A stretch of DNA of 64,000 bases from Microcoleus sp. (GCA_042408215.1 JAYFMW010000003.1:1-64000); one strand, 5' to 3'; shown: positions 1-64,000, numbered from the stretch's first letter. Numbers and translations are program-made. Notes: generated from the letters alone by a model not told the origin.

Positions 1-658
1 GTCACAAAAAGTCGGTAGCATCGGCCATGTCGGCTGCTTCAGTTTTTATCCGACCAAAAATTTAGGAGCTTGCGGCGACGGTGGGGCGGTGACGACAAAT
101 GATCCCGCGATCGCAGCTTCCATGCGAATGCTCAAAGAACACGGCCAGTCTGCTAGGTACTTCTACGAAGAAATCGGCTACAACAGCCGTTTAGACGCCC
201 TGCAAGCAGTGATTCTCAGCATTAAATTGCGGTATCTCGACACTTGGAATGCCCAGCGGCGCGAGAAAGCCGAACTCTACAGCGAATTTCTCTGTCATGT
301 GCCCGGAGTTGCCGTACCCAGAGAATTGCCCGGAGCAAAAGGAGTGTGGAATCAATACACAATTCGACTCAAAAGTCAAGAAAATCATCCAAATCTCGCC
401 TCTGGCAATTTTCGAGACTGGATGCGGACTCAGTTGCAGGAAAACGGCATCGGTTCGATGGTTTACTATCCGTTACCTTTGCACCTGCAACCTGTTTACA
501 AATCTTTGGGTTATCAGCCCGGTCAGTTGCCGGCATCTGAGCAAGTTTGTCGCGAAGTCTTGTCTTTGCCGATGTTTCCAGAAATTTTGAGGGATCAACA
601 AGAGCGGGCGATTTATGGGCTCAAAGACTGCTTGGCTCAATCAACTCAAATCCAGTAG
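1..658 (+). CDS. DegT/DnrJ/EryC1/StrS family PLP-dependent aminotransferase (5'-truncated by window edge)
   Basis: Frame stays open from the window start: VGCFSFYPTKNLGACGDGGAV (PLP-lysine motif), GYNSRLDALQA, YYPLPLHLQP, LSLPMFPE. Confidence 0.9.
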   Translation, partial: SQKVGSIGHVGCFSFYPTKNLGACGDGGAVTTNDPAIAASMRMLKEHGQSARYFYEEIGYNSRLDALQAVILSIKLRYLDTWNAQRREKAELYSEFLCHVPGVAVPRELPGAKGVWNQYTIRLKSQENHPNLASGNFRDWMRTQLQENGIGSMVYYPLPLHLQPVYKSLGYQPGQLPASEQVCREVLSLPMFPEILRDQQERAIYGLKDCLAQSTQIQ

Positions 659-816
659 CTTTGGTGTGGTGTCTGGAGCGAGGGAAACCCATGACGAGAG
701 AGCAATGGCAGGGTGGCTGTGTAATTCCGATGTCAGGCTCAGGGAAATTAGTTAAGTTTTTTCACTGAGCACTTGTACTTTTGTGTACTATATTTAATGA
801 AAAGAAACAAATTTAG

Positions 817-1050
817 AAGCAAGAAGGAAGTTCGGCAACGGATTTTGTAACGGATGTAACGGATAGAAGAAGGAAGGAAGTTCGGCAACGGATTGGGTAA
901 CGGATGTCAGGAAGAAGGAAGAAGGAAGAAGGAAGAAGTCAGCAGGCAGATTAATGCCCCATGCCCCATTCCCATCCTTTTCGGCCGATTCCCCATGCCC
1001 CATGCCCCATTCCCGATTCCCAATGCCCCATGCCCCATGCCCCATGCCCC
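817..1050. repeat. Two copies of dispersed repeat GGAAGTTCGGCAACGGA plus (GAAGGAA)n and (ATGCCCC)n STRR tracts
   Basis: Direct reading. The same dispersed unit recurs at 34175 and, inverted, at 60785-60915. Confidence 0.85.
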
Positions 1051-1090
1051 ATTAATTGTAAATTTCATAAACTAAGAGGAAAATAAACGA

Positions 1091-2767
1091 GTGGGTCAAT
1101 ATCAATCTACTCAAGCTAGACGCTACGATCCAAAAGCGATCGCTCAGTATTACCGCAACCGTCCTTGGAAAGCAATTTGGCGAGCAATTACCGTTATTTG
1201 GTCTTTTGCTGGCTTCGTGCTAGGGATGCTGTGGGACAGTTGGCAGCACGAAGTCAAAAAACACCAGCCGGAACGAGCGGCCCACCTGCGACAAATACTC
1301 ACTCACTTGGGCCCCACTTTCATTAAAGTTGGCCAAGCCCTCTCAACCAGACCAGACTTGATCCGCAAAGACTTTCTCGAAGAACTAATCAAACTTCAGG
1401 ATCAATTGCCGCCCTTTGACTCAGTGCGGGCTTTCGAGATTGTGGAAGCCCAACTAGGCCGCAAGATTAGCGAAACTTACAGCGAAATCTCTCCAGCCCC
1501 AGTCGCGGCCGCCAGTCTCGGCCAAGTGTACCAAGCCCGCCTGATTACCGGAGAAGAAGTAGCAGTCAAAGTTCAGCGACCAAATTTGCTCCCAATCTTG
1601 AGTCTTGACCTCTACTTAATGCGCTGGGCTGCCGGATTATTAGGCCCATTCTTGCCACTGAATCTCGGTCACGACCTCAGTTTAATTGTCGATGAATTCG
1701 GCATCAAATTGTTTGAGGAAATCGACTATATCAACGAAGGCCGCAATGCCGAAAAATTTGCGACCAATTTTGCCGACGACCCCACTGTAAAAGTTCCGAG
1801 TATCTATTGGCGCTATACTACAAACTGCGTTCTCACCCTCGAATGGATTGATGGCATCAAGCTGACCGATATGGAAAGCGTTAAAGCCGCAGGTTTGGAT
1901 ACCAATACCTTAATTGAAGTTGGAGTCCGTAGTGGTTTGCGGCAGTTGCTGGAACACGGATTTTTTCACGCTGACCCCCATCCGGGAAATCTGTTTGCTT
2001 TAGCGGATGGCCGCATGGCTTACATTGATTTTGGGATGATGGATCAGATGGAAGAAACAACTAAAGAAACTTTGGTTGATTCCGTCGTTCATTTAATCAA
2101 CAAAGATTATTTAGAGTTAGCCAAGGATTTTGTGAAACTTGGCTTTTTGACACCAAATACAGATATTATGCCGATCGTCCCGGCGCTAGAATCTGTACTG
2201 GGTGACATCATCGGCGAAAAAGTAGGAGATTTTAACTTCAAAACGATTACAGACCAGTTTTCGGAGTTAATGTACGATTATCCTTTCCGAGTGCCGGCGA
2301 AATTTGCCCTAATTATTCGCTCTCTGGTAACGGAAGAAGGTTTAGCCCTGACGCTGAATCCCGATTTCAAGATAGTCGAGGTGGCTTATCCTTACGTGGC
2401 GCGGCGTTTGTTGAACGGAGAGTCTCCGGCACTGCGGCGGCGCTTGATTGAGGTATTATTCAAAGATGGCAAATTCCAGTGGAATAGATTAGAAGAGATG
2501 ATCGCGATCGCTAGGTCCGATCGGAGTTTCGACCTACTCCCGACTGCACAACTAGGTTTACAATTCTTGCTATCAGAAGAAGGAGCGTTCTTGCGACGCC
2601 AGCTAATGTTAGCTTTGATTGAGGACGATCGCATCCACACAGCAGAAGTTGGCAGCCTCTGGAACCTAGTTAAGGAAGACCTGCAACCAAGCCGCCTATT
2701 CAACGTTGCTCTAGGCGCATTAGCAGAATTTTCCACAGAAGGAGCCGCCGCCCTAACTCGATTTTAA
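1091..2767 (+). CDS. AarF/ABC1/UbiB family atypical kinase
   Basis: LGPTFIKVGQALSTRPD, AAASLGQVY, VAVKVQRP, FFHADPHPGN, IDFGMM. Confidence 0.95.
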   Translation: MGQYQSTQARRYDPKAIAQYYRNRPWKAIWRAITVIWSFAGFVLGMLWDSWQHEVKKHQPERAAHLRQILTHLGPTFIKVGQALSTRPDLIRKDFLEELIKLQDQLPPFDSVRAFEIVEAQLGRKISETYSEISPAPVAAASLGQVYQARLITGEEVAVKVQRPNLLPILSLDLYLMRWAAGLLGPFLPLNLGHDLSLIVDEFGIKLFEEIDYINEGRNAEKFATNFADDPTVKVPSIYWRYTTNCVLTLEWIDGIKLTDMESVKAAGLDTNTLIEVGVRSGLRQLLEHGFFHADPHPGNLFALADGRMAYIDFGMMDQMEETTKETLVDSVVHLINKDYLELAKDFVKLGFLTPNTDIMPIVPALESVLGDIIGEKVGDFNFKTITDQFSELMYDYPFRVPAKFALIIRSLVTEEGLALTLNPDFKIVEVAYPYVARRLLNGESPALRRRLIEVLFKDGKFQWNRLEEMIAIARSDRSFDLLPTAQLGLQFLLSEEGAFLRRQLMLALIEDDRIHTAEVGSLWNLVKEDLQPSRLFNVALGALAEFSTEGAAALTRF

Positions 2768-2963
2768 TCATTAGTCATTGGTGATTAGTCATTAGTCATT
2801 AGTCATTAGTCATTAGTCATTGGTGATTAGTCATTGGTGATTAGTCATTAGTCATTAGTCATTAGTCATTAGTCATTGGTGATTAGTCATTAGTCATTAG
2901 TCATTAGTCATTAGTCATTAGTCATTAGTCATTAGTCATTAGTCATTAGTCATTAGTCATTAG
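2768..2963. repeat. STRR heptamer tract (TTAGTCA)n
   Basis: About 28 tandem heptamers directly after the stop codon. Confidence 0.95.
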
Positions 2964-3060
2964 TTCAGGACGCACTAATAACATGATTATGTCATTCTGA
3001 GTGAAACGAAGAATCTCAAATCTTTGCCACACCATGACAATTAGTCCAGGACTGAACTAA
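2960..3060. repeat. Short MITE-like element with imperfect terminal inverted repeats
   Basis: TTAGTTCAGgacgcACTAAT ... ATTAGTccaggaCTGAACTAA enclosing GTCATTCTGAGTGAAACGAAGAATCT. Confidence 0.5.
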
Positions 3061-3135
3061 TAACTAATGACTCCTGACTAATAACTAATGACTGCTGACT
3101 AATGACTTCCCCCTATTACCCCAAAGGAATTATTC

Positions 3136-3510
3136 GTGTATTACTTTCCAGAACCTCCCTATTTTTTTATGACTGCTGGATTGCTAGCAGGAATGGCCTC
3201 TGGCTTAGCCTTTGAAGCAACTCTCAAAGAAGCAGTAAAGCTGTGGTCAAAAAATCGTGCTACTCGCACTTTAGCCAACCTGCAAGGATTGCAATTATTC
3301 ATACCTTTCCTGGGAATGGCCGGAGGAATTTGCGTATTTTTAGCTTCTGGTGTAGAGATTTTTGGACTTCCCAAATTGTTCGCTTACGCTTTATCTTTGC
3401 CGCTAACCATACTCACCGGCTGGCTAATTTGGAGACAGCTAGGTAAGCTTTTGTTGGAGTTAGAACGAGGAGGCTCCCAAGCGCTGGATTTGGATTCTTT
3501 TGAAGGATGA
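3136..3510 (+). CDS. Conserved cyanobacterial membrane protein
   Basis: 124 aa with about three hydrophobic segments; MYYFPEPPYF start; GGS-ALDLD tail. Confidence 0.75.
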   Translation: MYYFPEPPYFFMTAGLLAGMASGLAFEATLKEAVKLWSKNRATRTLANLQGLQLFIPFLGMAGGICVFLASGVEIFGLPKLFAYALSLPLTILTGWLIWRQLGKLLLELERGGSQALDLDSFEG

Positions 3511-3599
3511 CAAACTAACCCATAACCCCCTTACCCTCGAAATTATTGTGGGGTGGGCCTCCCGCCCGCCCCAAAAATACAATTTAGACGTGAAACAGC

Positions 3600-4622
3600 T
3601 TATCTATTTATGAAATTCCGCAACTTAAATTTAACATTATTAACTTTTTGAATTACCCAAATTTTTAAACTTCTCCCCACTCGCACCAGCAAATTTGGAA
3701 TCACAAGTTTCGGCCGCATTTCAGGCGATTTCAAATAGCGGTAGTACAGAAATAAATCTCGGTAGGGAACATCAATATCTTCACCAGCACACAATTGATT
3801 AATTTTGGCAGCCGAAATGCTCATGTAGTGCAAGTAAGTAAGCCGCCGTCCTTTATCGTATAGAACATAATCTATCACATCAAATTGAGAAGACCAATGA
3901 TTACCCGTTACCTGTTCTGGTTGAGCATATGCAAAGTTGTAAAAAGAGATATTGCTGCGAGCAACTAAATAATTAAATAAAGGTTGGTCAGTTCCCCGCA
4001 GAGACAGAATTTCAGATTCTCCTGATGTTAATTTTTCTAACAGTTTGGCTGAATTATTGCGATTTAAAATACTTTGTTTTGAAGCAAACCAACCTGCACA
4101 GAAAATCCGAGATTGCAGTTGGTCAATATTGAAAATATGTGGCAATTTATCGGAGGATAAGTCAAATACATAATTGAGATTAGACAGGTATTGAAAATCG
4201 TTGGCTACCCAATCAAAATCATCAAGTTTTTGATAAATATAATCCAGAGAACCCATTAACAGAGTGTCCGCGTCAAAATAGACAAATTTGTCAAAAGGGC
4301 CGTCAAAACAACAAAATTTCCGGTGCATTCCCAAACAACGTACTGATTCCCAGCCTTTAGCTTGCCAAATTTTTTGAGCTTTGGTATGAGATATCCAAAC
4401 TTGAATTGCAAAGTCTTCCCAGAAAATGATTGAATCGGTGTTGTCAAAGAGGGTGATATTAGGACGAGTTGCAATTTCTACTCGCACTTTTTTCATTCTA
4501 TCATCATAGGGAATGATACAAACGGGAATATCTTTTGCCCCGTTGACTTCGAGACTGTTTAATAAAGCGACTAAATGGTCAAAAACAACATCGTTTGCTA
4601 GAATATAAATGCCATTTGTCAT
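3600..4622 (-). CDS. Npun_R2821/Npun_R2822 family glycosyltransferase-like protein
   Basis: GIYILAND, FDGPFDKFVYFDADT (DxD), DQPLFNY, LYDKG-RLTYLHY; paralog of the two upstream ORFs. Confidence 0.8.
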   Translation of the reverse strand: MTNGIYILANDVVFDHLVALLNSLEVNGAKDIPVCIIPYDDRMKKVRVEIATRPNITLFDNTDSIIFWEDFAIQVWISHTKAQKIWQAKGWESVRCLGMHRKFCCFDGPFDKFVYFDADTLLMGSLDYIYQKLDDFDWVANDFQYLSNLNYVFDLSSDKLPHIFNIDQLQSRIFCAGWFASKQSILNRNNSAKLLEKLTSGESEILSLRGTDQPLFNYLVARSNISFYNFAYAQPEQVTGNHWSSQFDVIDYVLYDKGRRLTYLHYMSISAAKINQLCAGEDIDVPYRDLFLYYRYLKSPEMRPKLVIPNLLVRVGRSLKIWVIQKVNNVKFKLRNFINR

Positions 4623-4681
4623 AAGTTTTAAATAAATTCAATCATGTCCGGTTGATTCGTTGTTGTATAATTTGCGATCTC

Positions 4682-4742
4682 GTAGGGGCGGGTTTTACCA
4701 ACCATCTATGTGGAAAATTAACTATCTCGTAAACCCGCCCCC
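4682..4742 (+). repeat. GTAG-type REP-like palindrome
   Basis: GTAGGGGCGGGTTT...AAACCCGCCCC; inverted copy at 7807-7867. Confidence 0.7.
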
Positions 4743-5674
4743 TCCCATGCTACAAACAATATTATCCCTGCAAATATCGAAATATTTTTTGCACTAAGTT
4801 TGGTTTTCCCTCATTAAGATAACGATAATGTTTCCATAGTGTCCAATAGGGACTACCCGATTTAATCGGTATTCCAGCCCAGTGGAGATATTTTAACCTT
4901 TTACCTTTGTCATAAAGAACATAATCTATTTCCTGAAAATGCTGGAGAACCCGCCCAGCTTCCGGGCTCGGTTGCTGAAGTTTTCACAAGGTTACAGCGT
5001 TTGGGAATTAGTTTAAGAATCAGGTAATTTAGTATAGGTTGGTCAGTGACATTTTGAGTAAAATCGAAATATTCTCGATGCTGGGAACATTCGCGCAAGA
5101 CTTCGTACATTTGCGATTCAGAAATAGTTCCTTTCCGGGAAGCAAAAAAGCCGCTGTTGAAGACATCTTGAAGTTCTGAATCTGTGAAAATATGCTGTTC
5201 TTTGACAACTGGTGAAAATACATTTCGCAGTTTTTCGCTAAGGTGATGATAATCGCAGCAAAAAAAGTCTACTTCTGATAGTTTGTTGAGGTTGGCTGCG
5301 ATGTCTTCAAAGACGATGATATCGGTATCGATGTACAGAAATTCGTCGAGAGGGCCAAACCAAACGGCGAGTTTTCGCATTTTGTTGGGGAGGGCTAAAA
5401 AGTTGCGATCGAATATTTGGCCAATTTCCCTGGTAAACTGTTCGACAAACTCCAGATTTGGGAACAATCGCACCCCGTGGAGACTGCTGAGGGCGGCGGC
5501 GACTTGCTGATAATTCTCGTCAAAGGGGATCAGAAAAATTGGTACTTGACAATTGTACAAACGTATGCTGTTTAAAAGGGCGATCGCACTTTCCATCACC
5601 CGATCGTTAGCCACAATATAAATACCACGATTCAGATCAAATCCATTAGCATCAGAATAATTCATCTCTCTCAT
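4718..5674 (-). pseudogene. Npun_R2821/R2822 family glycosyltransferase, frameshifted near 4945
   Basis: ORF 4910..5674 ends SPAFSGNRLCSL. The +1 frame continues QHFQEIDYVLYDKGKRLKYLHWAG...WKHYRYL, matching the C-termini of both paralogs. Confidence 0.75.
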
Positions 5675-5737
5675 CTCTAACTCTGCGTTCTCTGCGGACT
5701 CTGCGGTTTAATAATTCAAAAACAACCGCAAACGAAA

Positions 5738-6712
5738 TCATACATTTATCCTCAACCTTCTCCATACCCTTTTTAACAAATTCGGCGTAGAAACATCAGT
5801 ATAAGACTTTAGCGGTTCAGTAAAAATCGGACGCTTAGAAGGTTCCCGGAGATAGCGATAATGCAGAAACAAATCCCGATAGGGAAACTCAATATTTTCC
5901 CCCGCACAAACTCTCCGAATCAAATCCGGCGGCACACCAATATAATGAATGTAAGTAAGTCGGTTTCCCTTGTCATACAAAATCCTATCTTGCTCTTCAA
6001 AATGTTTAGAACTGACGCAGCACCCAGTTTTCTCACCATCCGGGAGACTATAAGCAAAATTATAGCTATTCATGCCATTTTTCATCACCATATAATTAAG
6101 TAACGGCTGTTCTCCCGCACCTGAATAGAGAATTTTCCCATCGCCAGATTGCAGTTGAGCTACCAGCAATTCTCTGGTATTTTCGTCAAAAAATCCTTGC
6201 TTGCTCCCATAAAAACCCGAACAAAATATTTCCGAATCAATCCGATTTTGGTCAAATACTTTGAGCAGTTTTGGCGACTGAATATTGTATACTTTAGTTG
6301 GGTCGCGAAATTGAAAATCATCAACCACAAAATCAGATGACTCTAACTTCTGAAAAACCGCATCAAGGGAATTCATCAGCAAAGTATCAGCATCCATATA
6401 GATAAACTTTTCAAACGGGCCGTCGAAAGCGCAAAAGCGTCGGTGTGCGCCGTAAAGCCGGAATTTTTTGCGATTCAAACGCTCTGGTGCGGCTGCTTCC
6501 ATGAATTTATCCCATCGCTGAATTGAGGCGCTATCTTCATAAATGAACAGGTTAGGACGGTTAACAATTTCAGCTTTGATTTGCTGTATTTGGTCGTCGA
6601 AAGGATAAATACAGACAGGAATATTTGAGCCTAAGATAACTTCAATACTGTTGAGCAAGGCAACCAGTTGGTCGTAAACTTTATCGTTGGCTAGCGTGCA
6701 AATTCCATTCAT
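5738..6712 (-). CDS. Npun_R2821/Npun_R2822 family glycosyltransferase-like protein
   Basis: Start reassigned to MNGICTLAND (the upstream extension is repeat DNA); YMDADT, EQPLLNY, LYDKGNRLTYIHY. Confidence 0.8.
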   Translation of the reverse strand: MNGICTLANDKVYDQLVALLNSIEVILGSNIPVCIYPFDDQIQQIKAEIVNRPNLFIYEDSASIQRWDKFMEAAAPERLNRKKFRLYGAHRRFCAFDGPFEKFIYMDADTLLMNSLDAVFQKLESSDFVVDDFQFRDPTKVYNIQSPKLLKVFDQNRIDSEIFCSGFYGSKQGFFDENTRELLVAQLQSGDGKILYSGAGEQPLLNYMVMKNGMNSYNFAYSLPDGEKTGCCVSSKHFEEQDRILYDKGNRLTYIHYIGVPPDLIRRVCAGENIEFPYRDLFLHYRYLREPSKRPIFTEPLKSYTDVSTPNLLKRVWRRLRINV

Positions 6713-6831
6713 ATAGTAGAAGGAAGAAGGAAGAAGGAAGAAGAAAGAAGGAAGAAGGAAGAAGGAAGAGACAATTCCGGGCAATGGTTTCAGCAATCAA
6801 GAATGTCCTAACCGTCTTGGCGGTTGCTATA
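6712..6831. mobile_element. ~120-bp MITE-like element with TATAG(C/T)A...TGCTATA ends and internal STRR
   Basis: Second copy in opposite orientation at 31778-31889 shares ATAGCAACC..CGGTTAGGACAT..GCTGAAACCATT. Confidence 0.6.
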
Positions 6832-7774
6832 CAAAATTAGACAGCCAATTGAGCAAGTTCAATTCGTGGAGAATGATTTGTCTGGCTTCGGCAATTTTCT
6901 CCCTCGCTTCATGCCAATAATCCGCAGTTGCAATCACCTCTTTAATAAATTCTACACCTTTTTCATCCAGACTGGGAATCCGCAGAAAACTCCCCGGCGG
7001 CAACAACTTATCCGCCGCCGAACCGCCGTAATAAATTGGCAAACACCAAGCTAATAAAGCATCCCAAAGCTTCTCGCTGACATACCAATCGTTTTCGGCA
7101 TAATTTTCAATAGCTAAGTTGTAATAATATGGTGCGACGGCGTGCCATTTATTGTTTACAGTGCCATTACCGCGAGCCCAAATTGGCAAGTTTCTCCCGT
7201 AAAGGTCAAAGTTTAATTCTTGTTGTTGCAGCAATTTGAGCAAGTCTAATCGATGGCGGTGATTGGCGCTGCGGCTAACACCTGAAGTAATCCAAGAACA
7301 GGGTTTAGTTTTAGCTGGTGGCGGCATTTCATCGAGTTCTCGAAACGAATTAGAGTGATACCAAATCGCGGGCATATAATTGGGGTTGGGTGCGAAGTCG
7401 TCGGGCCCGGAAATGTAGCCGCAATAAAGTTTTGCCTGTTCGTAGTTGGCTTTGGTAATTTCAATAACTTCTGGTAATGGCGGCTCGCGGATTAGGTAAA
7501 TTATGCGTTCTAGAGGGACACCTCGCAATTTGTCTCGAATGTCATTTTCGGGATTTTGAGGGCTTTGGTGGCGGATTTTGTCTAGCCAGGATTGCTTTTT
7601 GGGCGGCTTGGGAAAGTCGAATTGATACATGAGTAAAAAGTCTGGTTCTGGGTGATTTGCTAACATTTGAATGTTGCCCCATTTGCCGAAGTTTTCGGGG
7701 GTTTGTTGCCACAGCCAGTCGCTTTGACTCATACCTGGGTAGGTGGTGATTGTGCCGATAATTTTTGGGTTCAT
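6827..7774 (-). CDS. Glycosyltransferase family 10-like (fucosyltransferase-type) protein
   Basis: YYYNLAIEN, YVSEKLWDALLAWCLPIYYG match the GT10 C-terminal motif. Confidence 0.75.
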   Translation of the reverse strand: MNPKIIGTITTYPGMSQSDWLWQQTPENFGKWGNIQMLANHPEPDFLLMYQFDFPKPPKKQSWLDKIRHQSPQNPENDIRDKLRGVPLERIIYLIREPPLPEVIEITKANYEQAKLYCGYISGPDDFAPNPNYMPAIWYHSNSFRELDEMPPPAKTKPCSWITSGVSRSANHRHRLDLLKLLQQQELNFDLYGRNLPIWARGNGTVNNKWHAVAPYYYNLAIENYAENDWYVSEKLWDALLAWCLPIYYGGSAADKLLPPGSFLRIPSLDEKGVEFIKEVIATADYWHEAREKIAEARQIILHELNLLNWLSNFV

Positions 7775-7806
7775 TTTTAATAATAAATATGGTTTTAGCG
7801 TGTGGG

Positions 7807-7867
7807 CGGGGCGGGTTTATGAGATTGTTTATTTGAGGCGATTATGGTTGGTAAAACCCGCCCCTAC
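7807..7867 (-). repeat. GTAG-type REP-like palindrome
   Basis: GGGGCGGGTTT...AAAACCCGCCCCTAC, inverted copy of 4682-4742. Confidence 0.7.
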
Positions 7868-7892
7868 GGATTTTAAAATTATAGGATGCGGA

Positions 7893-9092
7893 TTAATGAA
7901 TAATTTGCGATCGCACTTGCTCATCCACATAACTCAAAATCCTCTCAATCCGATTTTCCCAGGAAAATTGCTTGACAAAATCCATAGTTTCTGCATAACC
8001 TTCGACCTTCTTGGGATATTTTGTTAAACTATATTGAATGCTTTGTGCAAATTTATACTGGTTATCGGGCGCGCACCAAGTTGCAGCGATGTTTCCCGAC
8101 TTAAATTCCATCAAAGATGGAATCTCCGTCGCCACAATCGGAGTTCCCGATGCCATATAATCGAAGAACTTCAAAGGAGATGTGAACGTCGCGGCTTCTG
8201 TTAAACAGTGCGGGTGAGTCAAAACGTCGGCGGCTTGTAGCAAGCTAGCAAGTTGATTTTGAGGGAGGTAGCCGAGAAATTTTATGTTGTTAACTTGCTT
8301 GTTTTTGGCTAATTGTTGGTATGCTGTTACTTGGGATTCGCTGCCACCTGCGATCGCAAATTGAACTCCCGGCAATTCCTGAGCCACATCCACTAACATA
8401 TCCACGCCTTTAAACGGGTAAAGTCCTCCCGCATAAACTGCCAAATGCTGTCTTCCATCTGTTAATAATTGTTGCCGCCATATCCGAGCTTCTGCCGTTT
8501 GTCTCGCGAGAAACAACTGATTGAAACCGTTGTGCAGCATAATTACTTTTTCCGCCGGCATTCCATTTTGAATCATGCTTTCTCGCACTGTATCGGCAAC
8601 AGTTACAGCAATTTGAAACAGAGGATTGCGGACTATTTCTGGCTCAAATTTCTTGGATTCGTGATGGTGCTGTTCGTAGATAGCGGGAATTCCATTTTTA
8701 ATGGCAGCTTTGATAAAGTTCCAGTCGCGACTGTGGACAATTTGAGTCGATTTAAGCAGGTGAATCGGTAAATAGTATTTTGATACTATTGTACTCGAAC
8801 TCGTCCACTTGCTGTCCAAAAGGTCGATCGGCCACGGCATCGGTAAATCTGCTACTTTTAATTTATCTTGAATATTGTATATTTTGGCAAGTTTTTCATC
8901 CGGTTTTCTCGGTCGAAAAGGATAGAGTAAATCAACTGGATTAAAAGCACTCAATCCTTTGCGGAGATATACCAAAACTGCTGGTAAACCTAGATTTGCT
9001 GCGGCATTCGCAGAGTGAGCAACTTGAACTAAGCTAGCTACATTAGGTTGTGGTAAGACATTTCTGGTAAAAAATACATAATATTTGGGCAT
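7893..9092 (-). CDS. Glycosyltransferase family 4 protein
   Basis: YAGGLYPFKGVD, SPLKFFDYMASGTPIVAT. Start set at MPKYY because upstream codons are STRR. Confidence 0.9.
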   Translation of the reverse strand: MPKYYVFFTRNVLPQPNVASLVQVAHSANAAANLGLPAVLVYLRKGLSAFNPVDLLYPFRPRKPDEKLAKIYNIQDKLKVADLPMPWPIDLLDSKWTSSSTIVSKYYLPIHLLKSTQIVHSRDWNFIKAAIKNGIPAIYEQHHHESKKFEPEIVRNPLFQIAVTVADTVRESMIQNGMPAEKVIMLHNGFNQLFLARQTAEARIWRQQLLTDGRQHLAVYAGGLYPFKGVDMLVDVAQELPGVQFAIAGGSESQVTAYQQLAKNKQVNNIKFLGYLPQNQLASLLQAADVLTHPHCLTEAATFTSPLKFFDYMASGTPIVATEIPSLMEFKSGNIAATWCAPDNQYKFAQSIQYSLTKYPKKVEGYAETMDFVKQFSWENRIERILSYVDEQVRSQIIH

Positions 9093-9498
9093 AGGGCATA
9101 GGGCATAGGGCATAGGGCATAGGGCATAGGGCATGGTAACTAACAAATGACTAATGACTAATGACTAATGACTAAGTATTTGGGCATGGGGCATAGGGCA
9201 TAGGGCATAGGGCATAGGGCATGGCAACTAACAAATGACTAATGACTAATGACTAATGACTAATGACTAAGTATTTGGGCATGGGGCATAGGGCATAGGG
9301 CATAGGGCATAGGGCATGGCAACTAACAAATGACTAATGACTAATGACTAATGACTAATGACTAAGTATTTGGGCATGGGGCATAGGGCATAGGGCATAG
9401 GGCATAGGGCATGGCAACTAACAAATGACTAATGACTAATGACTAATGACTAACAACTAATGACTAATGACTAATGACTGCTAACTAATGACTAATGA
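9081..9498. repeat. Higher-order 95-bp tandem repeat x4 built from (GGGCATA)n + (TGACTAA)n
   Basis: Unit starts at 9081, 9176, 9271 and 9366. Confidence 0.9.
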
Positions 9499-11502
9499 CT
9501 ACTTTTTAATAGCTAAACGCTTAATAGTATTTTCAATAAATTCTAAAGTCTTAAAAATATTAGCAGCCGAGTGAAATGATTCCCTGATTAACTCGTCCCT
9601 TTCTTCGGGAGAGTCTACCATTTCATCTACTAGCAATTTGAGATAAGCAATCATGGGAGTCAGGCGAGTCCGAATTTCGTAAGAACCTCTAATTAAAGCT
9701 TCATCGCGAGCGGCTTCTTCGGCAAATTGCATAGAATATAAGCGAGTGTAGTAACCTCCTTTTGTTAGCAATTCTTCGTGAGAACCCATCTCTACTACTT
9801 TGCCCCGATCGATCACAGCGATTTTATCCGCTTTTTGGACTGTTGAGAGGCGGTGGGCAATTACTAACGTTGTGCGATCGCAACTCAATTTCTCGATCGC
9901 CTCTTGCACATACCTTTCCGAAACCGTATCCAGGGAGCTCGTCGCCTCATCTAAAATTAAAATCTCCGGGTTTTGCAGCAGAGCTCTAGCAATGGAAATT
10001 CTCTGACGCTGCCCTCCTGATAGTATCACGCCGCGATCGCCAATTTGAGTATCCAACCCCTCCGGCAACTGTTCGATAAACTCGTAAGCATTTGCTCCCT
10101 TCGCCGCTTCCACAATTTCTGCTTCGCTGGCTTCTTGCCTAGCATAAGCAATATTTTCGCGCACTGAAGCATTAAACAAAAACGTATCTTGGCTAACAAT
10201 TCCCATAGCTTTTCTCAAGCTTTTTACATCAAATTCTCGCAGATCAATACCGTCAATCAAGATACAACCTTCCGTAGGATCGTAAAATCTCGGCAGTAAA
10301 TCTGCCAAAGTTGACTTGCCGGAACCAGAAGTGCCTACCAAAGCCAAAGTAGTGCCGTGAGGCAGAAACAAATCGACTTTTTGAAGAACTAAATTTTTAT
10401 GATTGGGATAGCTAAAAGATATTTCCTTAAAATGAATTCCCGATCGCAAGTGAGTGTACGGCACTGTGCCATTTAGCATAAATGGCTTGTCATCACAGCT
10501 TAAAAAATTATTCACAACCTCTACACTAGCCGAAGTAGTAGCAAATTGACTACGACCACTATTTAACTGAGAAATTAGAGGAATCAGCCGAAAAAGTACC
10601 AATAAATAGGTGAGTAAAACTGTAGAAATAGACTCTATTTCATTGGCAAATATTGTGCGCCCCATAAACACGATCAAAATAATCACTATCAAATTCACAA
10701 CTTCGTTAATCGGGGCGATCGCTGCATAGTTTACCTGAGCGGAAAAATCCGCTTCTTCTCGCCTTTGAATTAACTGCTTAATCCGCTGATACTCCCTTTC
10801 CTCGTTCCCCGTTGACTTCACCAACCGAATCCCAGTCATGGTTTCCAGTACCCTAACTGAATAATCTTTCGACATTTCGGATAGCTGATGACCAAAATGC
10901 TTAGAACGGGTAATAATATACTGATTTGTCCAAGCGACTAACCCCAACAAAATTGTAGATGTCACCGTCATTTTCCACGATATTGAAAGCAGCAAACCCA
11001 CAAACACCAAAACGGTAATTGAGGTAGTAAACATTCCTATAGCCGTGCCAACTGCACTAGCAGTCCGACCAACTTCTCCGCCCAATCTATTAATTAAATC
11101 CCCTACTTTAGTTTTTGAATAAAAATCTAAATCTACTTCTAGCAACAGCCGTAAACCGGCTTCTCGCAAGTCAAAAGTCAAAGCCCGCGTCAGAGAAGTA
11201 GCTACTAAAGTATTGGTATAACTCGCAATATTTTTCAAAATAATTGCCAAAACAATCGCCGCTGTCATCCAAACCAGCCGATGGTTTTGAGGCATTCCTT
11301 CAAAGGGATACATCAAAGTTTTAATTAAAGGTGGAGCGCCCCGCAACTCGACAGCTTCCTCTAAAAAACTTAAAAGCACTGGTACAATCAGAGTAGTGCT
11401 TATACCGTTGAATAAAGCCCCTGAAAAGCCCAGGATTACAGTCAACAAAATCCTGCCTGGATATCGTCTTGCAAATTTTAGGAGTAGCTTATTGGCAGAC
11501 AT
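9499..11502 (-). CDS. ABC exporter, fused permease/ATPase (HepA/MsbA-like) with C-terminal extension
   Basis: N-terminal TM domain; Walker A GTSGSGKST, signature LSGGQRQR, ILILDEATS, IAHRLST. Confidence 0.92.
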   Translation of the reverse strand: MSANKLLLKFARRYPGRILLTVILGFSGALFNGISTTLIVPVLLSFLEEAVELRGAPPLIKTLMYPFEGMPQNHRLVWMTAAIVLAIILKNIASYTNTLVATSLTRALTFDLREAGLRLLLEVDLDFYSKTKVGDLINRLGGEVGRTASAVGTAIGMFTTSITVLVFVGLLLSISWKMTVTSTILLGLVAWTNQYIITRSKHFGHQLSEMSKDYSVRVLETMTGIRLVKSTGNEEREYQRIKQLIQRREEADFSAQVNYAAIAPINEVVNLIVIILIVFMGRTIFANEIESISTVLLTYLLVLFRLIPLISQLNSGRSQFATTSASVEVVNNFLSCDDKPFMLNGTVPYTHLRSGIHFKEISFSYPNHKNLVLQKVDLFLPHGTTLALVGTSGSGKSTLADLLPRFYDPTEGCILIDGIDLREFDVKSLRKAMGIVSQDTFLFNASVRENIAYARQEASEAEIVEAAKGANAYEFIEQLPEGLDTQIGDRGVILSGGQRQRISIARALLQNPEILILDEATSSLDTVSERYVQEAIEKLSCDRTTLVIAHRLSTVQKADKIAVIDRGKVVEMGSHEELLTKGGYYTRLYSMQFAEEAARDEALIRGSYEIRTRLTPMIAYLKLLVDEMVDSPEERDELIRESFHSAANIFKTLEFIENTIKRLAIKK

Positions 11503-11594
11503 GAAGCATTCCCAGCTAAACAGTACGGCATCTCAAAACATTCTTTAATTACAGCCAGTTTATCTTCCTCCATTCAGTCACCTAAAAGTTACCT

Positions 11595-12746
11595 CTACCT
11601 ACCTGCAATTATATCTGAAAGGATAGGCGCCATTGTTTGAATGCTATATTTCTCTACGCATCTTTCCCTAGCTTTCATTCCTTGAAAATTCGCTGCTGTC
11701 AGATTTTGAAATATCCATTGAATTTTTTGGGAAATTTGAGCCGGAGAATTGGGATCGACTAAATAACCTGTTCCCCCTAAAATTGCTGGAATATCCCCCA
11801 CTCGTGTAGACAAAACAGGCTTAGCCATTGCCATGCCATCTGTCAGCTTGAGCGGAAACTGAGCCCGCGCTGTGAGAGTATCTCGCTGAGGAACAACCAC
11901 AATGTGAGCCGCCGCTACAACTTCAGGCATCGTCTCGACTGGAAACCTTGGCAGTTTAATAATCCAACGCCCCCATTGTTGCATAAGTCGATCGTCATAA
12001 TCATCATAAGGACTTCCGCCGACGATCGCTAATTTTAAATCTGGCTCATTTAACTGTTCGAGGGCCATCAAAACATCCTCCACACCTTTGTGAGGTCTCG
12101 GTGCACCGGGAAACATTAAAATTCTATATCCCGACAACCCGTAACGCTCTCGGCTCAATTCAGGATTGTATTTAGCAGGGTCGAACATTTCAGTATCTTT
12201 CCCATTCGGCAAATATATGCCACCAAAACGCTGTTTTAAGAACTCAGTATGAACGGTAACAGCATCGGCACGATTAACTAAACTTTCCATCCACTTGACA
12301 TATAGGGGATGATCTGGTTGTCTCAATTGACCATTTTTGGGGAAAATGTCTCGATAAAGTTGTTTGAAAGACGGATGATATTTCCATTCGTCTCCGCCGA
12401 ACCAGCTAAGTTCCCAGTCGTCTATATCTAAAATTACAGGGCGGCGAGTCTCCAGTTTTTTTAGCAACGATAAACCAAAGCTTGTAGGTTTAGGTTTCAC
12501 TGCATAAATAATATCCCCATCTATTTTTTTCCAAACTTTTTGAGCACTCATCAAAAACCCCGGATAATTTTTACCCGGTATCGCATATACTGGGATGCCT
12601 CTGGGAGGAATTGCGTACAACTCCTTGCCAAACTGAAATCCGATCGCTTCTACTTCGCAGTTAAGCTTAATCAGGGCTTGAGCTAGCAGAAAGGCACGAA
12701 TCGCACCTGCTCCCGACAAATCGCTCACTACTAATGAAACTTTCAC
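11595..12746 (-). CDS. Glycosyltransferase family 4 protein
   Basis: PRPHKGVED, FPLKLTDGMAMAKPVLSTRVGDIP. Confidence 0.9.
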   Translation of the reverse strand: MKVSLVVSDLSGAGAIRAFLLAQALIKLNCEVEAIGFQFGKELYAIPPRGIPVYAIPGKNYPGFLMSAQKVWKKIDGDIIYAVKPKPTSFGLSLLKKLETRRPVILDIDDWELSWFGGDEWKYHPSFKQLYRDIFPKNGQLRQPDHPLYVKWMESLVNRADAVTVHTEFLKQRFGGIYLPNGKDTEMFDPAKYNPELSRERYGLSGYRILMFPGAPRPHKGVEDVLMALEQLNEPDLKLAIVGGSPYDDYDDRLMQQWGRWIIKLPRFPVETMPEVVAAAHIVVVPQRDTLTARAQFPLKLTDGMAMAKPVLSTRVGDIPAILGGTGYLVDPNSPAQISQKIQWIFQNLTAANFQGMKARERCVEKYSIQTMAPILSDIIAGR

Positions 12747-13026
12747 TGGGGATTTTTTTTAAAACATTTGTTTTATTTTCCTGCTGAACTGAGTTTTTGT
12801 CAAGTTTAGCAAAGTAAACACTATTTTTTCTAGGTAAATTCTCGGATCTCTTAATGTGTTAACGCTCGACTGTCTTGAATTTATTGTCTGAATTTTGTTA
12901 CCCAAAAATGCCCCTGACTAATCAAGCTGCTGCTCAACTAAGGAAAAATGAAAAATGTTGGTTGGATTTTCCTATTTTTGCAAGACTTGATTAGTGGCGA
13001 AATACGATCGGGTAAATTACTGTAAA

Positions 13027-13854
13027 TTATTTTAAACGCCAGGGATTGTTAAGTTGATTTGGCAGAAATATTTTAGCAGTGCGATCGAATATTCTAGTAA
13101 ACAGTGTTCTCGTCACATTCTTCGCATACTGGGGGCGGTAAGGATAAGTACAGTGCATTACCTTAACCGGTGACTCGATCGCATAAATTGCTTTCCACTT
13201 GTCCAAGTAATTGTAAACAGGCGACAAGGTTTTCATTTTCGGCTTGACAGATGCAATAGCAGCAGCAAAAGCACCTTGGTCTTTCAGTAGTAGCACATCT
13301 TGATGAGCAATTACTAGATCGAAATATTTCTTAAAACTTAGGAATAACTCTTGATTTTTACGGCTTTTTTTAAAAGCGATAAATCCGCCATTGTATTGAA
13401 TACTTTTTTCGCCCAAAGGTAATCCTACAGATTGCAAAGTTGACAGAATATCTCCCTCAACTCTTAATAAATTAGCAGCTTTAGCGAGCGCAGGTTGTAC
13501 ATCTTCTGTCACCAGCAAATCCACTTCATCAAGATAGTCAAAAACCTCATATATTGGCGACAACAAACAAATATCGCAGTCCAGGTAAATAGTTTTCTCA
13601 AAAGGAGATACTTGATCTAAGCTCAGCTTAGCTTGCCGCGAGGCTAAAACAGGATTTTCGTGATGCGGTGCAGGCTGCAATCTGACATTTCCGAACACTT
13701 GAAGTAAGGGATATAAAACACAAGGAACTCTATCTATTAACACGATAATTGGTTCCCGGTGAAACTTCCTCACTGACGCCAGAAAATGAACGCAATCTTG
13801 GAAAGAGTATAAACCAGTTAAAATAGTGATAAATCCCTTGGTTTCTAATTTCAC
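13027..13854 (-). CDS. GT-A fold glycosyltransferase (GT8-like)
   Basis: SPFEKTIYLDCD, YNGGFIAF, DQGAF, VYNY, KVMH. Confidence 0.7.
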   Translation of the reverse strand: MKLETKGFITILTGLYSFQDCVHFLASVRKFHREPIIVLIDRVPCVLYPLLQVFGNVRLQPAPHHENPVLASRQAKLSLDQVSPFEKTIYLDCDICLLSPIYEVFDYLDEVDLLVTEDVQPALAKAANLLRVEGDILSTLQSVGLPLGEKSIQYNGGFIAFKKSRKNQELFLSFKKYFDLVIAHQDVLLLKDQGAFAAAIASVKPKMKTLSPVYNYLDKWKAIYAIESPVKVMHCTYPYRPQYAKNVTRTLFTRIFDRTAKIFLPNQLNNPWRLK

Positions 13855-13931
13855 TTTTCTCTCTGCGTCGCGGTCAGCGGCGCCCTATAATAATTCAATC
13901 TATTTGATTAGTGCCAGAGTATGCCATTAGC

Positions 13932-14864
13932 TCAATTAAAAATCAACGCATCTAGCTTGTCCAGAATTTTAGCATCTTGTTTCAGATCAAATTTGCGAGC
14001 AAAGTGGAAATTGCCATTAGTAATTGTGGCATAATCTTGAATTGTCAGCGTGCGGGGAGAACCAGCAACTGCTCCTCTATAATCAATGTAGCGCCGATCG
14101 TCATTCACCAAATTAAAACTTTTGCTATTCACCAATATAGTTTGTACAAAAGACTCTTCAGGTACTACAGTTCCTTGATAGTAGGCAACAAACTCCGGGC
14201 GACTGTCAACAAAATTTTTGATATATTCAACGCACTTTCGAGAAAGAGTATACCACGCCCGACCCCCATAGCAAATAAATTCATTGTTAAATGGAGTTGA
14301 GCGGCACGGTATCCCTACCAGTGGCCCATAAGTCAGATAAAATTTCAGCCAAGTCATTTTTTTGACGATCGGCAATTGCTGAAAATCTTTCAAAAAAAGG
14401 TAGCTAGATTCCCCTGGAATGCGCCAGTAAATACAATAATACCGCTTAAATCCCTTGTCTCGATCCCAAGGTATTTGGTCAGCAAAAATATCCCAATAGC
14501 TGATCAAACCATCAGCGTCTGTGTTGGCGAGAAACTTTTCAGTTTCTGACAGGGGCTGAGTCGGATAATCTTGACCGGTCAGATTGATTAGCCAGTCAAA
14601 ATCAGAATTGTTTTCAAACAACCAGTTAACTGCATTTAAGTAGGGTTGAACTTGACAAGAAAAATCACCTCGGATTAAATACTCCTGATTTTGTAATAAA
14701 TGTATATCTGACAAATCTTGAAGCGGGGTCAAGTCTAAATCGCACCGATTAAAGTTGTGATTAATCAGAATTTGAGAATCAGGACTCGATCGCTTAATTG
14801 TGCGAACCAGTCGATAAATTTGGCTAGGATTTTGATGGGTTTGGATAAAATAGCAAATTTTCAT
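13932..14864 (-). CDS. Core-2/I-branching beta-1,6-N-acetylglucosaminyltransferase (GT14)
   Basis: ICYFIQTH, INLTGQDYP, PEESFVQTILVN, HFARKFD. ATG overlaps the upstream stop (ATGA). Confidence 0.88.
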   Translation of the reverse strand: MKICYFIQTHQNPSQIYRLVRTIKRSSPDSQILINHNFNRCDLDLTPLQDLSDIHLLQNQEYLIRGDFSCQVQPYLNAVNWLFENNSDFDWLINLTGQDYPTQPLSETEKFLANTDADGLISYWDIFADQIPWDRDKGFKRYYCIYWRIPGESSYLFLKDFQQLPIVKKMTWLKFYLTYGPLVGIPCRSTPFNNEFICYGGRAWYTLSRKCVEYIKNFVDSRPEFVAYYQGTVVPEESFVQTILVNSKSFNLVNDDRRYIDYRGAVAGSPRTLTIQDYATITNGNFHFARKFDLKQDAKILDKLDALIFN

Positions 14865-15898
14865 GGTGATTTGACAGATAAAAGTTGATCGAACTGGCGT
14901 TGTACGCGGTTCGCTTTCAGAATTAGATAGCGACGCATCAAAAATATTTGCTGTTGTACAACTGATGCCATACACCAGCGGTAATAGGCGGGAACAGCGA
15001 CGTTTGTCAAAAAATTACGCCACTGGAAAGTAATTTGAGTATTACCCATGTCCTGAGTTCTGAGCGTGCCATTGTTTACCATTTTTTGGCGCAAATTAAA
15101 ATCATTTTTCAGACGAAATAGAGCAGCAATTGCCTCCTCTGCCGAAGCTACTTCTATGTAGTCAAGTTCACTTTTGCGCTCATGGCGATAGGCAGATTCC
15201 CGCCCCAGAACGGCTGGAATGCCCGCGTGCCAAGCGTTAATCAATTTCGAGGCTGGTTTCGAGTCAAAAGTGTTACTGCCCTCAAAACTGCGAACAGCCA
15301 CGATGACATCAACTTCGCTGTAGTCGTGCCAGCGATCGCATTTTATCACCTCCCACCGCAAACCCAAAGCATTGAGTTGTTCCTCCCACTGTGGTTGTTG
15401 CAATTGAGCAGCTAGAGTGTCTAAAACGCCGAAAAAAGCAGCATTTTCAAAACGATCGCCCCGGCTGCGATCGCGCGGAATTAACTTTGATTGCAGCCAA
15501 AATCTCAGGGGATAACTCTGCCACAAAAATTGCGATCGCTTCAACAATTCATCTTGATTATTTTGCACAACTTGTAACTGAGCATAGGGGTGAGGTTCTC
15601 GATCTACTTTAATACAAACAATCAGCAACTTTGAGGATGGTTTTAAGTTGTCAGACAAAAAATCGCGATGGGAAATCACAATACCTTCCTTCGGCATAAA
15701 ATCTATTAATTTACATGACAACCCATCGGCTTTCAAATAAAGATAAGTTTGCAAAGTCCAGTCATACTTTCCCCTGCCGTACCTGCTGCCCCAAGCACTC
15801 ATCCAGTCGCCATATTCCTCTGGAATTTGGGGCAGATATCCTACAGGCCACTGGCTTTGGGGAATATAAAAATAAATCGGTGGTAAACTTTCTTTCAT
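14861..15898 (-). CDS. Putative glycosyltransferase (GT-B-like)
   Basis: DYSEVDVIVAVR, KPASKLINAWHAGIPAVLG; located in the GT operon; start uncertain. Confidence 0.65.
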   Translation of the reverse strand: MKESLPPIYFYIPQSQWPVGYLPQIPEEYGDWMSAWGSRYGRGKYDWTLQTYLYLKADGLSCKLIDFMPKEGIVISHRDFLSDNLKPSSKLLIVCIKVDREPHPYAQLQVVQNNQDELLKRSQFLWQSYPLRFWLQSKLIPRDRSRGDRFENAAFFGVLDTLAAQLQQPQWEEQLNALGLRWEVIKCDRWHDYSEVDVIVAVRSFEGSNTFDSKPASKLINAWHAGIPAVLGRESAYRHERKSELDYIEVASAEEAIAALFRLKNDFNLRQKMVNNGTLRTQDMGNTQITFQWRNFLTNVAVPAYYRWCMASVVQQQIFLMRRYLILKANRVQRQFDQLLSVKSP

Positions 15899-15940
15899 CT
15901 CAAACTTAGATTTAGCAAATGACAAATATTTTTAGGACTT

Positions 15941-16004
15941 GTAAGGTGCGTCAGACATGGATTATTTCGATTTAAACAGGTTTTTTGGATCTGACGCACC
16001 CTAC
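15941..16004. repeat. REP-like palindrome
   Basis: GTAAGGTGCGTCAGA...TCTGACGCACCCTAC. Confidence 0.7.
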
Positions 16005-16020
16005 GGATTTGTCTTGATGC

Positions 16021-17025
16021 TTATGCTTGCGAGTGGCGTTTTTGGTGCCATTGCCAAGCATGGGATATAATATCCTTAATATCTGGATATTCGGGAACCC
16101 AACCGAGTGTTTTTATGGCTTTTTCGCTGCTGCCAACTAAAGCAGGAGGGTCTCCCGGACGCCGATCGCACTCAACAGCTTTTATCTCTTTTTCCGTCAC
16201 TTGACGAGCCGTTTCTATCACCTCTTTTACCGAAAATCCACCGCCGTTGCCTAAATTAAAGAAATCTGATTTCCCGCCATTTAACAAATATTCTAATCCC
16301 AAAATATGAGCCGATGCCAAATCGTTAACGTGAATGTAATCCCGAATACAAGTACCGTCAGGAGTCTCGTAATCGGTGCCAAAAATTGCGATCGACTCTC
16401 GCTTTCCCAAAGCAGCAAACAACACCAGCGGAATCAGGTGAGTTTCTGGGTTGTGATCCTCTCCCAACAACCCACTCGGCTCTGCACCAGCGGCATTAAA
16501 ATAGCGGAAGGAAACAGACTTAAAGTTATAAGCAGTATCAAAATCCGACAAAATCCGTTCTACCATTAACTTAGTAGCACCGTAGGGATTGATCGGGTTT
16601 TGCGGGTGATCTTCTGTGAGGGGAATCCTCTGGGGCACGCCGTAAGTTGCACAGGTAGAAGAAAACACAAACTTATTCACCCCAGCAGCTATCATCGCCT
16701 CCAAAAGGGTAATAGTGCCGATGACATTATTGCGGTAATATTTAGCTGGGTCGGTAACAGATTCGCCCACGTAAGCGTAAGCAGAAAAGTGCATTACCGC
16801 TGCAATATTGTGAGTGGCAAATAGGCTGTCAACCAGCGGGCGATCGCTGGTATCTCCCACCACCAATTCTACCTGCAAAACCTGCTCTACTAAATCTCTG
16901 TGCCCGTAAACTAAATTATCCAGAATCACCACGCCGTAACCGGCGCGTTTTAGTGCCAATACCGCGTGAGAGCCAATGTAACCAGCTCCCCCCGTCACCA
17001 AAATAGTTTTCTTTTCTGCACTCAT
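16021..17025 (-). CDS. galE: UDP-glucose 4-epimerase
   Basis: VTGGAGYIGSH, FSSTCATYG, YGATK, FRYFNAAGA, GTCIRDYIHV. Confidence 0.97.
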   Translation of the reverse strand: MSAEKKTILVTGGAGYIGSHAVLALKRAGYGVVILDNLVYGHRDLVEQVLQVELVVGDTSDRPLVDSLFATHNIAAVMHFSAYAYVGESVTDPAKYYRNNVIGTITLLEAMIAAGVNKFVFSSTCATYGVPQRIPLTEDHPQNPINPYGATKLMVERILSDFDTAYNFKSVSFRYFNAAGAEPSGLLGEDHNPETHLIPLVLFAALGKRESIAIFGTDYETPDGTCIRDYIHVNDLASAHILGLEYLLNGGKSDFFNLGNGGGFSVKEVIETARQVTEKEIKAVECDRRPGDPPALVGSSEKAIKTLGWVPEYPDIKDIISHAWQWHQKRHSQA

Positions 17026-17079
17026 AATATTGCTGCCTTTGCTTAGATGTTCGGCTGTTTACGATCTTATTTTACTACT

Positions 17080-17286
17080 TCAATCAACAAATTTCAGCCG
17101 ACCAATTTGAATATAATCAAAAACTCGATTAATTTGATATCGTTCCTCCTCAGAAATTTTATCATCGGACAGGATAGCAGAAGTCAGCATCAAATGTTCC
17201 CGACGAGCGAGCTTGCCAGATGAGACGATCCGCTCTACTATTTGAGAAATTGTTAAGTTGGATTTATTTAGAGATGTTCGTGACAT
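17080..17286 (-). CDS. Small hypothetical protein
   Basis: 68-aa ATG ORF co-oriented upstream of galE, plausible composition. Confidence 0.65.
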   Translation of the reverse strand: MSRTSLNKSNLTISQIVERIVSSGKLARREHLMLTSAILSDDKISEEERYQINRVFDYIQIGRLKFVD

Positions 17287-17394
17287 AAGTTGATGTTTCT
17301 ATGTAATAATTAAAGCAGTTGGCAGTTTTTCAGGAACCAGCTCAGCGTTCTCATTCATTGTAAATAAATAATCCCCGTTGAGAGGCAGTTTTTT

Positions 17395-18168
17395 ATGCAA
17401 GTTTATCGACTTCCGGTGCTGTCCGACAACTATATTTTTTTGCTCCACGATCGCGATCGCCACACAGCCGCGGTCGTCGATCCAGCGCAAGCACAGCCAG
17501 TCTTGCAGCAACTGCAAGCACTCGGAGCCGAATTGACGGCAATTTTTAACACGCACCACCACAGCGACCACGTAGGTGGGAACCAGCAACTGATCGATCG
17601 CTTCCCCCAAGTTACAGTTTACGGCGGCGCAGAAGACCGAGGCAGAATTCCGGGACAGCAAGTCTTTTTACAAGCGGGCGATCGAGTTTCTTTCGCCAAC
17701 AGAACCGCCTCCATCCTCTTCATACCAGGACACACAAAAGCTCACATCGCTTACTATTTTCCCCCCAACAACCCAGACGAAACCGGCGAATTGTTCTGCG
17801 GTGACACCTTATTTGCTGGAGGCTGTGGCCGACTGTTTGAAGGTACTCCCGCCCAAATGGTAGCTTCCCTCAGCCAATTGCGAAACTTGCCAGACAATAC
17901 AAGAGTCTGGTGCGCTCACGAATACACGCTGAAAAACCTGCAATTTGCGCTGAGCGTAGATGGGGACAATCTAGATTTACAGCACCGCTTCGCCGAAGTC
18001 AAGGAAGCTCGCAGTCTCGCGCAAGCTACAGTACCATCTTCGATCGGGCTGGAAAAAAGCACTAACCCATTTTTGCGCTGGGATTTTCCTAACCTCCAGT
18101 CAGCCGCCAACAGCCAAGATCCCGTGCAAACTTTCGCTCGTTTGCGCGGGATGAAAGACCAATTTTGA
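17395..18168 (+). CDS. gloB: Hydroxyacylglutathione hydrolase (glyoxalase II)
   Basis: [43 protein letters not shown]. Confidence 0.95.
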
Positions 18169-18205
18169 GGAGTACATAGCATGAGGGAGTTGATTTGACG
18201 ATACC

Positions 18206-19045
18206 TTACCGTTTTTTCTTTTTCAGGTAGCTCTTAAATTTGACGATCGGTTCCCTCAACCACGGCTCCCATCTTCTGTATTTTAGTCTGAAGCTGGAAA
18301 GCCAATCGGACTTATTTTGAATTTTTTGCAGTTCGTCCTTAAATGGTGTTTGAGACAACATTTCCACCCATAGTTTATTTGGTGTGGGGCTTTCCCACGG
18401 TTTCGGTCTTGACATAAAGTGCATCACTTTAGTTGACATATCTTCAGTATTATGATTGTTCCATATCTGATCTAATTGCTTCCACCTACCCGCTAAAACT
18501 GAATTTAATGCCCCCTGGTCGCAATCGCCCCAAAGGTTGAAGTGAGCGTTTTTCATCAATTTTTTTGACAGTTCTTCTTGGAGCCAAAGCTTCATGTTGT
18601 AAACTAAGAAACCTGAATTGAAATAAGGGCTTCGATCTTGAGGATTGTCAGGATTTCCCCAGACGTTAGGCGCGGCTGCTATTGGCATTCCTTGAAAGTC
18701 TACGTTCCAAATCGGCTCTAAGCTTCCCAGAACGATCGTGTCGCTGTCGAGCCAAATCAGCCTTTCTGTTGCTTTTGTATATTTTTCAGGCTCCAATTTA
18801 ACGTAAGCGAGTTTCGAGTTATTTAAAGACAGAAGTTCTTCGTAATTAGATTGCACTTCTTGCCAATCAATTGCGTATTTACAGCAATTCTGTAACTGTT
18901 CCTTTTGCTGTGTATTTATCCCTGTTGATACGAGGGTAATTTTGACCGACTGATGCACATCGTTGCTAGCATTGAGAGCTATTGACTTGAGAAGTGCTGC
19001 TAGCCCTAAAATATAGTTTTGATCGCCGGCTATGAATAGGTGCAT
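18206..19045 (-). CDS. Glycosyltransferase family 8 protein
   Basis: IWLDSDTIV, YFNSGFLV, DQGALN, HFMSRPKPW. Confidence 0.9.
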   Translation of the reverse strand: MHLFIAGDQNYILGLAALLKSIALNASNDVHQSVKITLVSTGINTQQKEQLQNCCKYAIDWQEVQSNYEELLSLNNSKLAYVKLEPEKYTKATERLIWLDSDTIVLGSLEPIWNVDFQGMPIAAAPNVWGNPDNPQDRSPYFNSGFLVYNMKLWLQEELSKKLMKNAHFNLWGDCDQGALNSVLAGRWKQLDQIWNNHNTEDMSTKVMHFMSRPKPWESPTPNKLWVEMLSQTPFKDELQKIQNKSDWLSSFRLKYRRWEPWLREPIVKFKSYLKKKKR

Positions 19046-19343
19046 GGGACTGATTTAATCTAATGATGGAATTAAATACCAAGAAACTTGCTTCGGGTAA
19101 AACCAACAGCAACAAAAGGTGCGATCGGCTCTACCCGCGACGACCTGTCTACTTTGGCCTGTAAAATTTAGTTGGCATCGCCCTTAACCTCGACAATCAG
19201 CCATCTGTTGGCCGATCGCAGCCATCGATCTTAGCATCGAAAGCCGGGAGCGTCATCCGATTTGAGATTTGAGATTTGAGATTGAGCCCACAGATTACTT
19301 TCTTCCTTAAAAGATTTTAACCCGGTTTTTTTTCCTAATGCCA

Positions 19344-19427
19344 ACAGCCCACAGCCCACAGCCCACAGCCACAGCCCACAGCCCACAGCCCACAGCCCAC
19401 AGCCCACAGCCCACAGCCCACAGCCCA
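19344..19427. repeat. STRR heptamer tract (ACAGCCC)n
   Basis: Direct reading. Confidence 0.9.
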
Positions 19428-19503
19428 CTGACTTATCCCTTGCGATCGCCCCTCAAACTTCGCTATTATAAAAAGTTGGAGTTAAAAACCACTAGCAACG
19501 ATC

Positions 19504-19962
19504 ATGGCCAAGCGCGTCCAATTAGTTTTAAATAAAGATGTCAGCAAACTCGGCAAAGCTGGCGACGTAGTAGAAGTAGCCCCGGGCTATGCCCGCAACT
19601 ACCTAGTACCCCAAGGCATGGGATTTCGTGCCACTCCCGGCATTCTCAAGCAAGCAGAACGTCGCCGAGAAGAAGAAAGACTGCGCCAGCTAGAACTCAA
19701 GCAGCAAGCTGAAGTTCGCAAAACAGCCCTGGAAGCGGCAGGCCCTTTCATCATCTCCAAGCAAGTCGGCGAAGCAGAGTCTATTTTTGGTACTGTCACC
19801 AACCAAGAAGTAGCAGAACTGATTTTCAACTCTACCAGTCTAGAGGTCGATCGGCGTGGCATCACCCTGCCCGAAATTCGCAAAACTGGTACTTACAAAG
19901 CTGAAATCAAATTGCACGCAGAAGTTACCGCCGAAGTTGATATTCAAGTCACCCCGATGTAG
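19504..19962 (+). CDS. rplI: 50S ribosomal protein L9
   Basis: [27 protein letters not shown]; upstream of dnaB. Confidence 0.97.
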
Positions 19963-20002
19963 TACAAGAGTCATTAGTCATTAGTCATTAGTTATTAGTT
20001 AT

Positions 20003-20073
20003 TAGACATCTCCCATAATTATTGTGGAACAGGCATCCTGCCTGTTCTTCGCTATCTTTTTAGGAGAGGTCTA
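20003..20073. repeat. Short MITE-like inverted-repeat element
   Basis: TAGACATCTCC...GGAGAGGTCTA termini with an internal GAACAGGCA/TGCCTGTTC hairpin. Confidence 0.55.
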
Positions 20074-20334
20074 TTAGTTATTTGTTACTGGCTGGGGGCT
20101 GCTAACAACTAATCACAAATAACTAATAACATTAGTCAACCGTAAACCGTCAACAGTCAACAAATAACAAATGAGCGACTTGATGCCAACAAATGTAGAG
20201 GCAGAAGAAGCAATTCTGGGCGGAATTTTAGTATTAGTTATTTGTTATTTGTTACTGGCTGGGGGCTGCTAATAACTAATCACCAATAACCAATAACAAC
20301 TCACCAATAACAACTCACCAATAACCAATAACAA

Positions 20335-23300
20335 ATGAGCGACTTGATGCCAACAAATGTAGAGGCAGAAGAAGCAATTCTGGGCGGGATTTTAATCGAT
20401 CCCGAAGCCATTTCCAGAATTGCTGAACTTTTGCGTCCCGATTTTTTTGCCATCACCGCTCATCAAGTCATTTATCGCTCGGCTTTAGACTTGTTTTTTC
20501 AAGGTCAGCCTACCGATTTAATGACAGTTACTACTCGGCTGGCCGATCGCAATCAGTTAGAACAAGTAGGAGGCCAAACTAAACTAGCACAATTAGTCGA
20601 TCGCACAGTTTCTGCTGTCAACATCGATCAATATGCAGTCTTAGTAGAAGACAAATACCAGCGACGGAAATTAATCGAAGCAGGTAACAACATAGTACAA
20701 TTAGGTTACGAGACAGCGACACCGTTAGAAACAGTTTTAGACCGCGCCGAACAACAAATTTTCAGCATAACTCAAGAACGTCCTCAACAAGACTTAGTGT
20801 CGATCGGCGAAACCCTAAACCAGACATTTCAAGACCTCGAAAATCGCAATGAAGGCCTAACACTCCCCGGTATTCCCTGCGGTTTTTATGACTTAGATGC
20901 AATGACAGGAGGCTTTCAGCGATCGGATTTAATCATCGTTGCGGCTAGGCCGGCGATGGGGAAGTGCTGTACAGATGAGTCCGTTATACTACAAAGCGAT
21001 GGCAGCCTTGTTACCATTGAAGAAATCTATCAAAAACGTCAAGCTGAATTACTAACATTAGGAGAAGATTGGCAATTTCACCTAACTAGACCATCAGATT
21101 TTATAGATGATGGAATCAAGCCTGTATTTCGGGTAACAACAAGACTGGGACGTTTTATAGAAACTACAATTACACACCCATTTTTAACAATTAAGGGATG
21201 GCGGCAGTTGGCCCAAATACAAGCAGGCGATAAAATTGCTGTCCCCCGCAGGATGAATGTTTTTGGTAAAGAAACCATCCGCGACTGTGAAGTCAAGTTA
21301 TTGGCTTATCTAATTGGCGATGGGTGTTTGACACGCAGCGCGCCGAAGTTCACCAATGGAAATACTTCTATACTACAAGATTTTGCTGAAGCTGCTACTA
21401 GCTTCGGAGGTCTTAAGCTGCGCTTCAGCGAGCAAGGAAAACGCACGTCAGAATATTATGTCATGGGCGAGCGAGAAAGTTACATGGATGCTATTAATAC
21501 AAAACATAAAAACCCGCTGAGAGTCTGGTTAGAAGAATTAGGTCTGATGGGAAAAAATGCTCACCAGAAAACAGTACCAGAAATAGTTTTTAAATTGGAG
21601 CGATCGCAAGTTGCCCTTTTCCTCAACCGCCTCTTTGCAACTGACGGCTGGGCAACCCTACTTACCAGCGGTCAATCTCAACTAGGCTACTGTTCCGTCA
21701 GCGAACAACTAGCCAGACAAGTACAGCATCTACTGCTGAGATTTGGCATCATTGCCGCCCTCAAAAAGCGTTCTGTCAAATACAAAAATACTCGCAGACC
21801 AGCTTGGTATATCGATATTACTGACGCAAAATCTATCAAAACATTCATATCAGAAATTGGCATTTTTGGTAAAGAGGTAGCATTATTCAAAGTAAAAGAA
21901 GCATTAGAAAATAAAGAATATCAAACTAACCGCGATTTAATTCCTGTCGAGGCTTGGGAATACCTAGCAGTAGTAAAAGGCAACGAATCTTGGGCATCGT
22001 TAGCAAAACGCGCAGGCATCAAAGGTAATTCAAATATTCATGTTGGTAAACGTGCGCTGTCCAGAGAAAGATTTTTAGTTTTAGCAACTGCTTTAGATAA
22101 TTTGTGGCTGAAACAACTGGCAGATAGCGAGGTTTACTGGGATGAAATAGTTTCCATCGAACCAATGGGAAACAAGCAAGTCTACGACCTAACTATCCCG
22201 AAGACGCACAATTTTGTGGCTAACGATATCTGCGTTCACAATACTGCATTCTGTACCAACATCGCCCACCACATCGCCGCCGGGCCGCAAAAATTGCCCG
22301 TGGCCATTTTTAGCCTAGAAATGTCAAAAGAACAGCTAGTGCAGCGGATTTTGTCCGGCGAAGCTAGAATAGAAAGCAATAGATTGCGATCGGGTAGAAT
22401 TAGTCAAAACGAATGGACACCCATCAGTGAAGCCATTGGCCGCCTCTCAGAATTGCCACTATTTATTGATGACACTCCCAATATTACCGTTACAGAAATT
22501 CGATCGAAAGCCCGCCGCCTCCAAGCAGAACAAGGCGGAACCCTAGGATTAATCCTGCTAGATTACCTGCAACTAATGGAAGGTAGCAGCGATAATCGCG
22601 TCCAAGAACTATCTCGAATTACCAGAAGCCTCAAAGGTTTAGCCCGCGAACTCAGCGTACCAATTATTGCCTTATCTCAGTTGAGTCGGGGTGTAGAGGC
22701 GAGGACAAATAAGCGGCCGATGATGTCGGATTTACGCGAAAGTGGTTGCTTAACAGGTGATAGTTTGGTAATCCTAGCAGACAGTGGATTAGAAGTCCCG
22801 ATTCGTGATTTAGTAGGGAAATCTGGCTTCACAGTTTGGGCGCTCAATGAAGCCACCATGAAGTTAGAAAAAGCCGTTGTTAGCAATGCCTTTGCTACAG
22901 GTGTGAAGCCTGTACTGCGACTGCAAACTCGTTTAGGAAGGGCAATTAGAGCAACTGGTAATCATAAGTTCTTAACCATTCACGGCTGGCGGCGAATGGA
23001 CGAGTTAAAAATAGGCGATCGCATTGCCATACCTAGATATGTATCGAGTTCCTTCATCCAATCCATGAATAATGCCGAAATAGCCTTACTAGGACACATG
23101 ATTGGAGACGGATGTACTCTACCTCGCCACGTTATTCAATACACTACTAGAGAGGAAGATTTAGCCAATACTGTTGCAAATCTTGCAATAGAAGTCTTTG
23201 GAGAGCGAATCATACCTCGTATTTGTAAAGAACGTGATTGGTATCAAGTTTATCTTCCTGCGGCCTATCATCTCACACATAATGTGAGGAATCCTGTAAC

Positions 23301-24222
23301 TAAATGGCTAGATACTTTAGGTGTTTTTGGTCTGCGTTCTCACCAGAAGTTTGTCCCTAGTCTAATATTTGAACAGCCTCAAGAAGCAATAGCTATATTT
23401 TTACGCCATCTTTGGAGTACCGATGGTTGCATAAAAACAGGTAGGGGTAAATGTAATTACCCTAGTGTTTACTATGCTTCCAGTAGTCAAAAATTGGCAA
23501 GAGATGTTCAGTCACTCTTACTCCGACTTGGTATCAATTCCCGCTTATTTTTAAGCCCACAACCAGGAAAAGGGCGAGATCAACATCAAGTTTGGGTAAC
23601 AGGAAGACCTGATTTAGATAATTTTATTCACTTGATTGGTACAGTAGGTAACTACAAACAGCAATCTCTGACAGAAGTTGCAGAATACCTTGAAATTCGT
23701 TCTAGCAATACTAATAGAGATGTTATACCGCGTGATGTGTGGAAAATGTATGCTATTCCTGCCATGCAGCAATGTGGTTTAACTACACGCCAGATGCAAG
23801 CACAGCTTGGCAACTTATATTGCGGTACAACCCTTTACAAACACAATCTCGGTCGGGAACGAGCATTCAGATTAGCTACAATTGTTAAATCTGATGAACT
23901 GGCCCTCTTATCTAAGAGCGATATTTACTGGGATGAAATCGCCTCAATAGAAGTTGATGGCGAAGCTGAAGTTTACGATTTAACAGTGCCTGCACTGCAT
24001 AATTTTGTCGCTAATGACATCGTAGTTCACAACTCGATTGAGCAAGACGCCGACTTAGTAATTATGCTGTACCGCGACGAATATTATAATCCAGATACGC
24101 CCGATCGCGGCATTGCAGAAATCATTATTACCAAACACAGAAACGGCCCTACTGGTGTCACTAAATTATTATTCGATGCACAGGTAACAAAATTTTTAAA
24201 TCTGCAAGCTAGACGTAGTTAA
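20335..24222 (+). CDS. dnaB: Replicative DNA helicase DnaB precursor with two inteins (mature about 440 aa)
   Basis: EAEEAILGG, AARPAMGK|TAF, FSLEMS, DYLQLM, LSQLSR, DLRESG|SIEQDAD, KHRNGPTG. Confidence 0.97.
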   Translation: MSDLMPTNVEAEEAILGGILIDPEAISRIAELLRPDFFAITAHQVIYRSALDLFFQGQPTDLMTVTTRLADRNQLEQVGGQTKLAQLVDRTVSAVNIDQYAVLVEDKYQRRKLIEAGNNIVQLGYETATPLETVLDRAEQQIFSITQERPQQDLVSIGETLNQTFQDLENRNEGLTLPGIPCGFYDLDAMTGGFQRSDLIIVAARPAMGKCCTDESVILQSDGSLVTIEEIYQKRQAELLTLGEDWQFHLTRPSDFIDDGIKPVFRVTTRLGRFIETTITHPFLTIKGWRQLAQIQAGDKIAVPRRMNVFGKETIRDCEVKLLAYLIGDGCLTRSAPKFTNGNTSILQDFAEAATSFGGLKLRFSEQGKRTSEYYVMGERESYMDAINTKHKNPLRVWLEELGLMGKNAHQKTVPEIVFKLERSQVALFLNRLFATDGWATLLTSGQSQLGYCSVSEQLARQVQHLLLRFGIIAALKKRSVKYKNTRRPAWYIDITDAKSIKTFISEIGIFGKEVALFKVKEALENKEYQTNRDLIPVEAWEYLAVVKGNESWASLAKRAGIKGNSNIHVGKRALSRERFLVLATALDNLWLKQLADSEVYWDEIVSIEPMGNKQVYDLTIPKTHNFVANDICVHNTAFCTNIAHHIAAGPQKLPVAIFSLEMSKEQLVQRILSGEARIESNRLRSGRISQNEWTPISEAIGRLSELPLFIDDTPNITVTEIRSKARRLQAEQGGTLGLILLDYLQLMEGSSDNRVQELSRITRSLKGLARELSVPIIALSQLSRGVEARTNKRPMMSDLRESGCLTGDSLVILADSGLEVPIRDLVGKSGFTVWALNEATMKLEKAVVSNAFATGVKPVLRLQTRLGRAIRATGNHKFLTIHGWRRMDELKIGDRIAIPRYVSSSFIQSMNNAEIALLGHMIGDGCTLPRHVIQYTTREEDLANTVANLAIEVFGERIIPRICKERDWYQVYLPAAYHLTHNVRNPVTKWLDTLGVFGLRSHQKFVPSLIFEQPQEAIAIFLRHLWSTDGCIKTGRGKCNYPSVYYASSSQKLARDVQSLLLRLGINSRLFLSPQPGKGRDQHQVWVTGRPDLDNFIHLIGTVGNYKQQSLTEVAEYLEIRSSNTNRDVIPRDVWKMYAIPAMQQCGLTTRQMQAQLGNLYCGTTLYKHNLGRERAFRLATIVKSDELALLSKSDIYWDEIASIEVDGEAEVYDLTVPALHNFVANDIVVHNSIEQDADLVIMLYRDEYYNPDTPDRGIAEIIITKHRNGPTGVTKLLFDAQVTKFLNLQARRS
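20965..22242 (+). mobile_element. Intein 1 (426 aa) with LAGLIDADG endonuclease in the Walker A P-loop
   Basis: Begins with Cys after GK, ends VHN before Thr; TITHPF block B; LLAYLIGDG and FLNRLFATDG. Confidence 0.93.
22747..24033 (+). mobile_element. Intein 2 (429 aa) with LAGLIDADG endonuclease at the RESG/SIEQ site
   Basis: CLTGDS...TGNHKF...DIVVHN/S; LLGHMIGDG and FLRHLWSTDG; same site as the Ssp DnaB intein. Confidence 0.95.
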
Positions 24223-24275
24223 GAAAAAAATACAGCAGATTCCCGGTTTATGAAGTACACCCCCGATCGCTCCCC

Positions 24276-24514
24276 GTAGGGACACGGCAATGCCGTGTCC
24301 ATTGGTGTCAACTTAAGCTCAAACCATTGAGAAATTTGGGTTTTACGCCAAGTCTATATCCCCCCTAGCCCCCCTTAAGAAGGGGGGGACAAGATTCTTC
24401 TCAAAGTCCCCCTTCTTAAGGGGGATTTAGGGGGATCTAGACTCAACTAAAAGCGACATTTATTATGGTTTCAGTCTTAAGTTGACACCAATGGGCGAAA
24501 GCCTTTGTCCCTAC
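24276..24514. mobile_element. ~196-bp MITE (TIR CCATTGGTGTCAACTTAAG) nested in a GTAGGGACA REP-like palindrome
   Basis: TIRs at 24299-24317 and 24476-24494; internal CCCCCTTAAGAAGGGGG hairpin; related copies at 35852 and 40808. Confidence 0.75.
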
Positions 24515-24517
24515 TGC

Positions 24518-25105
24518 TTAGCCAGCGATTTTCAACAATTCCACATCAAAAATCAGCGTAGCATTCGGAGGAATCACCCCGCCAGCACCGCGAGCCCCGT
24601 AACCAAGTTCAGGAGGAATAATCAACTGGCGGCGGTCTCCAACCTTCATTGTACCGACACCTTCATCCCAGCCCTTAATCACTTGGCCAACACCAATTTT
24701 GAACTGGAAAGGAGAATTGCGATCGCGCGAACTATCAAACTTCGTGCCATCCTCCAAAGTGCCAGTATAGTGAACCACAACCGTCTGACCAGTTTTGGGA
24801 GTCGCCCCGTCACCCTCTTTTAATTCAACATATTTCAGACCCGAAGCTGTGGTGACAATATTCTCAGTATTTTCAGTCATCTTATTCCCATCGATAGTAG
24901 GTGATACATTCGGTAAAGTAGCCTTAGCTACTAGCAAGCCGTCTTCATGTAAAGACTGCGTTGACAACATTTCAACAGCACTTTCGGGTAAAGGATTATT
25001 CAAGTCGGCAGCAATTGCTTTTTTCCCAAAGCCACTCACTTGAGAGACTATCAAAAACACAAAGCAAACCAGCATTACCCCCAAGCTGATCAGAATTCCT
25101 CGCAA
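24518..25105 (-). CDS. FKBP-type peptidyl-prolyl cis-trans isomerase with N-terminal signal/TM segment
   Basis: [50 protein letters not shown]. Confidence 0.96.
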
Positions 25106-25341
25106 AATTAATCCTCCTTACATTCAAGAGTTATTCTTGAAACAAACTCAAAACTAAAATTTTTTTAGGCAGCCCAAAAATGGCGTAGGCCCGATCTTTC
25201 TTCAGGCAGAAGTATAAATTCAGAAGACAGAATCTTTTTGGTTCTAACTTCTAAGTTACACCTTCTGTCTGCTTGAGCCTTCTACCTTCGGTTGACGATC
25301 GTACCACAAGATCGCAACCAACCACCGCACCCGATCTTTCC

Positions 25342-25668
25342 TCAGCGCCAGTTGCGATTTTCTAAATCCCGCATCTGACGTTCCAGTCGATCGAGCCTAC
25401 CACGCAACTCATCCATTTCCGACTGCCGGGGCACTCCCATATCTTGGAGTATATTCCGCATTTGCCGCTGCAACTGCGTCTCCCAATTTCCCTGCTCCGA
25501 CTTGAGATGTTCGGTCATGTCATCCACAAAGGTTTTGGCTTGATCGGGATTGATTTTGCCATCTTTGACCCATTGCTCGCTGACTTCCTGCAATTTCTCG
25601 GCCACCAGGGAGGTAGTACCAATGCCCAACATCACCAGTTGTTTGAGTAAGTTGTTATTGTTATCCAT
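25342..25668 (-). CDS. Phasin-like / PHA granule-associated family protein
   Basis: LGIG, WVKDGKINPDQAK, EMDELRGRLDRLE pattern. Confidence 0.7.
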   Translation of the reverse strand: MDNNNNLLKQLVMLGIGTTSLVAEKLQEVSEQWVKDGKINPDQAKTFVDDMTEHLKSEQGNWETQLQRQMRNILQDMGVPRQSEMDELRGRLDRLERQMRDLENRNWR

Positions 25669-25884
25669 AGATTTTTCCTGCTGTTTGCCCCAAAAGACCC
25701 GATCGACTCAAGTCGCCCGCCAAAGCTGCGAAACCATCAGTAAACTTAAAGTTACATCAGCGCTGACCTACCTTTCTATTTTGGAGCATCCAGCGACCTG
25801 CTGGCGAGTCTCATCAGCCCGTCAGCGTTCGGAAAACCCGCTAATCTACCTACCTGCAACCTTACCCCACCACCAGCAACGTCA

Positions 25885-26241
25885 ATGCCTGAGTGCCCTC
25901 GCTGTCACCAACCTGTGGACGTCCGAGCGATCGCCTGTCCGCACTGCAAAACCCCTCTCAAAGCTTTCGGACATCCGGGTATCCCCCTTTATCGATCGAA
26001 ACCCCAAGAATTTTTATGCACTACCTGTATTTACCACGAAGACGACACCTGCAACTATCCGCAGCGTCCCAGAGCCAAAGAATGCACCCTTTATCACGAC
26101 AAAGCCGAGCCAATTGTACCTCCAACTACCCGTTACATCAGTGGTGGCTGGCCGCAATTAGTGAAAAATTGGTGTCAGCGGAATCTAGTTTGGTTAGCTT
26201 TGTTAGGTTTAATTATGATTAGCATTGCCCTGTCCATTTAA
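25885..26241 (+). CDS. Zinc-ribbon protein with C-terminal TM helix
   Basis: CPRC, CPHC, CTTC and further Cys; hydrophobic C-terminus. Confidence 0.75.
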   Translation: MPECPRCHQPVDVRAIACPHCKTPLKAFGHPGIPLYRSKPQEFLCTTCIYHEDDTCNYPQRPRAKECTLYHDKAEPIVPPTTRYISGGWPQLVKNWCQRNLVWLALLGLIMISIALSI

Positions 26242-26309
26242 GCAAATTGCACAAAGTATACCATAGAAACATCTGCGTTTATCTGCGTTCATCTGCGGTT
26301 AAAAATAAA

Positions 26310-26537
26310 ATGACTTATACAACCATCGAAGATTTACCAAAACCCTTTCCAGATCGCACCCAATTACCAGAGTCAGATGGAACCTTTGTGAAAAACTTTC
26401 AAGAACATCCTCAGAGCATAATTTTAACAGAATCGATCGGGCCAATTTTACAACAGCGGCATCCTGACGGATTGTATGCGATCGGCTGGGCGAAATTATG
26501 GATACAGAAAAAGTCAGCGGGCGACTGGTGCGGTTAG
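26310..26537 (+). pseudogene. Truncated Uma2 family (DUF820) endonuclease
   Basis: PDRTQLPESDGTFVKNFQEHPQSIILT...HPDG.YAIG is a typical cyanobacterial Uma2 N-terminus; similarity stops at about 26486. Confidence 0.75.
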
Positions 26538-26860
26538 TGCGATCGCCCGTGGCGGCCAAAGCGGTCAAGCTTTTGTTCAAGGAACTTGTCCGCGAGCTTG
26601 TTCATTCCAAAATATCAAATCTAAAATCCAAGTTTCGCCGCACTGGTGAGGCTTTAATTGAGACCTAGAATTGCTACAGAGAATGTTACAATCCTCGGTT
26701 AGCCTCCCATTGCTGCGTCAACAGCTTTGGGCGGTGTCAATAGATTTTTGGGCTCCGCCGATTGCTTCATCTAAGCAAAGCAACCCATAGCACAGAGCAT
26801 AGCCGCATTGTGGCACGACCGTCAAGGTGTTAGTTTGCAAAATAAATTAAGAATTTTCCC

Positions 26861-27826
26861 ATGAGTTATGTATTCGGTATAGACGGTGGCGGCACTAAGA
26901 CTATTTGTCTGTTGATGGACGAAAATAAGCAAGTTTTGGGACGCGGGGAAGCTGGGCCATCCAATTATCAAACACTGGGAATTGATCTAACAAAACAGTC
27001 GATTCAATTAGCGATCGAACAAGCAATTTTATCCGCTCAAATCCAAGTCAATAGCAATCTCAACATAGAAGCAATTTGTCTGGGATTAGCAGGCGTCGCG
27101 CGTCCAAAAGATCTTGAAATCGTGCAATTTTTAGTACAGAACTTGCAGTTAACTCATGATTTGCCCATCAGCCAGTTATGGCAGCCTAAGAATATCGTAG
27201 TTTGCAGCGACTGCGCGATCGCACTTGTTGGCGGCATCGGCCATCCAGTCGGCATTGCGGTGATTTCAGGTACCGGCTCGATTGTTTTCGGGCAAAACCG
27301 TCACGGAAAAACTAAACGAGTCGGCGGTTGGGGATATATTTTAGGCGATGAAGGCAGCGCCTACAACATCGCAATTCAGGGTTTGCAAGCTGCTTTGAGG
27401 TTCTACGATGGACGGGAAGATTATACCACACTTGCAGAAAACTTTCAAATACATTTAGGCCTAAAAAACCTTGAAGAATTGGTAGAAGTCGTTTATCGGC
27501 GCGGTTGGGGTGTGAAAGAAATTGCAGGTTTAGCGCCAATTGTCGATCGCACAGCAGCAGAGGGCGATCGTGTCGCTGACGGTATTATTAATCGTGCTGT
27601 GGCAGAATTAACCTTAGCCACAAAAACAGCTATTTCAGGGCTATTTAACCAAACAGAAGACTTTGAAATTGTGATGATAGGAGGTGTGTGGGGTGGCGAG
27701 GCAAATTGCCGGGGTCGGTTTGAAGCAGCCATAAGTGCGATCGCGCCTTCAGCCAAAGTAATTTTACCCCGACATGAACCAGCCTTCGGTGCTGGCTTGT
27801 TAGCTTTAAACACTCTTAACAGTTGA
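26861..27826 (+). CDS. N-acetylglucosamine kinase, BadF/BadG/BcrA/BcrD ATPase family
   Basis: GIDGGGTKT, CLGLAG, ISGTGS, GGWGYILGDEGSA. Confidence 0.9.
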   Translation: MSYVFGIDGGGTKTICLLMDENKQVLGRGEAGPSNYQTLGIDLTKQSIQLAIEQAILSAQIQVNSNLNIEAICLGLAGVARPKDLEIVQFLVQNLQLTHDLPISQLWQPKNIVVCSDCAIALVGGIGHPVGIAVISGTGSIVFGQNRHGKTKRVGGWGYILGDEGSAYNIAIQGLQAALRFYDGREDYTTLAENFQIHLGLKNLEELVEVVYRRGWGVKEIAGLAPIVDRTAAEGDRVADGIINRAVAELTLATKTAISGLFNQTEDFEIVMIGGVWGGEANCRGRFEAAISAIAPSAKVILPRHEPAFGAGLLALNTLNS

Positions 27827-28045
27827 CTGATGACGGTTGACTGATGACGGTTGACAGTTGACGGTTGACTGATGACTGATGACTGATGACTGTTGACTAA
27901 TGACTAAGGACTAATGACTAATGACTAATGACTAATGACTGTTGACTAATGACTGTTGACTAATGACTAATGACTGTTGACTAATGACTAATGACTGATG
28001 ACTAATGACTAATGACTAATGACTAATGACTAATGACTAATGACT
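27821..28045. repeat. STRR tract (TGACTAA/TGACTGT)n
   Basis: Direct reading. Confidence 0.9.
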
Positions 28046-28255
28046 CTATCTTCCTTATCTTCCAGATCATCTTAGTCTTGCTGATTTTCGAGATTTTCCC
28101 AAATTTTAAAATATTTTATTATCTTCCTTATCTTCCCAACTTGGATAATTCCAGTCTGTCAAACTGAAAATATAAAAATGAATGCGGAACCAACAACAAA
28201 TTTAGCAGTTGTGCGTTCCTAAGTAAAATAAAACCGAACCCAGGAGACAATTTAT

Positions 28256-28909
28256 ATGATTACTTCTCAAAAAATGCGTTCAACAACAGCAGCAATCCTC
28301 GCCCTAGTAATTACAGTTGGAACCAGTGCGCCGCTGGTGGTAGCTACTCCCGCTGAAGCTCAACAATTGTCGCAAGTTGATAGTATCCGAATTCCATCGG
28401 GCAGTGTCATTCCAGTTAGCTATGAAAAAGATAAAATTGTCGTTACCCGCGATGAAACAGCACCTTTAACTTTAACAGTAGCACGAGACATCCGCACCGC
28501 TCAAGGCCGAGTATTAATCCCCGCAGGTAGCCAAATTGTCGGTCAACTGCAACCCGTTAGAAGCGGCAATCAAAGGGGTACTCAATTTGTTGCTAGAGAG
28601 CTCATTCTCAGCAGTCGCCAACGCTATCGGATTGACGGCAATTCTGGCATTATTACCAGAACCGAAAAAGTTCAAAAAGGTGCTAGTGGAGGTTCAGTCG
28701 CGCAAGGTGCAGCATTAGGTGCGGCATCAGCAGCAGCGCTGGCTGGGATTACCGGCGACAAAGCGATCGCCACTGAAGAAGTATTGGGCGGGGCTGGTAT
28801 CGGTGCTTTAGCAGGAGTATTATTCGGGCGGCGCAGTGTGGATGTGATTGTGATTCGCCCGGAAGCAGATTTAGCAATCAGATTGCGATCGGATCTCCTA
28901 TTGCGCTAA
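28256..28909 (+). CDS. Secreted hypothetical protein with glycine-zipper segment
   Basis: Signal peptide ending AEA; IPAGSQIVGQL; GAALGAASAAALAGITG. Confidence 0.75.
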   Translation: MITSQKMRSTTAAILALVITVGTSAPLVVATPAEAQQLSQVDSIRIPSGSVIPVSYEKDKIVVTRDETAPLTLTVARDIRTAQGRVLIPAGSQIVGQLQPVRSGNQRGTQFVARELILSSRQRYRIDGNSGIITRTEKVQKGASGGSVAQGAALGAASAAALAGITGDKAIATEEVLGGAGIGALAGVLFGRRSVDVIVIRPEADLAIRLRSDLLLR

Positions 28910-28946
28910 CATTGAAATCTTCCCGTCAGTTTTTTTTAGCAAAACA

Positions 28947-29405
28947 TTGTCGATCGTAAACTTGTTATCTCCCGATCATTGGCTAGGCATACTATTGAGG
29001 TTATGTCTAGCTTTGTTAGTTGGTGGAATTATTGGGTGGGAACGCCAACTCAGACGCAAACCAGCGGGTTTTAGAACTCATATGCTCGTAAGTATGGGTT
29101 CTGCACTATTTGTTTTAATACCGCTGGCACTTGGTAAAAATGAAAACGGACGAGATGCGATAGAGCGTGTAATTCAAGGTATTGCCGCCGGCATTGGTTT
29201 TTTGGGAGCCGGAGAAATCCTGCGGCAATCTAAACAGGAAAGAGGCGAAGTTGAAGTTCACGGGCTGACATCTGCTGCCGCTATTTGGGTGTCAGCAGCT
29301 TTGGGGAGTGCGGCTGGGTGTGGCTTGTGGCAACTTGCTTTAATTGGTGCTTTACTATCGCTGTTTGTGCTGAAAGTAGTTAAAGAATTTGAGCGCCGGA
29401 AATAG
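28947..29405 (+). CDS. MgtC/SapB family protein
   Basis: IGWERQ, AGFRTHMLV, GIGFLGAG, GLTSAAAIW. Confidence 0.92.
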   Translation: MSIVNLLSPDHWLGILLRLCLALLVGGIIGWERQLRRKPAGFRTHMLVSMGSALFVLIPLALGKNENGRDAIERVIQGIAAGIGFLGAGEILRQSKQERGEVEVHGLTSAAAIWVSAALGSAAGCGLWQLALIGALLSLFVLKVVKEFERRK

Positions 29406-29509
29406 TCATTTCAGGATTTACGCACTCCGACAAAGAAACCGGGTTTTTGACCAAATCTGCTGACTACAGCCAAGTATTTCATAAAAAACCCAGTTTCTGG
29501 GAATCACCC

Positions 29510-29809
29510 CTATTTCTTATTAAAAAAACTGCATATAAATTGACCTGGATCTTTTTCTCCAAACGGCACAACCTTACCATCTTTTTTGACTGCGATCCGA
29601 CTGCGACAATTATAAAGTTCCAGAGGCTTTTTGACTCCATCAATACTCACAATTGCCCTGTATTCCCAATAATTTTTCGCGCTGCGTTTGAGATCGAGAA
29701 TGCAAATCTCGCCTTCTCCATAATTTCGGCATACAGATGCCTCAGCAGTCGGCGCGATCGAGAAACAGGATATTAATAGTAGCAAGAAAACAAAATATTT
29801 ATAATGCAC
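29510..29809 (-). CDS. Small secreted hypothetical protein
   Basis: Signal peptide (AEA); four Cys in the mature part; LKRSAKNYWEYRA. Confidence 0.7.
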   Translation of the reverse strand: MHYKYFVFLLLLISCFSIAPTAEASVCRNYGEGEICILDLKRSAKNYWEYRAIVSIDGVKKPLELYNCRSRIAVKKDGKVVPFGEKDPGQFICSFFNKK

Positions 29810-30038
29810 TTTCTCTCCCTGTGAAAACCTGTCCGGCTCCGGTTAAATGAAGAGGTTGCTTGGTGCGATCGCACAATTGCACCTCAATCCGATCATTTTA
29901 TAAATATAGCTTGCTACTTAATCAAATATTCGACATAATACTAAGACCTTAGCTAATCTGGATAGTAAGACGTGATTAATCTCACTTCAGCCAGCTTAGA
30001 CAAACATGGCTGCGGTTGGGACAGGAAGTTATTGGTTT

Positions 30039-30971
30039 ATGAATCAAATTAAGCGTGTTGCGATCGTTGGCGGAACCCACGGAAACGAACTCACAGGAAT
30101 TTACCTGGTCAAAAAATTCGAGCGCGAACCTAATTTAATTGCGCGCTCGACTTTTGAAACAATCGCGCTGCTGGCTAATCCCAAAGCTTGTGAAATCGGG
30201 AAACGCTACATCGATATCGACCTCAATCGCTGCTTTCTACGGCAGGATTTAGAAAATCCCAATCTCTCTAGTTACGAAGCGCAGCGAGCCAAAGAAATCT
30301 ACCACATTTTTAGCTCTAAAAACACTGAGTATTCAGATTTAATTATAGATTTGCACAGCACCACAGCCCATATGGGGCTAACATTTATTCTCGATAGTCG
30401 GCATCCATTTAATCTGCGATTAGCCGCTCATTTAACATCTTTTTATCCCAACCTCAAGGTACTTGCTTCTGGAACACAAAATGAAGATAGCTCTGTGTTG
30501 CGATCGATTTCCAAATTAGGCTGTACACTCGAAGTTGGCGCAGTTGCTCAAGGGGTATTGGATGGCACTTTATTCCAGCAAACTGAGGAACTTGTCGGCA
30601 CAATTTTAGACTGCATAGAAGCAGATAACCAGGGAACAATCCCTCCTGTAAAAAATCCCCTCACAATTTATCAAAAAATCCAGAGCATCGACTATCCCAG
30701 AAATGAGTCTGGAGAACTTCAGGCAATGATTCATCCTCGGCTGCAATTCAGAGATTATGAACCGCTGAATCCTGGCGATCCGATGTTTTTGACCTTTGAC
30801 GGCGAGTCGGTTTTATATGAAGGTAAATCGACGGTATATCCAGTTTTTATTAACGAGGCTGCTTACTACGAAAAAGGGATTGCTATGTATTTAACTCAAC
30901 TGCAAAAGTGCATCATTCCGCCATCATCTAAATTTATTGATGGCGATTGGAAGACAAAAACTTCTCTTTAG
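30039..30971 (+). CDS. Aspartoacylase
   Basis: GGTHGNELTG, DLNRCF, IDLHSTTA, PVFINEAAYYEK; start may be 30006. Confidence 0.92.
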   Translation: MNQIKRVAIVGGTHGNELTGIYLVKKFEREPNLIARSTFETIALLANPKACEIGKRYIDIDLNRCFLRQDLENPNLSSYEAQRAKEIYHIFSSKNTEYSDLIIDLHSTTAHMGLTFILDSRHPFNLRLAAHLTSFYPNLKVLASGTQNEDSSVLRSISKLGCTLEVGAVAQGVLDGTLFQQTEELVGTILDCIEADNQGTIPPVKNPLTIYQKIQSIDYPRNESGELQAMIHPRLQFRDYEPLNPGDPMFLTFDGESVLYEGKSTVYPVFINEAAYYEKGIAMYLTQLQKCIIPPSSKFIDGDWKTKTSL

Positions 30972-31632
30972 AATCACTGAAAGATGAGCAAGATTGCTGC
31001 CATATTTCTAAACTGAGAATGCAGGAAATCAGCCACACCAATCCCGCCGTATAACCAGCAATAATATCCGTAGGCCAGTGAACCCCAAGATAAAGCCGAC
31101 TGAAACCAATAGCAGCAATTAACACCAGTGTCAAGCTAAAAATCCCCACTCGCCACCGAGGAAAGCGTGATGCCAAAAAATATCCTAGCAAACCGTAAAT
31201 AACCATTGACATCATCGCGTGTCCGCTAGGAAAACTGTAAAAACGAACGTCAACCGTGCGCTCCCAAAGCAGAGGTCTAGCGCGGGCAAACAGTTGTTTT
31301 AAGAGTATATTTAAACCGATACCTCCTGCACCGGCGATCGCAATAGTTGCGGCTTCGGATCGATGGTTGCGCGCTAGCAAAAAAATACCCAAGCTCAGAC
31401 AAATCACTAGGAGCAAATTCGGCTCCCCCAAAAAGGTAAAGCTCAGCATTACTCGATCGAGCAGTGGAGTGTGCAATTTCCTAAGATCTAGTAAAATAGA
31501 TGTATCGAAAGCGTAAGTTTCCTTTTCCAGAACTTCCTGGGCGATGGTAGCAAATCCCCACATCGCCAAAGCAGCAACAGCAAGTCCAGTCAGCCGAATT
31601 ATTGAAATGAGCGATCGAATTTTAGAGCGCAT
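30934..31632 (-). CDS. PAP2 family phosphatase
   Basis: KQLFARARP, SFPSGHA, SRLYLGVHWPTD. Confidence 0.93.
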   Translation of the reverse strand: MRSKIRSLISIIRLTGLAVAALAMWGFATIAQEVLEKETYAFDTSILLDLRKLHTPLLDRVMLSFTFLGEPNLLLVICLSLGIFLLARNHRSEAATIAIAGAGGIGLNILLKQLFARARPLLWERTVDVRFYSFPSGHAMMSMVIYGLLGYFLASRFPRWRVGIFSLTLVLIAAIGFSRLYLGVHWPTDIIAGYTAGLVWLISCILSLEIWQQSCSSFSDSKEKFLSSNRHQ

Positions 31633-31777
31633 CTATCTAAGTAATTAAAAATAAAAAATCCCAGACAGACAATAATACAACAAATCTAGGAAACGAAAAC
31701 ACCTTACCAAGCGTCTGGACTCCTGAGCAAGTATATTTTGAATCCTTAATTGCTCCTCTACTACCCACATATGCTTT

Positions 31778-31889
31778 TATAGCAACCTTCTCAGCGGTTA
31801 GGACATCCTTAATCGCTGAAACCATTACTATGGTTACATCTTCTATCTTCCATCTGCCATCTTCCATCTTCCATCTTCCTTCTGCTATA
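31778..31889. mobile_element. Second copy of the TATAGCA-ended MITE-like element
   Basis: TATAGCAACC...TGCTATA with internal (TTCCATC)n. Confidence 0.6.
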
Positions 31890-31902
31890 CCTCCAACCGG
31901 CA

Positions 31903-32982
31903 ATGATTTTACTATCAAAAAAACACATTTCGGCAATTTTCCTAGCTTTGGGGTTGACAAGTCTTTCTAGCTGTGCTAAGAACACCGCAGTCAATGCCCC
32001 GCTAATCGAAGCCAACACGATCGCCCAGAATCTCGTCTCTACCGTAGTCGCCCAAAAGCCCAACAGCCCGCAATTTGGTCAACCCATCGACTGTACCCTT
32101 GGCAAAGACTGCTTCATTTTGCTGTATTTCGATCGCGATCCCAGCCCCGCCGCCGTTGATTTTGGGTGCGGGCGTCAAACCTACGACGGCCACGACGGCA
32201 CTGACTTTGCCATTCCCGACGCAAAAGCAATGGCAAAAGGAGTCCCAGTTATCGCCTCCGCTGCGGGCAAAGTTTTGCGAGTGCGAGATGGTGTGGTCGA
32301 TCGACGTTTACAAAACGATACAGACAAAGCCAACATCCAAGGCACTGAATGTGGTAACGGCATGGTAATCGACCACGGCGGCGGTTGGGAAGCCCAATAT
32401 TGCCACCTCCGCCAAGGCAGCGTTGCTGTCAAACCAGGGGAGCCCGTGGCCAAAGGCGCAGTTTTGGGGATGGTGGGAAACTCTGGGATGGCATCTTTTC
32501 CCCACGTACACGTCACTTTCCGCTATCTTGGCAAAGCTGTAGATCCCTTTGTCGGCCCCGATGCCAAATTGGGCTGCAATGTCGCCCGTCAGCCAATTTG
32601 GGACAAGCCTCTAGACTATATTTCTACAGGTTTAATTCGCAGCGGTTTTGCCTCCAAGCCGCCGGACATGAACGCTATTTGGCAAGGACAATTTGCTGAA
32701 ACTAAACTACCTCTAAATAGCCCTGCTTTGTTATTTTGGGTGCAAAGTTATGGAGTGCTAAAGGGCGATCGCGAACAATACCAACTATTTGCTCCCAACG
32801 GCGAAACCATCGCCAACAACACCAACGAAATCAAAGCCCCCAGCCGCACTTGGTTGGGTTATATTGGCAAAAGAAATAGTACCAATTCTCCTCTGACTCC
32901 CGGAGTTTGGCGGGCCCAATATCGGTTAATGCGGGGCGATCGAGTTTTGACCCAAGTAAAGCGAGAAGTCGAATTGCGTTAG
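31903..32982 (+). CDS. M23 family metallopeptidase lipoprotein
   Basis: Lipobox LSSC; HDGTD, YCHL, FPHVH. Confidence 0.9.
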   Translation: MILLSKKHISAIFLALGLTSLSSCAKNTAVNAPLIEANTIAQNLVSTVVAQKPNSPQFGQPIDCTLGKDCFILLYFDRDPSPAAVDFGCGRQTYDGHDGTDFAIPDAKAMAKGVPVIASAAGKVLRVRDGVVDRRLQNDTDKANIQGTECGNGMVIDHGGGWEAQYCHLRQGSVAVKPGEPVAKGAVLGMVGNSGMASFPHVHVTFRYLGKAVDPFVGPDAKLGCNVARQPIWDKPLDYISTGLIRSGFASKPPDMNAIWQGQFAETKLPLNSPALLFWVQSYGVLKGDREQYQLFAPNGETIANNTNEIKAPSRTWLGYIGKRNSTNSPLTPGVWRAQYRLMRGDRVLTQVKREVELR

Positions 32983-33183
32983 TTAGTTGACTGTTAACTG
33001 TTGACTGTTGGCTGTTAACGGTTAACAGTTGACTGTTAACTGTTGACTGTTAACTGTTGGCAGTTTTCAGAATAACAGGATTTTGATCGTCTCCGTTGAC
33101 TGTTTAATCCTTACAAAAAGCCCCCGTATTCATCTATGAACTCAATCTAAAATCTCAAATCTAAAATCTCAAATCGGACGAGT

Positions 33184-33417
33184 TTAAGGCAAAGTTTCCC
33201 AAGCTTGAGCCACAATGTCGCTCAGCCAGAGCCTTTGAGTCAAATCGAGGAGATTGTCGTCCGCCAGCACCTCAGCCTTTAACTCATCCAAAGACTGAGA
33301 CTGCGATCGAGCTATCTGAACCACGCCCGCGATCGCACAGGCCACCAATTCTTCATTCAGTGGCTGTTGTCGCAAAGCAATCATTTCTTGAGGATTCGTA
33401 GGAATGGGATAATTCAT
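33184..33417 (-). CDS. Small conserved hypothetical protein
   Basis: Likely start MNYPIP (77 aa), divergent from cruA. Confidence 0.65.
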   Translation of the reverse strand: MNYPIPTNPQEMIALRQQPLNEELVACAIAGVVQIARSQSQSLDELKAEVLADDNLLDLTQRLWLSDIVAQAWETLP

Positions 33418-33604
33418 GAGATTGCATACCGAAGGGAGTAGATGATCCGACGCCGAGGCCAAACCGAGAGCGATCGAAAACCCAAAAATCTGAGAACATT
33501 GTAAACTTATTTTAAAAGTAAATAAGTATTCGGGAGTATAGCGCACTTTGCTCCCTTGTCAACTCCCCCAGCTTTATGAATTTATTCAGAATAGAGAGCC
33601 TAAA

Positions 33605-35710
33605 ATGCAAGAAATTCTTTATCTAGAAGTCCCGACACCGGATACAGCAGCCGTATGCACTTGGTTGCAGCAGGAATTCGAGCCTGGAATCGGAGAAAAA
33701 ATTATTACTCCTGACGGCTTTCGCCTGCTTTCAACCGCAACAGCCGCCGGGGTTCTCAAGTCGGCCACCCAAATTGCCAATCCAAAATCCACCGTCGCCA
33801 CCTCCAATTCAGTCAGCCACAATCATAAATCCACAGAACTTTCCACATTTGTCTGGTCAGTCCAACGAACCACTTACTTAAAAGTCTTTCGTCTGGAAGA
33901 TGCACCCCCTGGGGAAAGAAAATTCCTCGAATCTCTGAATCAGGGCTTGAGAAACAAGTTCCCTGAGTTATGCCCGGAACCCCCAGCCATAGATCTCTCC
34001 AAACAGTCAATTTTTGAAGCTCTTGCCCCCTATTACCCGCTCACCGTCAAATACTTCCAAAAAATGCCAAAGGGCGAATACGACCTCCAGCGCGTTTACT
34101 GGTGGGAGCAGCGCTGGCGCGAAGGCACTCGCAATCCTCAAAAACCAAAACAAGTAGTGTTTTGGAAGTCAGAGGGAAGTTCGGCAACGGATTCTGTAAC
34201 GGATTTAACGGATGTGACGGTTTATGACTTAATTTATATCGGCGGGGCGTTGGGAGTTATTCATGCCGCCGTCATGGCCAGATTGGGCTACCGGGTGCTG
34301 CTGGTAGAACGAATGCCTTTTGGGCGGATGAATCGCGAGTGGAATATTTCGCGGGACGAAATTCAAAGCTTAATTGATTTGGGTTTGTTTACTGCTGCGG
34401 AAGTGGAAACTTTGATTGCTAGAGAATACAAAGATGGCTATAACAAGTTTTTTGATGCTAACAATCCGAGCTTTGCTAAAGCACCAGTTCTGCACACTCC
34501 CAAGGTACTAAATGTAGCTGTGAATAGTGATAAATTACTGTATTTAGCGGGAGTAAAACTGACAGAAGCTGGTGGCGAAATTTGGGATGAAACCGAGTTG
34601 GTGAGAGCCGATGTAGAGCTTGAAAAAGTTGTGGTTCAGGGCTGCCACTTGCCCACAAAATGCGATCGCACCGTATCGGGACGGCTACTGGTGGATGCGA
34701 TGGGTTCCGCTTCTCCCATAGCTTGGCAATTGAACGAAGGGCGGGCTTTTGACAGCGTGTGTCCGACGGTAGGAGCTGCCATCGATGGAGGATTTGATCC
34801 GGGAGTCTGGGATTCCGAATACGGGGATGTGCTCTACACTCACGGGGACATTTCTCGCGGCCGCCAGCTCATTTGGGAGTTGTTTCCCGGCGCTGGAAAA
34901 GAACTGACAGTTTATCTATTTCACTACCACCAAGTAAATCCTAAAAATCCCGGTTCTTTGCTGGAATTGTACGAGGATTTTTTTGCAATTTTGCCTGAGT
35001 ATCGTCGCTGCGATCTGGATAAATTGGTGTGGAAAAAACCGACTTTTGGTTATATTCCCGGACATTTTAGCACGAACAGCAGCGATCGCGCGGTGGCTTT
35101 CGATCGGCTAATCTCGATCGGCGATGCAGCTTCCCTGCAATCTCCCCTGGTTTTCACTGGTTTCGGCTCTCTGGTTCGCAATCTTTTCCGATTAACAGAC
35201 CTATTAGATACTGCTTTAAAACACAATTTATTGAGTGCAAAGCACTTAAACCAAATTCGTGCTTACCAGAGCAATGTTTCAGTGACTTGGCTGTTTTCTA
35301 AAGGGATGATGGTTCCCACCGGCCTCAGTTTGCCACCCCAAAGGATTAATTCAATTCTCAATACCTTTTTCGGTATTTTAACAGAAGAAGAACTCACCGT
35401 AGCCGAAACTTTTATTAAAGACCGGACGGATTGGTTAACTTTCAATCGGCTGGCCCTGAAAGCTGCTAGAAAAAACCCTTCTCTCCTGCTGTGGATTTTG
35501 GATTTTGTCAGTTTCGGGGATATTTGGCGTTGGCTGGGGAGTTATTTCAGCTTCACTTTGGTGGCTTTAGCGAGTTGGCTATTTGGATGGCTCCCCCAAT
35601 TCGCCCGGAGGATACAGCCTTGGCTGGAACCACGGTATCCGGCTGTTTGGCTGTGGCTGTTGACTAACAGCTATGCCCTAACTTACGGTATGGGACGACC
35701 TCAAAAGTAG
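33605..35710 (+). CDS. cruA: CruA-type lycopene cyclase (flavin-dependent)
   Basis: LYLEVPTPD start, YDLIYIGGALG, MNREWNIS, IGDAASLQSPLVFTGFGS; about 700 aa fits CruA better than CruP. Confidence 0.8.
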   Translation: MQEILYLEVPTPDTAAVCTWLQQEFEPGIGEKIITPDGFRLLSTATAAGVLKSATQIANPKSTVATSNSVSHNHKSTELSTFVWSVQRTTYLKVFRLEDAPPGERKFLESLNQGLRNKFPELCPEPPAIDLSKQSIFEALAPYYPLTVKYFQKMPKGEYDLQRVYWWEQRWREGTRNPQKPKQVVFWKSEGSSATDSVTDLTDVTVYDLIYIGGALGVIHAAVMARLGYRVLLVERMPFGRMNREWNISRDEIQSLIDLGLFTAAEVETLIAREYKDGYNKFFDANNPSFAKAPVLHTPKVLNVAVNSDKLLYLAGVKLTEAGGEIWDETELVRADVELEKVVVQGCHLPTKCDRTVSGRLLVDAMGSASPIAWQLNEGRAFDSVCPTVGAAIDGGFDPGVWDSEYGDVLYTHGDISRGRQLIWELFPGAGKELTVYLFHYHQVNPKNPGSLLELYEDFFAILPEYRRCDLDKLVWKKPTFGYIPGHFSTNSSDRAVAFDRLISIGDAASLQSPLVFTGFGSLVRNLFRLTDLLDTALKHNLLSAKHLNQIRAYQSNVSVTWLFSKGMMVPTGLSLPPQRINSILNTFFGILTEEELTVAETFIKDRTDWLTFNRLALKAARKNPSLLLWILDFVSFGDIWRWLGSYFSFTLVALASWLFGWLPQFARRIQPWLEPRYPAVWLWLLTNSYALTYGMGRPQK

Positions 35711-35802
35711 TGCGTGAGTTTTGAGTTTTGAGTTTTGAGTTAGAATAGTTGAGGTTTAAAACTCTGAAAAACTCATAGCTTTCTAAGTTTTAAATTGCTT
35801 GT

Positions 35803-36120
35803 TTACAGCAGTTCCCGCTGTTATGAAACACGGTAGGGACACTCCAGGAGCCCATTGGTGTCAACTTAACGTCAAACCCTGTCAGAGACTGTTGTTTGAC
35901 GATTAGGCCCAGATCCCCCCTAGCCCCCCTTAAGAAGGGGGGGACAGGAGTCCGATCAAAGTCCCCCTTCTTAAGGGGGATTTAGGGGGATCTAGACTCA
36001 GGTAAAAACCAGATTTCTCAGGGCTTTCAGGCTTAAGTTGACACCAATGGGCTCCTGGAGTGTCCCTACGAGGATTGAACGATAAGTGGGTGTACCTCAT
36101 AACAGCGGTTTCCGCTGTAA
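35803..36120. mobile_element. Nested palindromic element: outer IR, REP-like IR, MITE TIR and inner hairpin
   Basis: Perfect 37-bp inverted repeat at 35833-35869 / 36033-36069, inside TTACAGC..CCGCTGTTATGA / TCATAACAGCGG..GCTGTAA. Confidence 0.8.
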
Positions 36121-36141
36121 TTCACAACTCATAACTCAAAA

Positions 36142-37467
36142 CTATTTAAAGCTGGGTAATTCAATTTCAGCGAACGATCGCCTTTTTTTTGCAGTATTTC
36201 GCAGAGTGGAAATCGACGCTAGCCAGTTAGGTTCTGTGGCTGTTGTAGGTTGGGTATCACTAAATCGCACTTCTTGAATACCGAATGTTTCAACTGAATT
36301 CAATATTTGAGCAGCCAGGGCTAATTCTTGACTTGCTACTGTGACAGCAGGATTTTCGGGTTCAGACTTAGGGACAGGGAGTTGAGGCTCCGCAGCCCTG
36401 GGATTTGACTCTTGATGCTGGTAAGTGTCTATCTCCTGCAACAGAATGCCGGATGCTTCGGCTAAGGTGTTGAGTTGCTGATTTACCTCTGATTCGAGGC
36501 TGGTTGAGTCTTCGGTTGTCACTTCTGGATGCTGTTGGGTTCGATCGGACCAAGGTTGGACAGGGGAAGGGTTGAAGCTTGGTTGCAGTGGCACGTTTTG
36601 GCTGTTGACGGTGGCGAGCAAGGATTCTAATTGGGCGCTAGCTGTATCATCTGTATTCTCAAGGGGCTCCATACTGGCGATCGAATTTAAATGTGGCATC
36701 TCCAGACTTCTTTCCAAAGCAGCTTTGAATTGCAAGGTGTGGCGCTGCTGACGATGCAAGCGCGATCGCAATTCCCTGCAAACATTTTCCGTGGCTACTA
36801 GCTGCTGCAACTGTTCGTTGTAGCGCTGCATAATAGAGGCACATTCTCGCTCAACAGCCGCTAGCCTGGTTTGGCTAGTTGTCAACTGACTGGTTAAGCT
36901 TTCGACTGACATTTCTTGACCTTGCAGAGTGTGATTGGAAACTTCCAGTTTGCCAAACAGCCGAGTCAATTGTGCTTGAGTGTTTTCGAGTTCTGCATTC
37001 CGCTGTTCTAGCAAAGTTTCGCGAGCCTGCAAGTTTTTTTGGGACTCTTGGAGCGCTGTTTCTAGCTGGGAGATGCGCCCTAAAAGATCGCGGTTGCATT
37101 CGTGCAGCGCTTGCATCAGAGTAACAGGAGTCGATCCTTTGCCCTTAGCCTGTTCAGTAGAAGCAAGCAGATTTTTGAGATGATCTGAAATCGGGGGCGA
37201 ACTGGCAGGAGTTGGCTGTGTCTGAGATGGCAACTTTTTTGTGTCAGGCTTGGTGGGAATTGCATCTACGCTGATGGCGTTGGGAAAATCTACTGTTTCC
37301 CAGTTTTCTTCTGGCTGTTCGGGCTGGAATGTGGGAATATCTGTCCGACGGGGGGCGATCGGCTCAAAGCCCCCGTTAGCAGCAAAATTTGGCTGGAATG
37401 ATTCGATATCGGATCGTACAGCAGGGTGCGGTTCGTGCTGATTGGCTCGAAGATCAGCTTCTGACAT
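36142..37467 (-). CDS. Coiled-coil hypothetical protein
   Basis: 441 aa with a central Q/E/L heptad region; WETVDFPNA and terminal IELPSF motifs. Confidence 0.8.
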
Positions 37468-37596
37468 GGCTTTTTATCCCAATAGTCACAGAGTCTCACC
37501 TACAGTGTATCCCGATCGATTATCCAGCAGGAAGACCCTAGGTGAGAGTTGTGGTCATTTTTCGCATTTTTTCAGGAAAATAGCCTCAAAGGAGAG

Positions 37597-37938
37597 GGGC
37601 ATGGGGCATGGGGCATGGGGCATGGGTAATGGGGAATGGGGAATGGGGAATGGGGAATTGGGAATTGGGAATTGGGAATTGGGAATTGGGAATTGGGAAT
37701 TGGGAATTGGGAATTGGGAATGGGGAATTGGGAATGGGGAATTGGGAATGGGGAATTGGGAATGGGGAATGGGGAATGGGGAATGGGGAATTGGGAATGG
37801 GGAATTGGGAATTGGGAATTGATAACTGCTCATTTGTTATTGGTATCCCCTTACAAATAACCAATAACCAATAACCAATAACCAATAACCAATAACCAAT
37901 AACCAATAACCAATGACTAATGACTAATGACTAATGAC
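37597..37938. repeat. STRR tracts (GGGGCAT)n, (GGGAATT/GGGGAAT)n, (CCAATAA)n, (TGACTAA)n
   Basis: Direct reading. Confidence 0.95.
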
Positions 37939-37946
37939 TTCCTCCA

Positions 37947-38582
37947 CTATTTAACTGTAAAATGTTGATCGATTAGTGCTGGAATTTCGGCTGGTTTGAT
38001 GCGACTGTAGCGAGTTTTGTCTGGCATCACAACTATATTTGGCCCGGCTTTACACTGCTTGAGACATCCGGTTCCTTGAACAGTAACTGGCCCTGCTAAA
38101 CCGCGAGAATTTAAAGCATTTTCTAAAGCTTTACATACTGCTGCGCCGCCGCGTTTCTGGCAGTCTGATTTTTGACATACTAATATTTTTCCTTTAATTT
38201 TAGCCGGATTTACCGCTGTTTGAGATGCTGTGCGAGAGTGGATTTCGCGATCGGATGTTAAAGTTGCAACAGGTGTATTTTTGGTGTCTACCTGTGGCTG
38301 TGCTGGATTCTCGCTCTCTGAGAGTTTGAGGCTGTAGGCTTTGAGTTTAATTTTCCCATTTTTCAAGTTATGCTGTTTCTCGCCTGCAACTTTCACCCTC
38401 AATCCCGGCGTCAAAACTAGAGATAGAGATGTCCGCAATTCCTTACACAGTTTGACAAGGTATTCTATTCCGCGATCGCCACTAATTCGCAAATATTTAA
38501 GTTTGTCACCATCTTCAAATATCTGGCTCAGGATTTTTCCCTCTAAGCTAAACTCTGAAACTTGCTTGCAAGAATTATACAT
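37947..38582 (-). CDS. Thioredoxin-like (2Fe-2S) ferredoxin domain protein
   Basis: ILVCQKSDC, TGCLKQCKAGPN. Confidence 0.85.
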   Translation of the reverse strand: MYNSCKQVSEFSLEGKILSQIFEDGDKLKYLRISGDRGIEYLVKLCKELRTSLSLVLTPGLRVKVAGEKQHNLKNGKIKLKAYSLKLSESENPAQPQVDTKNTPVATLTSDREIHSRTASQTAVNPAKIKGKILVCQKSDCQKRGGAAVCKALENALNSRGLAGPVTVQGTGCLKQCKAGPNIVVMPDKTRYSRIKPAEIPALIDQHFTVK

Positions 38583-38743
38583 GATTATGGTTCCTTTGTT
38601 GACTGTTCGGTAAAAATTATCAAGGATTCTCTAAAGCCATTCCTAAAAAGTTTTGCCGCCCGCATAGCTGCTTTCTGCCTTCTGGAGATTTGCCCCATTT
38701 TCAGGAAACCTTGAGGACGATCGTCTTTTTAAAGCATAACGCA

Positions 38744-38762
38744 AATGCTAATAATTCTCAAT
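38744..38762. promoter_or_regulatory. Candidate Fur box
   Basis: AATGCTAATAATTCTCAAT, an imperfect 9-1-9 palindrome upstream of the Fe-S protein gene. Confidence 0.5.
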
Positions 38763-38868
38763 AGGTTTTGTAAAAAATTTTGCTACTGAGACTCAGAGTG
38801 CATTAAAACCCTGATCCTCCTCCCTCTTCGCGCCCTGAGCGACGAAAGCGGTTCGCGCTCTGAGCCCC

Positions 38869-38907
38869 AAAAAAAAGCGAGCAGTTTTGTGACTGCCCGC
38901 TTTTTTA
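38869..38907. terminator. Bidirectional intrinsic terminator downstream of chlP
   Basis: A-tract, GCGAGCAGT/ACTGCCCGC stem, T7. Confidence 0.75.
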
Positions 38908-38927
38908 TACAATGTGCGTTAGCGCAA

Positions 38928-40148
38928 TTAAGGCGCTAAAGCACTGCCGCGCAACAGACTACCAATGGTTTTGGCGGTAATCTTCATTTGCACGAAAGGA
39001 TTTGCCGGCACTACGGTCTTATACAAGTAGCTATCGAATGTGAGTTTCTGCACATCGCGATCGGCACACATTTCCACAAAAGCTTCGCGAGTAGCATCGG
39101 AACGGTAGAACACTCGTTGCAAAATGTCAAGCACTTTGTAAGTAATCCCGTAAGCTTTATCCCACCGCTTCAGGTAAATCTTAATTTCCTCTTCAGTAGG
39201 AATGCGCGCGCCTTTATTGGAAATCTCCACAATAGTTTCCGCGCACATCCGGCCAGACTTCGCAGCAAAATAGATACCTTCGCCCGAAGACTTGGTAACA
39301 TAACCTGCCGCATCGCCTACGAGAGCAACTCGGCCGACAACCCGGCGAGGACGCGGATGTTCTGGGATGGGGTGAGCTTCCACTTTAATAATCTCACCGC
39401 CCATGAGTTTTTTGGCAGCGCGGGCGCGAACCCCTGCTTGTAGCTTTTTGATACTGGCTTGATTGACTTTCATCGTACCGGTACCGACGGCTACGTGGTC
39501 GTATTTGGGGAACACCCAAGCGTAGAAATCGGTAGATACGTCATCGCCGACGTACATTTCGGCTAAGTCGTGGTAGTAAGCCATTTTATCTTCCGGCAGA
39601 CGGATGCGTTCTTGGAAGGCGATCGCATAATTGTAATCACCAGCATCGATCGCCTTGGCTACGCGGGAGTTAGCACCGTCAGCCCCAATCACCAAATCCA
39701 CTTTCAGAGTTTTCTGAATTCCCATTGCCGCGCCGTTGGAGTGATCGGCGTAGTGGAGAATGTAGGGGTCTGTGTTGTTGGCGGGAAGCTCTAATGTGTG
39801 AACGGTGCCGTTAATTAGTTTGGCACCCAAGGAAGCCGCCCGATCGCGCAAGAAACCATCGAGCACTTCTCGGCGGCACATACCGATGTATTCGTGGGCG
39901 TTTTCGATGTTGATGTCCACCTCGACATTGGAGGGGGAAATCATCTTCATTTTTCTGACTTGACGGTCTATAATGCTTTGCGGCAAGTCAAATTCCTGTA
40001 CCATGCACAGGGGAATCGCCCCGCCACAGGGTTTGGCGTAGTCTAATTTGCGCTCGAATAGGTATGTTTCGATTCCTGCTTTTACGAGTGTTTCGGCGGC
40101 GGAAGAACCCGCAGGGCCTGAACCTACTACTGCAACCCTTAGTGTCAA
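38928..40148 (-). CDS. chlP: Geranylgeranyl reductase
   Basis: RVAVVGSGPAG, KPCGGAIPLCM, LVGDAAGYVTKSSGEGIYFA; TTG start preceded by GGAG. Confidence 0.97.
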   Translation of the reverse strand: MTLRVAVVGSGPAGSSAAETLVKAGIETYLFERKLDYAKPCGGAIPLCMVQEFDLPQSIIDRQVRKMKMISPSNVEVDINIENAHEYIGMCRREVLDGFLRDRAASLGAKLINGTVHTLELPANNTDPYILHYADHSNGAAMGIQKTLKVDLVIGADGANSRVAKAIDAGDYNYAIAFQERIRLPEDKMAYYHDLAEMYVGDDVSTDFYAWVFPKYDHVAVGTGTMKVNQASIKKLQAGVRARAAKKLMGGEIIKVEAHPIPEHPRPRRVVGRVALVGDAAGYVTKSSGEGIYFAAKSGRMCAETIVEISNKGARIPTEEEIKIYLKRWDKAYGITYKVLDILQRVFYRSDATREAFVEMCADRDVQKLTFDSYLYKTVVPANPFVQMKITAKTIGSLLRGSALAP

Positions 40149-40297
40149 AGCTTTTCTCCCCAGTTTTTTTCTATAGGCATTACTCATGTTTGATGGTATC
40201 ACGGAGTTGGGATGGGGTGGGGTTACGAAGGGGAGATTTAAATGAAATGCAACAGAGCTTAACAGTTCGATACGAAAATCGCATATTTAAGAGCGAC

Positions 40298-40803
40298 GCA
40301 CTCCCACCCAAGAAACCGGGTTTTTATCGAGATTAAGGGCTATAAACCAGTAGTTTCGTCAAAAACCCGGTTTCTGAGTCCCCGCACTCCCACCCAAGAA
40401 ACCGGGTTTTTATCGAGATTAAAGGCTATAAACCAGTATTTTCGTCAAAAACCCGGTTTCTGAGTCCCCGCACTCCCACCCAAGAAACCGGGTTTTTATC
40501 GAGATTAAAGGCTATAAACCAGTATTTTCGTCAAAAACCCGGTTTCTGAGTCCCCGCACTCCCACCCAAGAAACCGGGTTTTTATCGAGATTAAGGGCTA
40601 TAAACCAGTATTTTCGTCAAAAACCCGGTTTCTGAGTCCCCGCACTCCCACCCAAGAAACCGGGTTTTTATCGAGATTAAGGACTATAAACCAGTATTTT
40701 CGTCAAAAACCCGGTTTCTGAGTCCCCGCACTCCCACCAAGAAACCGGGTTTTTACCAAGATTAAGGGCTATAAACCAGTATTTTCGCAAAAACCCGGTT
40801 TCT
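40298..40803. repeat. 86-bp tandem array (6 copies) of an AGAAACCGGGTTTTT/AAAAACCCGGTTTCT palindrome
   Basis: Unit starts at 40298, 40384, 40470, 40556, 40642 and 40728; loops nearly identical; solo relative at about 29432-29498. Confidence 0.95.
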
Positions 40804-40807
40804 GCCG

Positions 40808-41001
40808 ATTGGTGACAACTTAATACTGAACCCACAATAAATGTTGCTTTTAGGCAAAATCTAGATCCCCCTAAATCCCCCTGATTGTTGGGGGACGAAA
40901 TATCGGACTCTTGTCCCCCCCTTATTAAGGGGGGTTAGGGGGGATCTAGACTTTGATACAAACAACAGAGACTGTCGGTTTGACATTAAGTTGTCACCAA
41001 T
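40808..41001. mobile_element. Third copy of the ATTGGTG(T/A)CAACTTAA MITE
   Basis: Perfect 17-bp TIR ATTGGTGACAACTTAAT with internal CTAGATCCCCC...GGGGGATCTAG. Confidence 0.75.
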
Positions 41002-41063
41002 GGTTTCTGCCTAACTCTGAATCAGTTACATTTAACTTAGTTAGACATATATCTAAAATTCTT

Positions 41064-41456
41064 ATGCTCGGTAATTTTCAACAAAGCAACCTGCGGATTG
41101 AGCTTGAAGCTTCGGAAACAGCGATTCGGGATAGCTTACTGCGTCCAGCTCAATTGCAGCAATGGCTGTGGCCGCAACAGTTGTCTAAAGGCTTACCAGA
41201 AGAATTTACTCAAGGTTTGACCTTTACGAGTTGGCTGGGCCCGGTGGCTGTTCAGCATCACGTTGATATTGCTGAGCCGAATTGTCTGCGGCTGATATTG
41301 AGTCAGGGAATTGACGGGTTTCACGAGTGGTATTGGGGCGATGGTTGGGTGCAGTCTCGGTTGGAGGGAGTGTCGCTGTTGCCGCTGAATTTGGGACAAA
41401 CGGCTAGTTTGTTGCGGCTGCGGGAGTTTTTGGCGGCGAAGGGAAAGGCGAAGTAG
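41064..41456 (+). CDS. Conserved hypothetical protein (SRPBCC-like)
   Basis: MLGNFQQSNLRIE...GIDGFHEWYWGDGWVQSRLEG; the upstream ORF extension lies in the MITE. Confidence 0.7.
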   Translation: MLGNFQQSNLRIELEASETAIRDSLLRPAQLQQWLWPQQLSKGLPEEFTQGLTFTSWLGPVAVQHHVDIAEPNCLRLILSQGIDGFHEWYWGDGWVQSRLEGVSLLPLNLGQTASLLRLREFLAAKGKAK

Positions 41457-41562
41457 ACTTTCTACTCAACTAAGCAAAATTCCCTATTTCTTAGTCCGCG
41501 CAGGCGGACTTTGTTTGTGTAGACGCGGTTTCAACCGCCGAGTCATCTGTTAACGTGAGCGA

Positions 41563-42432
41563 ATGAGTATAGTTATGAGCCTAATTTCACACTTTACTGG
41601 AAAAATCAAAGATCAGCCAGTAAAATCTGTGAATCTGTGGCAAATATTAGCAATCTCACTGCTACTAACCGGCATATTGAACGGTTTAGCGCGAGAAACA
41701 CCCGAACATTTGTCAACGACACATCCTATTATCTCCGAACCAATTAACCAGCAAGTTGCCGAAATTGCACATCTTGTCACTGTCAGAATTTTATCTGATT
41801 CTGTGTCCGGTTCCGGCGTAATTATTCAGCATCAAAACCAAACTTATACTGTTTTGACTAACAATCATGTCGTAGCTGATAATAAAGACAAAACTTATCA
41901 AGTATTGACAGCCGACGGACGGATTCATATTGCTAAATGGCTGCGTTCATCTCAGTTTGGTAAAGTAGATTTAGCTTTAATACAGTTTACCACTTCTGAA
42001 ACCTATCGAGTTGCGGAAATCGGAAACTCAAATAAGCTATCGGTGGGAGATGGGGTTTATGCTGCGGGTTTTCCGAATTGGCATTGGATTAATTCAGAGT
42101 CTATAGAGAAGACTCGGAATTGGGGGCTAAAAGCTTTTAAGTTAACGAGTGGGAAAGTGGGAATGTTGCCGGATCAATCCCTTGAGAGTGGATACCAACT
42201 TGGTTACACTAATGATATTGCCGAGGGGATGAGTGGCGGGCCTGTGTTGGATAGTTCTGGTAAGTTGGTGGGGATTAATGGCAAATCGAAATATCCTTTG
42301 GGGGGAATTGATGTGTTTAAGTTGGCGGATGGGAGTTTGCCTACTCAGGCGGTTTTTAGGCAGATGGAAGCTTTGAGTTGGGCGATTCCGATTGATACTT
42401 TTCAGGAGTTGGTGAGTCATCTGAAGGCATAA
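41563..42432 (+). CDS. Trypsin-like (S1) serine protease
   Basis: GSGVII, LTNNHVV (His), DLALIQF (Asp), GMSGGPVL (Ser). Confidence 0.9.
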   Translation: MSIVMSLISHFTGKIKDQPVKSVNLWQILAISLLLTGILNGLARETPEHLSTTHPIISEPINQQVAEIAHLVTVRILSDSVSGSGVIIQHQNQTYTVLTNNHVVADNKDKTYQVLTADGRIHIAKWLRSSQFGKVDLALIQFTTSETYRVAEIGNSNKLSVGDGVYAAGFPNWHWINSESIEKTRNWGLKAFKLTSGKVGMLPDQSLESGYQLGYTNDIAEGMSGGPVLDSSGKLVGINGKSKYPLGGIDVFKLADGSLPTQAVFRQMEALSWAIPIDTFQELVSHLKA

Positions 42433-42449
42433 TTATTCTCAGCTAGTCG

Positions 42450-44099
42450 CTACGGTTCGGATAGTTTTTTCACGTTGTCAACAGCCCGTTGATACCAAAT
42501 ACCTGTATTCCCTTGTTGCTTATACAAATCAGCGGCTTTTTGGTAATCTTCGATTGCACTCTGTTTGTCGTTAATAGCAGATTTGACAGTCCCCCGATTG
42601 TAGTAGGCAATAGCATTGTTAGGATTAAGCCCAATAGCCCGATCGTAATCTGCGATCGCCTCTTCTTTTCTCCCTAGGGCAGATTTGGCTGCACCCCGAT
42701 TGACGTAGGCATTAGCAAAGTTAGAATCAAGCTGAATAGCCAGATCGTAATCTGCGATCGCATCTTCTTTTCTCCCTAGGGCAGATTTGGCTGAACCCCG
42801 ATTGCTGTAGGCATTAGCAAAGTTAGAATCAAGCTGAATAGCCCGATCGTAATCTGCGATCGCATCTTCTTTTCTCCCTAGGGCAGATTTGGCTGCACCC
42901 CGATTGTAGTAGGCATCAGCATAGTTGGGATTAAGCTGAATAGCCCGATCGTAATCTGCGATCGCATCTTGGTTTTTCCCTAGGTTATACTTGGCTGAAC
43001 CCCGATTGTTGTAGGCAACATCATAGTTAGGATCAAGCTGAATAGCCCGATCGTAATCTGCGATCGCATCTTCTTTTCTCCCTAGGGCATATTTGGCTAA
43101 ACCCCGATTGTAGTAGGCAAAAGCAAAGTTAGAATCAAGCTGAATAGCCCGATCGTAATCTGCGATCGCCTCTTGTTTTTTCCCTAGGACAGATTTGGCT
43201 AAACCCCGACCGTAGTAGGCATTAGCAAAGTTAGAATCAAGCTGAATAGCCCGATCGTAATCTGCGATCGCATCTTCTTTTCTCCCTAGGGCAGATTTGG
43301 CTGAACCCCGATTGCTGTAGGCAAAAGCAAAGTTAGAATCAAGCTGAATAGCCCGATCGTAATCTGCGATCGCATCTTCTTTTCTCCCTAGGGCAGATTT
43401 GGCTGAACCTCGATTGTTGTAGGCACCAGCAAAGTTAGAATCAATCTGAATAGCCCGATCGTAATCTGCGATCGCCTCTTGTTTGTTGCCTAGGTTAGAC
43501 TTGGCTAAACCCCGATTGTTGTAGGCAATAGCATAGTTGGGATTAAGCTGAATAGCCCGATCGTAATCTGCGACCGCATCTTGTTTGTTGCCTAGGGCAT
43601 ACTTGGCTAAACCCCGATTGTAGTAGGCAAAAGCAAAGTTAGAATCAAGCTGAATAGCCCGATCGTAATCTGCGATCGCATCTTGGTTTCTCCCTAGGGC
43701 ATATTTGGCTAAACCCCGATTGCTGTAGGCAAAAGCAAAGTTAGAATCAAGCTGAATAGCCCGATCGTAATCTGCGATCGCATCTTCTTTTTTCCCTAGG
43801 TCATATTTGCCTAAACCCCGATTGTTGTAGGCAAAAGCATCGTTGGGATCAAGCTGAATAGCCCGATCGTAATCTGCAATCGCATCTTCTTTTTTCCCTA
43901 GGTCATATTTGGCATAACCCCGATTGACGTAGGCCTCAGCATAGTTGGGATTAAGCTTAATAGCCCGATCGTAATCTGCGATCGCCTCTTGGTTTCTCCC
44001 TAGGGCACATTTGGCATCACCCCGATTGTAGTAGGCATCAGCATCGTTGGGATTAAGTTTAATAGCCCGATCGTAATCTGCGAGCGATTTTGTAGTCAT
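42450..44099 (-). CDS. Tetratricopeptide repeat protein (14 near-identical full TPRs, a half repeat and a capping repeat)
   Basis: 34-aa / 102-bp period, AxAYxNRGxAKxxLGxxxxAIADYDRAIQL. Confidence 0.92.
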   Translation of the reverse strand: MTTKSLADYDRAIKLNPNDADAYYNRGDAKCALGRNQEAIADYDRAIKLNPNYAEAYVNRGYAKYDLGKKEDAIADYDRAIQLDPNDAFAYNNRGLGKYDLGKKEDAIADYDRAIQLDSNFAFAYSNRGLAKYALGRNQDAIADYDRAIQLDSNFAFAYYNRGLAKYALGNKQDAVADYDRAIQLNPNYAIAYNNRGLAKSNLGNKQEAIADYDRAIQIDSNFAGAYNNRGSAKSALGRKEDAIADYDRAIQLDSNFAFAYSNRGSAKSALGRKEDAIADYDRAIQLDSNFANAYYGRGLAKSVLGKKQEAIADYDRAIQLDSNFAFAYYNRGLAKYALGRKEDAIADYDRAIQLDPNYDVAYNNRGSAKYNLGKNQDAIADYDRAIQLNPNYADAYYNRGAAKSALGRKEDAIADYDRAIQLDSNFANAYSNRGSAKSALGRKEDAIADYDLAIQLDSNFANAYVNRGAAKSALGRKEEAIADYDRAIGLNPNNAIAYYNRGTVKSAINDKQSAIEDYQKAADLYKQQGNTGIWYQRAVDNVKKLSEP

Positions 44100-44211
44100 T
44101 GCCTTATTCCAGTTATTGAATTTTAATGAAGCTGCTTCCCCGACGGTTCAGAGAAGTACGCCGAATCCGATCGGAGTGTGTGATAATTATAAAAAATATT
44201 ATATCAAAAAA

Positions 44212-45246
44212 ATGATTACAGGGAAAACTATTGGCGGACATTACCACATAATCAGGTTATTGGGTAAAGGTGGATTTGGTGAAACCTACTTAGCACATGA
44301 CGAACATCTACCCGACAAGCCCCCGCGTGTAGTCAAGAGATTCAAGCCCCAGTCCAATGATCCCTTCTTGCTGCAAGAAGCCAAACGCCTGTTTGACAGC
44401 GAGCCTCAACACCTGTACAAGTTAGGTAGCCACGATCGCATTCCGCAGCTATTCGCCCACTTCGAGGAAAATCAAGAATATTATCTCGTCCAAGAGTTAA
44501 TTGCGGGACATGATTTGAGTCACGAATTCAACCCCTCTCAACAAACGGGAGCGAAGGGAGTTCAGTTCAATGAAAGTCAAGTCATTGAATTATTGTATGA
44601 TATTTTAGATGTATTGAAATCAGTTCATCAACAAAATATCATCCACCGAGATATCAAGCCCTCTAATCTAATGCGGCGCGATTCCGATGGTAGGATTGTC
44701 TTGATTGACTTTGGGGCTGTCAAACAAATCGGTAGCCAACTCAAATATTCTCAAGGCCAACCGCAGACAGTTCCGATCGGCACTCCGGGATATACGCCCA
44801 GCGAACAAGAAAAGGGGCATCCCAAGTTGTGCAGTGATGTCTATGCAGTCGGAATGACTGCTATCCAAGCACTGACGGGGGTATTTCCTCACGAGTTGCC
44901 AAAAGATCCCAATACCCTAGAAGTTATGTGGAGGGATCGAGTATCAGTCAGCCCAAAATTCGCAGCTATTTTAGATATAATGGTGCGATACCAATGGCAA
45001 CAGCGCTACCAGTCAGCCGATGAAGCTTTAAGTGCGATTCAGCATCTAGTAAAATCGTCAACAGCACCGACAATTGTTTCCCTTCCTCCACCTTGGCATT
45101 GGCTCAATTCACCAGCCATCAAAAAATTGTTAATCGGTTTAGTTTGCTTAGGAATTGTGGCTGTTGGTGGGATTTTTATTACTCAATTTATGAGGACACA
45201 ACCAGGCTGGCAGCCAACTTCTGCCCCAAATAAACCGGTACTTTAA
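44212..45246 (+). CDS. Hanks-type Ser/Thr protein kinase with C-terminal TM helix
   Basis: LGKGGFGETY, VVK, HRDIKPSN, IDFG, GTPGY, SDVYAVG. Confidence 0.95.
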   Translation: MITGKTIGGHYHIIRLLGKGGFGETYLAHDEHLPDKPPRVVKRFKPQSNDPFLLQEAKRLFDSEPQHLYKLGSHDRIPQLFAHFEENQEYYLVQELIAGHDLSHEFNPSQQTGAKGVQFNESQVIELLYDILDVLKSVHQQNIIHRDIKPSNLMRRDSDGRIVLIDFGAVKQIGSQLKYSQGQPQTVPIGTPGYTPSEQEKGHPKLCSDVYAVGMTAIQALTGVFPHELPKDPNTLEVMWRDRVSVSPKFAAILDIMVRYQWQQRYQSADEALSAIQHLVKSSTAPTIVSLPPPWHWLNSPAIKKLLIGLVCLGIVAVGGIFITQFMRTQPGWQPTSAPNKPVL

Positions 45247-45278
45247 ACTAGCTCAAAAACATCTCGTGTAAAAAAAAT

Positions 45279-45458
45279 ATGACTGGACAAAAATTTGACC
45301 GAATTCTGTTGATTGCCGGGTTTTTAATCGCATTAATTGCGGCGATTCCCCAAGTTTATAACTTTGAAAAACCAGGATTTTTCTGGCAAACAGATGTATC
45401 AAGTCGCCAGATTCAGCAACAGCCAAATATTCAATCCAACCCGAATGCTGGTTTATAG
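45279..45458 (+). CDS. Small single-pass membrane protein (59 aa; below the ORF-track cut-off)
   Basis: MTGQKFDRILLIAGFLIALIAAIPQVYNFEKPGFFWQTDVSSRQIQQQPNIQSNPNAGL*, 32 bp after the kinase stop. Confidence 0.5.
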   Translation: MTGQKFDRILLIAGFLIALIAAIPQVYNFEKPGFFWQTDVSSRQIQQQPNIQSNPNAGL

Positions 45459-45473
45459 GATAGCAGTTTTAGA

Positions 45474-45645
45474 GAATTCAGAAAGGCGAGCCCATAATTC
45501 ATCAAAAGGGCGATCGCCTTCCATCGTAGGGACACGGCATTGCCGTCTCCTACCGGGGGCTCAAAGGACACGGCAATGCCGTGTCCCTACCGGGCAATTA
45601 AGAAGGGCGATCGCCCTTCCTTTTTGAAGAGCGATCGCCCTTTTT
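45474..45645. repeat. HIP1-pair hairpin spacer plus GTAGGGACACGGCA REP-like palindromes
   Basis: HIP1 at 45510, 45607 and 45631; REP-like hairpins 45527-45590. Confidence 0.75.
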
Positions 45646-45718
45646 AAACTATCCGAATTGCATCAACTCAGAAGTCATGCTATAATTTGCTTATACATTA
45701 ATTTCACGCTCGATACCC

Positions 45719-46018
45719 TTGGATTATAACTTTGATTGGAATATAGCCAAAGAAAAGCAAAATATTCGCAAGCATCAATTAAATTTTCGTTTGGCTTCAA
45801 CTATTTGACGCGATCCTTATCAATTAACAATCTATGATGAAGAACACAGTCAAGATGAAGATAGATGGATTACCATAGGTTTAGATGAAACAGGCATTGT
45901 CAGGCTGGTTGTCCATACTTTTGAACAAACTGATAGCTCCTCCTGCATCATTCGGATTATTTCCGCTCGGCAAGCTACTTTCACTGAAACACAATATTAT
46001 CAAGAGAGAAAATTATGA
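45719..46018 (+). pseudogene. BrnT family toxin with internal stop codon
   Basis: FDWNIAKEKQNIRKHQLNF..TI*RDP..HSQDEDRWITIG..VVHTF..RIISARQA; in-frame TGA at 45806-45808. Confidence 0.85.
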
Positions 46019-46215
46019 AATCAGAGTATGATTTTTCTGCGTCAGAACAAGGCAAGTTTTACCATCCTGATGCTACGTTTCATTATCCGATTTATCTCGA
46101 AGCTGATGTCGAGCAGTTTGTGACTAAAATTGCTGAACATAAAAATATTGACGTTCAAGTTTTGGTCAATGAATGGCTGAGGAATAACATTAAATTAATT
46201 CAAAGTATTGAGTAG
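46015..46215 (+). CDS. BrnA-like antitoxin
   Basis: MKSEYDFS..GKFY..PIYLE..VLVNEWLR; ATGA overlap with brnT. Confidence 0.75.
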   Translation: MKSEYDFSASEQGKFYHPDATFHYPIYLEADVEQFVTKIAEHKNIDVQVLVNEWLRNNIKLIQSIE

Positions 46216-46261
46216 GTTAGAAACCCGGTTGCTTTGAGAAACTATGAACTTTCAATAAATA

Positions 46262-46420
46262 AAGAGCGATCGCCCTTTCTCACCCAGATTCAGAAAGGCG
46301 ATCGCCCATAATTCATCCAACGAGCGATCGCCCTTCTGACATCCGCGTTAATCAGCGTCCATCTGCGGTCAAAAAAGAGCGATCGCCCTTTCTAATAATT
46401 CAAAAGGGCGATCGCCCTTA
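46262..46420. repeat. Cluster of HIP1-pair hairpin spacers
   Basis: HIP1 at 46266, 46298, 46324, 46379 and 46408; consensus GCGATCGCCCTTTCT-loop-AGAAAGGCGATCGC. Confidence 0.85.
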
Positions 46421-46500
46421 TTTTGCATTCAACTAACAAAAAATTGTCATTTCAGCCAATAATTGCTAAAATGATCGCAAAATACTATTCTGATTAGCCA

Positions 46501-46722
46501 ATGAGCAACATCTCTATCAGCTTGCCAGATGAATTACTCACATACGTCAATCAAAAAGCGCCCAACCCCAGTGCTTTGATAGAAGCTCTCTTAAAACAAT
46601 GGCGAAAACAACAAGAAAACCAAGCTTTAGCAGAAGCTTGCAAGCTAATTGACGAATTAGATTTAGGATGGGATGAGGAATGGCAAGCTCAAGCGATTAC
46701 CGACTGGGAAGTATCTGGATAG
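46501..46722 (+). CDS. Ribbon-helix-helix antitoxin (MazE-like)
   Basis: ISISLPDELL..PSALIEALL; overlaps the downstream MazF gene. Confidence 0.75.
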   Translation: MSNISISLPDELLTYVNQKAPNPSALIEALLKQWRKQQENQALAEACKLIDELDLGWDEEWQAQAITDWEVSG

Positions 46723-47042
46723 CTAGATTCGATCCGTCAGTAGGAACAGAAATACGCAAAACGCGGCCTGCCTTAGTCATTTCTGGTACGCTGTTCAACG
46801 AGCGACGCAGCAAAGTGACTGTTTTGCCATTTACCTCCGCTCGTCCTCACGATCCTCGGATTTCTGCTGCTGCGATCTTAATACCTGCATCCCCACAAAA
46901 TGGTTTAGATGCAGATAGTTTGCTAGTCTGTGTCGATCCCATGACTTTCGATAAAACGAGATTAGTGCAACAACTCGGTCAATTGGAATCGGAGCTATTT
47001 TCCCAATCTCAAGAGATTTTGCAGCGCTATCTGGAATTATAG
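46680..47042 (+). CDS. PemK/MazF family toxin
   Basis: GSIWIARFDPSVGTEIRKTRPALVIS, VLPFTS. Confidence 0.9.
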   Translation: MASSSDYRLGSIWIARFDPSVGTEIRKTRPALVISGTLFNERRSKVTVLPFTSARPHDPRISAAAILIPASPQNGLDADSLLVCVDPMTFDKTRLVQQLGQLESELFSQSQEILQRYLEL

Positions 47043-47078
47043 CGATCGCCCTTTCTAATAATTCAGAAAGGCGATCGC
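47042..47078. repeat. HIP1-pair hairpin spacer
   Basis: GCGATCGCCCTTTCTAATAATTCAGAAAGGCGATCGC. Confidence 0.85.
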
Positions 47079-47132
47079 TCTTCATTCATCAATCTATAAT
47101 TTATGATTAGACAAGAGCGATATGCGATAAAT

Positions 47133-47525
47133 TCAATACCAGTCCGCGATCGCCAGTCCTGAAACTCTCGAAAACTCCTTGACATTGTGAGTAACAAGAG
47201 TTGCTTGAAGTGAAGCGGCTGTCCCTGCAATCAAAACATCGATCGGGCCGATAGGAGTACCTTTTTGCTCCAATTGAGCGCGGATTGTGGCAGCAGCAAC
47301 AGCACAATCGCGATCGAAAGGAACAACATTAACTCGGCTTAAAAGTTGCTGAAGTTGTTGGATACGTTTTGCAGGCGAAGTAGATTTAGCAATACCCACT
47401 TGCAATTCAAACAGGACGAGTGTAGAAATTCCAATTTCTTGAGGAGATACATTGGCAATGTTTTGGACAACTTGTCCTTGTCCTTTAAAATAGTAGATTA
47501 ATGTATTTGTATCCAAAATGTACAT
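47133..47525 (-). CDS. vapC: VapC PIN-domain toxin
   Basis: YILDTN, LFEL, PIGPIDVLIAGTA, LVTHNVKEFSRV. Confidence 0.92.
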   Translation of the reverse strand: MYILDTNTLIYYFKGQGQVVQNIANVSPQEIGISTLVLFELQVGIAKSTSPAKRIQQLQQLLSRVNVVPFDRDCAVAAATIRAQLEQKGTPIGPIDVLIAGTAASLQATLVTHNVKEFSRVSGLAIADWY

Positions 47526-47777
47526 CTAGAAGCTCTCTCGCAAAATGTCTTCCCCCGACTCAGCACGAATCTCTTCCAGAGTCGGAAAGTCTTCTGCCCA
47601 CGCTCCAGCTAGGGAATAAACCAGTTCCGTCCAAGGAGTTGCAGAATCTACTGTATCGGTGGATTGGTTTGCATTTAGGTACTTGGCACGAATCAACTCA
47701 GCGAAAGTCAGAATTTCGCTAGCTTGGTTTTGGGGAAGGGTTTTGACGATCGCGTATATTTGTTCAATAACAGTCAT
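47526..47777 (-). CDS. DUF2281-like antitoxin
   Basis: TLPQNQASEILTFAELI, LAGAW; abuts vapC. Confidence 0.75.
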   Translation of the reverse strand: MTVIEQIYAIVKTLPQNQASEILTFAELIRAKYLNANQSTDTVDSATPWTELVYSLAGAWAEDFPTLEEIRAESGEDILRESF

Positions 47778-47908
47778 AATCGGATTATAGATTAAGAGCA
47801 GTTTAGCTTATTTTAGCAATTATAATCGGTTTAGTTCCAAAGGCGTTAGGAGAAATTATATCGCTTCTACTTGTAGGATGGAATAACCGCTTGCATCTGG
47901 CAATTTCC

Positions 47909-48278
47909 ATGACCAACCCCATCCAGCAAGAAGCCCGCCAAATTCAAGGGCACTCTCGCCTTTACCCCCTTCGATCGGTGCCATCCCCTCAGCCGCGACT
48001 TCGACACAATTCCTGCTAGAGTAGGTTTGTACGCCTTTCGACATCGCACTGAAGGATTGCTCTACATCGGCAAAGCCAAGAACCTCCGCGATCGACTCCG
48101 AGGTGGTCACAAAGCCTTTCTCTGGGGCTGGCTCGATCGCTACGATCCTGATGATGTGAGGATCGCCTTCGTTACCCTCAACCAATGGCAAAAACCAGGG
48201 TTATTATATGAATTAGAAACCCTGATCCTTCAAGCTACAAATCCTCCCTACAACGTTAAAATTCCCAGAGAACAATGA
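47909..48278 (+). pseudogene. GIY-YIG nuclease, apparently frameshifted near 47950
   Basis: RVGLYAF..LLYIGKAKNLRDRL..H..ELE..NPPYN. The ATG at 47909 is out of frame with the conserved body, and a start at 48027 would cut the GIY motif. Confidence 0.65.
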
Positions 48279-48520
48279 ATCATACCCTCAACATCCAACA
48301 CTTGCCACCATCCGCTATTCATTCGCTGATGACCCATTTGCCGGACTATGTGAAAGTCGCCCTGATGGAAAAAGCTACGCAACTAGAATGCTCTCTCGAA
48401 GCTGCGATCGAAATGGCGATAGCTAGTTTTCTCGACTCAGAAGCTTTCAGCTTTGAAGATTGCCTATTATCGCAACGTCTTCAGGAATCAGAACTGGTAG
48501 AATCTTCGCAAAGGAAATAG
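48275..48520 (+). CDS. Small RHH/CopG-like protein coupled to the GIY-YIG gene
   Basis: ATGA overlap; LPDYVKVALMEKA..SLEAAIEMAIASFLD. Confidence 0.65.
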   Translation: MNHTLNIQHLPPSAIHSLMTHLPDYVKVALMEKATQLECSLEAAIEMAIASFLDSEAFSFEDCLLSQRLQESELVESSQRK

Positions 48521-48554
48521 GGTGCGAGATCCCTTTTGGAACTATTCGCAAAGG

Positions 48555-48589
48555 GCGATCGCCCGTTTTATAATCAAAATGGCGATCGC
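48555..48589. repeat. HIP1-pair hairpin spacer (variant)
   Basis: GCGATCGCCCGTTTTATAATCAAAATGGCGATCGC. Confidence 0.8.
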
Positions 48590-48631
48590 CTCGTAACCTA
48601 TTGATTATTGCTTCTTTAAAAGGCTTGAAAA

Positions 48632-48994
48632 TTACAAAGCAAACACGATTCTGAGAGCTAGATCGATTTTTACGATCACCTCTGGTTCAAGTTCACCTCG
48701 GATATCTACCCCACGAGAACCATAATCAATAGGGCGGGTTTGCAAACAATCAGCAATAGATTTTTTTGTTAACCCATTTCTTTCAGACGGTTCAATCTCC
48801 ACATTACTTTTAATCTTGGCTTTTTTTTCACTCCAAGCAGTAATTGGAACAACCTGGATTACAGGAACTCGCTCATTATAAGTATTGTTTGTCACAACAA
48901 CACAAGGTCTAATTTTCCCAGTTTCAGAACCCTTAGTTGGATCGAGATTAACTTCAATAATTAAACCACGTTTCAATTTTATAACTTCGGCCAT
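48632..48994 (-). CDS. PemK/MazF family toxin
   Basis: KRGLIIEVNLDPTKGSETGKIRPCVVV, VVPIT, NGLTKKSIADCLQ. Confidence 0.92.
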   Translation of the reverse strand: MAEVIKLKRGLIIEVNLDPTKGSETGKIRPCVVVTNNTYNERVPVIQVVPITAWSEKKAKIKSNVEIEPSERNGLTKKSIADCLQTRPIDYGSRGVDIRGELEPEVIVKIDLALRIVFAL

Positions 48995-49218
48995 TCTTCT
49001 AAACCTAACTCCGTCAATTCTTGCAAGTCTGTATCTTCCTTATAGATTTCTGCATAGAGAGCCGCAGATTCTTCCAATCGCTCCGCTTCTAATGCTAATT
49101 CCAGGCGTTTAATTGCGATTCTTACTACTTCATTCGCGTCTTTAAATCCATAGTTTTGACAACTTTGGAGAAATTCGATCTGAGATTCATCCAGTTCAAA
49201 TGTTTGCTCTTTCATCAT
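48979..49218 (-). CDS. CopG-like antitoxin
   Basis: YGFKDANEVVRIAI..LEESAALYAEIY; overlaps the mazF start. Confidence 0.7.
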   Translation of the reverse strand: MMKEQTFELDESQIEFLQSCQNYGFKDANEVVRIAIKRLELALEAERLEESAALYAEIYKEDTDLQELTELGLEEWPKL

Positions 49219-49312
49219 AGTAAAAATTCTGGCAAGCTTTGGTATATTACTCTTGAAAACTAGGATTAAATAAACTGCCACTTTAATGATAACATACATT
49301 TCCAAAAATTTC

Positions 49313-49345
49313 TATGACCAGCGGACGTTTTTGGATCGAGGTCAT
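49313..49345 (-). pseudogene. N-terminal stub of a ParE/RelE toxin
   Basis: ATGA overlap with parD; MTSIQKRPLVI resembles ParE N-termini, then similarity is lost. Confidence 0.45.
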
Positions 49346-49614
49346 TTTTCTTCCTGCAACCCCTGCTTCTGGGAAATACGCGATCGCACAGCTTGACGAA
49401 TCTCCATCCAATCCTCCTCAGTCATCGCCGTAGGATTTCCCGATTCCAAACCTTCTAATAACATCGCTTCCAAACGTTCTGAAGCTTTGCGTTTTTGGTC
49501 TTGGCGAATTAACTCGCGGAAATACTCGCTAGCTGTACTATAACCACCTTGAGCTACCTGTGCTTCTATATAAGTTCGCATTGAGTCAGGTAGAGAAATA
49601 TTCATGCTTGTCAC
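49342..49614 (-). CDS. ParD-like ribbon-helix-helix antitoxin
   Basis: MNISLPDSM..GGYSTASEYFRELIR..LLEGLESG. Confidence 0.88.
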   Translation of the reverse strand: MTSMNISLPDSMRTYIEAQVAQGGYSTASEYFRELIRQDQKRKASERLEAMLLEGLESGNPTAMTEEDWMEIRQAVRSRISQKQGLQEEK

Positions 49615-49714
49615 GGGTATTACTTACCTCATTTAACTCGTTATCTTATTATGGCATATTTTGCCATTTTTTGTCAAGTCTCACAACCAGTAATTTTTTA
49701 AGAGAATGGGAAAC

Positions 49715-49751
49715 GCGATCGCCCTTTCTAATAATTCAGAAGGGCGATCGA
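49715..49751. repeat. HIP1-pair hairpin spacer
   Basis: GCGATCGCCCTTTCTAATAATTCAGAAGGGCGATCG. Confidence 0.85.
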
Positions 49752-49831
49752 TCTGGCTAAATTTATGATATAATTACCCATCAGTTACACCTAGATTTGC
49801 CCACTTCTTTTGATATAAAGGAGTAAAGCCC

Positions 49832-50113
49832 GTGAAAATAGAAGAATTATTGCAAACAAAAGGAATTATTCACCGCGATCCAGAAATTATGAGCGGTTTC
49901 CCCATATTTGTCGATACCCGCGTCCCCTTAAAGACTTTGTTCGATTACCTGGAAGGTGAAAGCGGTTTCGCAGAATTTGTTAATGATTTTCCTTACCTAG
50001 AAAGTCAGGTAATTAAAGTGCTAGAAAATCTCACTAAATCGCTCCAACCAATATTCATTCACCACCACCGAAAACCCAACTTTCCTGAACTATGTCATCA
50101 GGTAACATCCTAA
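49832..50113 (+). CDS. DUF433 family protein (orphan antitoxin-like; C-terminus probably chimeric)
   Basis: IHRDPEIMSGFPIFVDTRVP..LFDYLEG..DFPYL. Confidence 0.75.
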   Translation: MKIEELLQTKGIIHRDPEIMSGFPIFVDTRVPLKTLFDYLEGESGFAEFVNDFPYLESQVIKVLENLTKSLQPIFIHHHRKPNFPELCHQVTS

Positions 50114-50412
50114 CTGTCACAGATGTTCTCAATTTCCTTGTCAGTGGAATCGATAAAACTACCCTCGAAACAGAACTTACTACTTCCGGTTGGATATCCA
50201 CTCCAGCTAGAGGAGGCTCAAAAAGCGGTGCGGGTACAATTTGGACAAGCCCAAACACTCAATACAGTGTCAGAATTATGACTCAACCTGATGGTTCATC
50301 CTATGCTCGTGTTTACAATGGCCCAGGAGGAGGTGCACCCGCAGAACAACCCCTAAACGCATCAGGAAAACCCGGAAGTCGTGGAGACACCCACTTTATT
50401 CTGCTCCCTTAA
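50092..50412 (+). CDS. Hypothetical protein resembling a stand-alone polymorphic-toxin tip
   Basis: Gly-rich; VRIM..YARVY..QPLNASGKPGSRGDTHF ending; followed by an immunity-like gene. Confidence 0.5.
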   Translation: MSSGNILTVTDVLNFLVSGIDKTTLETELTTSGWISTPARGGSKSGAGTIWTSPNTQYSVRIMTQPDGSSYARVYNGPGGGAPAEQPLNASGKPGSRGDTHFILLP

Positions 50413-50432
50413 ACCTATTTATTCGTCAGATT

Positions 50433-50858
50433 ATGAACTTTGAAGAAATTTGGCAACAATACGATTTTACCGAATCAGAATTGCTATCAATGGGGTGGCA
50501 ATTTCCCTATGATTATGTCCTCAATCTCAACTACTATTGGCAACTAACTCCAACTAATTCTACTTCTCAAGTTGCTACCACAGACCAATTTTTAAACATT
50601 ATCCTCAAAACCTGCATTCGACTGGATGTACAACTCAACCCAAATCCCGATGAGTTAAATCGAAAGCCTACAAACCTCGGCACAATCGTCGGCTGGGAGC
50701 AAGTTACTTCCTCTCCTTGGTTAGAAAATCTATCCCTTTCTCCTAATGAGTGGCTGCATCTGTTATTTGAAATTGGTGGAAACAACAAAATAGAAGCTGT
50801 TTGTCGCTCGATCGCGATCGAACAATTAGTCACACAACCCTTAGCACTCAGTTCATAA
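50433..50858 (+). CDS. Putative immunity protein (Imm50-like)
   Basis: YDFTESELLSM start and IEAVCRSIAIE end; beta-rich and acidic. Confidence 0.45.
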   Translation: MNFEEIWQQYDFTESELLSMGWQFPYDYVLNLNYYWQLTPTNSTSQVATTDQFLNIILKTCIRLDVQLNPNPDELNRKPTNLGTIVGWEQVTSSPWLENLSLSPNEWLHLLFEIGGNNKIEAVCRSIAIEQLVTQPLALSS

Positions 50859-50873
50859 AAAGATATAAATACT

Positions 50874-51119
50874 ATGTCATCCCCAGAACTAAACCTAGCC
50901 GATAACTGGGAATTCACAGAATTATGGGTAGATCCGACAGCATCACCACCTTACGTCCTAATTTTACTCGGTGACAGTTCAGGTAATAGCTGTGTCTACG
51001 ATCCTGCTCAAAATTATCAGATTGTATTTGCGAGTTCAGATTATCAAGAAGCTAAACTTTGGCTATTAGAAGATGAATACGAACGAGTAGAGCGTCGGTT
51101 ACAATTGTCAGCAGCATGA
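50874..51119 (+). CDS. Small acidic hypothetical protein
   Basis: 81 aa, co-oriented; PPYVLIL..VYDP..WLLEDEYE. Confidence 0.7.
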   Translation: MSSPELNLADNWEFTELWVDPTASPPYVLILLGDSSGNSCVYDPAQNYQIVFASSDYQEAKLWLLEDEYERVERRLQLSAA

Positions 51120-51122
51120 CCC

Positions 51123-51272
51123 CTATTTTTCGGAAAATGGGGAAGAGCGATCGGGATATTCTGCATTATAAACGTCGGAACTAATCACAACTGCTGGACG
51201 TTTTTTATTAGTAGTTTGAGCGGTAAAGGGAAACGGAACTAAAACCACATCACCAAAATTATAACTCGTCAT
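51123..51272 (-). pseudogene. Truncated PemK/MazF toxin
   Basis: FGDVVLVPFPFT..KKRPAVVISS..YN; breaks off at a HIP1-like site (51147-51154). Confidence 0.85.
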
Positions 51273-51468
51273 ACTCAGCATCCTCTGAGTTATCCCAAAT
51301 TTTAGCAAAAGCTGCTTCTGAGAGTTTAGTTGCAGTATAAACTAGCAGACGAGCTTCACTTCGCGTTAATAGGAAGTCGATAAAATCTTCTAATACCGTA
51401 ATTTGCTCTGGCGGTAAACTACGGATTTTTTCCATCAGCTTTGTTTCAGGGTTTTGGGCGATACTCAT
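51259..51468 (-). CDS. DUF2281-like antitoxin
   Basis: KIRSLPPEQITVLEDFIDFL..SEAAFAKIWDNSEDAEYDEL. Confidence 0.8.
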   Translation of the reverse strand: MSIAQNPETKLMEKIRSLPPEQITVLEDFIDFLLTRSEARLLVYTATKLSEAAFAKIWDNSEDAEYDEL

Positions 51469-51603
51469 GTTATATCTCACTTGTTTATTGACAAAACAGC
51501 ATAGATATGATATATCGTCAATTTTTGCATTCCACTAACAAATGGTATTAATAACTATCTTGGTCTAGGTAAATGCAATAGTCGATCGCATTTACCAGCC
51601 TAC

Positions 51604-52032
51604 TTACTTCGCCTTCACCACCAGCACCGAACAGTGAGCATCCGCCACCACCTGAGAGCTCACCGAACCCTCCAAAATCCGCTTCACACCAGTCAAACCC
51701 CGACAGCCGATCGCAATTACATCAGCCTGATAGATATTAGCCAAACGCACAATCTCCTCCGCCGGTTCCCCCGAAACAATCTCCAACTCGCTCTCGCAAG
51801 GCAACTTTTCCTGATAAGATTGCAGCAACCTTTCCACCTTTCGGTAAGGAACCTCATCTCCCTGAGAGTGAGGTCGATCGAGCATCATCTCAAAATCCGA
51901 CGTTCCCGAAGTCACAACATGAACTAGAATCACCTTTGTTGTCGGTTCTAGCTGGAATTTTCCCACAGCTTGCAACACCTGTTCGGCAAACTCTGAATCG
52001 TCTATCGCTACCAAAACTGTCTTCAATACCAT
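51604..52032 (-). CDS. Universal stress protein
   Basis: VLVAIDDS, GEPAEEIV, IGCRGLTGVKRILEGSVS..HCSVLVV. Confidence 0.93.
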   Translation of the reverse strand: MVLKTVLVAIDDSEFAEQVLQAVGKFQLEPTTKVILVHVVTSGTSDFEMMLDRPHSQGDEVPYRKVERLLQSYQEKLPCESELEIVSGEPAEEIVRLANIYQADVIAIGCRGLTGVKRILEGSVSSQVVADAHCSVLVVKAK

Positions 52033-52125
52033 GCCATTTCAAATCTCAGATAATAGATCTTAAATTTTTACTTGGCTGGTGGCAAGTAAAAGTTATTAAC
52101 TTCAATATGAGATTTTAGATCTCAT

Positions 52126-52464
52126 CAGAAAATTGGGTTTGAAACCCCGTCCTTTGAGGACGGCTTTATATTTCCCCTTTCGGGGTGGAGGGGTATGGTT
52201 GCCCCCTCCCTTGGAGATATGGTTGTCTCCGTTTTTCCCTTTCGGGTAATGTTCGCTTCGCCAATGTTATAAGAGCTTGTTAGACCTGCAACACTGTTCC
52301 AGTGACCTTAGAACTGTTTAATCGCAGATGACAGAGCGGAAAACTAGCGTCGCATTCTCCGGTGTCGTGACTCGAATAACGTAGCCAGTTAAGGCGATAG
52401 CTGGTCAGAATAGCTTGTTCGATTACTCTTACAAGCTCCGGCCCTTAAGGGCGGGGTTCCTGAC
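52126..52464 (-). mobile_element. Non-autonomous IS200/IS605-superfamily (IscB-type) mini-element
   Basis: Subterminal hairpins CCCCGTCCTTTGAGGACGG and CCGGCCCTTAAGGGCGGGG; ends in TGAC and is preceded by TCAT; no ORF. Confidence 0.75.
52237..52464 (-). ncRNA. HEARO / IscB omega-RNA scaffold
   Basis: Minus strand: GTCAGGAACCCCGCCCTTAAGGGCCGGAGCTTG..CTGACCAGC..CTACGTT..GACACC..TGCGACGCTAG..GCTCTGTC..TTAAACAG..CAGTG..AACATTGGCGAAGCGAACATTACC. Confidence 0.8.
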
Positions 52465-52549
52465 AAATAGAGATTCCTAGATTGTTGCCTACTTGCAACC
52501 ATCTTTCACTTCCCACCAGCACCACCCATCTAAAATCTACCATCTAGAA

Positions 52550-52684
52550 GGTGACGATCCCACACCAATCGCCAGCGATCTGGTGTGGGATTCAGAGTCC
52601 GGTTAAGGATATCTAGAACTTCCTTCAAGGTACTCCAATTGTTTCCCTCTACGGCATTTTAAAGTGAGGAACACAGGCCCACTC
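52550..52684 (-). ncRNA. Candidate sRNA (possibly PsrR1/SyR1-like)
   Basis: Extended -10 TGCTAGAAT upstream; CCGTAGAGGGAAAC..TGGAGT..AACCGGACT body; strong 3' hairpin ATCCCACACCA/TGGTGTGGGAT. Family assignment is from memory only. Confidence 0.4.
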
Positions 52685-52768
52685 AGGGCATTCTAGCAAA
52701 TATTGGCTCGTCTCGTCATCCATGCGGGAAACGAAGCGTTATCCTGCGAGGGATTCCCGTCTGTTTAG

Positions 52769-54082
52769 CTAAAATTCTGCATCCCGATCGTTTTCAGTCC
52801 GCAGCCGCACCGAATCAGCGTGAGAAGGAAGCCCCTCTGCTTCGGCCAAAACATTAATCGCCTTACTCACCTTTTTCAGTGCTGTCGGCGAATATTCAAT
52901 CAAACTCGAATGCTTAATAAAAGTTTCGACACCCAGCGGCGAAGCATAGCGGGGAGAGCCCGAAGTCGGCAAAGTGTGATTCGGCCCCGCCAAATAGTCT
53001 CCCACAGCTTCCGGCGTCGAGTAGCCCAAGAAAATCGCCCCAGCGTGGCGAATTTGCTCCAGCAAGGCCCAGGGATCTGCCACTTGCAATTCCAAGTGTT
53101 CCGGGGCAAACTCGTTAGAGAGTTCCGCCGCCGTCTTGAGAGACTCAACTACCACGACTAAACCATAATTAGCGATCGCCTTTTCTGTTAAAGTTCGGCG
53201 CGGGTGATTTGTCAACTGTCTGTCTACCTCAGCCACCACTTTTCTCGCCAGCACCGAATCCGCCGTCAGCAAAATCGCCGACGCCATCGAATCATGTTCA
53301 GCTTGAGCCAACATATCCGCAGCTACGTGGACAGGATTTGCCGAGCCGTCTGCGATAATCAGCACCTCCGACGGGCCCGCCAGAGAATCAATCCCCACAT
53401 TCCCGTAAACCAGTTTTTTCGCTAGCGTGACGTAAATATTCCCCGGCCCAGTAATTAAATCCACCTTCGGAATAGTTTCCGTACCGTAGGCCAAAGCCGC
53501 GATCGCCTGGGCCCCACCTACCCGATAAATCTCATCAACTCCCGCTTCCTGAGCCGCTACGAGTACCGCAGGATTCATTTTCTTCTCCTGTCCGGGGGGA
53601 GTACACATCACCAGTCTCGGAACCTTGGCGACCTTTGCAGGCACCGCATTCATAATCACCGAGCTGGGATAGGACGCTTGACCGCCTGGGATGTAAATTC
53701 CCGCTCGATCGACCGGCGTATACCGCTTGCCCAAAACTATCTCGTCATCGCCAAACTGTACCCAAGACTTCGGGACGCGCTGTCGGTGAAACGCCTCTAC
53801 CTGTTTGCAAGCCAGCCGGATTGCATTTAATAATTCTTTCGACACCTGCTGGTAAGCAGCATCCAATTCGGCGCCACTCACCCGCAATTCTTCCGCATTT
53901 AGGGTGATGCGGTCGAATTCAGCGGTGTAGTGCAGCACAGCCAGATCGCCTTTGCGCCTTACAGCTTGCAGCACTTCCCGCACAGTTGCTTCTTTGTGAA
54001 CGACGAGTTCGTCATGGGTGCGATCGCAGATCCGTCGCAGTTCAGCTTGTGCTTCAACCCACTGAGTAATGATTCGCAGCAT
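52769..54082 (-). CDS. hisD: Histidinol dehydrogenase
   Basis: [52 protein letters not shown]; start MLRII. Confidence 0.97.
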
Positions 54083-54214
54083 GGAGATTAGGAATGCCTT
54101 CCCTAGGAATTGCCCGCCTGAGATCCGGGTGCCGAGGGAGAAGACAAGAGGGGGAGAGAGGAGAGACCAGGAGGGGGAGAGACCAGGAGTGGGAGAAGGG
54201 GAGAATTGCGAAAA

Positions 54215-54292
54215 TCTGCCTTCTGCCCTCTGCCTTCTGCCTTCTGCCCTCTGCCCTCTGCCTTCTGCCTTCTGCCTTCTGCCTTCTGCCTT
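54215..54292. repeat. STRR tract (CTGCCTT/CTGCCCT)n
   Basis: Direct reading. Confidence 0.9.
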
Positions 54293-54480
54293 CGGTAAGT
54301 GCTTCTTGCCGAAGCCCAAATCACCCATACTCTTTGTTATAGCTTAACTTGGATTTTTCCGGGAATCGCATTTTTAGCAGAATAAGTGCTATGTTAGTTT
54401 CTCGGATACTTTGTAATTTTTTTATAAAAAAACGCCCAAATTATTGTATACTTGAAAATTGCGTGCAAGACAATCGTGAC

Positions 54481-54729
54481 CGAAAAACGAGCCCGCCATA
54501 CCTAACTTGATTGCTTGAGGTGGGAGTCAGTCCCGGCTTCAACCGTCTTGAATCTGTGTTCTGGTTGCTCCATAAACGTTCAAATCCTAGAATCAAGGAC
54601 TTCTATGTTAGGGACAAACTGGTTTATTTAAGACGGTAGGGCATACCGTTTAAGCAAAGCGCAGGGTCAAGTCATCAGACTCCCGCCCTGCCAAGAATCC
54701 CCTCGCCGGGCGGGTATGGGGAGTGTCAA
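54481..54729 (+). mobile_element. Internally deleted IS200/IS605 (TnpB-type) element retaining both ends
   Basis: LE-like AAAAACGAGCCCGC..; ACGGTAGGGCATACCG hairpin; RE AGAATCCCC...GGGGAGTGTCAA. Confidence 0.6.
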
Positions 54730-54812
54730 GAGCGCCTGGAAGCATCAGGCTTTTTGTGGATAGAACCCAAAAAGGTTGTCCAGCAGAATCCCCGACTCTT
54801 GAGAATCGGGAG

Positions 54813-55210
54813 CTAGACTAAATAGCCAAATACTTGTCTAAAGTTGCTCATAGTTCTTCACGGTGATGATATTGACAGCGTTGTAATTTTCTGCAAATTT
54901 GACGCTCATGCCGAAACGATGAGGCAAAATATCTGGTTTGTAAACCACAGTCGATTCAAAACTGACCAGCCTGTAAAAAGGTCGAACGGGAGACCACGAT
55001 TCGTTAAATAGGTTGAAAATACAGGTTGAACAATGGCTAAAAGCTTCAACAGTTATACAACGTGATGCCTAGGGTGGGCTACACCCGAATTTACGCCTGT
55101 GGACAAGTAGGAGCCGACTCCCTTGGCAGAAGCAGGAAGCAGACCCTCTAGAAACCACTTCTAGTTGAATGGTGAAGCTTGAATAAGTTTAGCCAAGTTT
55201 TGTATAGCAG
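54813..55210 (+). mobile_element. IS607-like non-autonomous element inserted into a second IS605-type right end
   Basis: 3' part GGGTGGGCTACACCCGAATTTACGCCTGTGGA..GAAGCAGGAA..AAGTTTTGTATAGCAG resembles IS607 tnpB ends. Removing it restores AGAATCCCC...GGGAG|TGTCAA. Confidence 0.6.
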
Positions 55211-55243
55211 TGTCAATCAATACCTATTTCCAGTAACTGAACT

Positions 55244-55543
55244 ATGGCTAATATTAAGTCTGCTGTCAAACGAGTCAAAATCGCCGAGCGCAACCGCTTG
55301 TACAACAAGTCTTACAAGTCAGCGGTCAAAACCCTGATGAAGAAGTATTTTGCGGCTGTTGACAAGTATGCGGCTGCTCCGAGTCCTGAGTCAATGCAAG
55401 AGGTGCAGCAGCGTATGTCTGAGGCTTACAGCAAAATCGATAAGGCTGTCAAGAAAGGTGTACTCCACCGCAACAACGGCGATCGCAAGAAATCCCGGTT
55501 GGCGAGAACCCTGAAGCCGCATGAAACACAAGTAGCATCCTGA
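55244..55543 (+). CDS. rpsT: 30S ribosomal protein S20
   Basis: [36 protein letters not shown]. Confidence 0.97.
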
Positions 55544-55566
55544 AGCAGAAGGCAGAAGGCCATAAC

Positions 55567-55627
55567 AATTACGAATTAAAAAATACGAATTACGAATTAT
55601 TCACTCGTAATTAGTAATTGGTAATTC
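55567..55627. repeat. (AATTACG)/(CGTAATT) inverted STRR element
   Basis: Recurs at 56513-56585, 56746-56848 and 63159-63297 around a TATTCACTC core. Confidence 0.8.
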
Positions 55628-55714
55628 GATTCTCCCCGGCTCCCTCTGGCTCAACTGTGGGAGCTGTGCGAGCTCAAAACAATTCCCTTTTTTCACCTCT
55701 ACTCTGCTTCCCTT

Positions 55715-56503
55715 ATGCAGCTCATCGACACCCACGTTCATATCAATTTTGATACGTACAAATCAGAGTTAGAAGCGATTCGAGAACGCTGGCGCGCAAC
55801 TGGTGTGGTTCGTCTGGTTCATTCCTGTGTAGAGCCAGCAGAGTTTGCGGGAATTCAAGCGATCGCCAATCAGTTTGCAGAAGTGTCTTGGGCCGTTGGG
55901 CTCCACCCCCTAGACGCAGGAAAGTGGACGGACGAGACTGGAAGCCAGATTAGGGAATTGGCGAGTTCTGATTCTAGAGTAGTGGCGATCGGGGAAACCG
56001 GACTGGATTTTTATAAGGCGGACGATAGAGAACACCAGTTCAAAGTATTTGAAGCACAACTCGCGATCGCCCAGCAACTTGACAAACCGGTGATTATCCA
56101 CTGTCGTAACGCAGCCGCGCCAATGGCAGAAATGCTACGGAATTTTTGGCAAACTCGCGGAAAAGTGCGCGGGGTGATGCACTGTTGGGGAGGGACTCCC
56201 GAAGAAACTCAATGGTTTTTAGATTTGGGTTTCTACATCAGTTTTAGCGGAACTGTCACCTTTAAAAAAGCTTTGCAAATACAAGAGTCAGTTTGTATGG
56301 TAAATAGCGATCGCCTTTTAGTCGAAACAGATTGCCCTTTTCTCGCCCCTGTACCCAAGCGGGGAAAACGAAACGAACCGGCTTACGTCTATTATGTAGC
56401 GGAGCAAGTTGCTAAATTGAGGGGAGTTTCTCTGGAAACTTTGTGTCAGCAGACGACTGAAAACGCCTGTCAGCTATTCGGTCTTTCTCTCGCTCAAGAT
56501 TAG
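55715..56503 (+). CDS. tatD: TatD family hydrolase
   Basis: [37 protein letters not shown]. Confidence 0.93.
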
Positions 56504-56904
56504 CTGCGAGGGAATTACGAATTATTCACTCGTAATTCGTAATTCGTAATTTTTAATTCGTAATTGTTTCGTAATTCGTAATTCCCTTTTCGTTACACTT
56601 CACCCAAAACTGGAACTGCAATGCGGGCAAAAGCTGGAAAGTAAATTTTAGGAGTCAAATGTCTAGAGGTTTGTGCGAACTAACACGCTTGATATCGCAG
56701 CTCAAACTGTCGATCGAGAAGGTAAAAAGGGCAGAGAGTGGGACAATTACGAATTAGAAATTACGAATTCCGAATTATTCACTCGTAATTAGTAATTCCC
56801 TTCTCGTAATTCCCTTCTCGTAATTAGTAATTCGTAATTCGTAATTCCCTGCCGGCCGGGGCGCATTGTAAAAAACTAGAGCTTTCTCAGGAAAATAAAT
56901 ACCC

Positions 56905-59900
56905 ATGACTACTAAAGATTACACGGAATTCGCCTTCACCTTGCCCGACCTGATCGAAATCCAGCGGGCAAGTTTTCGCTGGTTCCTGGAAGCGGGACTC
57001 ATTGAAGAACTTGACAGCTTTTCCCCGATTACTGACTACACAGGGAAGCTGGAACTTCACTTCATGGGTAAAGACTTCAAACTCAAGCGCCCCAAATACG
57101 ATGTGGACGAAGCCAAGCGCAGGGACAGCACCTACTCCGTGCAAATGTACGTCCCTACCCGTCTGATTAACAAAGAAACAGGCGAAATCAAAGAACAAGA
57201 AGTCTTCATCGGTGATTTACCCTTGATGACCGAACGCGGCACCTTCATCATCAACGGTGCTGAACGGGTCATCGTCAACCAAATCGTGCGATCGCCCGGT
57301 GTCTACTACAAATCAGAAACGGACAAGAATGGACGCCGTTCCTACAATGCTTCTCTGATTCCCAACCGTGGGGCGTGGCTGAAATTTGAGACGGATAAGA
57401 ATGATTTAGTGTGGGTGAGAATCGATAAAACCCGGAAACTCAGCGCTCAGGTGTTGCTGAAAGCACTGGGACTAACAGACGGGGAAATCAACGACTCCCT
57501 GCGTCACCCGGAATATTTCCAGAAGACGATCGAAAAAGAAGGTCAGTTCGGCGAAGAAGAGGCTCTGATGGAGCTGTACCGCAAGCTGCGACCGGGTGAA
57601 CCCCCCACCGTGGCGGGTGGCGAACAGTTGCTTAATTCGCGTTTTTTCGACCCCAAACGCTACGATTTGGGCCGGGTGGGACGCTACAAACTCAACAAAA
57701 AGTTGCGCTTGACAGTGCCAGATACAATGCGGGTGTTGACTTCGCAGGATATTTTGACGGCGATCGACTATTTGATTAATTTAGAATTCGACATCGGCTC
57801 AACGGATGACATCGACCACTTGGGAAACCGCCGGGTGAGGAGTGTGGGAGAGTTGCTGCAAAACCAGGTGCGGGTGGGTCTAAACCGCCTAGAACGGATT
57901 ATCCGGGAACGGATGACTGTTTCGGATGCAGATTCTTTGAGTCCGGCTTCTTTGGTGAACCCGAAACCGTTGGTGGCGGCGATTAAGGAGTTTTTTGGTT
58001 CGTCGCAGTTGTCGCAGTTTATGGATCAGACTAATCCGCTGGCGGAACTGACGCACAAACGTCGGCTTTCAGCTTTGGGACCTGGTGGTTTGACTCGGGA
58101 ACGGGCGGGGTTTGCGGTGCGGGATATTCATCCGTCGCACTATGGTCGGATTTGTCCGATCGAAACTCCAGAAGGCCCCAACGCCGGACTCATTGGTTCT
58201 CTGGCGACTCACGCGCGGGTGAATTCCTATGGCTTCATTGAAACTCCTTTTTATCCAGTAGAAAAAGGACGGGTGCTGCGGGATAAGGCTCCTGTTTATA
58301 TGACGGCGGATGAAGAGGATGATTTGCGGGTTGCGCCGGGGGACATTAGCCTTGACGAAAATAATAATCTGTTGGGCGAAACGGTGGCGGTGCGCTACCG
58401 CCAAGAGTTTACGACGACGACTCCCATGCAAGTGGACTATATGGCGATTTCGCCAGTGCAAATCGTGTCTGTGGCTACTTCCATGATTCCGTTCCTGGAA
58501 CATGATGACGCGAACAGAGCTCTGATGGGCTCGAATATGCAGCGCCAAGCTGTGCCCCTACTGAAACCGGAACGGCCTCTGGTGGGTACTGGTTTGGAGG
58601 CTCAAGCGGCGCGAGATTCAGGGATGGTGGTGGTTTCTCGGACTAATGGTGAGGTGGTTTATATTGATGCGACGCGGGTGATTGTGAAGTCTCTGGCGCT
58701 TGATGCGGAATCTAGCAATGGCGATGAACATTTCATGATTCGGGATTATGACGAGTTGAGGGTGAAAAATCCGTCGGCTTTCAAGCAGAAGTATGTTGGT
58801 TGTGTGGAACATGAGTTGCAAAAATATCAGCGTTCTAATCAGGATACTTGTTTGAATCAGCGTCCTTTGAGCTATGAGGGCGATCGGGTGGTTGCGGGTC
58901 AGGTGCTAGCGGATGGTTCTTCGACAGAAGGAGCAGAACTGGCTCTGGGTCACAATATCCTGGTAGCCTATATGCCTTGGGAGGGCTATAACTATGAGGA
59001 TGCGATGCTGATTAGTGAGCGTCTGGTTTATGAGGATGTATACACCAGCATCCACATTGAAAAGTACGAAATTGAGGCTCGTCAAACTAAGTTAGGCCCT
59101 GAAGAAATTACTCGCGAAATTCCCAACGTCGGAGAAGATGCTCTGCGACAGTTGGATGAACAGGGGATTATCCGCAAGGGGGCTTGGGTGGAAGCTAGCG
59201 ATATTTTGGTGGGTAAGGTAACACCGAAGGGTGAATCTGACCAACCGCCAGAAGAGAAATTGCTGCGGGCTATTTTTGGGGAAAAAGCTCGTGATGTGCG
59301 GGATAATTCGCTGCGGGTTCCCAATGGTGAAAAGGGCCGCGTTGTAGACGTGCGGGTTTTCACGCGGGAACAGGGCGATGAACTGCCGCCAGGGGCAAAT
59401 ATGGTTGTCCGTGTTTATGTGGCCCAAAAGCGGAAGATTCAAGTCGGTGACAAAATGGCTGGCCGCCACGGAAATAAGGGTATTGTGTCGCGGATTTTGC
59501 CGAAGGAGGATATGCCTTATTTGCCTGATGGTACCCCCGTTGATATGGTGTTGAATCCTTTGGGTGTGCCTTCTCGGATGAATGTGGGTCAGATTTTTGA
59601 GTGTTTGCTGGGATGGGCTGGGGAAAATCTGTCGATGCGGTTTAAGATGGTGCCTTTTGATGAAATGCACGGGGCTGAGAAGTCTCGGGAAACTGTGCAT
59701 GGTAAGTTGCAGGAGGCGCGGGAGAAGACTGGTAAGCCGTGGGTTTTTAATGAGAAGCATCCGGGTAAGACTATTGTCTACGATGGCCGGACTGGTGAGG
59801 CGTTCGATCGACCGATTACGGTGGGTATCGCTTATATGCTGAAACTCGTCCACTTGGTAGATGACAAAATCCACGCCCGGAGCACGGGGCCTTATTCGCT

Positions 59901-60294
59901 GGTGACGCAGCAGCCTTTGGGAGGTAAGGCGCAGCAGGGTGGCCAGCGGTTCGGGGAAATGGAAGTCTGGGCTCTGGAGGCTTTCGGGGCGGCTTATACT
60001 TTGCAGGAGTTGCTGACTGTGAAGTCGGATGATATGCAGGGAAGGAACGAGGCTTTGAATGCGATCGTCAAGGGGAAGGCGATTCCTCGGCCGGGTACTC
60101 CTGAGTCTTTCAAGGTGCTGATGCGGGAGTTACAGTCCTTGTGTTTGGATATTGCTGTGCACAAGGTTAATACTTCTGACGATGGTAGCGAACACGTTGA
60201 GGTGGATTTGATGGCTGATATTGGGGGTCGGCGATCGCCTTCTCGGCCTACATACGAGTCTATTTCCCGTGACGAACTGGACGAGGATATGTAG
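56905..60294 (+). CDS. rpoB: DNA-directed RNA polymerase subunit beta
   Basis: [45 protein letters not shown]. Confidence 0.99.
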
Positions 60295-60301
60295 GGATTA
60301 G

Positions 60302-60938
60302 GGGCATTGGGCATTGGGCATTGGGCATTGGGAATTGGGCATGGGCATCGGGCATTGGGCATTGGGCATCGGGCATGGGTTATTGGTAACTGGTTATTCG
60401 TTATTGGTAGCCCCTCACCAATAACAAATAACTAATGACTAATGACTTCTTCCCTCTTCCTTCTTCCTTCTTCCTTCTTCCTTCTTCCTCTACTAAGATA
60501 CTTAAGGCAAATATTCCCGATACTTCGACTACGCTCAGCACAAGTAACTTCACTACAGTTTCCCCAGGTTTTGTAGGAGAAATTCAAGAAAACGGCTGCA
60601 TAATTTTTCAAGGTGGAAAGGATGGCATCGGGCATCGGGCATCGGGCATCGGGGATCGGGTATTGGACATTGGGCATTGGGCATTGGGCATTGGGCATTG
60701 GGCATGGGTCATCGGTAATTGTTTGTAACTGTTAATAACTCCTTCCTTCTTCCTTCTTCCTTCTTCCTTCTTCCTTCTTCCTTCTATCCGTTACATCCGT
60801 TAAATCGGTTACAGAATCCGTTGCCGAACTTCCTTCTTCCTTCTTCCTTCTTCCTTCTTCCTTCTATCCGTTACATCCGTTAAATCGGTTACAGAATCCG
60901 TTGCCGAACTTCCTTCTTCCTTCTTCCTTCTTCCTTCC
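60302..60938. repeat. Mosaic of STRR tracts and dispersed repeats in the rpoB-rpoC1 spacer
   Basis: (GGGCATT)n, (TTCCTTC)n, and a duplicated ~78-bp unit with ATCCGTTGCCGAACTTCC. Confidence 0.9.
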
Positions 60939-61181
60939 TGTGACAATCCCAGTTGTATTAATCCAGAACACCTTTGGGCTGGTACTCGTTCTCAAAACTT
61001 ATTAGATGCTTCTAAGAAAGGACGCACTCAAGGCAAAAGTCATCCCCTTTCCAAGACCAAATTAGATTGGGGAAAAGTTCGAGAAATTCGGAAAAAACTA
61101 GCAGCAGGAGAGAGTGTGAAGGATCTAGCTCAGGAATACAGTGTGGGTCGCAAAACCATACAGGATACAATTACGAATTAA
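60492..61181 (+). pseudogene. Fragmented phage-type HNH homing endonuclease
   Basis: 60939-61181 reads CDNPSCINPEHLWAGTRSQNLLDASKKGR..KLDWGKVREIR..DLAQEYSVGRKTI*. The upstream piece reads ENGCIIFQGGKDG. Confidence 0.75.
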
Positions 61182-61226
61182 AAAGTAATTCCCTTAAGCG
61201 ACAGTAAATCATCAATTGGAGTCACA

Positions 61227-63101
61227 ATGGCTAAAGTAGAACAACGCTTTGATTACGTGAAGATAGGGTTAGCTTCACCAGAAAGAATTCGACAGTGGGG
61301 AGAGAGAACTTTACCCAATGGTCAGATTACTGGAGAAGTGACAAAACCGGAGACAATCAACTACAGAACATTAAAACCAGAGATGGATGGCTTGTTTTGC
61401 GAGCGCATTTTTGGACCTGCAAAAGATTGGGAATGTCATTGTGGTAAGTACAAAAGAGTTCGTCATAGAGGCATTGTTTGCGAAAGATGCGGTGTTGAAG
61501 TTACTGAATCTCGCGTCCGTCGCCACCGCATGGGATTCATCAAACTAGCAGCTCCCGTAGCTCACGTTTGGTATCTCAAAGGCATCCCCAGTTACATGGC
61601 AATTCTCTTGGATATGCCTCTGCGAGATGTGGAACAAATTGTTTATTTCAATGCCTATGTTGTCCTGAATGCAGGTAATGCCGACAAGCTGCAATATAAG
61701 CAGTTGCTAACGGAAGATGCTTGGCTGGAAATAGAGGATGAACTCTACAGCGAAGATTCCACACTCACAGGCGTAGAAGTCGGCATAGGTGCAGAGGCTT
61801 TGCAAGTTTTGTTGCAAAATATTCCACTGGAATCGGAAGCGGAAAAGTTGCGGGAAGATATTGCGAATGCCAAAGGTCAAAAACGCGCCAAGTTAATTAA
61901 ACGCTTGCGAGTAATTGATAACTTTATTGCTACTGGTTCCCAACCGGACTGGATGGTGTTGTCGGTGATTCCGGTGATTCCTCCAGATTTGCGACCGATG
62001 GTGCAGCTAGATGGCGGGCGTTTTGCGACGTCTGACCTGAATGACCTTTATCGCCGGGTGATTAACCGCAATAACCGATTGGCGAGACTGCAAGAAATTC
62101 TGGCGCCGGAAATCATTATTCGTAATGAAAAACGGATGTTGCAGGAAGCGGTGGATGCGCTGATTGATAATGGACGGCGAGGCCGAACGGTGGTGGGTGC
62201 AAACAATCGCCCTCTGAAGTCGCTGTCGGACATTATTGAGGGGAAACAAGGGCGCTTCCGACAAAACTTGTTGGGTAAACGGGTTGATTATTCGGGACGT
62301 TCGGTGATTGTTGTCGGACCGAAACTGAAAATTCATCAGTGCGGTTTGCCGAGAGAAATGGCGATCGAACTTTTCCAGCCTTTTGTGATTCATCGCCTCA
62401 TCCGTCAGGGGTTGGTGAATAATATCAAAGCTGCGAAAAAGATGATTCAGCGCAACGATCCGGGGGTTTGGGAGGTGCTCCAAGAAGTGATTGAGGGGCA
62501 TCCTGTGATGCTGAACCGTGCCCCCACTCTTCACCGCTTGGGGATTCAGGCTTTTGAACCGATTTTGGTGGATGGGAGGGCGATTCAGCTTCACCCGCTA
62601 GTCTGTCCGGCTTTTAACGCTGACTTTGACGGTGACCAAATGGCGGTTCACGTTCCTTTGTCTTTGGAATCTCAGGCGGAAGCGCGGTTGCTGATGTTGG
62701 CTTCTAATAACATTATGTCGCCAGCAACGGGCAGACCGATTGTGACTCCTTCTCAGGACATGGTACTTGGTTGCTACTATTTGACGGCGGACAATCCTGA
62801 CGCTCAAAAAGGGGCTGGTCACTATTTCTCCAACCTTGATGATGCGGTTGTGGCTTACGAACAGGGGCTAGTTGATTTGCACTCTTATGTGTGGGTGCGC
62901 TTTCAAGGTGCAATGGAAGGTACGGAACCAGAAGGAGAACCGGTGAAGGTGGAAAAATCGGCTGACGGTATTGTCACGAAGGAATACAAATTCCGTCGCA
63001 TTCGAGAAGATAAGGATGGCAAATTGATTACTCAATTCATTCGCACGACTCCAGGCCGGATTATCTATCACCAAACGATTCAATCGGTAATTAATAATTA
63101 G
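61227..63101 (+). CDS. rpoC1: DNA-directed RNA polymerase subunit gamma
   Basis: KPETINYRT, Zn-finger CHCGKYK..CERC, catalytic NADFDGDQM; 624 aa. Confidence 0.99.
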
Positions 63102-63286
63102 GGAATTGGGAATTGGGAATTGGGAATTGGGAATTGGGAATCGGGAATTGGGAATGGCAATTACGAATTAAAAATTACGAATTACGAATTATTCACTCGT
63201 AATTAGTAAGTCGTAATTCGTAATTCCCTACTCGGAATTCGTAAGTCGTAATTCGTAATTCCCTACTCGGAATTCGTAAGTCGTAA

Positions 63287-64000
<714 letters not shown>

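Follow-up and report, generated by a model that had tools for sequence, protein, structure and literature searches.

Organization of the array

The window, i.e., the whole 64,000-nt stretch of Microcoleus sp. DNA that was analyzed, harbors small toxin-antitoxin (TA) gene pairs in a row, with copies of the HIP1 octamer (GCGATCGC) as joins; the array is real and has been reshuffled. By Pfam, it is flanked by a kinase on one side and Usp on the other. Its features, with their strand, are the following:

44116-45458, plus: left flank, Ser/Thr kinase gene and a 59-aa ORF
45459-45517, plus: decayed first joint, with the right half of a hairpin spacer, a HIP1 missing 2 bases, spacer B and HIP1 at 45510
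45513-45609, no strand: 97-nt HIP1-bounded unit with a REP-like palindrome (arms 45526-45551 and 45565-45590)
45607-45638, plus: spacer F (period 24), leading into BrnTA
45634-46268, plus: BrnT/BrnA-like module; brnT 45719-46018 with an in-frame TGA at 45806, partner 46015-46215
46266-46415, plus: full spacer chain of hairpin E, B, C and hairpin A; HIP1 at 46266, 46298, 46324, 46379 and 46408
46411-47044, plus: MazEF-A module, intact; the mazF stop codon overlaps the closing HIP1
47042-47078, plus: type copy of hairpin spacer A (two HIP1 separated by 21 nt), lying between convergent genes
47074-47845, minus: VapC (47133-47525)/DUF2281 (47526-47777) module, intact
47843-47864, plus: split HIP1, with GCG (47843-47845), 14 other bases and ATCGC (47860-47864)
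47860-48526, plus: module of a GIY-YIG nuclease (5' frameshift, by eye) and an 81-aa partner
48524-48589, plus: variant site GCGAGATC, hairpin spacer I and spacer D
48585-49323, minus: MazEF-B module, intact; its end GCG (49321-49323) is joined to the interior of parE
49321-49717, minus: ParDE module, truncated; parD (49342-49614) whole, parE a 5' stub
49715-49751, plus: hairpin spacer A, third copy, between divergent genes
49747-50037, plus: DUF433/DUF5615 module, truncated inside DUF433
50038-50860, plus: 106-aa and 141-aa genes, putative toxin/immunity pair; starts with ATCGC (50038-50042), the left part of HIP1 missing
50862-51154, plus: 3' half of a DUF6972 toxin-like/81-aa cassette; left join not at HIP1
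51147-51154, plus: module-end HIP1 joined to a HIP1-like site in pemK, with 7 shared bases only
51147-51525, minus: PemK/DUF2281 module, pemK without its 3' part
51604-52032, minus: right flank, usp, then hisD (Pfam)

Profile searches backed part of the module list proposed in the initial annotation: Pfam matched BrnT (in two pieces), PemK/MazF (three times), PIN, GIY-YIG, ParD and DUF433, while the two DUF2281 matches stayed below cut-off and the labels RHH, BrnA, toxin and immunity drew no Pfam or NCBIfam match. The likeness of the 106-aa protein to polymorphic toxin tips is at the level of features only. More modules are broken than had been stated: besides the interrupted brnT and the parE stub, the GIY-YIG gene has one extra base close to its 5' end with respect to relatives (by eye), and DUF433 and the 81-aa gene at 50874-51119 have lost their DUF5615 and DUF6972 partners, respectively. 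The VapC/DUF2281 module has a 90% copy in a second array of the same genome (C6). The left flank precedes a different module set in related loci (L046, L054/L218 and L029), and modules within ~4 kb upstream of usp were absent in all eight other genomes compared.

Hairpins, spacers and joints

Between the modules lie gene-less, HIP1-bounded spacers of 24-55 nt, and the hairpin is the hub of this wider set. A single hairpin element, or close variants of it, had originally been placed at six positions; HIP1 pairs are present at all six, but the 37-mer described occurs only at 46379, 47042 and 49715 (0-2 mismatches), the element at 46266 being its longer relative and those at 45607 and 48555 different spacers. 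That the element is absent elsewhere in the window was confirmed, as all six perfect HIP1 pairs 20-36 nt apart fall in the array, and in the 7.36-Mb genome the 37-mer occurs three times even with six mismatches allowed, always within the array. The copies at 47042 and 46266 carry the reported bulged base, which the one at 46379 lacks. As DNA, the type hairpin copies fold with -12.7 to -15.3 kcal/mol (z -5 to -7), a strength that is in good part automatic because two copies of a palindrome are folded. Hairpins with HIP1 arms do stand at the boundaries; the joint is nevertheless the HIP1 octamer rather than the whole hairpin, because joins are also found at lone and gene-internal HIP1-like sites.

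Spacer A consists of a 21-nt insert with HIP1 on each side and a period of 29, and its family counts 79 members, spread over 36 of the 41 arrays; it keeps to a single strand within every locus and is clustered in the 31 other genomes that have it. The full spacer chain recurs in many relatives, both at the left end of the array and within arrays, chimeric B/D spacers reveal crossovers inside spacers, and several hairpin subtypes flank one module on either side (by eye). Homology with L218 stops at 45518; the 97-nt REP-like unit was found in none of the 40 other arrays, and in its place a contig of run X5 carries different spacers. On each side of the split HIP1 at 47843-47864, relatives and a contig of run X2 have a whole HIP1. 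An RNA family was sought in Rfam, where none of the 13 matches reached the gathering score. A promoter scan returned 15 sites vs. 12.4 ± 3.8, a count that does not establish promoters of the cassettes' own.

In the genome at large, non-coding HIP1 pairs were 7-fold denser beside TA genes, so that the refuting outcome named in the initial annotation, a generic repeat with no TA enrichment, did not come about; the comparison of TA genes with a GNAT control (20/74 vs. 3/24, p = 0.18) was not significant, and 45 of the 57 TA loci had no non-coding HIP1 pair. Homologous modules without HIP1 ends also occur. Other TA clusters of the genome have their own local spacers, and in other arrays (L183 and L184) modules that end in HIP1 on one side are surrounded by unrelated spacers local to those arrays. 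The spacer type appears to be a property of the locus and to stay behind when a module is found in another array.

Reshuffling among relatives

The comparison covered 41 array stretches from 36 genomes; these are kin, and counts and p-values are therefore overstated. Eleven modules recur across arrays, with 41 of 55 module pairs seen in both orders; alignments were in the same orientation in 1161 cases and inverted in none, and all 31 arrays with at least three modules differ in order (by eye). Breakpoints were counted on filtered alignments, replacing a first count on unfiltered alignment ends (35% vs. 19%): of the 1520 pairwise breakpoints, 275 (18%; null 0.7%) had a HIP1-like centre no more than 10 nt away in both partners and 641 (42%; null 16%) in either partner; for 754 (50%), no HIP1-like site came within 15 nt in either partner. 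Breakpoints outside the hairpin element had been named beforehand as evidence against an array built and shuffled there; the strain-to-strain breakpoints fall in HIP1 pairs.

Joints were classified in 291 cases, of which 135 are perfect HIP1, and fall into 32 left-right adjacency classes. Most module ends are followed by the hairpin, itself followed by neighbours of 11 classes, which makes it the hub. Spacer order is constrained (C is followed by the hairpin in 57/57 cases, as are most module ends), so that many reorderings need just one crossover anywhere in 37-150 nt of shared sequence. Core-only joins, with 7-8 bases in common, are those at 51147 in the window and between the BrnTA end and the MazEF-B start in L028, where the MazEF-B end is also joined to a second site inside pemK with the core alone shared. 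The one-ended or split joints of the window (47843-47864, 49321-49323 and 50038) retain the left-hand GCG or the right-hand ATCGC; a cut between bases 3 and 4 is read from few joints, two of them with ambiguous microhomology, and site variants split between bases 4 and 5.

Doubled modules and spacer chains occur in L021, L048 and L058. Truncated modules become commoner towards one array end (9/51, 14/37 and 17/40 along the arrays; within-module permutation p = 0.0002). Truncation at cryptic HIP1 sites was considered and rejected, as 1 of 57 internal truncation points fell at a 7/8 HIP1 site in the reference (null 3%). In three metagenome runs, contigs connect positions of the window in a different order, with HIP1 sites at the joins. 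The contigs of the four runs compared carry no molecule ends and gave no circles, and the back-going joints seen in contigs are indistinguishable from other orders in other strains.

Search for a recombinase

The lack of an integrase beside the array was borne out, since none of 79 genomes of the genus reached the TIGR02249 cut-off and tblastn for tyrosine recombinases gave no hit in 120 loci; neither these loci nor 150 neighbouring ORFs yielded a linked recombinase. The genome (G000) has five PF00589 matches, the nearest 408 kb from the array, as well as 26 to PF00239 and 20 to PF01797 (Y1 transposase), all far from the array, with none of the latter 20 within 370 kb. In two relatives, a RAYT-like ORF (by eye) lies 6-8 kb from the array.

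The R boxes of attC follow the motif RYYYAAC ... GTTRRRY. None was found at the hairpins, and the one box pair in 6.2 kb lies in genes, at 50074-50195. Some congeners have IntI-like pieces, and the 3.2-3.4 kb surrounding the three best contain no such array. With no IntI over the cut-off and no attC boxes at the hairpins, integron membership was rejected. An orphan 426-aa serine-recombinase-like protein (G000:C6:645454-646731) carries Resolvase, Recombinase and zinc-ribbon domains; a single match was found in each of 26 out of 28 genomes of the same class, and none in 53 others of the phylum (E ≤ 1e-30).

Interpretation

The comparison shows that each cassette is a small TA or toxin/immunity pair bounded by HIP1, the cassettes being separated by gene-less HIP1-bounded spacers with a 37-40-nt hairpin as hub; cassettes come and go, are doubled and change order, with breakpoints at HIP1 sites and without inversion, and the array afterwards decays through ordinary deletions. 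The explanation that we favour, tentatively and at slightly under even confidence, is an orientation-keeping exchange at HIP1, in an A/T-flanked near-palindromic context, by a factor in trans. The exchange would be aimed at HIP1 itself, with a cut at or near GCG^ATCGC, and may proceed on one strand, i.e., on replication-exposed or transformation-derived ssDNA in which the hairpin would re-form a duplex site. It would be carried out by a host factor, perhaps the one that moves SDR5, and new or returning cassettes may enter more often at the end bearing the full spacer chain. The hairpins would probably end transcription between cassettes as well. The accessible part of PMC4390886 places SDR5 insertion between HIP1 bases 3 and 4, and site-specific recombination at HIP1 is cited, in a source partly available, for Synechococcus PCC 7002. 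Against this explanation stand the searches of neighbouring loci, in which no enzyme was found, the internal truncations, which ignore HIP1, the half of all breakpoints that lie away from HIP1-like sites, the crossovers inside spacers, and the TA loci and homologous modules that lack HIP1 pairs or ends.

Generic repeat recombination is a strong rival, the spacer order being constrained enough for it, and we consider it a serious though doubtful possibility. No dedicated chemistry would be needed: slippage, single-strand annealing or RecA acting on short direct repeats would give deletion, tandem duplication and pop-out/pop-in, transformation between relatives would mix whole arrays, and HIP1 would serve as the commonest GC-rich microhomology, its methylated form raising uptake and crossover. 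Deletion and duplication fit the lack of inversions, and the doubled modules and chains, the chimeric spacers, the generic truncations and the lack of a nearby recombinase are in agreement; joins on 7-8 common bases, sites split at one position, modules among unrelated spacers in other arrays and the tilt of truncations along arrays are not. It has to be considered, if as an improbable account, that the hairpins are HIP1-pair intrinsic terminators or insulators kept for expression, whose use as breakpoints is a by-product. The hairpins at 47042 and 48524-48589 indeed lie between convergent genes, the A-run at the end of spacer C is a T-tail on the minus strand, and a fixed phycobiliprotein gene of Nostoc has a HIP1 hairpin and T-run just downstream. 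However, the copies at 49715 and 46379 precede genes, termination would not require chains of 5-8 sites, and terminator-like sites number 9 vs. 5.3 ± 2.3 in shuffles, long-loop hairpins going uncalled; termination also leaves the shuffling unexplained and fits alongside both other readings. As a separate observation, most variation in Nostoc starts some way downstream of the HIP1 hairpin (by eye).

A derived integron (CALIN), with attC drifted to HIP1 hairpins and IntI acting in trans, would account for uniform orientation, hairpins between cassettes, TA cargo, polar decay and the IntI-like pieces in congeners; it is very unlikely given the 0/79 genomes over TIGR02249, the best pieces without arrays around them, the hairpins without any attC box pair, and spacers that seem to follow the locus and not the cassette. 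We give as little credence to a classical four-strand site-specific recombinase working on the symmetric HIP1 core, for which the orphan 426-aa protein would be a candidate by its domains and genome distribution, and whose two-base stagger would bracket the central AT. Inversions, also expected from a symmetric core, were not seen; moreover, the N-terminal catalytic motif of the 426-aa protein appears degenerate by eye, its Pfam match starts at model position 48, and its gene is unlinked to the array. A "recombinase family protein", possibly its orthologue, does correlate with HIP1 in the available part of PMC13756078.

In its widest form, which we regard as speculative and rather unlikely, a trans-acting exchange of this kind would give cyanobacteria at large an integrase-free cassette system. 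A host enzyme would cut and join single strands at methylatable HIP1, capture any HIP1-bounded segment and add it at the leader end while copying the local spacer, building defence/TA libraries at many loci per genome; SDR5 and the spacers would be empty cassettes, and this would be a main selected function of HIP1.

HIP1 is hyper-abundant and has been without explanation for thirty years (PMC5861425 and PMC13756078, as far as available). Our literature search found no published description of such a HIP1-jointed array, and the accessible parts of PMC3025956 and PMC5101192 hold nothing on arrays of this type. The locus preserves HIP1-associated rearrangements as they arose in nature and offers defined substrates (the 37-nt hairpin, the 150-nt chain and cassettes of 630-840 nt). 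It bears on how arrays arise without an integrase and on the origin of locus-specific sites, a question open for integrons too. If enzyme-driven, the exchange would represent a new recombination system; if not, an 8-mer still organizes a TA library.

Comparison with known systems

In the pdif modules of Acinetobacter, as here, short sites bracket accessory modules, often TA, and the enzyme is encoded elsewhere. Those sites are 28-bp XerC/XerD sites of alternating orientation, whereas here they are HIP1, chromosomal and uniformly oriented, with spacer A on one strand per locus. REP/BIME mosaics, associated with RAYT transposases, likewise consist of short hairpin units strung together between genes; the present units are instead HIP1-bounded and bracket moving gene modules, only the 97-nt unit is REP-like, and no such transposase lies beside the array.

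With integrons and CALIN, as described in the available part of PMC4889954, the array shares small fixed-orientation cassettes, hairpins between them, TA cargo, strain-variable order and more decay towards one end; at least two hairpin sites lie between cassettes in one orientation. It differs in having neither IntI nor attC boxes, and in its 37-40-nt HIP1 hairpins, gene-less spacers, joins at both spacer ends and at lone HIP1, and a spacer type apparently set by the locus, unlike attC. The SDR5 repeats of Nostocaceae (Elhai, 2008; PMC4390886, PMC5861425 and PMC13756078, each in part) likewise have a 21-nt insert tied to HIP1, a likeness of form only, and their insertion between bases 3 and 4 may have a counterpart in the three one-ended or split joints of the window. 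The spacers described here are not dispersed (the three copies in G000 are all in the array): they form chains around gene cassettes, are confined to one or two loci, and occur outside Nostocaceae, where the available part of PMC5861425 reports no SDR-like repeats. HIP1 as a crossover or excision point is finally shared with the work on HIP1-linked recombination and transformation (Robinson, 1997; Akiyama, 1998; Kamoku and Nielsen), which, in the portions available, concerns laboratory events on plasmids and constructs, while the present locus is a natural array of shuffled cassettes.

Organization of the array

The array of toxin-antitoxin (TA) modules with a repeated element, put at about nine modules in the initial annotation, proved real, the kinase gene and usp enclosing ten modules in the window. 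Three of them, two MazEF pairs and VapC/DUF2281, are intact; brnT is interrupted by a stop at 45806, the GIY-YIG gene is frameshifted relative to relatives (judged by eye), and truncation affects ParDE, DUF433/DUF5615, the DUF6972 cassette and PemK/DUF2281. Named members of the 90% protein clusters of the array cargo belong mostly to Microcoleus and Tychonema, which makes a host from this group probable. In the host genome G000 (the window being G000:C3:1-64000; 7.36 Mb, 45% GC, 5123 sites of the palindromic octamer HIP1), the 37-mer of hairpin spacer A has three copies at up to six mismatches, every one in the array, which extends genome-wide the earlier remark that the hairpin was unseen elsewhere in the window. 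All six closely spaced perfect HIP1 pairs in the window are inside the array as well; the six sites previously attributed to one element or its close variants all fall in its spacers, but represent four spacer types.

A TPR gene with 102-nt repeats (42450-44099) adjoins the kinase at 44116; since this TPR gene, accompanied by a truncated kinase, is also present at the ubiA array site of five relatives, large flanking blocks move too. Contig depth is very high at 52120-52450, between usp and hisD, where numerous loose ends mark the end of a multicopy element.

Shuffling among relatives

Beyond the window, the comparison drew on 40 array stretches selected by match to modules or spacer A; they come from 35 genomes, of which 34 belong to the genus and one to the order, and some are fragments on contigs of a single genome. 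A search at the DNA level through 41 genomes recovered the modules in pieces. Spacer A is present in 32/79 genus genomes, on a single strand within each locus. For the 11 recurring modules all 55 pairs co-occur, 41 of them in both orders, and module order differs in all 31 arrays with at least three modules (by eye). With each array oriented once, alignments of at least 200 nt numbered 1161 in the same orientation and none in the opposite. Two sorts of location carry arrays, one running from ubiA to LOG/180-aa gene/wecB and the other from the kinase to usp/hisD, and their flanks are also intermixed; modules at usp were found in none of the eight other genomes fetched there. The ubiA-type site is empty in G000, and against the filled site of stretch L022 homology restarts at the HIP1 preceding the 180-aa gene. 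These comparisons show that the modules have been reordered and that joins fall at HIP1 sites, much as initially proposed.

When 30 arrays were divided into thirds, truncated modules (at least 120 nt missing; 81-aa module and contig-edge matches left out) made up 9/51 on the left, 14/37 in the middle and 17/40 on the right, a gradient (within-module permutation p = 0.0002, kin not being independent) which suggests that cassettes may enter at the left end.

In one relative the GIY-YIG module is interrupted by an IscB-like element consisting of two ORFs (L048:8728-10041). A 1300-1550-aa DUF4114/S8 peptidase protein, with an M23 C-terminus in this stretch (L048:2829-7487 and homologues), often lies upstream of an array carrying stand-alone toxin/immunity-like cassettes (DUF6972 and others), which may be a polymorphic-toxin-like arrangement.

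Joints and breakpoints

Gene-less inter-module spacers (period 24-55) comprise the hairpin family (A, E, I), the short B and D, the 55-nt C and rarer ones. The 291 joints that could be classified by pattern fell into 32 adjacency classes, with a perfect HIP1 at 135 joints. Spacer C leads to a hairpin in 57/57 cases, and the hairpin is reached from most module ends and leads to 11 classes of neighbour; given this constrained order and breadth of neighbours, the hairpin, earlier taken for the joint itself, is the hub. The octamer by itself can also act as a joint. At 51147 a module-end HIP1 is fused to a site inside pemK with 7 bases in common, and in stretch L028 BrnTA runs directly into MazEF-B, which is itself joined to pemK at a second internal site. 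Three window joints (47843-64, 49321-23 and 50038) preserve a left-hand GCG or a right-hand ATCGC, microhomology being ambiguous at two of them, and fit the GCG^ATCGC insertion point reported for SDR5 (PMC4390886); at 47843-64 the two parts are separated by 14 other bases.

The mirror-image HIP1 variants GCGAGATC and GATCTCGC, split between bases 4 and 5 and not 3 and 4, account for 27 and 25, respectively, of the 291 joints; a 12-base form of GCGAGATC, which G000 has once, has 39 occurrences across 171 kb of arrays. On the arms of the E family (n=22) both variants are present in 9, neither in 9 and a mixture in 4, as hairpin-templated copying would give; such co-occurrence is absent from other spacer families. 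The variants are possibly locked sites or conversion tracts. On many spacers (arrays L021-L063; window 48524) they keep GATC and lose CGATCG, and partial forms exist.

The expectation that strain-to-strain breakpoints fall at the element was borne out for part of them: among 1520 pairwise breakpoints with the next 250 nt unrelated (pairs not independent), a HIP1-like centre lies within 10 nt in both partners in 275 (18%; null 0.7%) and in either in 641 (42%; null 16%). With the limit widened to 15 nt, a centre in either partner accompanies 766 breakpoints and is missing from 754. Module ends hold their position as neighbours vary, and the remaining half of the breakpoints is decay. Most internal truncation points display ordinary microhomology, and only one of 57 distinct points lies at a 7/8 HIP1 site in the reference (null 3%). 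Metagenome contigs from four runs of three studies contain many pieces at least 99% identical, with alternative joins at HIP1 sites: 46417 is joined back to 45606-7 via a D spacer (runs X3, X5) and 47845 to 46372 via a whole HIP1 (run X2), joins in which circles are indistinguishable from other strains.

HIP1 pairs beyond this locus

With this array set aside, a loose definition of HIP1 pairs lying outside long ORFs gives 18 within 84 kb near TA genes of G000 (five Pfam searches) and 55 in 1845 kb away from them, a 7-fold higher density beside TA genes (p = 2e-9); for single HIP1 sites the excess near TA genes is 2.4-fold. The enrichment foreseen beside TA genes is therefore present, but a non-coding pair accompanies only 12/57 TA loci (7/14 multi-gene loci), and the gene-level contrast of TA with GNAT genes in G000 was not significant. 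G000 has further TA clusters, and the type of HIP1-bounded spacer is particular to each:

C6:220.8-223.1 kb, TA cluster
C29:137.6-140.7 kb, TA cluster
C5:188.5-191.9 kb, TA cluster
C8:134-137 kb and 181.7-183 kb, TA clusters

VapC and MazEF-A modules also occur in arrays with other spacer types, one end at HIP1, and homologues of BrnTA, ParDE and MazEF-B occur without HIP1 ends as well. In another family (L192, G030:C1:5721600-5724000) TA pairs are set apart by 5-13 HIP1-bounded C/A-rich units repeated in tandem.

Across GTDB a generic hairpin pattern matched at least 120 stretches, and all 79 named ones among the 80 matches listed were cyanobacteria. After exclusion of two overlapping loci and a third one, 77 were scanned (150/152 neighbouring ORFs): 44 adjoin a small gene of TA or nuclease type and 24 a strict TA family, a hand count with no matched control, from a pattern whose final TT favours terminators. 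In Nostoc a HIP1 hairpin with a T-run stands 3' of a fixed phycobiliprotein gene, followed by varying genes, often XisH or DUF29; glycosyltransferase and DUF2254 genes were also seen there.

L066, L075, L076, L078, L083, L084, L089, L091, L094, L100, L108, L112, L120: Nostoc phycobiliprotein/hairpin loci

Mechanism and comparison with integrons

At the level of sequence, the comparison establishes HIP1-bounded cassettes, shuffling, fixed orientation and generic decay. Our preferred reading, tentatively held, is a HIP1-directed exchange that would act on one strand and would be carried out by a host factor. The chief rival, slippage, annealing and RecA acting on short direct repeats together with transformation, is a serious if not a probable alternative: fixed orientation and constrained order are explained equally well by it, core-only joins less well. 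That termination is the hairpins' main story is improbable; it may nonetheless be their second job.

An enzyme for HIP1-directed exchange might act in trans, and an orphan, single-copy 426-aa serine-recombinase-like gene (L219:1955-3235 = G000:C6:645454-646731), present in 26/28 same-class genomes and 0/53 others of the phylum searched, is a lead. By eye, the catalytic motif of its product appears degenerate; moreover, four-strand exchange on a symmetric core is expected to give inversions, which counts against this protein. The co-occurring recombinase sought since the initial annotation was not found, six tyrosine recombinase queries giving no match in 120 loci and no IntI exceeding the cut-off in 79 genomes.

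An ordinary rival that stays in play, together with the failure to find an enzyme, limits the case; the comparative evidence for shuffling at HIP1 is nevertheless strong, and puts HIP1 function within reach of testing. Searches of full-text literature, mostly outside subscription papers, gave no description of HIP1-jointed TA or cassette arrays, and SDR tables might already include such spacers (related literature: PMC4390886, PMC5861425, PMC13756078, PMC5101192, PMC4889954, PMC3025956, PMC6449649, PMC3116915, PMC3733652; bioRxiv 10.1101/2024.09.10.611283).

IntI-like remnants occur in congeners:

L041 (G008:C20:1268-1909), IntI-like remnant
L042, IntI-like remnant
L043, IntI-like remnant

Within the stretches fetched, none of the three pieces has an array of this kind; in L043 a DUF433-type pair and a GNAT-like gene adjoin the remnant (by eye). 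The hairpins carry no attC boxes. The array is thus not an integron, though it functions in the manner of one.
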